Source: Xylella taiwanensis
Lineage (GTDB): Bacteria > Pseudomonadota > Gammaproteobacteria > Xanthomonadales > Xanthomonadaceae
Reading direction: 5' to 3'
Length of the DNA stretch: 32,000 bases
Assembly (NCBI RefSeq): GCF_013177435.1
Contig: NZ_CP053627.1
Coordinates: 2,792,878 to 2,824,877, forward strand
Under the pieces are notes generated by a model. It saw only the letters and a program-made list of their open reading frames with translations. It was not told the DNA's origin and did not search any database. Positions within the stretch are counted from its first letter, which is position 1; each line of letters opens with the position of its first letter. Made by a program: the position numbers and the translations under genes. Below are positions 1 to 32,000 of this stretch, piece after piece.

Positions 1-1706
1 CGGAAACCTTGATTTAAAAGGGCTTTGTGGACCTGCTCTACGTATTCATACTGAGCATCGGTGATATTAGCGATGACTGCTTGGACAGGCGCCAGCCAAG
101 TAGGCCAAACCCCAGCGTAGTGTTCAATCAGGATACCAATGAAGCGCTCCATCGAACCCACAATTGCTCGGTGCAGCATGACGGGATGGCGACGCTGACT
201 ACGCTCATCTACGTACTCGGCACCAAGGCGACCAGGCATCATAAAATCAACCTGCATCGTGCCCAACTGCCAAGTGCGCCCAATCGCATCTTTCAGATGA
301 TATTCAATCTTCGGACCGTAGAACGCTCCCTCACCAGGTAGCTCCTGCCACTCCACTCCACACGCATTCAAGGCAGCACGCAACGCAGCCTCTGCTTTGT
401 CCCAATTCAGGGAATCTCCTAGGCGCTTGTCTGGACGCAACGCAATTTTGATCTGGATGTCCTCGAAACCAAAGTCGGCATAGACCTTCAACGCTTGGCG
501 ATGAAACGCAGTGACCTCAGCTTCGATCTGTGCCTCGGTACAGAATATGTGGCCATCATCTTGGGTGAAGCCACGCACACGTAAAAGGCCATGCAAGGCA
601 CCAGACGGTTCATTGCGATGGCAAGCGCCGAACTCACCATAGCGGATCGGTAGGTCACGATAGCTATGTAAGCCCTGATTGAAAACTTGAATATGGCCAG
701 GACAATTCATCGGTTTAACCGCGTAAGTACGCTTCTCCGAATCAGTAAAAAACATGTTCTCCTTGTAATTGTCCCAGTGACCAGACTTTTGCCACAACGA
801 CACATCCAAGATTTGCGGGCAACGTACCTCACCATAGCCGTTGTTACGATAGACATGACGCATGTACTTCTCGATCGTCTGCCAGATCACCCAACCTTTC
901 GGATGCCAAAATACCAAGCCTGGCCCTTCTTCCTGGAGGTGGAATAAATCTTGCGTTTTACCAATCTTGCGGTGATCTCGCTTTTCAGCATCCTGTAAAC
1001 GTTGAATATGAGCACCAAGCTGCTTCTTGTCGCCCCAGGCAGTGCCATAGATGCGCTGCAACTGCTCGTTCTTAGTGTCACCACGCCAGTAAGCACCAGA
1101 AATACGTGTTAGCTTGAAAGCTTTCAAGAAACGAGTATTCGGCACGTGCGGGCCACGGCACATATCCACATATTCTTGGTGATAGTACAGAGCCATCACA
1201 GTGACCTCCGTACCCATCTCTTCGATGAGGCGCAGCTTGTAGTGCTCACCACGCTCCTTGAACAAGCGCACGACATCATCACGTGGAGTGATGCACTTGA
1301 CTACATCGTAGTCCTGGGCGATTAATTCAACCATGCGCTGCTCAATCGCAGCCAAATCTTCAAGCGTGAACGGACGCTCGGAGTAAATATCATAGTAAAA
1401 GCCCTCAGCAATCACTGGACCGATGACCATCTTGGCCTCTGGATACAACTGCTTAACCGCATGGCCAACCAGGTGAGCACAAGAGTGACGGATGATTTCC
1501 AGAGCTTCCTGATCTTCAGGAGTGATGATACGCAGGGTAGCGTCATGCTCAATGAGATCGCTAGCATCCACTAAACGATCCCCATCAATCTGCCCGGCAA
1601 TGGTGGCCTTGGCCAAACCTGCGCCGATCGAATGGGCAATCTGTATGACGCTAACGGGACCTTCAAATTCGCGGAGACTTCCATCGGGGAGCGTAATCGT
1701 GATCAT
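1..1706 (-). CDS. thrS: Threonine--tRNA ligase, C-terminal end cut by the window edge
   Basis: The minus-strand frame is open from the window edge up to the ATG at 1704-1706. Translation starts [28 protein letters not shown] (TGS-like N-terminus). It contains [11 protein letters not shown] and the class II core [27 protein letters not shown]. It is missing from the ORF track because it runs off the edge. Confidence 0.95.
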
Positions 1707-2873
1707 GAGTGTAAAAGCGTGTACGCAGTTGATATTTTGAGTATTGATGCGCCCTGCCAAGCAGGGTCAAGCACCGATGGTAATGGCAACGCATCAAGGC
1801 AAACATCCAGCGGTGCAATCTTGAGTTTTCTACTACTTGACGAAAAAAGCGCCGCAATGACGCCTTGCTCATTCACCAAGACCTCAGTCAAGACTTAGGG
1901 GATTGGTAATGGCAGCACTCATAACTACATGCACCAGGGTGGCAGCCTTCGTAGATTAATAAAACCCCCAGCATGTTAAATCAAATCCAGGCAGATTGCG
2001 CAGCCGAAGTCTGAGACCTCGAAATTTCTAAAATCACCATTTCATCCCCTGAAGCATCCTTCAAAGCTAGTGGTACTAATGGTATTAAGAGGCAGTGCAT
2101 AACGAAAAATATTGAAAATTTTTAGGCTGTCGGCACAATGTGCTTAAAGTATCTCTGCCATTCTCGGCACGCTCATTCAGCAATCTATTTTGATTGAGGA
2201 CTAGCACCAGATCGGCCTAAGCCATCAGTACAGTAGAAATCCTTATGGACTAGTCTCAATTTAGCCAAAACAATAACAATTAAGTGGCAGCTCTCAAGTG
2301 AATAAGCATTAGCAAAGAATCGCAAGCAACTTTACTGACTACGCTTGGATAATGACACGATACTGAACAATCATTTAAGTTTGGGCATCATAACCATCAA
2401 TGAAGCACTCGGGATAGATTTACAGCTGGTGATCCCAGTGTGATAGCCAACATCACTACTTTATGACAAGCAACAAATTACCGCGCGATGACACAACCTA
2501 ATCGTTATTCAGCTGAGCCCGTAAACAAGACCAACACGCACACCTCTTCCGTAGTGCTAACCCCGGACTGTTACTGATCGAAGCCCTAGGTAATCCACTT
2601 CTTTTGAACAGATGCGCCACTAACATATCCCCCCTCGGAAACAAGACATATGATAGACAGGGATGACGTACTCTCGTTTTAGTCAAGTCGGAATCAGTTG
2701 TAAGGGCGGCAGCGTAAGCAACCAAAGGAACCTCATAGAAGTAAGATGACAGAGGACCATACCCTCAGAAAGTGAGGTGATGCTATATACCAACCCTTAT
2801 TAACCTTTTCTTCACTCATCTACATGAGATGGCCACCATACTAGCCTCGATTCAGAGGTAACCTATATCCCCT

Positions 2874-3158
2874 ATGCGTGCACCCGTCTTCCTGCAATCT
2901 AACCATTTCCGGTACCTGTTTGAACCACGCAAACCCCGCCATCCGCTAGCGCGACTGGCCGCAAGCACAGCAGGTCTTACAATCCTGATAGCTTTGGTGT
3001 TCTTCGGTGTGTTCGTTGGCGTGGCGATGCTTCTTGGGGGAATCACCTGGAAGCTGTTGGTAGGTCGGCGTCGGCGTACTCAGGCTGCAGTTGGCACAAA
3101 TCCCGTCGAAGGGAAGTATTGCGTAATCCGCAAGCCTGATGTGCCCCTGTCACGTTAA
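2874..3158 (+). CDS. Hypothetical small membrane protein (94 aa)
   Basis: Track ORF with one clear hydrophobic helix (GLTILIALVFFGVFVGVAMLLGGI) followed by a positive patch (GRRRRT). GC is higher than in the flanks. There is no convincing Shine-Dalgarno at proper spacing and I recognise no family. Confidence 0.3.
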   Translation: MRAPVFLQSNHFRYLFEPRKPRHPLARLAASTAGLTILIALVFFGVFVGVAMLLGGITWKLLVGRRRRTQAAVGTNPVEGKYCVIRKPDVPLSR

Positions 3159-4000
3159 CCTTCCACTTTTACCCAACGCTGTTCTCGGAGTCAGTTGGAA
3201 CAATGTGTGATTTTTCATCATTGATTTGGTCTTCAGGCCGATGTTTAGTCAGAGTTCAACGTGGGCAGGAGCAGTTATTTTGCATCTAGGGTCTTTAGTT
3301 ATAGCGCCCATGCTATTAAACCTTTTGTGATGCCCACGTATAAAATCAAGGCGAGATTTCTCCTTCAGCCATCGTACACGTTCTAGTAACCAATTTCGGC
3401 TTTGCAAGCCCCTGTATCTAACCTATGGGCTGCAACTTCATCCCACTTCGCCATGAGGTGGTTGATTGTAAGCCAACCTAAACAAGAATCAGCATAACCA
3501 ACCAATAGTTTTTTATGAAACTCGCTGTAATCACAATGGTCGAATGAAGCAATAACATTGGCTCCAACACCTATTAGCTTTACCACGTGATCCAACCAGC
3601 ATGGATATGCTCCGATCACGCCACAAACGGTGTAGCAGTCATGAGCTTTAAGCCCGCTCCGAGCTAGTAGATGAGAATGACCATACGTCGCGCTGTCTCC
3701 GAAAGACGTATCCGATTAAAGAATGAGTAGATACAGAAACGCACTTATCCCAAGAAAAGTGATGCTAAACGCATTGCGTTGGATGACAAGCCATTACTGC
3801 TCACCAACACTCCACTATGGAAAACTGTCTTTTATCATCTGCAACGTTGGCTATCGGGACGCTTGTCAAAATTACACGCTCGATCCTACGCACTCCACCT
3901 TTAGATTGATGAACCACCTCAGGAGATCTAGCCCAACGCGACCAGTGACTACCCAACACCTTGGTAAGCATTGATTTCGTCCTCTTCTCATTCCTGATCT

Positions 4001-4810
4001 CAGCAACGCAGAAACTTCCCTCAATACATTCGTAAGACACTGTAAGCCCTGCTCGCACGATTACAAGCCATTCGCGCAAATACATGACATCGAACTCTTC
4101 GTATTTGAAGCAGATGCGACAATAGCCCTTGAACCTGTGAAACAGGCATTCGACCTCATTGTGGCGCTTGTACATTTTGCGGTCATATGCTCAAGGCTCA
4201 CTAGGTATGCGCAGCGGTGGCATGACGGGGATGAAACCCAACTCAAGGCGTTAATGAACGGGCCTGGGTAACCTTCGTCGACATGGTCCATGAGCACGTG
4301 CAACGAGTGATCTGGTGAACCGAGCCGCTCGAGCAACAGCCACTCGCGCAAACTTGCGGCACATCGTGCGCTTGTACAGACTATTGTCCGTTACGGGAAA
4401 GTAGTTCTTGATGTTCCACGCACCAAGAAATTTGCCGATAATCAACGGACCGTTTTTTGAGGTGCACTAGTGCCATCCGGATGCACCTTCACACTAACTG
4501 CGCTCCAGCAACACAGTCTGAAACTTGATTTGTACGACCGATGCTTGCTGGAGTGACTCGAAGACTCGATCCAACGCACCAGACTTCGCCCATTAGTTCA
4601 TGCATGTGCAGATCGTATACCAGTGGCAGAAGCCTTTGGACAAGCCACGCCATTTGTAGCTGTACTCAACGAGATACCGTATGACGTTGAGCACTTGCAG
4701 ATTTGTCGAACTTACGTTGCCGTGTTGCTTCGGCAAACAGTATTCGACCTGCTCGAATGAGGCTGCTGCGATCTCCATCGCTCACCGCAGCAGGGAAAGC
4801 GTCTCAGAAC
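4001..4810 (-). mobile_element. Degenerate IS5-family insertion sequence; the transposase is a pseudogene
   Basis: A single minus-strand frame from 4778 down to about 4035 reads as an IS5/DDE_Tnp_1-type transposase. The N-terminus is LPKQHGNVSSTNLQVLNVIRYLVEYSYKWRGLSKGFCHWYTI. The middle is WAKSGALDRVFESLQQ ... IIGKFLGAWNIKNY. The C-terminus is YDRKMYKRHNEVECLFHRFKGYCRICFKYEEFDVMYL. I verified in-frame stops by hand at 4593-4595 and 4494-4496, and there are at least three more. Weak terminal inverted repeats (AGGGAAnnnTCT) lie at 4793-4810 and 4007-4022. The length of about 810 bp fits small IS5-group elements. Confidence 0.6.
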
Positions 4811-5447
4811 CATTCGTGTTCACAGACCCCAATTAGCGGCCGACTCTTAGATCCATAAAAAAATGATGTCAAACTGAAATGACAGCAAGCAGCTAGCACG
4901 ATCCTATCCTACTTGCATTTAGGGATGTGCAACCTGTCACTCATACAAATCGTCACCTTCAGCAAGGCGATTTCAAGCACTGACATGCATACCCCTTAAC
5001 AGATAGTCTTCACAGCGAAGATTTTCGGGTAGTTCTGTGCCGCTTCAGAAGCAGTTAAGAACACTGGGGCAGATCTCAAACCATCACCATAGTTAATCAC
5101 CTCAAACAACAGATGTTACTTAATAATGTGATATACACGCCTCCCCATAGATACGTTCATGCTTTCAATGCCCTTGGCAAGACACAACACTGGCACAGGG
5201 TCTTTATTCCTGAACCTCAATTGCAATGGATTGATATCAAAACATACTCTATATATCGCTTACTTGCCTGTGGAGCGCGGCATTATATAATTCCAAAAAA
5301 ATCCGTCGATTTATCTAAAAATATTATTAAAAATCAAAAAGATGGAAACAATCTCCTGTACCCATCACCCGTTGTACTTTTCCACGCATCCAGGCTCGGT
5401 AGGGTGTTTTGCATTCACGCCATGCAAGATGCATTCGGTGCAACACG

Positions 5448-6329
5448 ATGAAGCTGGCCATTCTCTCCCGAAACAGCAAGCTTTATTCCACTCGACGTTT
5501 AGTCGAAGCGGCACGTATGCGTGGTCATACTGTTCGTATTCTTGATCCGTTGCGATGCTACATGCGGATCGTCGTTGGAGACTTCCGCATGCACTACAAG
5601 GGAAAGCCAATAGACGGCTATCACGCAGTAATTCCACGTATTGGTGTATCGGCCACACGCTACGCTACTGCGGTACTACGTCAATTCGAACTGATGGGCA
5701 CCTACACTCCCAATCCCTCGGACGCAATTCTGCGCTCACGAGACAAGCTACGCGCACATCAGCTGTTAGCCGCCCAGGGCATCGACATGCCGATTACTGT
5801 GTTCGGCGACAATCCAGACGACACCCAAGACCTACTCTCAATGCTCGGTCCGCCCCCCCATGTGGTAAAGCTTAACGAGGGTACACAGGGTACAGGGGTG
5901 ATCCTATCCGAAAAGACCAATACCTCACGCGGTTTGGTAGAGGCACTACGTGGGCTATATGCCAATTTTCTGGTGCAAGAGTTTATCGGCGAGGCTGACA
6001 GTACAGACCTACGCTGTTTCGTAGTCGGCAACCAAGTCGTAGCAGCGATGCGCCGGCAAGCGGCGGAGGGTGACTTTCGTTCTAACCTGCATCTAGGCGG
6101 GATTGCAACTGCTGCCACTGCCAATGATGAAGAACAAGAGGTGGCAGTACGTTCAGCACGCGCGCTTGGACTAACCGTGGCTGGGGTAGATCTCATCCGT
6201 TCACGACGTGGACCGCTGGTGCTTGAGGTCAATCCCACACCCGGGTTAGAAGGCATCGAAGCGACTTCCGGTGCCAACGTTGCCACACAGATCGTACGCC
6301 ATGTTGAGGATATGCTGGCTAATATCTGA
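5448..6329 (+). CDS. rimK: Ribosomal protein S6 glutamate ligase, ATP-grasp family
   Basis: [34 protein letters not shown]... matches RimK end to end, including the ATP-grasp core ([28 protein letters not shown]). The start is moved to ATG 5448, 13 codons inside track ORF 5409..6329. Confidence 0.9.
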
Positions 6330-6982
6330 GCAGTGATTCTTGTCAAATCTCATGGATTATTTAGGGTCCGCCTACGGTTTATGGATCACAGTACTTGCGC
6401 AATTGATGATGACATCAAAGTTTATTTCTTGGGTTCAAGCAGTTTTGCTTAGGTTTTTTTGTGTCAGACACCCCTTGATGGAAAGGCATAAAGCGCACTA
6501 CAGTCCCATCAGTATGATTGAGCATTATTCTCCACTCCGAAGTAGAAGATCACAGAGGGATTTACCATCTTTACCAATCGCGCACCACTGACTTGGGCAC
6601 CCATCTCCAACTGGCTGCCTCTCTGTGGAAGGCAACGAGTGAGAGGCAGGTTCGACAACCCTTACATAAGACTCCATGTATTCAGCCAATGCCTTTACCG
6701 CCATCCTTCGGCACACACTGGCCCGGATGTAACTGATTCATCAGCTTTAAACCTATTCGAAGACAATGTCGGTTATATGGCCAATCTCAACCTTAGCAAC
6801 GTAGGAACTGATCCACACCATTCTGGTCTACAAGCATAGCCATGCAATAACTTATCGCCTGCCACCGCTTCCAATGGCCCATTACGCAACATCCACTTTG
6901 CTTATCCAGCAAGATGGGAGCAATACTCCCACGATCAGGGTACAGCGTTACACCCATCTTCCTCCGAACAATTGAGGCTCAA

Positions 6983-7660
6983 GTGCGCATTTTGGTCATC
7001 GAAGACAACAGCGATATCGCCGCCAATCTGGGCGATTACCTTGAAGACCGCGGCCACGCCGTGGATTTCGCCGCCGATGGTGTGACCGGCTTGCATTTGG
7101 CCGTAGTCCACGAATTCGACGCCATCGTGCTCGACCTGAATCTGCCTGGCATGGATGGTATTGAAATCTGCCGCAAGTTGCGCAACGAAGCACGCAAACA
7201 GACCCCAGTGCTAATGTTGACAGCACGCGACTCACTGGATAACAAGCTGGCGGGCTTCGACTCGGGTGCTGACGACTACTTGATCAAACCATTCGCTTTG
7301 CAAGAAGTTGAAGTTCGCTTGAACGCACTATCGCGCCGTGGCAAAGGCCTGCAGACCCGGGTACTGGAGACAGGCGATCTGGAGTACAACCTCGACACAC
7401 TGGAGGTGCGCCGCCGCGGTAAGCTGCTGCAGCTCAACCCAACCGCGTTGAAGATACTGCAAGCACTGATGGAAGCCACTCCAGCCGTGGTGACCCGCCA
7501 GGAGCTAGAGACTCGTGTGTGGGGTGAGGAACTACCGGACTCGGACTCGCTGCGCGTGCATATCCACGGGTTACGCGCAGTCGTTGACAAGCCTTTCGAC
7601 GTACCATTGATACAAACTCGTCATGGGATCGGATACCGCATCGCCACACCCGATGCCTGA
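6983..7660 (+). CDS. colR: OmpR-family response regulator (ColR-like)
   Basis: Receiver domain (RILVIEDNSDIA, DAIVLDLNLPGMDG, LMLTARD) plus a winged-helix output (LRVHIHGLRAVVDKP...IQTRHGIGYRI). The likely start is GTG 6983, preceded by GAGG at 6974-6977. The track's ATG at 6914 would add 23 non-conserved residues. Confidence 0.85.
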   Translation: MRILVIEDNSDIAANLGDYLEDRGHAVDFAADGVTGLHLAVVHEFDAIVLDLNLPGMDGIEICRKLRNEARKQTPVLMLTARDSLDNKLAGFDSGADDYLIKPFALQEVEVRLNALSRRGKGLQTRVLETGDLEYNLDTLEVRRRGKLLQLNPTALKILQALMEATPAVVTRQELETRVWGEELPDSDSLRVHIHGLRAVVDKPFDVPLIQTRHGIGYRIATPDA

Positions 7661-8990
7661 ATCTGAGACACACCCACGTTCGACAGGGCGGCACGCGCGC
7701 TACCGGCGCCGGTTGAGAAGCCGAATCATTTTGTCCTTCTTATTGCTTGGCTTTGCACTGACTTCACTGTTTGCATTTGCCACAAATTGGGCGCGCGCGC
7801 GCGTAGAAAACCAGCTCGTTGAAGAATTGATGAATCGCAACATCGACGAGTATGCCAAACGCTACTACATCGACCCATCGCATAGCCCAGATCTGCCAGT
7901 ACAGCAGATGAAAGCCTTCTACTATCCACGTGATAAATTTGACCGCGTCAGGTTAGAACGCCCTGATTGGGCAGCACTTCCCAATGGCAATCACAATGTG
8001 ATCGGCCTAGACAATACCGGAAAACTATTTGCGTATTATAAACTCGCGGTACGCAAAGCTGATGATGCTTGGTTTTTTTTGGCCTACGACATGACGGAGG
8101 CTATACGTGGTGAGCGACAGCTCAAACGTGCCTTATACATTTCTGTGTTGGTATTCAGTGGGCTGTCCCTGCTTATCGGATGGTGGTCGGCCTCGAAAGT
8201 GATGAAACCGGTTTCAGACTTAGCGACGCTGCTACGTACTTATCGTGGTCAAACCACTAATCCAAAACCCCTCGCCCCCCACTTTCCAGATGATGAAGTC
8301 GGTGAGCTTGCCCGCGCATTGGACGATTATTCGAGTCGGCTCACTGAGGTAGTACAAAGAGATCGTGAATTCAACGCAGACGTCAGTCACGAATTGCGTA
8401 CACCACTGGCTGTCATCCGGGGTGCAACTGAACTGTTACTCACCAAACCCGAACTGGATCCGAAGATCCAACAACGTATCCAACGTATCCAACGCGCTGA
8501 ACAGCAATGCAGCGACCTGATCGGCGCGTTGTTGTTGCTTTCGCGCAACGAACGCGGTCATGGAAGCAGCAATGTCGCCAAGGTTGCTGAACAGTTACTG
8601 GATTCGCATCGCGCCCAGCTCGGCGGCAAACGAATCGAACTCATTTTGGAGGGTAAACGTGATCTAACGGTGAATGTACCGGAATCCGCACTGTCAGTGG
8701 CATTGGGAAATCTGATTGGCAACGCAGTCAAGTACACCCTTGAAGGACGAGTCATGGTGCGAGTGCTTGAAGAAGCGGTTGAAATACAGGATACGGGGCC
8801 TGGCCTCAGCGAACAGGACGCCGCCAAACTGTTCCAACGTGGGTATCGCGGTACCCACGCAGGACACTCGCAAGGTGGTGGTATTGGGCTATCGATAGTA
8901 AGCCGATTATGTGACTTGTACGGTTGGAAAGTCAGCGTGCGGCCAGGAGACACGTGTGGAGTCATTGCTATGTTACGTTTCTTTAAATAA
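7653..8990 (+). CDS. colS: Sensor histidine kinase (ColS-like)
   Basis: Two TM segments, a HAMP-like linker, H-box SHELRTPLAVIRG, N-box GNLIGNAVKYT, G1 DTGPGL and G2 GGGIGLSIV. ATG 7653 overlaps the colR stop (ATGCCTGA), which implies translational coupling. The track start at 7623 is also possible. Confidence 0.85.
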   Translation: MPESETHPRSTGRHARYRRRLRSRIILSFLLLGFALTSLFAFATNWARARVENQLVEELMNRNIDEYAKRYYIDPSHSPDLPVQQMKAFYYPRDKFDRVRLERPDWAALPNGNHNVIGLDNTGKLFAYYKLAVRKADDAWFFLAYDMTEAIRGERQLKRALYISVLVFSGLSLLIGWWSASKVMKPVSDLATLLRTYRGQTTNPKPLAPHFPDDEVGELARALDDYSSRLTEVVQRDREFNADVSHELRTPLAVIRGATELLLTKPELDPKIQQRIQRIQRAEQQCSDLIGALLLLSRNERGHGSSNVAKVAEQLLDSHRAQLGGKRIELILEGKRDLTVNVPESALSVALGNLIGNAVKYTLEGRVMVRVLEEAVEIQDTGPGLSEQDAAKLFQRGYRGTHAGHSQGGGIGLSIVSRLCDLYGWKVSVRPGDTCGVIAMLRFFK

Positions 8991-9288
8991 CCCAATATCA
9001 AACTCACCCACTTTACTGACCAACAGTTAAAAACATTTAGAGTAAGCAAGAACTATTAACGCTATCCATCAGTGGATCGAATCTACCCATACATTCATAG
9101 ATTCGTATAACACTCTATTTTCCACATCGGACCGGTAATTTGTGCATCTCCAATCTGGGGTTCATGCGTTCAGTACTCTATGTGACGGATAACAACCACA
9201 CATCACATCCACTACCAAAACCTTTTAACAAGTGACACACAATTTATATTTGATCATCCCAATGATGAGTTGATGCCTCTCGGTAATG

Positions 9289-9924
9289 CTAACAACCTAT
9301 CTGATCAACACTCGGAAAAGCAGAAGCAAGAACGCGATAGCGCGCATCCAATTTGGATACCTGCCCGCCTAAATGGGCGGGATCTCCATCGTTAACCACA
9401 ACATCATCAGCTATAGCTAAGCGCGCTCTGCGTCCAGTCTGAGCCGCAATCATCAAGGACGCCAACTCAGAGTCAATCCCATCACGCTGCATCAGCCGTG
9501 CATGTTGTACTTCCGGTATGACATCTACAACCAGAATACGCTGCAACCAAGGGTATCCGATGCGGCCACCAGCCTCGGCCAAGAGTGGAATGACAACAAG
9601 CACATATGGACCTGTTGCTGCCACAGCAGCCTGTCTCAACCGCGCCCGGACCACCGGATGGACAATAGATTCCAACGCGCTGCGCTCAGCCGCATCGGCG
9701 AACACACGCTGGCGCAAACAACGACGATCAAGCCGACCATCAACCTGCAGGATCTGACTGCCAAACCTGGCAACGATGCAATCGAGCAGTGGACCAGGCT
9801 CAACCACTTGGCGCGCAATTGTATCTGCATCAACAACAGTCGTGCTCAACGCTTCGAACATCTGCGCGAGTGTGCTTTTGCCGCAAGCAATACCTCCAGT
9901 GAGACCAACCGCATAGGCACTCAT
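9289..9924 (-). CDS. coaE: Dephospho-CoA kinase
   Basis: MSAYAVGLTGGIACGKSTLAQMFE carries the P-loop. The start is set at ATG 9922-9924. The track's longer 284-aa ORF would overlap pilD by about 200 nt. Confidence 0.9.
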   Translation of the reverse strand: MSAYAVGLTGGIACGKSTLAQMFEALSTTVVDADTIARQVVEPGPLLDCIVARFGSQILQVDGRLDRRCLRQRVFADAAERSALESIVHPVVRARLRQAAVAATGPYVLVVIPLLAEAGGRIGYPWLQRILVVDVIPEVQHARLMQRDGIDSELASLMIAAQTGRRARLAIADDVVVNDGDPAHLGGQVSKLDARYRVLASAFPSVDQIGC

Positions 9925-9935
9925 CAAGTCCAACC

Positions 9936-10799
9936 TCACCGGATACTGAATAACTCCAGATAGGTATTGATGATCTGATCGCCGAAAAAGAACACGATCC
10001 ACCCACCGATTGCCAGATATGGTCCAAATGGGATCATCGTCGTGCGATTGTGGCCACGCCCAACAAGCCACATTGAACCCAACACCACCCCAGCCAGTGA
10101 CGAAATCAAAATGATCGAGAGAATACCCTTCAACCCACACCATGCGCCAAGCGCGGCTAGCATCTTGAAGTCACCGTTGCCCATACCCTCCTTGTTACAG
10201 ATCAGTTTGAACAACGCAGCCACAGTCCACAGGGATAAATAACCGACTGCCGCCCCTAACAACGCAGGTTTGGCTGGCATAAATAGGTGATCCATCGATC
10301 CGATCAAACCCAGCCACATGAGCGTCAACGTTAATTGGTCAGGCAACAGCCGAGTACGCAAATCGATCCCAGCCAACACGACCAGGAAACAACTGAACAC
10401 AATTGCCCCAAAACCTTGCCAACCGAATCCAAAACGCCAAACGCTGGCCAGCACCAGCACGCAAGTCAGCAATTCGACCAACGGATACTGCAATGAGAGC
10501 GGATTGCCACTGTAACGAGAGCGTCCACGTAGCAACAGCCAACTAAGCACTGGGATGTTTTCCCACCACTTCAGCCGATCACCAGTCACTGGATCGTGGG
10601 AAGGCTCGACCACAATTCCCGGTGGCGGCGGATCATAAATGTCTGGAATCTCCAGGATTTCGCGCGCGTCCCGCTTCCATTGCCATTCCAAACGCCGGGG
10701 CAAACGTAAGATCACCACATTGAGAAAACTACCAAACAACAATCCCAGACCGGCCGCGACGGGATAGCCAAGACCGGGATGCTGGTCGAGAAATGCCAT
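9936..10799 (-). CDS. pilD: Prepilin peptidase / N-methyltransferase (peptidase A24)
   Basis: Polytopic membrane protein with the A24 catalytic Asp motifs (AGIDLRTRLLPD and GMGNGDFKMLAALG) and the conserved WENIPVLSWLLLRG segment. It lies 6 nt downstream of pilC and 11 nt upstream of coaE. Confidence 0.9.
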   Translation of the reverse strand: MAFLDQHPGLGYPVAAGLGLLFGSFLNVVILRLPRRLEWQWKRDAREILEIPDIYDPPPPGIVVEPSHDPVTGDRLKWWENIPVLSWLLLRGRSRYSGNPLSLQYPLVELLTCVLVLASVWRFGFGWQGFGAIVFSCFLVVLAGIDLRTRLLPDQLTLTLMWLGLIGSMDHLFMPAKPALLGAAVGYLSLWTVAALFKLICNKEGMGNGDFKMLAALGAWCGLKGILSIILISSLAGVVLGSMWLVGRGHNRTTMIPFGPYLAIGGWIVFFFGDQIINTYLELFSIR

Positions 10800-10805
10800 A
10801 ACGTT

Positions 10806-12134
10806 TTATCCAACTACAGAAGCAAGCTTGAAGATCGGCAAATACATAGCAATGACCATGCCGCCGACGATAACACCAATAAAAACCATGATCAGCGGTT
10901 CCAACAAGCTGCTGAGCCCGTCCACCGCGTTACCGACTTCCTGTTCGTAGTATTCGGCAACTTTAAATAGCATTGCATCCAGAGCGCCTGCTTCCTCACC
11001 AATGGCAGTCATCTGCACCACCATATGGGGGAATAAACCAACTTGCCTCATTGCCATATTTATCGCATAGCCAACAGAGACATCATCACGCATCCGTAGC
11101 ACGGCATCCGCGTAGACCTTATTGCCGGTTGCACCAGCAACAATACCCAATGCCTCTACCAGTGGCACACCTGCACGGAAAGTAACGGCTGTCGTTCGCG
11201 AGAAACGAGCAAGTGCGCTGTTATGCATGATCCTCCCGATTATTGGGAACCGCAACACCAACCTATCTAGCATGTGCTGCATGTACACCGAGCGCTTGTA
11301 AGTAAAGATGGCACCACCGATAACAACAATCAGCAACACCAGCATGACCCACCACCACTGCTGCATGAATTTGGAAATATTGACGATCATCTGAGTGAAT
11401 GCGGGCAACTCCGCTCCGAATCCTTTGAACACATCCTCAAACTGCGGCACCACATATACCAACAAGACCGAACTGACAATGAGAGCAACCGAGACGACAG
11501 CAGCAGGATAGAACAACGCCTTACGGATTTTACTCTTCAGAGCCTCGATGTTCTCCTTATAACTGGCAATCGTATCGAGCACCGTCTCCAGCACACCCGC
11601 ACGCTCACCCGCCCTGACCAGATTGCGATACAGCTCATCGAAATGCACCGGATGCTTGCTGATTGCCTCGTACAGTGAGGAACCACCTTCAATATCATTT
11701 TTAATTTGGTTGACCATCGTACGCATACGCGGATTCTTCTGGCCGTTCACCAGGATATCCAACGCTCCGACAATAGGGACCCCAGCTTTCATCATCGTTG
11801 CCATCTGGCGACTAAAAAAGGCAATGTCCTTTGCAGTAATCCGCCTGCCTGCTTGACCAAACAGCGGCTTGGGCTTGGGTCTGACCACATGAGGGGTGAT
11901 GCCTTGGCGACGTAGCTCAGCACGCAACAGACTCGCCGTACGTGCCGTCTGTTCTCCCTTGATCTTGATACCACGCTTGTCAGTTCCTTCCCAAAGGAAG
12001 GAGGTCAACGGCGTGCTGGGACTCCCAGCACGCGAGGCATTTACAGCAGTACGTGTTGCAAAGATCAACTCTGTTCTCCCATCCACCGTCCCCAAGCGGA
12101 CCGATGACGCATGGTAGCTGGTTCTTGAAAACAT
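10806..12134 (-). CDS. pilC: Type IV pilus platform protein
   Basis: Two GspF-type repeats (FSRQMATMMKAGVPIV..., FSRTTAVTFRAGVPLVEAL...) and the conserved FLWEGTDKRGIKIKGE N-terminus. The start is uncertain: there is no SD at ATG 12134 and the N-terminus looks about 15 aa long. Confidence 0.88.
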   Translation of the reverse strand: MFSRTSYHASSVRLGTVDGRTELIFATRTAVNASRAGSPSTPLTSFLWEGTDKRGIKIKGEQTARTASLLRAELRRQGITPHVVRPKPKPLFGQAGRRITAKDIAFFSRQMATMMKAGVPIVGALDILVNGQKNPRMRTMVNQIKNDIEGGSSLYEAISKHPVHFDELYRNLVRAGERAGVLETVLDTIASYKENIEALKSKIRKALFYPAAVVSVALIVSSVLLVYVVPQFEDVFKGFGAELPAFTQMIVNISKFMQQWWWVMLVLLIVVIGGAIFTYKRSVYMQHMLDRLVLRFPIIGRIMHNSALARFSRTTAVTFRAGVPLVEALGIVAGATGNKVYADAVLRMRDDVSVGYAINMAMRQVGLFPHMVVQMTAIGEEAGALDAMLFKVAEYYEQEVGNAVDGLSSLLEPLIMVFIGVIVGGMVIAMYLPIFKLASVVG

Positions 12135-12448
12135 GGCAGCAAAATCTGGAAACTCCTGATCAATAGCTCCATTTACGTTCTTAATTAAAATGCCCAGCTT
12201 TTAGGAAGTGACGCTAAATGACACATATTGACCATTTACGTCCCCTCGAATAACGGATCGCAATTCTTAAAAAAATGCCTGCCAAAATTTATTCATTCAG
12301 GCATCATCCTTTCGGAATGAAGTGTATTGTTTTATCGGAATCTAGTTCGTATTTCCAGTTTAAATAACAGCGCCGCAATAAACGGCTGCCTATGAGTTTT
12401 CTTCATCCATACGCTTAATCAGTAACCGAACTTATTAAAGGTATACAC

Positions 12449-12904
12449 ATGAAAAAGCAACAAGGTTTTAACTTGATCGAACTGATGATCGTGATTGCGA
12501 TCATTGCCATCCTGGCGGCCATTGCTCTGCCCATGTACCAGAATTATGTCGCCAGGGCTCAAGTCACGGCGGCACTGGCCGAGATTACGCCAGGCAGAGC
12601 ACAAGCCGAAGTCCGTATTACTGATGGAGTAGCTGCAACCAATCTTCCGAACGATATCGGTCTGCGCAACACCACCTCTCGTTGCGGCATTACCGTCACT
12701 ATCGATCCCGCTAAAACAAGTACAATCGTATGCACGATTATTGGCAATGCTCAGGTCAACGGTCAAACCATCACGTTGACTCGTACCCCCGATACAGCTG
12801 GAGGCAATGCTACTGGGGGTGTGTGGACTTGCACCACTAGCGTTGCTGCCGCGTTGAGACCAGCAGGCTGTACTGCTCCTGCTACTACTAGTACTGGTAC
12901 TTAA
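12449..12904 (+). CDS. pilA: Type IVa major pilin paralog a (151 aa)
   Basis: Class III signal [35 protein letters not shown] (Gly-1, Phe+1, Glu+5). Four Cys (79, 95, 128, 141), including a 12-residue C-terminal disulfide loop. AAAGG-type SD lies upstream. Confidence 0.93.
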
Positions 12905-12967
12905 CGTGGGCAGTAAGGCGATCAATGGCTAATATCCGCGTTCTCCTAACGTGATCAAATCAATGAG

Positions 12968-12990
12968 AAGCCCGCCTTCATGGCGGGCCT
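12968..12990 (+). terminator. GC-rich hairpin downstream of pilin a
   Basis: GCCCGCC-ttcat-GGCGGGC at 12970-12988, followed by a weak T tract. The same element recurs after pilin c. Confidence 0.55.
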
Positions 12991-14577
12991 TCCAGTAGTA
13001 ACCCTATAAGGTATCAGCGTTATACTAAGCTAACACTTTAAAACGGAATACTACTTTTAAAGGCACCTGAAGCTTTTTTATTCTGAATTATATTAATACA
13101 TGATAGATGGGATCTAACGAAGCATTCCTTTAAATTTAGATAAGTATTATTTTTGTGACTTTTTTCACACTCTTATCCAAAAAGAATCGCAAAAATATTT
13201 AGAATAAACTCTCTTTTTGTTCGCAATACCAATACTCATTCGATCCGAAAAAAGCAGTCACCCATCAATGAGCGTATCCGAAAGCATACAAGCCATTGAG
13301 GAGGGGCTATATCGGTGCTATTAAACATCAGCACACCACGCCATGTGGACGCTTAACAAATATAAATGAACCCCACCCTTCCATTAAGATTCCAAGAACA
13401 ATAAGTAATCAGCTGAAACACTCCATTTTGGTTCACGCGACATCCTAAAATTTATCCTTCTGCACCCTCATCCTCTATTCAGCATGGTGAAACACTTACC
13501 ATCTCCCCTCCAGGATGATTAGGAACGGGAGAAGTGGGATTTTCTCCCCACTTGAACGGATAAAAAGTCCATCGACACCTCCCATGTCACTCCCAATCAG
13601 ATCATCACCACACTCCAACAGGTCGAAAACCACGCACAGGTGACAACAACGATAGCGTCAGCAAACTCTCAGTTCAGCCACGTTCTACACCCCGCGCACC
13701 CCACCCAAGCAACATAGCTACTCGACCGAAGAAGTGGAATCGGTAACTTGAAAGATGTCGCCCAGATCCGACTCAACGCCCGCCTGCCTGATGAAAGAGA
13801 CGATGGCAAAAAATGGCGATGCCTACTCAACCTCGGAAAACAATCAAATGTGCCATTGACAACAATCAATCGCACCCGTTACAGCGTCGAGATCAATTAA
13901 AAACTGGTATCGCCATCAGGAAAAAATCAGCAAGCAAAATGACCAGAGTGCCAATGGATGAATACTCTTGACCACGGCTCACCAAATTGAAAATTGGAGC
14001 CATGTTGACTGCACCTTTATAACGTGAAGGAGAGAAGCCAGACATCACCGCGTCAAATGTATCTGCTCTACCTAAAGGTGAAGTTTGACACGCAGATCGA
14101 ACCTAAAATACGGATGATTTAGAAGAAATCCAGAACAGTGGGCAGCGCCTGAGACGCTGCGTCTAACATTGCGGATCGACTTCATGCACCTCCAGCTCGG
14201 CAACGCATGCTGCTTCCAGCGGTTCAACGTACTAGAAGACCGCAATCGCGAAAGCCTGGCAATCGGGTCACTATCCTCGGCCTGTACCACACATCTCCTG
14301 GGACAAATCATCCACTGATGCGGACATCGGGCCCCCGGCAGTCAAAGATAATCCGCCGAGAAAACGCCACGGAATACCTCTGAATGCTGGACATCTGAAA
14401 GCAACACAACGTCATCAAGCGCGACAAGCCCACCGTTACCGACAGTCGAAATTGGCCAGCACCTGTTTTACATCCATCGAACAAGAGTAAGACACCACAC
14501 CCTGCTACCTCTGGAGATACCGCCATCTGCACTCAGCCTCATCGCCTGCCCACGTAGCAGTCGACGTTAATCACCTC

Positions 14578-15309
14578 ATGCCACGATTGGAGCGACCGCT
14601 AAAAATCGGAAATGACACCACCCTGACCCCATCCCACCCATTGCATTCACATTTTGCTCCACCGATGCAGCCAGCGTTGCCAAAGCTCTTTCAATACAAC
14701 CGTCTCAGGCTATCACTCCTCCAGAATTCCTCTAGAAAACAGCGCTCTAACCTGCAAGAACATGCCCTCCAGGCACTGATAAATGTCCCCTGTGATCCCA
14801 AAGCATTGCAGTGACCTCAAAGTACACATCCTAGACGCAGCGATGCCCCATATGCCGCTTCGTTGGAACACAACAACAGCACGCGTGATCGCCGCGCAAC
14901 CTTCAGAGAAGCAAAGACAAGCAACCCCTTTTCGGGATCGAACCGCAGCTTGGGTTCAATACGCCCCCGGAAGCGAACATGTTACTGGCACTACATGCGA
15001 TCAGCACTCGAAAACGAACACACCGCAGTTGCCACGATTGGCAACATTGCGAGCCTGACCCAAACCTTTCATTGACCGCATCGTTGACAACAACAATAGG
15101 TTACCAAGGCCCCAAACACGGCGGTGGATCAACGCTGCACCCTCACCATACAGATAGGCATTGAGACTTCCCCTGAAGTGACCCTGTACGCCAGTGCCCA
15201 TGACCAAGTGCGTTCCATCGTTTCCCTGCACGTGCAGCACGCTGCACAAACAGGCAACTCAATCAAACGAAGGCAAGCGATTGTTATCAATGCTAACATA
15301 ACCCCTTGA
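14578..15309 (+). pseudogene. Decayed type IV pilin paralog (psi-pilin)
   Basis: One frame (frame 1) runs from ATG 14578 to 15309 with internal stops. I confirmed the stops at 14812-14814 and 15073-15075, and two more follow shortly after. Pilin-homologous blocks are retained: PALPKLFQYNRLRLS vs [27 protein letters not shown] vs [14 protein letters not shown], and QRCTLT...SPE vs WSCTT...SPT. It is flanked by a mutated sigma54 promoter copy (about 14490-14506) and a mutated terminator copy (15328-15348). Confidence 0.55.
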
Positions 15310-15526
15310 GAGGCGATATGCTCTGCCAAGCCGCCGTTTGATGGGGCCGTCCTCGAGATCCGTTGCCATCCCAGCAGCGGCATTATTTGGAACAATTCTC
15401 ATTTATTCCGTGACATGTGGAAAAATAACAGTAGATACTCACCTAATACAGCATTTTGCAAACACTCTCTCCCAAGAAACAATAGGAGTCACACATCAAA
15501 TTAATTATTGACTTTTATCTGATATT

Positions 15527-15542
15527 TGGCATGCCTCCTGCT
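15527..15542 (+). promoter_or_regulatory. Sigma54 (-24/-12) promoter of pilin b
   Basis: TGGCATgcctcCTGCT has GG and GC separated by exactly 10 nt, close to the consensus TGGCAC-N5-TTGCW. It lies 62 nt upstream of the ATG. A PilR (sigma54 activator) gene is in the same window. Confidence 0.7.
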
Positions 15543-15603
15543 TAACCCATCTTTTCAATACTGGACAAAATGTTCATTAACGCTAACAAAGGAAGGATTC
15601 ATC

Positions 15604-16146
15604 ATGAAACAGCAGGAAGGTTTTACTTTGATCGAACTGATGATCGTGATGGCGATCATTGCCATCCTGGCCACCATCGCTCTGCCCATGTACCAACATT
15701 ACGTCGCCAAATCTCAAGTCACGGCGGCACTGGCCGACATCACACCAGGCAAGACACAAACCGAGGCACGTATTGCCAATGGAATGCCGCGCACCATGCT
15801 TCCCAATGATCTTGATCTGCGTGCCACCACGACTCATTGCCATCACATTGATGTCATTGTCGATTCAACGAACACCTGGTTCAGAACCTGGGATTCGTTA
15901 AACCCTCGTCATTCCAGTTCCAGAATCACTTGTACGATTCATGGCAATGCTCAGGTCAACAATAAAATCATCGAATGGATGCGTCTCCCCGAAGTTCCGG
16001 ACTTCTCTATTGAGGGCGGCCTCTTTGATGACAATGACAATAATTTGAATGGGCAATGGTTCTGCCTCACCAACGTTGACAAAGCATTGAGACCCCCAGG
16101 CTGTGAGGACTCTTTACCCAGGATCTGGACGCCCCAGGGCTCGTGA
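15604..16146 (+). CDS. pilA: Type IVa pilin paralog b, divergent and enlarged (180 aa)
   Basis: [35 protein letters not shown] has an intact leader, Phe+1 and Glu+5. Four Cys (79, 110, 154, 167). SD GGAAGGA. The start is set at ATG 15604 inside track ORF 15526..16146. Confidence 0.85.
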
Positions 16147-16261
16147 TAGATGTCGCATAACGGCAAATACTGACCCAATACGGCACTTTGAAAACACTCA
16201 CTCCCCCCAAAAATAATGTGCGACCAGCATCAATCTCTTTTTTTGATATTAATCACATAAT

Positions 16262-16277
16262 TGGCACGCCTCCTGCT
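16262..16277 (+). promoter_or_regulatory. Sigma54 (-24/-12) promoter of pilin c
   Basis: TGGCACgcctcCTGCT has a perfect -24 element and a GC at -12. It lies 73 nt upstream of the ATG and is homologous to the promoter of pilin b. Confidence 0.75.
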
Positions 16278-16349
16278 TAAGTCATCTTGCCAGTACTGGA
16301 CAACACGTCCAGCAACGCTGGATTTCTCACCAACGCTTAAGGATTCATC

Positions 16350-16826
16350 ATGAAAAAGCAGGAAGGTTTTACTTTGATCGAGCTGATGATCGTGATTGCG
16401 ATCATTGCCATCCTGGCCGCTATCGCTCTGCCCATGTACCAGAATTATGTCGCCAGATCTCAAGTCGCGACGGCACTGGCCGACATCACACCAGGCAAGG
16501 TCCAAGCAGAGATTCTTTTTACTGACGCAAGGGGAACATCAGCCATCACTACTCCGGAAACTATCGGTCTGCGTACCTCTAGTACTCGTTGCAGTACCAT
16601 TGGTGTCAATATCACGCCAAGCACTGGCATTGGCGAAATAGCATGTACGATTATTGGCAATGCTCAGGTCAACGGTCAAACTATTAGATGGAATCGTAGC
16701 GCCGATAACGCCTCAGGCCAAGGTGGCACTAATAATGGTGGCTTGTGGAGCTGCACCACAAACGTTGCCGCAACGTTGAGCCCAACAACCTGCACTGTTA
16801 CTGCCGCTGCTGCTGGTTCTAAGTAA
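16350..16826 (+). CDS. pilA: Type IVa major pilin paralog c (158 aa)
   Basis: [35 protein letters not shown]. Four Cys (81, 99, 135, 148). SD AAGGA 9 nt upstream. Confidence 0.93.
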
Positions 16827-16890
16827 TGCCGGCAGCAACATGATCCATGGTTAATGTCCACGTTCTCCTAACGTGATCGATGTCGATGAG

Positions 16891-16913
16891 AAGCCCGCCT
16901 TGATGGCGGGCTT
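16891..16913 (+). terminator. GC-rich hairpin downstream of pilin c
   Basis: AAGCCCGCC-ttgat-GGCGGGCTT has a 9-bp stem followed by CTTGGTG. It is a near-identical copy of the element after pilin a. Confidence 0.6.
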
Positions 16914-17198
16914 CTTGGTGAATACGGTAAGACGTTACCGATATAGCGTGCTTGTCTTTGCAAGACAAACGTATCCGCCCAAACAATTCCTCAGCGGGTC
17001 ACCGTGTTGGACGCTCCCCCGAAAACGCGTGCCTGTGAAGACATGGCAATCCATCCACTCTTTCAATCTGAATTTTTGCTCATCCGGGCTGTCAGTTGCT
17101 GACAGCAAGGCCACATTAAGAGACTAAATAAAATTATTATAAATCAATATTTTATGAATTATCCTAAGCAGCAGAAACGACTTTCGACATCTTTGTAG

Positions 17199-17573
17199 AT
17201 GCCGTCGATGTATAACCTGCACGGTCTCTCTTTCACCGGGGAAAGCATCAAAAAATCCGCTGGATTCAACTTGATCGCACCGCTGATTGTCATGGCGAAC
17301 ATGGCTCTCCTGACGGTTATCGGGTGCAGCCCTTATCAAACGTATATTGCCAAGATTCATATGGATGTCGCCCTGGCCAGCCTCCAAGCTGGAGAAACCA
17401 CCACCGAGACTCTCATCCAGAAACAGCAGCATGCCACCCCGATCGACGCGACGCATCCAGGTCCCCACACCACCCATTACGGCTCGTACGTTCAAGCACG
17501 CTTTGACAACACCGGTGCCGGTGCGATCATCTGCACACCCCCGGTAAACCGTTTTATCGATAATCTGACATGA
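17199..17573 (+). pseudogene. Degenerate pilin-like gene d (ancestral start codon and Glu+5 lost)
   Basis: IKKSAGFNLIAPLIVMANMALLTVIGCSPYQTYIAKIHMDVALASL aligns with [46 protein letters not shown]. The position homologous to the pilin ATG is ATC (17247-17249). Glu+5 and Leu+6 are Ala-Pro. There is no C-terminal disulfide loop, and I found no sigma54 promoter upstream. Confidence 0.6.
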
Positions 17574-17688
17574 GCGCTACTGGAGATGCGACGGAAGCAC
17601 CTTCGATCAACGTATCCGTTCCAATGATTGCTCATTGGGAAAGCCGGGTGACACCATACTTTAAAGCCGTGTAACCAGAGAATTTTTT

Positions 17689-19422
17689 ATGAACGCAGCC
17701 CACTCCGCCAATCTTGTCGGCATTACCGGTATCGCCCGTCGCCTGGTCCAGGATGGCAGCATTGAAGAAGCCACCGCACGCATCGCTCAAGATCAAGCAA
17801 CGGCCGCCAAGGTACCTTTACCACAGTGGTTGATCGATAAAAAACTGGTCAGTGCAGCAAAGTTGGCCGCCGCCAATGCACTTGAGTTCGGGATGCCGCT
17901 GCTGGATGTCTCTGCGTTCGACCCTAATCACAGTGCAATGAGTTTGATCAACGAAGATCTGCTGCTGAAGCATCAGGTGTTACCGTTATTTAAACGCGGC
18001 AATCGACTGTTCGTCGGAATCAGCAACCCAACCCAGACCCAGGCTCTGGACGACATCAAGTTCCACACCAATTTGGTCGTAGAGCCGATTCTGGTTGACG
18101 AAGACCAGATACGGCGTACGCTCGAACAATGGCAGTCCAGGAGCGGTGCGCTCAGCGCTGGATTGGCGGAGGATGACACCGGCATCGAAGGCTTGGACAT
18201 CGCCGGCGGAGATGACGATGGGATGAGCGGCGATGCCGGCGTCGATGCTAAGAGCGATGACACGCCGGTCGTCAAATTCGTCAACAAGGTGCTGATCGAT
18301 GCCATCCGGCGCGGCGCATCGGACATCCATTTTGAACCATACGAAGAGGATTACCGGGTCCGATTCCGGATCGATGGTCTGCTGAAGAGTGTGGCAAAGG
18401 CACCAAACAAGTTGAACCAGCGTATCGCCGCACGTTTGAAAGTCATGTCGCAACTGGATATCGCGGAAAAGCGGGTCCCGCAAGACGGGCGTATCAAGCT
18501 CAATCTATCGAAAACCAAGCAGGTCGATTTCCGCGTCAGTACACTGCCAACGCTGTTCGGCGAGAAAGTCGTACTGCGTATCCTGGATGGCAGTGCGGCA
18601 AAGCTGGGTATCGACAAGCTCGGTTACGAGCCTGACCAACAGGCCCTCTTTCTGGAAGCGATCCACAGACCCTACGGAATGGTCTTGGTCACTGGTCCGA
18701 CCGGTTCGGGTAAGACGGTATCGCTTTACACCGCACTAGGCATCCTCAACGACGAAACACGCAATATCTCCACAGCCGAGGATCCTGTAGAAATCCGGCT
18801 GCCTGGGGTCAATCAGGTACAACAAAACAACAAGCGCGGCATGACGTTCGCTGCAGCGTTACGTTCGTTTCTGCGTCAGGATCCAGATGTCATCATGGTC
18901 GGCGAAATCCGGGATCTTGAAACCGCTGAAATCGCCATCAAAGCCGCGCAAACCGGTCACATGGTGCTCTCCACATTGCATACCAATGATGCGCCGCAAA
19001 CCATCGCGCGTCTCATGAACATGGGGATTGCGCCGTACAACATCACCTCGTCAGTGACATTGGTGATCGCACAGCGGTTGGCACGGCGGCTGTGCAATCA
19101 ATGTAAGCGGCCGGTTCAATTGCCGGCGAATGCATTGCTGGCCGAAGGGTTCACGCAGGCGCAGATCGATGCAGGGCTCGAACTGTACGAACCCGTCGGT
19201 TGCGACGAATGCACCGAAGGCTACAAAGGCCGCACAGGTATTTATCAAGTGATGCCAATTACGGACGGGATTGCTTCGATTGTTTTAACCGGCGGTAATG
19301 CGTTGCAAATCGCCGAGGAGGCGCGCCGCATCGGCATCCACGACCTGCGCCAGTCGGCACTGCTCAAAGTCGCTCAGGGCGTGACGGGATTGGCCGAAAT
19401 CAACCGGGTCACCAAAGATTAG
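17689..19422 (+). CDS. pilB: Type IV pilus assembly ATPase
   Basis: GspE/PilB family: T2SSE_N-like N-terminus, Walker A GPTGSGKT, Asp box, Walker B DPDVIMVGEIRD, His box, and the tetracysteine motif CNQCKRP...GCDECTEGYKGR. Confidence 0.95.
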   Translation: MNAAHSANLVGITGIARRLVQDGSIEEATARIAQDQATAAKVPLPQWLIDKKLVSAAKLAAANALEFGMPLLDVSAFDPNHSAMSLINEDLLLKHQVLPLFKRGNRLFVGISNPTQTQALDDIKFHTNLVVEPILVDEDQIRRTLEQWQSRSGALSAGLAEDDTGIEGLDIAGGDDDGMSGDAGVDAKSDDTPVVKFVNKVLIDAIRRGASDIHFEPYEEDYRVRFRIDGLLKSVAKAPNKLNQRIAARLKVMSQLDIAEKRVPQDGRIKLNLSKTKQVDFRVSTLPTLFGEKVVLRILDGSAAKLGIDKLGYEPDQQALFLEAIHRPYGMVLVTGPTGSGKTVSLYTALGILNDETRNISTAEDPVEIRLPGVNQVQQNNKRGMTFAAALRSFLRQDPDVIMVGEIRDLETAEIAIKAAQTGHMVLSTLHTNDAPQTIARLMNMGIAPYNITSSVTLVIAQRLARRLCNQCKRPVQLPANALLAEGFTQAQIDAGLELYEPVGCDECTEGYKGRTGIYQVMPITDGIASIVLTGGNALQIAEEARRIGIHDLRQSALLKVAQGVTGLAEINRVTKD

Positions 19423-19428
19423 GCATCA

Positions 19429-19452
19429 GGCTCAGCCGTTGATGGCTGAGCC
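19429..19452. terminator. Hairpin between convergent pilB and pilR
   Basis: GGCTCAGCC-gttgat-GGCTGAGCC is a perfect 9-bp stem, 7 nt after the pilB stop. It could act in both directions. Confidence 0.55.
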
Positions 19453-19513
19453 AATGCACCAATCATCCGCGATGCATGAGGAAGAGAGGTGAGCTGTTGC
19501 CTGTCTCTTCTCG

Positions 19514-20926
19514 TCACTCCATCCCCAGCTTCTTTAGTTTGTAACGCAACGCACGGAAGGTGATGCCGAGTTGAGCGGCTGTCTTTGTCTTATTCCAGCG
19601 ATTCTCTTCCAGAGCTTTCTGAATGGCAGCACGTTCTAACTGCTCCATGTACGACGGCAGGGCAGCGGGTGTGTTCTCATCCTCCGCCGGTACTGATGGG
19701 TCTACAGACACAATTGGGGAAGCTGTGTGCACTACTGGAAGCGGCGATCCCTGTCCATGGAGACCGCCTTGGGGCAGGTGCAGATCCGCAGCACCGATAT
19801 CATCGTCTTCGGTCAGCGCCAGAGCACGCTCCAGAATGTTCTCCAATTCACGCACGTTACCCGGGAACGGATAATGATCTAAGACCTCTAAGGCGGAGGG
19901 TGAGAGCAACGGGATCGACCGCCCATTGGTGTGCGCCAAGCGAGCCACAATGGCTGCGGCCAGATGTGGCAAATCACCAGTGCGCTCCCGCAGCGGCGGG
20001 ACACGTATTTCGATCACATTGATGCGGTAGTACAAGTCGTGGCGGAAGCGGCCATCGGCAATCAGGTCACTGAGATCTTTGTGGGTCGCCGACAAAATAC
20101 GCACATCTACTGGCACTTCGGCGGCTGCCCCGATGGGGCGTATCGATTTCTCCTGAATCGCACGCAGTAGTTTGACCTGCATGTGCAACGGTAATTCGGC
20201 AATTTCGTCCAGGAATAAAGTACCTCCGCCAGCACTTTGAAATAAACCGGGTTTATCAGTATGAGCACCGGTGAAACTCCCTTTCTTGTGGCCGAAAAAT
20301 TCGCTTTCCATGAGATCCGCAGGGATCGCACCACAATTGACCGGGACGAACGGTCCAGCCGCACGCACGCTCTGTTCGTGGATGGTGCGTGCAACCAGTT
20401 CTTTGCCAACTCCGGATTCACCAAGGATATAAACCGGGGCTTGGCTACGCGCCACTTTAGCGATGGTGGCCCGAAGCTGGGCCATGGGTGCGGATTCGCC
20501 AAGGAGACGTCGGTCAGGACCTTGTGGCTGAGTTGACACGACAGTGCGGTCGCGATTGTTCAGTTCCAAGGCATGGCGGACGATGCCACGCAGCACGTTT
20601 AAATCGACTGGTTTGCTGACGAAGTCAAAAGCACCTGCTTTGAGCGCTTCTACAGCCAGTTCCATATTGCCGAAAGCAGTAATCATCGCCACCGGGGTAC
20701 GCGGGTAGTGGCGCACGATCTTGTTCACCAAGTCGATGCCACTACCGTCAGGTAAACGCATATCAGTGATGCAAAGGTTGAACGAATCAGATTCAAGTAA
20801 TGCGTGCGCTTCTGCCAGATTAGCAGCCGTGCTGATGCGAAGCCCCATACGACCTAGCGTAAGGATTAAAAGTTCACGGATGTCACGCTCGTCATCGACG
20901 ATGAGAGCACTGCGGGATTCGTTCAT
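19514..20926 (-). CDS. pilR: Sigma54-dependent response regulator of pilin expression
   Basis: Receiver (ALIVDDERDIRELL...CITDMRLPDGSG), AAA+ core (GESGVGKE, the GAFTGA-type loop KGSFTGA, ELPLHMQVKLLR) and a C-terminal Fis-type HTH (TKTAAQLGITFRALRYKLKKLG). The start is set at ATG 20924-20926 (MNESRSALIV). Confidence 0.92.
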   Translation of the reverse strand: MNESRSALIVDDERDIRELLILTLGRMGLRISTAANLAEAHALLESDSFNLCITDMRLPDGSGIDLVNKIVRHYPRTPVAMITAFGNMELAVEALKAGAFDFVSKPVDLNVLRGIVRHALELNNRDRTVVSTQPQGPDRRLLGESAPMAQLRATIAKVARSQAPVYILGESGVGKELVARTIHEQSVRAAGPFVPVNCGAIPADLMESEFFGHKKGSFTGAHTDKPGLFQSAGGGTLFLDEIAELPLHMQVKLLRAIQEKSIRPIGAAAEVPVDVRILSATHKDLSDLIADGRFRHDLYYRINVIEIRVPPLRERTGDLPHLAAAIVARLAHTNGRSIPLLSPSALEVLDHYPFPGNVRELENILERALALTEDDDIGAADLHLPQGGLHGQGSPLPVVHTASPIVSVDPSVPAEDENTPAALPSYMEQLERAAIQKALEENRWNKTKTAAQLGITFRALRYKLKKLGME

Positions 20927-21094
20927 GAAGGCCAAGATAACGCAGCGTACTAAAGATCGACAATTCCCGTCGTTTTTCGCCGCATAGCGCACATGGGAGA
21001 TGTTGATCGCACATTAAGGTTGCAATATGAAATGGTGGTGCTAACACACCACAGTAAGCACGTCCTCCGCAAAATCCACAGGGATACTGGAAAC

Positions 21095-22738
21095 TCACTC
21101 TGGCATCAGTGCATAAGGACCCGGCAAGGTGATCCGAAAGCAGGCACCACCGCTCGGAATGGCCACGTACTCAAGATTAGATTGATTCGCGTTGCACAGT
21201 TCACGAGCAATGTATAGACCAAGACCCGTGCCGTGTTCGGAAGTAGTGAAAAAAGGCTGAAAAAGCTGTGAAACAACTGTATCAGGAATGCCGGGACCTT
21301 GATCGACAACATCAATCATGACACTGCGTCCGGCATCTACCAACTGAATACGTACCTGTGCCGGGATATCTGGCAGGCGTCCATAACGTAACGCGTTGTG
21401 GGTAAGGACGGCGAGGATCTGGTACAGGTGGCGTGGATCCACAAGTGCCTGCATGGTAGTACGCAGGGTTTGTATCTCCAGGTTGTCATATTCGGCTGAC
21501 AATGTCTGGCGGTATTCATCGACAAAGCGGGTCACGAACCCGACTAAATCCAAATTTTCTGGGTTAGCGCGTTCGCGTCGTGCCAGGCCAAGCACGCTCT
21601 CGACGATCCCATTGGTACGCTGGCACTGCCGTAGGATGATCTGCAACAGACGCTGATCGGCTTCGTCAAGATTGGAAGATTCTTCCAGGAGCTGCGATGC
21701 ATGTTTGATTGCGGCCAGAGGATTGCGAATCTCATGCGCCAAACTGGCTGAAAATCGTCCAAGCGCCAACAAGGTCAATGACTCAGCACGGCGTGAAACT
21801 ACGCTGGCATCATCAAGGAAGATTAATGTCAATCCGTTGTCGGCAAGCAGGCTCACAAAGCGAGGCTGTACTTCGGGTTGATCCGGCGCTAATCGCAACG
21901 GGGTATCTTCGTAGTGTCGGCCGATGCGCCAAGACTGGAGCCGCCTTGCCAATTCCGGGGCAACCGTAGTTAGTTCGTAACCACTCTCGGCCAATTGTCT
22001 GTCGTATCCCAGCAACGCAGCAGCGGTTTCGTTACTCAGGCTGATTCGATTGGTGGTATCCACCACCAACACCCCGTTACGCATACGTCGAATAATCAGC
22101 TCGTTGATCTCTGACAAGTTGACTATCTGAGCACGACGCTTTTCAGCCAGAGTCTGACTGGATCTGGCCCGCTGCGCGGCTTGATGACAGATGTACGCAA
22201 CTGCAGTATAGCTAGTGACAAACATGGCCAGTTCGGCCAGTGGACGTGAGGATCCACCTTCGCTCAGTGCAGTCCAGATGTATTCCACAAGCGTCGCAAC
22301 CCCAGCAATCACAGCCAGGATCATGCTCAGGCGCAACCGCAATAAGATGGCGGCAGCAGCGACATTGAACAACAACATCATCGCAATGCCAGCACTCGCT
22401 TTAGGCATGGCGTGGATAGTCAGGGTAGCGGCCAAGATATCGGCAACAGCACTTCCGAAGACTATCGGGGTCAACCAGCGCTCACTGCGACCCCAGACCA
22501 ACAAGATAGTAGCCAACAGCAAGTAGCCGATTGCGACAGCCACTCCCAAATGTGGATCACTCTCCGGACTTACCAACGTCGATACCGGACTGAATACCAA
22601 GGCGGCGATCAATCCGGCCTCCAACACCCGATACAACGCGAAGAAATACAGTTCACGTTGCGGAGCAAATTCAATCCGATGAATCAGCGAAGCGCTGAAC
22701 AACACGTGGGGTAGCTCTATAGGGAGAAAAGGGATCAC
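21095..22738 (-). CDS. pilS: Sensor histidine kinase PilS
   Basis: Multi-TM N-terminal half, H-box SASLAHEIRNPLAAI, N-box LTHNALRY, G1 DQGPGI and G2 GTGLGLYIAREL. It lies directly upstream of pilR on the same strand. Confidence 0.9.
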   Translation of the reverse strand: MIPFLPIELPHVLFSASLIHRIEFAPQRELYFFALYRVLEAGLIAALVFSPVSTLVSPESDPHLGVAVAIGYLLLATILLVWGRSERWLTPIVFGSAVADILAATLTIHAMPKASAGIAMMLLFNVAAAAILLRLRLSMILAVIAGVATLVEYIWTALSEGGSSRPLAELAMFVTSYTAVAYICHQAAQRARSSQTLAEKRRAQIVNLSEINELIIRRMRNGVLVVDTTNRISLSNETAAALLGYDRQLAESGYELTTVAPELARRLQSWRIGRHYEDTPLRLAPDQPEVQPRFVSLLADNGLTLIFLDDASVVSRRAESLTLLALGRFSASLAHEIRNPLAAIKHASQLLEESSNLDEADQRLLQIILRQCQRTNGIVESVLGLARRERANPENLDLVGFVTRFVDEYRQTLSAEYDNLEIQTLRTTMQALVDPRHLYQILAVLTHNALRYGRLPDIPAQVRIQLVDAGRSVMIDVVDQGPGIPDTVVSQLFQPFFTTSEHGTGLGLYIARELCNANQSNLEYVAIPSGGACFRITLPGPYALMPE

Positions 22739-22960
22739 CGAGTATAGGCAGGACCGTCAGCAATGTGCCGAATTAATACCGACTAACGTGCCAACATTGC
22801 GAGGAATACCATCGGGACCAATGCAATAACCACATAATTAATTTTGCGCTGCCTACTATAGTGGGCGACAATGGGCAGCCCGCTTGCGCCCACTACGGTG
22901 TCTGCCATCGGTAGATATCCTACCTTGCATAGCGATCGCTTCCATTTTCCACGGTGACGC

Positions 22961-24124
22961 ATGAATTTCCACGAATACCAGGCGAAACAACTGTTTGCCG
23001 AATACGGCATCCCTGTTCCGGCCGGACGCATCGCGTCTTCGGTCGATGAAGCGGTTAAGGCCGCCAAATCTTTAGGCGACGGCCCATGGATGGTCAAGGC
23101 TCAGATTCATACGGGCGGCCGTGCTAAGTCCGGCGGCGTGAAATTTTGCAAGACAACCGACGAGGTGAAACAGGCCGCCGCAGCAATGCTCGGTACCAAG
23201 ATGGCGACTTACCAGTCAGCAGGTGTTGCTCTTCCGGTGAATCTGGTCTTGGTGACCGAAGCTGGTGAAATCGCTAAAGAACTCTATCTGTCGGTGTTAG
23301 TAGATCGTGGTACACGTTCGATCACCTACATCGCATCATCCGAGGGCGGTGTGGATATTGAGCAGGTCGCCGCTGAAACTCCTGAAAAAATTCAAACGCT
23401 CAATGTCGACTTCGTGGAAGGCCTGCAGCCATACCAAGGGCGCGAAATTGGCTTCAACCTTGGCCTGGAGGCCAAACAAGTCAATCAGCTATCCAAAATC
23501 ATGGTTGGCCTATATCAATTGTTCAACGACAGAGATTTGTCTTTGATCGAATTGAATCCATTAGCAATCCTGGGCAATGGCAACTTGTACGCACTGGATG
23601 GCAAAATCAACTCCGACGACAACGCGACGTTCCGCCATAAAGAATTGGCCGCGATGCGCGACAAAACCCAGGAGGACGAAACCGAGGTTCTGGCTTCGGA
23701 GAGCGATCTGAACTACGTCACTATGGATGGCAACATCGGCTGCATGGTCAACGGTGCCGGACTGGCCATGGCCACCATGGATGTGATCAAGCTCAATGGC
23801 GGCGAACCGGCAAATTTCCTTGATGTAGGCGGCGGCGCTACCAAAGAGCGTGTGACCACCGCATTCAAACTGATCCTTTCCTCAAACAAGGTCAAAGCCA
23901 TCTTTGTGAATATATTCGGTGGCATTGTCCGCTGCGACATGATTGCCGAAGGCATCATCGCTGCAATCAAAGAAGTGGGTGTCAAGGTGCCTGTTATCGT
24001 ACGCTTAGAAGGCACTAATGTGGACGCTGGCAAACAACTGCTGGCCACATCCGGCCTAGCCATTATCCCAGCCGACGACATCAACGACGGCGCGAGGAAG
24101 GCCGTCGCCGCTGTTACCATCTGA
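22961..24124 (+). CDS. sucC: Succinyl-CoA synthetase beta subunit
   Basis: [22 protein letters not shown]... is a full-length SucC match (ATP-grasp N-terminal domain; [14 protein letters not shown]). Confidence 0.95.
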
Positions 24125-24152
24125 ACCCACCGAGAACCTTTAGGAATTCAAC

Positions 24153-25025
24153 ATGTCTGTACTAGTTAATAAAAATACGAAGGTGATCGTGCAGGGCTTT
24201 ACCGGTCAACAAGGGACCTTCCATGCCACTCAGATGGTGGAATACGGCACTCAAGTCGTCGGTGGTGTCACCCCTGGCAAGGGAGGCAATACCCATATCG
24301 GTCTGCCGGTATTCAACACTGTGCGTGAAGCCGTCGAGAACACAGGTGCTGACGCCTCGGTTATCTACGTACCACCACCGTTTGCAGCCGATGCGATTTT
24401 GGAAGCAGCTTCGGCAGGCATCAAAGTCATCGTGGCTATTACAGAAGGTATTCCGGTACTGGACATGCTGCGAGTTAAAAATGTACTTAAAGCGTATCCT
24501 GAAACCACATTGATCGGACCAAACTGCCCAGGTGTTATTACCCCAGGCGAATGTAAGATCGGGATCATGCCGGGCCATATCCACAAGCCAGGTCATATAG
24601 GTATTGTGTCGCGCTCTGGTACGTTGACTTACGAAGCTGTGAAACAAACTACTGACGTCGGCCTAGGTCAGTCAACCTGCATTGGTATCGGTGGCGATCC
24701 AATCAACGGTCTGAACTTCATTGATGCGCTAAAGCTGTTCAACAACGATCCACAGACCAGGGGTATCATCATGGTGGGGGAGATCGGCGGGGATGCCGAA
24801 GAAGCCGGCGCTGAGTACATCCAACAACATGTGAGCAAGCCAGTAGTTGGGTTTATCGCTGGTGCATCCGCACCGAAAGGCAAACGCATGGGCCATGCCG
24901 GTGCCATCGCTTCGGGGGGATCAGGGACAGCGGAAGGCAAGTTTACTGCGATGGAAAAAGCCGGCGTTAAGACTGTACGTTCACCAGGGGATTTGGGCGC
25001 GGCGATTGCTTTGTTGGTAAAGTAA
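24153..25025 (+). CDS. sucD: Succinyl-CoA synthetase alpha subunit
   Basis: [24 protein letters not shown]..., CoA-binding fold, and the active-site His context [17 protein letters not shown] upstream. Confidence 0.95.
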
Positions 25026-25284
25026 ACCACTCTGGAAAATTGCTTTCTCAAAGTTTTTCAAAAACATCCCAGTAGGTACAGCTTAAAACGGTTTAAGGTA
25101 AACGACGAGATCTCCGGAAACTCGGAGACCTAGTTGCTCTTGTCATATGCTGGCATTTAAGCATCTTCGATTTCCATCCCATCATCCAGGCACTACTTAT
25201 CAGTGTAAAGTACACACGGAATAATTACCGCACTTATACTCACCTATGCATTTATTATTAATAATGATCTCGATAGAATCCGAT

Positions 25285-26637
25285 TCACTTGCCAATACAG
25301 AAACTGGAAAAAATCCGCCCAAGTAGTTCATCAGGACTCATGCGCCCATTGATTTCACCCAGTGCGTGATAAGCCAAACGAAGTTCTTCTGCGGTCAATT
25401 CTAAATGTTCGTATGCGAACTGTGCATTGGCATCCACTACATGCGCAGCCGCACGTTGCAAAGCCTGCACATGGCGCAACCGTGCCGAAAATTCACCTTC
25501 GACCACTTCGGTCGCCTCGCCAAGCGCCAACGCACGCAGGCGTGCCTGCAATGTTTCCAGGCCAGCACCCGTCATTGCAGACACTGCGATCACATCTGAC
25601 CCTAATGCAGGCGGCTCCGCAAGCAAGTCAAGTTTGTTATGGATCCAAAGTACACGCGGCACTGAAGTAAGAGCATCTATCACCGTAGCACGGCCAATCT
25701 GCGGATTGCAGGCATCCAACACCACCAGTGCCAAGTCAGCACGCTGCAATTCGCTGAGGGTACGACGCATACCTTCGCGCTCAATTGCATCGCCCCCGTC
25801 ACGTAACCCAGCAGTGTCAACCAAAACAAACTCCAAGCCATCGAAATGCACACTCTCACGCAATGTGTCACGAGTCGTACCGGCAACATCGGTTACGATC
25901 GCACGCTCACTACCAATCAAAGCATTGAGTAGTGAACTTTTACCAACATTCGGAGGACCAACCAAAACGGTATATAGTCCATCGCAAAGACGCCTCCCAT
26001 GCTCAGCCTCTCGAAGTAACTGTGTCAGTTCAACACACAAGGTCTGTAATGCAGTACGTATCTGGACACCATCAAATGTATCCAGCGATTCATCGGCAAA
26101 GTCGATTGCTGCTTCAACGTGAATACGCAGCCTGACTAACTGTTCGGCTAATGCCTCGCAGCGCCGCGAAAAGACTCCATCCAGCGATCTGCGAGCAGCA
26201 CGAGCAGCACGCAAGTCACCAGCACCGATCAGATCGGCGATTGCCTCGGCTTGTATCAGATCAAATTTACCGTTGAGAAAGGCACGTTCACTAAATTCGC
26301 CGGGGCGGGCTTGCCGCGCTCCTAGCCTCACACATCGCATCAATAGCTGGCGTAGCAACAGCGGGCTGCCGTGCCCTTGCAACTCCAATACATCTTCGCC
26401 AGTGAAGCTATGTGGGGCAGGAAACCATAGCGCCAACCCATCATCAATGGCTTCATCATCGATATCGAGAAAACGTGTGTAATGTGCATGTCGTGGCCGT
26501 AACGTGGCAATACCTAGACCACTTGCAATATTTTTTATCAATGGACCAGAAACGCGCACTATCCCTATTCCAGCACTACCGGACGCGGTGGCAATCGCAG
26601 CGATGGTGTCGTTCAAATAGGCTGGGCACTGGCTCAT
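25285..26637 (-). CDS. mnmE: tRNA modification GTPase
   Basis: [23 protein letters not shown]-terminus, G1 [15 protein letters not shown]3 DTAGLR, and the canonical C-terminal FCIGK. Confidence 0.95.
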
Positions 26638-29348
26638 AATTTCGTCAGCTTCATACGCACCTGTTTCGCACCAGAACCTTGTGGTTGAAGATCCAAGTAA
26701 ATCGTATAAGCTTTTCGCGCTTTATCTTTATTGTTTAATCGCAAATAGACATCACCAAGATTTAGCTGTGCGACCGCACGTGAGGGATCTATTTTGAGCG
26801 TGTTCTCCAACCACCGTACAGCTTGTGCGTATTGTCCCTGACGAAAATACACAAAACCAAGATTATTAGCCGCCAGTGCAAAGTTTGGACGCAACTCCAG
26901 CGCCTCGGAAAATTTATCAGCAGCTTCCATATAACGCTTCTCTTTGTATAACTGCAACCCCAGATCATTTGCACGCTGAGCTAGCTGCCTTTTACTAAGC
27001 TTCCCAGTAGGAAGCAATGACAAAGTGGCCTCGCTAGCTTGTAGATTTTTGACTGTGGCTGATCTAAGCACAGTCGCATTTTGACGTACCTGTTTAGCAC
27101 CGAGTGTAGAGTTTGTGGACCCAACACGACGGTTCAAAGTAATCTTATCGACTAGTAACTGTGCTGTCTGACTCGTCAGAACTCCCTCACGCCTGGGTAT
27201 CTCGAACACAAATTCCCCCCCCTGTGAACCAGCCAAGTTACCGAATGTTGGGGTTTGTGCTGATACTGCCGACACCGCTGGCACCACGTATGCCGCCAAT
27301 TCAGTACCAGTGATCAATCCGTCATCATTAAAGTCAGCACGGCCAGACAACGCTTGCAATAACACCCAAGTGAAGACAGAATGGCCGTTGGGGCCTCTAT
27401 CAGTGACTGGCTGGTCAGCCGCACCAGCAGTGAGCATTTGACGACTCATTCGGTTATTACTCGTACGCCAGCGAGCACCAGTCTCTGTTTCCCCATGCGT
27501 GAAATCCAAACCGCTATAGCAAGCATCTATGACGAAGAGTACATTTTTAGCCTCAAAGTTCTTAGCGATGTTCTGTATTTCGGTCATTGAGATTGCATCA
27601 TCTGCAAAATTCGCTGGATTCGAATCAGCAGGAATGATATAATTCAAGTTTGGCCCGAAGGAGGGCCGACGTGTAGCGCCATGACCAGCAAAGAAGACAA
27701 ACAGACGATCATTTTTTTGTATACGACCATTAGCCAACTGACCGTTAAACGCAGCCAGAATTTTATCGCGAGTGGCCTCACGGTTCTTCAGTAAAATTAC
27801 TTGTGAAGATGGAAAGCCAAGCGATTCAATCAGCGTGTTGGCAATCGCATCAGCGTCGTTAGCTGCGTATTTCAATTTTGGCCACTTGATATAGTCATCG
27901 ACACCAATCACTGTTGCCCAAGAATGTATGGCGGTAGTTCCTCTCCCTGTATCATCGGTGTCGACCTTTATAGCTTGACTATGATTAACACTAAAGCCAT
28001 GGCCATCCCAACCAGCAAATTGGTAGCCATCAGCGATAAGTTGATCCAGGATCTGTGGTAGTGCTTTAACTGCACGGTCATGAATATCGTGAAACAAAAT
28101 GATGCCACGTTGTTTTTTAGCCACCTGCGCGAGTACACGCCGCACGACTGAATTTGGAACTGGATCGGCCCAGTCAAGCGAATCGATATTCCATCCCACT
28201 GATTTAAGGCCGATTTCAGCTAGCAACCGCAGCCCCTCAGCATTACGCGCACCATACGGGAAGCGGAATAGTGGTGCGCGCCTTTCATCCACTGCACGCA
28301 ACATTGTATCGGCATCCATCACCTCTCTACGAAGCGCTGTGCCACTAAGCTTAGACAACAGGTCATGGGTCATACTATGGTTACCAACGGCATAGCCTTG
28401 TTCCATTAGCTCGTGGCTAATTTTAGATAAGGGGCCTAGTCGCGGTTTTCCAGCCCTATCCAATCTGCCAAGATTGCGTCCAACCTCAAAGAACACCGCT
28501 GGTACAGCGTAGCGTTGTAAGATTGCCTTGATTTCATTGGTATAGACTCGGTGTGGGCCATCATCGAAAGTAAGTACTAGCGTTTTAAACGGTAATTCAT
28601 TACCAAACACTTCAAGTTCGCTTCCTTCGATTGATATCGGATCAGCTTCGATGACTGCATAATCACGCAAAATCATTTTACGTGTGTAAGAACGACGCAA
28701 ATACGCCATGTAGTCATCCCACTTTTCACGCTTAAGAACAATTCCTCGATTGTGATCAAAAGAATTAGATATCCGAGTAATTTCCTGGTTGTAGGTATGT
28801 TCAATCTGAGTTAGTGCATCCAGATCTTCATGAATACGTTGACGCAATTTTATTGCCGGAAGCGCCGAATCATGGCTAATACGAGCGTCAAGATCGTTTA
28901 GCGTTTCACGAAACGCTAAACGATCAGCATCATAGAGCTCAGGTGCGGATTCAATATAATCGAGCATTATTGTCAAAGTATCAAAACGGTTAACCGCACC
29001 AGAAGTAAGCAATGTATCAATTCGTTTAGAAAACGCGGCGCGTTGATTCAATCCTTCATTAAATAACATCTGCCCAACTTGAGTCGAAGTAACACGCTCC
29101 CGAGACGTATGTACATCATCATCCGTGAGAAGCACCATAATGCGGCGGTAATTCTCCAACTGTTGATGCAACGAGGCAAGAAGCGGCTTGAGATGCTGTG
29201 TATCAGGAGGATGTTTAACGTTAACTGAAATGGCAGCTATAGGTACTGCAGACTCGATAGGTGTCGATTGACGCTTACAAGCCACTAGCGTCAGAAATAT
29301 ACACAATTGCAGAAAGAAAGAACTGAACAGTGTAGTTTGATTACCCAT
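26634..29348 (-). CDS. 904-aa predicted lipoprotein: unknown helical region + CE4/NodB polysaccharide deacetylase + caspase-like (C14) protease with EF-hand loop + TPR repeats
   Basis: Lipobox LVAC (Cys24). NodB motifs TFDDGP (aa 260-265), GNHSMTH (322-328), FRFPYG (361-366), IDSLDWAD (388-395) and IILFHDIH (416-423). Caspase dyad FFAGHGA (His556) and VIDACYSG (Cys610). EF-hand loop [12 protein letters not shown] (672-683). TPR-like repeats at about aa 788-890. The stop overlaps the mnmE ATG (ATGA at 26634-26637). Confidence 0.85.
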
Positions 29349-29436
29349 GGGGGATCATATTTTATTAAGAAATAAGAAATTTAAGATATGAAAAATAAGA
29401 ACAATTAAGGAATAACCAGAGGAGTAAATATAATAC

Positions 29437-31128
29437 CTATTTAATGTTGGTCTTACCTCTTTTACGCGGAAAATCGGCATTTTGACGGATCATCCACCAC
29501 TGGATTAGCAAATTTAATCCGCCATTGATCACCCAATACAATGCTAAACCAGACGGTACAAAAGCCATCATCACACCAAAAATCAATGGCATCAGCTGCA
29601 TCATCCTTTCACTCATAGGATCCATACCAGCTGGAGTCGGAGTCAATTTCTGCGTCGTCCACATGATTGCTATGTTAAGAATCGGCAAGATAAAATAAGG
29701 ATCGCGCGTAGTCAGATCCTGGATCCAACCCAGCCAAGGCGCTTGACGCAACTCTACTGACTCAACCAATACCCAATACAACGCAAAAAAGATCGGCATC
29801 TGAATTACGATTGGTAAGCAGCCCCCCATAGGATTAATTTTTTCTTTCTTATACAGTTCCATCATCGCTTGCTGAAACTTTTGTCGATCCTCACCATAAC
29901 GTTCCTTAAGCTGCTGCAACCGCGGTTGAAACTTGCGCATCTTCGCTGCGGATTTATATTGGGCAGCACTTAACGGATACATGACAATACGAAGCAAAAC
30001 TACCAAACCTACAATCGCCCACCCCCAGTTATGCAAAAGACTGTTCAGGTGATTCAATATCCAAAACAAACCCTGACCAATCACTGCCATCAACTGAAAC
30101 CGACTGTAGTCAACAACGCGATCTAACCCCTTGACCTGTTCCTGAGCAATTTGGTCAACCAGCTTCGGACCCACCCACAATCGGGCTTCGGTGATTACAC
30201 TCTGCCCCGGCGCTACACTGAAAGCCGGCCCACGCAGCTCAGCTATGTCATGTGAACCATCCTGAGCTAATAAATACAATGATGCTTGATCTTTCTGTGG
30301 GATCCATGCAGTAAAAAAGTGATGTTGAAGCAGTGCGATCCAACCACCAACGATTTCTCGATTCAGGCCACCATCATCCATATAATCCTTAAATGCACGA
30401 CGTTCATAACCACCTTTCTCACTGTACCAAACAGCACCGTTAAAACTGAACGAATCTGGATTAGTCATCGAGCGATTTAAGATATTAGGTACCCGGCTCA
30501 ACTTGCGAAAGACATAAGCGCTCCAAGGTATCTCGCCACCATTATAAACCTCATCCTTAATTACGATCGCATAGCTGCCACGTTCAAAGCTAAAAGTTCG
30601 GCGGATACTGACTCCATTTGCAGCAGTCCAAATAAATGGCACCACTAAACGGTTCTGATTTTGAGCCAAGTTATATGAAACGCTTGGTTGCTCAGGACGA
30701 AAGGTGCTCAAACTAGGGACTGGAGAATTATTTTGGCTCATCCAACCACTAGTCGCACTGTAAGGATAGGATGGGTTATCGGTGAGCAATTTAACTGGCT
30801 GAGCAAGTCCATCTTTGCTTTGAGGAAAGCGTAACAAATCGGCAGAAAGTACACTAAATCCATCTAATTTTAGCTGTAGCACATCAGTTGTTACATTGAT
30901 CACAGGTACTCTTGGATCAGATGCAATTAATTGTGAGTTCTGTTGAAGCGGAACTGTAGATGCAGCTGCCTTAACTTGTGGCATTTCGTGTTCCACATTG
31001 CTGTGAACAGCAAAATTATGAGAAGCTGAAAATTCTAATGCCACGTTTTTATTTTTACCCCATTCCATACACAATAGTGTTGCTACTACTAGCCAGGAAA
31101 ATATCAGGAATACACGAGTCTGGTTCAT
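29437..31128 (-). CDS. yidC: Membrane protein insertase
   Basis: [27 protein letters not shown]1, a large periplasmic domain, and the conserved C-terminal core ([44 protein letters not shown]). The start is set at ATG 31126-31128 inside track ORF 29437..31221. Confidence 0.93.
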
Positions 31129-31171
31129 CAAGAAAAATTTCTCGGGCAGTCGGAACGGGGTTTTAATTTGT

Positions 31172-31630
31172 TTATTTACGGGAACACTTACTCTGGAAAA
31201 GCGGTGGCATTGTGTTATCAATTGCGGTTAAAGGCAATGCTCCGATGCGCCGTAATAATGACAAGAAAGCTATACACAAGTCAGCATTACTGACATTTCG
31301 GGCAGTCTGACGAACAACCACCACATAGTCACCTGGCACTAAATTAGAAGCAATTTGGCGCATGGTCTCACGGAGGACACGCTTGACCCGATTACGATTA
31401 ACTGCGCGTATATCAACCTTCCGAGAAACTACTAGACCCAAGCGAACTGGTCCGGAAGTTGGTCGATGGTGCAACCTCAATAGCATGCTACCCTTATGAC
31501 AGCCTTGCTTAAAGATCACAGAATATTCTGAACGCAAACAAACCCTAGCGGAACGAGGAAACCGCTTACGTGAATTTAATGTACCCACATGACAGAGACA
31601 AAATTGACTTTTAGCTGCGTGTGGCAGCAT
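31172..31630 (-). CDS. rnpA: RNase P protein component
   Basis: [18 protein letters not shown]...[26 protein letters not shown] is the RNR motif. It lies immediately downstream of rpmH. The start is ambiguous: ATG 31630, or 31645, which would overlap the rpmH stop. Confidence 0.85.
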
Positions 31631-31637
31631 ATAGTAA

Positions 31638-31778
31638 TTAAGCACTCAAACGCTTGCGGCCCTTAGCGCGACGGCGAGCTAGAATTTTACGGCCATCGGC
31701 AGTTGCCATCCGTACCCGAAAGCCGTGATCACGTTTACGCTTGAGATTACTAGGTTGGTATGTACGCTTGGTGGCCAT
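31638..31778 (-). CDS. rpmH: 50S ribosomal protein L34
   Basis: Hand translation of the minus strand gives [46 protein letters not shown] (46 aa), with a GGAGG SD 5 nt upstream. It falls below the size cut-off of the ORF track. Confidence 0.95.
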
Positions 31779-31824
31779 AGGCCCTCCATTTTACTCTATG
31801 ATCTGTGAAATTAAATCGGCTATC

Positions 31825-31855
31825 ATTGTACAAGAATTCATCAGATCCTTGTCAA
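31825..31855 (-). promoter_or_regulatory. Candidate sigma70 promoter of the rpmH operon
   Basis: On the minus strand, TTGACA (31850-31855) and TACAAT (31825-31830). The spacer is 19 nt, longer than optimal. It lies about 45 nt upstream of the rpmH ATG. Confidence 0.4.
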
Positions 31856-32000
31856 GGAGGCTTTTGTGAATGATCTCATGAATAAGTCTGGGAAAAATCC
31901 GCTTCCAATGATAGTCTGATATCCAATTTCATGATTCCCTGAGCTGCTTACACATCATCTTTGCTTAACGCTAAGCAGCCCATTACTGATGACAACATTG

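Follow-up and report, generated by a model that had tools for sequence, protein, structure and literature searches.

The gene between yidC and mnmE of Xylella taiwanensis encodes an ortholog of the Xanthomonas-type metacaspase, vertically inherited in the Xanthomonadaceae. We propose, with a probability of roughly 0.55, that this ortholog is a lipid-anchored, bifunctional enzyme of the cell envelope, i.e., a probable peptidoglycan deacetylase that is also a calcium-responsive protease. The gene lies in a 32,000-nucleotide stretch of DNA, here called the window (Table 1). Its product has 904 residues and an ATG start; because an in-frame stop codon lies three codons upstream of that ATG, a longer N-terminus is impossible. 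From the N- to the C-terminus, the protein consists of a signal sequence with a lipobox, a helical region of about 190 residues, a CE4/NodB domain, a caspase-like C14 domain, and three tetratricopeptide repeats (TPRs). The domain searches that the initial annotation had called for (Polysacc_deac_1, Peptidase_C14 and TPR) all score above the Pfam gathering cut-offs, and its domain calls, motif positions, catalytic residues and lipobox agree with ours. The gene is under purifying selection, with an overall dN/dS of 0.30 between X. taiwanensis and X. fastidiosa. A structural model of the full-length protein was poor (pLDDT 56.7, pTM 0.32), too poor to show how the active sites or the EF-hand-like loop described below are arranged.

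Table 1. Features of the metacaspase gene, its product and its operon, in window coordinates
Feature	Residues	Position	Strand	Basis
Gene for the predicted deacetylase-metacaspase-TPR lipoprotein, complete		26634..29348	(-)	ORF list, exact public match
Predicted signal peptide with lipobox L21-V-A-C24	1-24	29277..29348	(-)	regex, hydropathy
Family-specific all-helical region	49-235	28644..29204	(-)	AF2 model, homolog survey
CE4/NodB deacetylase domain	250-455	27984..28601	(-)	Pfam, PDB profile, motifs
Caspase-like C14 (metacaspase/orthocaspase) domain	474-718	27195..27929	(-)	Pfam, PDB profile
EF-hand-like 12-residue loop within the C14 domain	672-683	27300..27335	(-)	regex, profile
Linker, mostly disordered, with two short conserved strands	719-785	26994..27194	(-)	model, alignment
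Three TPRs and a capping helix	786-904	26637..26993	(-)	Pfam, model
ATGA overlap, stop of the lipoprotein gene and start of mnmE		26634..26637	(-)	sequence read directly
mnmE (trmE), downstream operon gene		25285..26637	(-)	exact X. taiwanensis MnmE match, conserved synteny
yidC and rnpA, upstream genes of the rnpA-yidC-X-mnmE block		29437..31645	(-)	tblastn synteny

The initial annotation had described this protein as an orphan of a previously uncharacterized architecture, which does not hold. The identical protein is public and annotated in X. taiwanensis (EWS79292.1, UniProt Z9JNF7), full-length orthologs are 60-74% identical to it, and relatives are encoded in at least 592 species genomes of the Xanthomonadaceae and Betaproteobacteria. 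The architecture, namely PF01522 followed by a metacaspase domain and TPRs, was described in Xanthomonas, Xylella and Stenotrophomonas by Asplund-Samuelsson et al. in 2012 (PLoS One 7:e49888, PMC3501461). There, a Xanthomonas-type metacaspase is defined by PF01522, then a caspase-homolog domain, then one to three TPRs, with a Cys-His dyad; members include GI 88792532 of X. campestris pv. glycines and AAF85564.1 / AAO29939.1 of X. fastidiosa. An operon with trmE, and with rnpA and yidC upstream in Xylella, was also predicted in that work (PMC3501461). The X. taiwanensis protein fits this definition in domain order, dyad, operon, identity and size (98.3 kDa for the mature protein, within the range of about 97-100 kDa for the group), and nothing essential differs. 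Given the 2012 description, the architecture is largely what the initial annotation had named as the outcome that would count against its proposal, a common and already characterized family, albeit one whose biochemical characterization is thin: our search of the literature on the family found nothing biochemical or genetic beyond antibody-based work. The gene and its architecture are thus already known. The points made here on the export signal, the metacaspase-type S1 pocket, the EF-hand-like loop, the helical region, the lack of conserved partner genes and the purifying selection are new; none of the export signal, loop and helical region is mentioned in the 2012 description.

The first of these points concerns localization. 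A hydropathy scan of the protein found a single hydrophobic stretch, at residues 4-25, whose core (mean hydropathy 2.06) is followed by LVAC at residues 21-24, which fits the lipobox pattern [LVI][ASTVI][GAS]C expected behind such a core. The candidate lipid acceptor, Cys24, is near-invariant among the Xanthomonadaceae orthologs. The X. taiwanensis signal peptide lacks the Lys or Arg residue that its orthologs have in residues 1-6, before the core. A strict lipobox is present in 121 of the 156 full-length homologs, and those inspected among the remaining N-termini carry a Sec signal or a transmembrane anchor; all distant homologs likewise begin with one of the three (lipobox, Sec signal or membrane anchor). 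The extracytoplasmic location put forward in the initial annotation is strengthened by this conservation. Because export signals are kept across the family, we place the enzyme outside the cytoplasm, and we infer a periplasm-facing, lipid-anchored location. The protein would thus be exported by the Sec pathway, lipidated at Cys24 and anchored towards the periplasm, with the outer membrane as the probable site of anchoring because residue +2 is Lys rather than Asp.

The C14 domain (Peptidase_C14, residues 476-672, 71.3 bits against a gathering cut-off of 21.4) contains the dyad motifs FAGHG at 553-557 and DACYSG at 608-613. Their His556 and Cys610 are invariant in the ortholog alignment (A1) and align with the dyad of Yca1 and AtMC4; the intact dyad proposed initially is therefore borne out. 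When the family profile was compared with the PDB, the matches were to metacaspases and a paracaspase, namely Yca1 (2e-11), AtMC4 (4.3e-11), TbMCA2 (2e-6) and MALT1 (6.5e-5), as well as AtMC9, and no animal caspase chain was matched at E < 0.1. An assignment to the animal-type caspases, with their QACxG motif and basic S1 pocket, was rejected on these grounds. An EACC1-type caspase model also fell short (76.4 bits against a cut-off of 140), and a caspase-type anti-phage or conflict system was discarded, the match being only to a generic PADLOC 'caspase' domain, with no partner genes. The His-Gly and Asp-x-Cys-x-Ser-Gly motifs align with those of metacaspases and orthocaspases (Yca1, 4f6o; Arabidopsis MC4, 6w8s; T. 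brucei MCA2, 4af8; cyanobacterial orthocaspases), the confident alignment to the solved structures being that of the p20 half only. Two acidic residues, D498 in an 'ND' motif and D608, two positions before the catalytic Cys, coincide with Asp positions of Yca1 and AtMC4. In metacaspase structures, these two positions give an acidic S1 pocket and Arg/Lys specificity. The protease is thus closest to the metacaspases, and the acidic S1 pocket leads us to predict cleavage after Arg or Lys, rather than at DEVD sequences; orthocaspases do cut after basic residues (PMC6426788).

Unlike the solved metacaspases, the Xylella protein is predicted to be periplasmic and lipid-anchored, and their classical calcium site is replaced by an EF-hand-like loop. 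This 12-residue loop (D672 to residue 683), which lies 64 residues past the catalytic Cys, follows the loop pattern of EF-hands, Dx[DNS]x[DNSG]Gx[ILV]xxx[ED], which in such motifs sits between helices. The pattern recurs in 152 of the 156 full-length homologs and in 26 of 41 caspase-only homologs, in 25 of which it occupies a fixed place 62-70 residues past the Cys; by chance, it is expected in 0.65% of random 900-residue sequences. The corresponding profile segment matches EF-hand proteins (CML18, 6.9e-5; EhCaBP, 2e-4); the loop of the Xylella protein itself has no Pfam EF-hand match and low local model confidence. The loop suggests that this metacaspase/orthocaspase-type protease may be controlled by calcium.

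Of the bacterial caspase homologs, those of this family are most often cited as a 'caspase' of programmed cell death. In that interpretation, the protein would be a 'caspase-3-like' executioner, activated by metabolic stress in rich medium, with intracellular targets and an inherent PARP-like activity in its deacetylase part. PMC3501461, which reviews Gautam & Sharma 2002 and Raju et al. 2007, draws from antibody cross-reactivity a tentative link to programmed cell death: GI 88792532 of X. campestris pv. glycines is reported to be recognized by antibodies to caspase-3 and PARP, rapid cell death to be accompanied by a rise in caspase-like activity, and the active species to have a size of 55 kDa. 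Half of the Xylella protein is 48-50 kDa. Later papers of the same line still use a human caspase-3 antibody and DEVD-type assays. Taken together, the export signal, the acidic S1 pocket, the EF-hand-like loop and the obligate helical partner described below conflict with the caspase-3/PARP interpretation. A family exported as a whole would not meet cytoplasmic targets, and the acidic S1 residues and nearest structures are those of Arg/Lys-specific enzymes. Moreover, no PARP family is among the 22 Pfam matches listed at E <= 1, and knockout evidence was not found in the literature. The gene has been kept, under purifying selection, both by Xylella with its reduced genome and by free-living Betaproteobacteria, which rather suggests a routine role in the envelope. 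We therefore regard an executioner function as unlikely, though the best placed of the alternatives; periplasmic autolysis is a possible variant of it. Instead, the sequence argues for a periplasmic site of action and for cleavage behind basic residues.

The second activity of the proposed envelope enzyme would reside in the CE4 domain. Polysacc_deac_1 matches residues 251-383 with 82.8 bits (gathering cut-off 23.1), and the five CE4 motifs that the initial annotation regarded as intact are indeed each found at the expected spacing and are invariant among the orthologs: TFDDG (260-264), HSMTH (324-328), RFPY (362-365), DSLDW (389-393) and LFH (418-420). By motif, D262 is the catalytic base and D263, H324 and H328 are the metal ligands, joined by R362, D389/W393 and H420. 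The dN/dS of this domain, 0.12, is at the level of the flanking housekeeping genes; that of the C14 domain is 0.23. The best PDB match is S. pneumoniae PgdA (2c1g, 6.9e-25), and most of the highest-ranking PDB and NCBIfam relatives deacetylate peptidoglycan (PgdA, PdaB, PdaC, Bd3279); chitin-active enzymes follow closely (7y51, 6.6e-24; ArCE4A, 5.9e-23), chitin deacetylases and a 'xylanase/chitin deacetylase' score nearly as high as PgdA, and the peptidoglycan-deacetylase models reach 97-107 bits against equivalog cut-offs of 237-800, with no NCBIfam equivalog cut-off attained. Because the scores are near equal, similarity does not separate peptidoglycan, chitooligosaccharides and acetylxylan as substrates. 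With PgdA, B. subtilis PdaC, Bdellovibrio Bd3279 (5jp6) and A. tumefaciens MdaA, which include the best-scoring solved relatives, the domain shares the NodB signature, the five motifs and the Asp-His-His site. These enzymes act outside the cytoplasm, as predicted for the Xylella protein; unlike them, the latter carries a protease and TPRs in the same chain and has a family-specific helical region ahead of its CE4 domain. In our proposal, the metal-dependent CE4 domain would deacetylate an envelope glycan built of amino sugars. Its likeliest substrate would be peptidoglycan (GlcNAc or MurNAc), since no other such polymer is shared by every host of the family and the gene has no dedicated polysaccharide genes beside it. 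There are Gram-negative precedents for periplasmic peptidoglycan deacetylases in MdaA (PMC10838918) and in SddA, whose level depends on its degradation by Prc, a protease of the periplasm (bioRxiv 10.1101/2025.02.18.638797).

The helical region that precedes the CE4 domain could not be assigned in the initial annotation, and its residues 49-229 still match no Pfam family and no PDB entry, either by profile or by fold (best Foldseek E 0.38). An AF2 model of residues 25-250 contains helices only (pLDDT 80.4, pTM 0.70), with residues 49-229 entirely helical; one 16-residue motif and a second, KREKWDDY, are conserved. Since the homolog survey found this region solely beside CE4 domains, or alone, we propose that the CE4 domain obligately comes with it, in either a regulatory or a substrate-targeting role.

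The genomic setting is that of housekeeping genes. The order rnpA-yidC-X-mnmE, in a block that adjoins the replication origin, is kept at the Xanthomonadaceae-type loci where flanks are present (tblastn); no neighbor genes are conserved outside this family, in the Betaproteobacteria. The gap of 88 nt between yidC and the lipoprotein gene has no promoter or terminator signal above shuffled expectation, and the ATGA overlap is consistent with translational coupling to mnmE. The neighbors in the window are rnpA, yidC, mnmE, sucCD and a type IV pilus cluster. The initial annotation reported neither glycosyltransferase nor polysaccharide-export genes nearby, and we found none within the window.

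The same annotation likened the protein to the PgaB/PgaA and PelA/PelB systems, i.e., to an enzyme whose CE4 domain acts on a secreted biofilm polymer while the TPRs couple it to export. What is shared is a periplasmic deacetylase with TPRs, here in one extracytoplasmic protein, and the TPRs have weak similarity to the lipoproteins PrsT, PilW and Tgl. In those systems, however, it is an outer-membrane porin that carries the TPRs, and the genes are located in a synthase operon, whereas the Xylella protein has just three TPRs and no beta-barrel, and a synthase, porin or export partner is absent from all 80 loci. The PgaB equivalog models require 321.9 and 923 bits, but the protein scores 23.3 and 21.5, and only about 45 residues are covered. 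In addition, the hosts of the family make very different exopolysaccharides. The analogy is thus weak, and exopolysaccharide modification is improbable, ranking below the executioner function.

The chitin-active enzymes among the best PDB matches, together with the plant pathogens and the vector-borne pathogen among the hosts, could also point to a surface-exposed or released lipoprotein that deacetylates chitin oligomers in the insect foregut, or deacetylates peptidoglycan fragments once they are shed, so as to blunt LysM-receptor immunity, while its protease attacks host proteins. Yet the family is no less present in Stenotrophomonas, Lysobacter, Thiobacillus, Polaromonas and Janthinobacterium of soil and water, the gene resides in a housekeeping operon, and no sign of surface exposure or secretion was found; a role in host interaction is, in our view, quite improbable. 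If a role in cell-wall remodeling is instead correct, it would be of practical interest, since purifying selection keeps the family in two quarantine pathogens with reduced genomes, Xylella fastidiosa and X. taiwanensis, as well as in the opportunist Stenotrophomonas maltophilia.

TPR_1, TPR_2 and TPR_11 all match three repeats at about residues 790-890 (54-57 bits, above cut-offs), modeled as seven helices (pLDDT 83-92) with a dN/dS of 0.41; the X. taiwanensis copy keeps canonical TPRs, unlike its X. fastidiosa ortholog. This module may dock protein partners or substrates. As a functional analogy only, its layout resembles the cell-wall control systems NlpI-Prc, BepA and SddA/Prc, in which a TPR module and a protease meet at the outer membrane or in the periplasm, and weak TPR similarity to NlpI and BepA was detected. 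The proteases of NlpI-Prc and BepA are serine or metalloenzymes, however, whereas that of Xylella is a clan CD cysteine peptidase, with everything in one chain. The linker between the C14 domain and the TPRs (residues 719-785) is poorly conserved (45% identity to X. fastidiosa, dN/dS 0.66, pLDDT < 50). The linker that joins the two halves of the protein contains Arg/Lys residues, at which the protease may cut. The computed fragments, 50.2 and 48.1 kDa, can be set beside the 55-kDa active species reported in Xanthomonas (PMC3501461). We infer this autoprocessing, like the substrate, the P1 specificity and the calcium control, from the features above.

It is conceivable, but very improbable, that the two halves form one reaction sequence, in which the peptidase acts as a transpeptidase instead of a hydrolase and joins the new C-terminus of a TPR-recruited protein to a glycan amine (GlcN or MurN in peptidoglycan) unmasked by the CE4 domain, in analogy to other clan CD transamidases (the type IX secretion protein PorU, GPI8 and the legumain ligases); if true, this would be a new form of covalent protein tethering to the cell wall in Gram-negative bacteria. 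Lastly, the helical region with CE4 and the caspase domain with TPRs also exist as separate proteins, and in one homolog (P0232) both halves are independently fused in the reverse order, which fits a functional coupling of the two.

The target, gene X, is a single ORF whose 904-residue product consists of a lipobox-type signal, a helical N-terminal region (N-region), a CE4 (NodB) deacetylase domain, a caspase-like C14 domain, a linker, and three tetratricopeptide repeats (TPRs). An in-frame stop codon in the sequence lies three codons before the ATG, so a longer N-terminus is impossible. Pfam searches recovered the CE4, C14 and TPR domains, and the residue numbers assigned in the initial annotation to the lipobox, the CE4 motifs, His556 and Cys610 were all confirmed. 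Given its length and these three significant domain matches, the ORF is no chance feature. The protein is an exact match to X. taiwanensis EWS79292.1 (UniProt Z9JNF7), which was seen on 31 contigs and is annotated as ‘polysaccharide deacetylase family protein’; SucC and MnmE from the window are likewise exact matches to X. taiwanensis proteins. Identity between the target and its X. fastidiosa orthologs, which come from all subspecies, is 74%. Relative to X. fastidiosa, dN/dS is 0.12 for the CE4 domain, 0.11 for the flanking mnmE and 0.13 for the flanking yidC.

Coordinates of the target gene, its domains and motifs, and other features of the window
Feature	Window position	Strand	Target residues	Details
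Target ORF	26634..29348	-		904 codons; ATG start; single ORF (ORF list)
Lipobox			21-24	L21-V-A-C24
Polysacc_deac_1			251-383	82.8 bits; Pfam, well over curated cut-off
CE4 motifs			260-264; 324-328; 362-365; 389-393; 418-420	TFDDG; HSMTH; RFPY; DSLDW; LFH
Peptidase_C14			476-672	71.3 bits; Pfam, well over curated cut-off
Caspase dyad motifs			553-557; 608-613	FAGHG (His556); DACYSG (Cys610)
EF-hand-like loop	27300-27335	-	D672-683	12 residues; inside caspase-like domain, 64 residues after catalytic Cys
Three TPRs			~790-890	Pfam, well over curated cut-offs
TPR block	26637-26993	-
yidC ORF, as listed mechanically	29437-31221	-		TTG start; 594 aa; 50-nt overlap with rnpA
rnpA	31172-31645	-
ORFs between pilC and pilB	12449-12904; 15526-16146; 16350-16826; 17199-17573	+		N-methylation motif intact in three (type IV pilin paralogs), degenerate in one
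Stretch between pilin paralogs	~12900-15500			~2.6 kb; no ORF >91 aa
ORF-poor stretch	1-5400			No complete ORF >124 aa
Remaining window content				Type IV pilus cluster, coaE, two-component system, rimK, sucCD

The initial annotation described this protein as an orphan, which does not hold. When one genome per species was scanned, at least 592 encoded a relative, and the architecture was described in 2012, when Asplund-Samuelsson et al. defined the ‘Xanthomonas-type metacaspase’ as PF01522 plus a metacaspase domain and one to three TPRs (PMC3501461). This largely refutes the novelty proposed in the initial annotation, as the architecture is that of a common family already described. The 2012 study listed the type for Xanthomonas, Xylella, Stenotrophomonas and two Acidobacteria, found the His/Cys dyad conserved, and reported an operon shared with trmE and, in Xylella, also with rnpA and yidC (PMC3501461). 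A protein search with the target gave 2046 matches, the best 120 of which are all full-length (~890 aa), 60-74% identical, and from Xanthomonas and Stenotrophomonas. Among the matches listed in the one-genome-per-species scan are Pseudoxanthomonas and Lysobacter, as well as many Betaproteobacteria (Thiobacillus, Polaromonas, Janthinobacterium, Noviherbaspirillum, Rhodocyclaceae) at 53-62% full-length identity. Among 1.84 billion cluster representatives, searched exhaustively with HMMER, ~25 clusters have the full four-part architecture, down to 37% identity. A literature search by locus tags of putative orthologs returned nothing relevant; XCC4239, a putative ortholog, is merely named as a CE4 gene. 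The ‘polysaccharide deacetylase’ genes of PMC3715506 (Smal_2717) and PMC2810307 are different genes from the target. Thus, neither the gene nor its architecture, operon or presence in Xylella is new. What is added here is the argument from export against a cell-death role, a metacaspase-type specificity prediction, an EF-hand-like loop, an obligate N-region/CE4 module without known fold, a permuted fusion, and a selection profile.

The Xanthomonadaceae members of the family carry a lipobox with a near-invariant Cys, and in those further removed the N-terminus bears a lipobox, a classical Sec signal or a membrane anchor. These signals consistently predict that the whole family is extracytoplasmic. 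In the target, the signal peptide is the sole strongly hydrophobic stretch by hydropathy. Its n-region has no basic residue, and lipidation of the target is therefore only predicted, from the lipobox. Downstream of the signal, residues 49-229 are predicted to be helical in structure models. The initial annotation could not assign this region, and our searches agree: no Pfam family matched, the best profile match in the PDB had an E-value of 0.86, with no relative, and Foldseek against the PDB gave generic helical bundles only (best E 0.38, TM <= 0.47). Modeled alone with a more diverse alignment, the N-region forms a confident helical bundle (pLDDT 80.4, pTM 0.70). AlphaFold2, given 18 orthologs, produced a full-length model (mean pLDDT 56.7, pTM 0.32) that was too poor for fold searches or domain packing; it was used solely for secondary structure and for the TPR block, in which three TPRs and a capping helix are modeled at pLDDT 83-92.

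To which proteases the caspase-like domain is related was assessed with a family profile against the PDB. Metacaspases ranked at the top (Yca1, 2e-11; AtMC4, 4.3e-11; AtMC9; TbMCA2), followed by the MALT1 paracaspase, and no animal caspase was matched. D498, which belongs to an ‘ND’ motif, and D608, the second residue ahead of the Cys, are both conserved. These two acidic positions line the S1 pocket of metacaspases. Because of this profile and these residues, and because orthocaspases and metacaspases cut after basic residues (PMC6426788), the target protease is predicted to be specific for Arg/Lys, not for DEVD. The domain also contains an EF-hand-like loop, a pattern that 152 of 156 full-length homologs share, as do 26 of 41 caspase-only homologs, 25 of the latter at a fixed 62-70 residues beyond the Cys. 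The pattern occurs by chance in 0.65% of random sequences of the same length, and the matching profile segment independently matches EF-hand proteins. We found no description of such a loop for the Xanthomonas-type metacaspase family. A role in a defense system was also considered and rejected, as PADLOC gave merely a generic caspase-domain match.

The ortholog alignment shows no variation at any catalytic or metal-binding residue of the CE4 domain. Among solved structures, those closest to it are mostly of peptidoglycan deacetylases (PgdA, PdaC, Bd3279 and Bacillus enzymes), with chitin and xylan enzymes scoring nearly equally; no NCBIfam equivalog cut-off is reached. The N-region is confined to this family, directly before CE4, and only rarely forms a stand-alone gene. 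Proteins comprising N-region and CE4 only, of ~420-476 aa, are found in the representative library (P0212, P0219, P0222, P0235, P0244, P0255), and caspase plus TPR also occurs as a separate protein. In P0232, a partial protein of 1031 aa from a Candidatus Tectomicrobia MAG (MBI4640712.1), the caspase is N-terminal, followed by DUF4384 and then by N-region and CE4 at the C-terminus. P0232 thus joins these parts a second time, independently and in a different order, which argues for a functional link between the two halves. The stand-alone N-region gene (P0140, 226 aa) is genuine and was seen in two metagenome samples (L083, 6001-6681; L084, 1289-1969), adjoining response regulator and phosphoglycerate mutase genes. 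Two further loci that resembled unfused N-region operons, L081 and L082, were ruled out as frameshifted long-read assemblies of the fused gene. In L082, dnaA, dnaN, yidC, mnmE and the target are split by frameshifts, and in L081 the target and several neighbors; assemblies of this type are a source of false ‘stand-alone’ domain proteins in the databases.

The target stop codon overlaps the mnmE start codon (ATGA). A scan of window positions 25000-32000 gave promoter and terminator counts no higher than the shuffled expectation, and the 88-nt gap after yidC likewise has no such signal exceeding it. Neither Rfam nor tRNA scans of the window gave a match. Xanthomonadaceae-type loci with flanks present have the order rnpA-yidC-X-mnmE, and two loci, from Stenotrophomonas koreensis (L067) and a Stenotrophomonas MAG (L072), have yidC-mnmE-X instead; the gene is therefore separable from its usual place between two housekeeping genes. 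In 11 betaproteobacterial loci it sits elsewhere, with no conserved neighbor of any kind. The gene's place beside yidC and mnmE seems to be inherited and not to reflect a shared function.

From this anatomy and conservation, we infer a mechanism as follows. The target is very likely exported, lipid-anchored and facing the periplasm, and both catalytic domains are likely to be active. The CE4 domain, together with its helical companion region, would deacetylate an amino-sugar glycan of the envelope, with peptidoglycan as the most likely substrate (probability about 0.4). Peptidoglycan is favored because it is the sole candidate common to all hosts, and because the gene is accompanied by no polysaccharide pathway. 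Gram-negative bacteria offer recent precedents for peptidoglycan deacetylation in the periplasm, namely MdaA (PMC10838918) and SddA; a periplasmic protease controls the level of SddA (bioRxiv 10.1101/2025.02.18.638797). The protease of the target would probably cut after Arg or Lys and might, more tentatively, respond to calcium, while the TPRs would recruit protein partners. A further cut, in the variable Arg/Lys-containing linker between the halves (residues 456-473), is a less certain possibility; it would yield products of 50.2 and 48.1 kDa (computed), near a 55-kDa species that PMC3501461 mentions as reported in Xanthomonas.

Among the alternatives, autolysis from within the periplasm, a version of the cell-death role published for this family, is possible. 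So is a role in host interaction in pathogens, which leaves the broad distribution in free-living bacteria unexplained. The published cell-death role itself, involving caspase-3- and PARP-like activities, is at odds with the evidence. It is based on heterologous antibodies: in earlier work, as relayed in PMC3501461, antibodies against caspase-3 and PARP showed cross-reactivity with the X. campestris pv. glycines ortholog while ‘rapid cell death’ was under way. This role conflicts with the export signal and with the acidic S1 pocket, Pfam detects no PARP-like domain in the target, and we found no knockout study of it in the literature. Lastly, the analogy drawn in the initial annotation with the PgaB/PgaA and PelA/PelB exopolysaccharide pairs fails, as gene context and model score are both against it; the accompanying remark on the lack of nearby glycosyltransferase or export genes is true of the window and across the family loci.

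The linker before the TPRs is poorly conserved and disordered (dN/dS 0.66), and dN/dS of the TPR block is 0.41. The X. taiwanensis TPRs match Pfam models, whereas the X. fastidiosa orthologs P0166, P0169 and P0001 match no Pfam TPR model at E <= 0.001. The X. taiwanensis block is 71% identical to Xanthomonas and 57-63% to X. fastidiosa (compared with L085, 4001-6712), and all other target domains show the reverse pattern. This points to a TPR module that is diverging faster, or decaying, on the X. fastidiosa branch.

Some loci merit caution. L016, labeled Nocardiopsis yanglingensis, agrees with S. maltophilia loci in coordinates and identities and has the Stenotrophomonas-type order rnpA-yidC-X-mnmE; it is probably a contamination of an actinomycete assembly. 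L046 (an Azonexus MAG, like L049), L048 (a Desulfobulbus MAG) and L056 (a Betaproteobacteria MAG) show Stenotrophomonas-level identity (62%; L049, 60%) without yidC/mnmE flanks, and are either misbinned contigs or recent transfers. As to the window itself, X. fastidiosa YidC is annotated with 565 aa, and the true yidC start is probably ~29 codons downstream of the listed TTG. The ORF-poor stretch at 1-5400, as judged from a listing of complete ORFs that omits those crossing the window end, suggests a pseudogenized region or a very long gene extending past that end. Between the pilin paralogs, G+C falls to 0.43 at 13-14 kb, and the gap there may be what is left of a lost or mobile gene. The fourth ORF between pilC and pilB has a degenerate N-methylation motif (GFNLIAPLIVMANMALL), and is possibly a decaying pilin.
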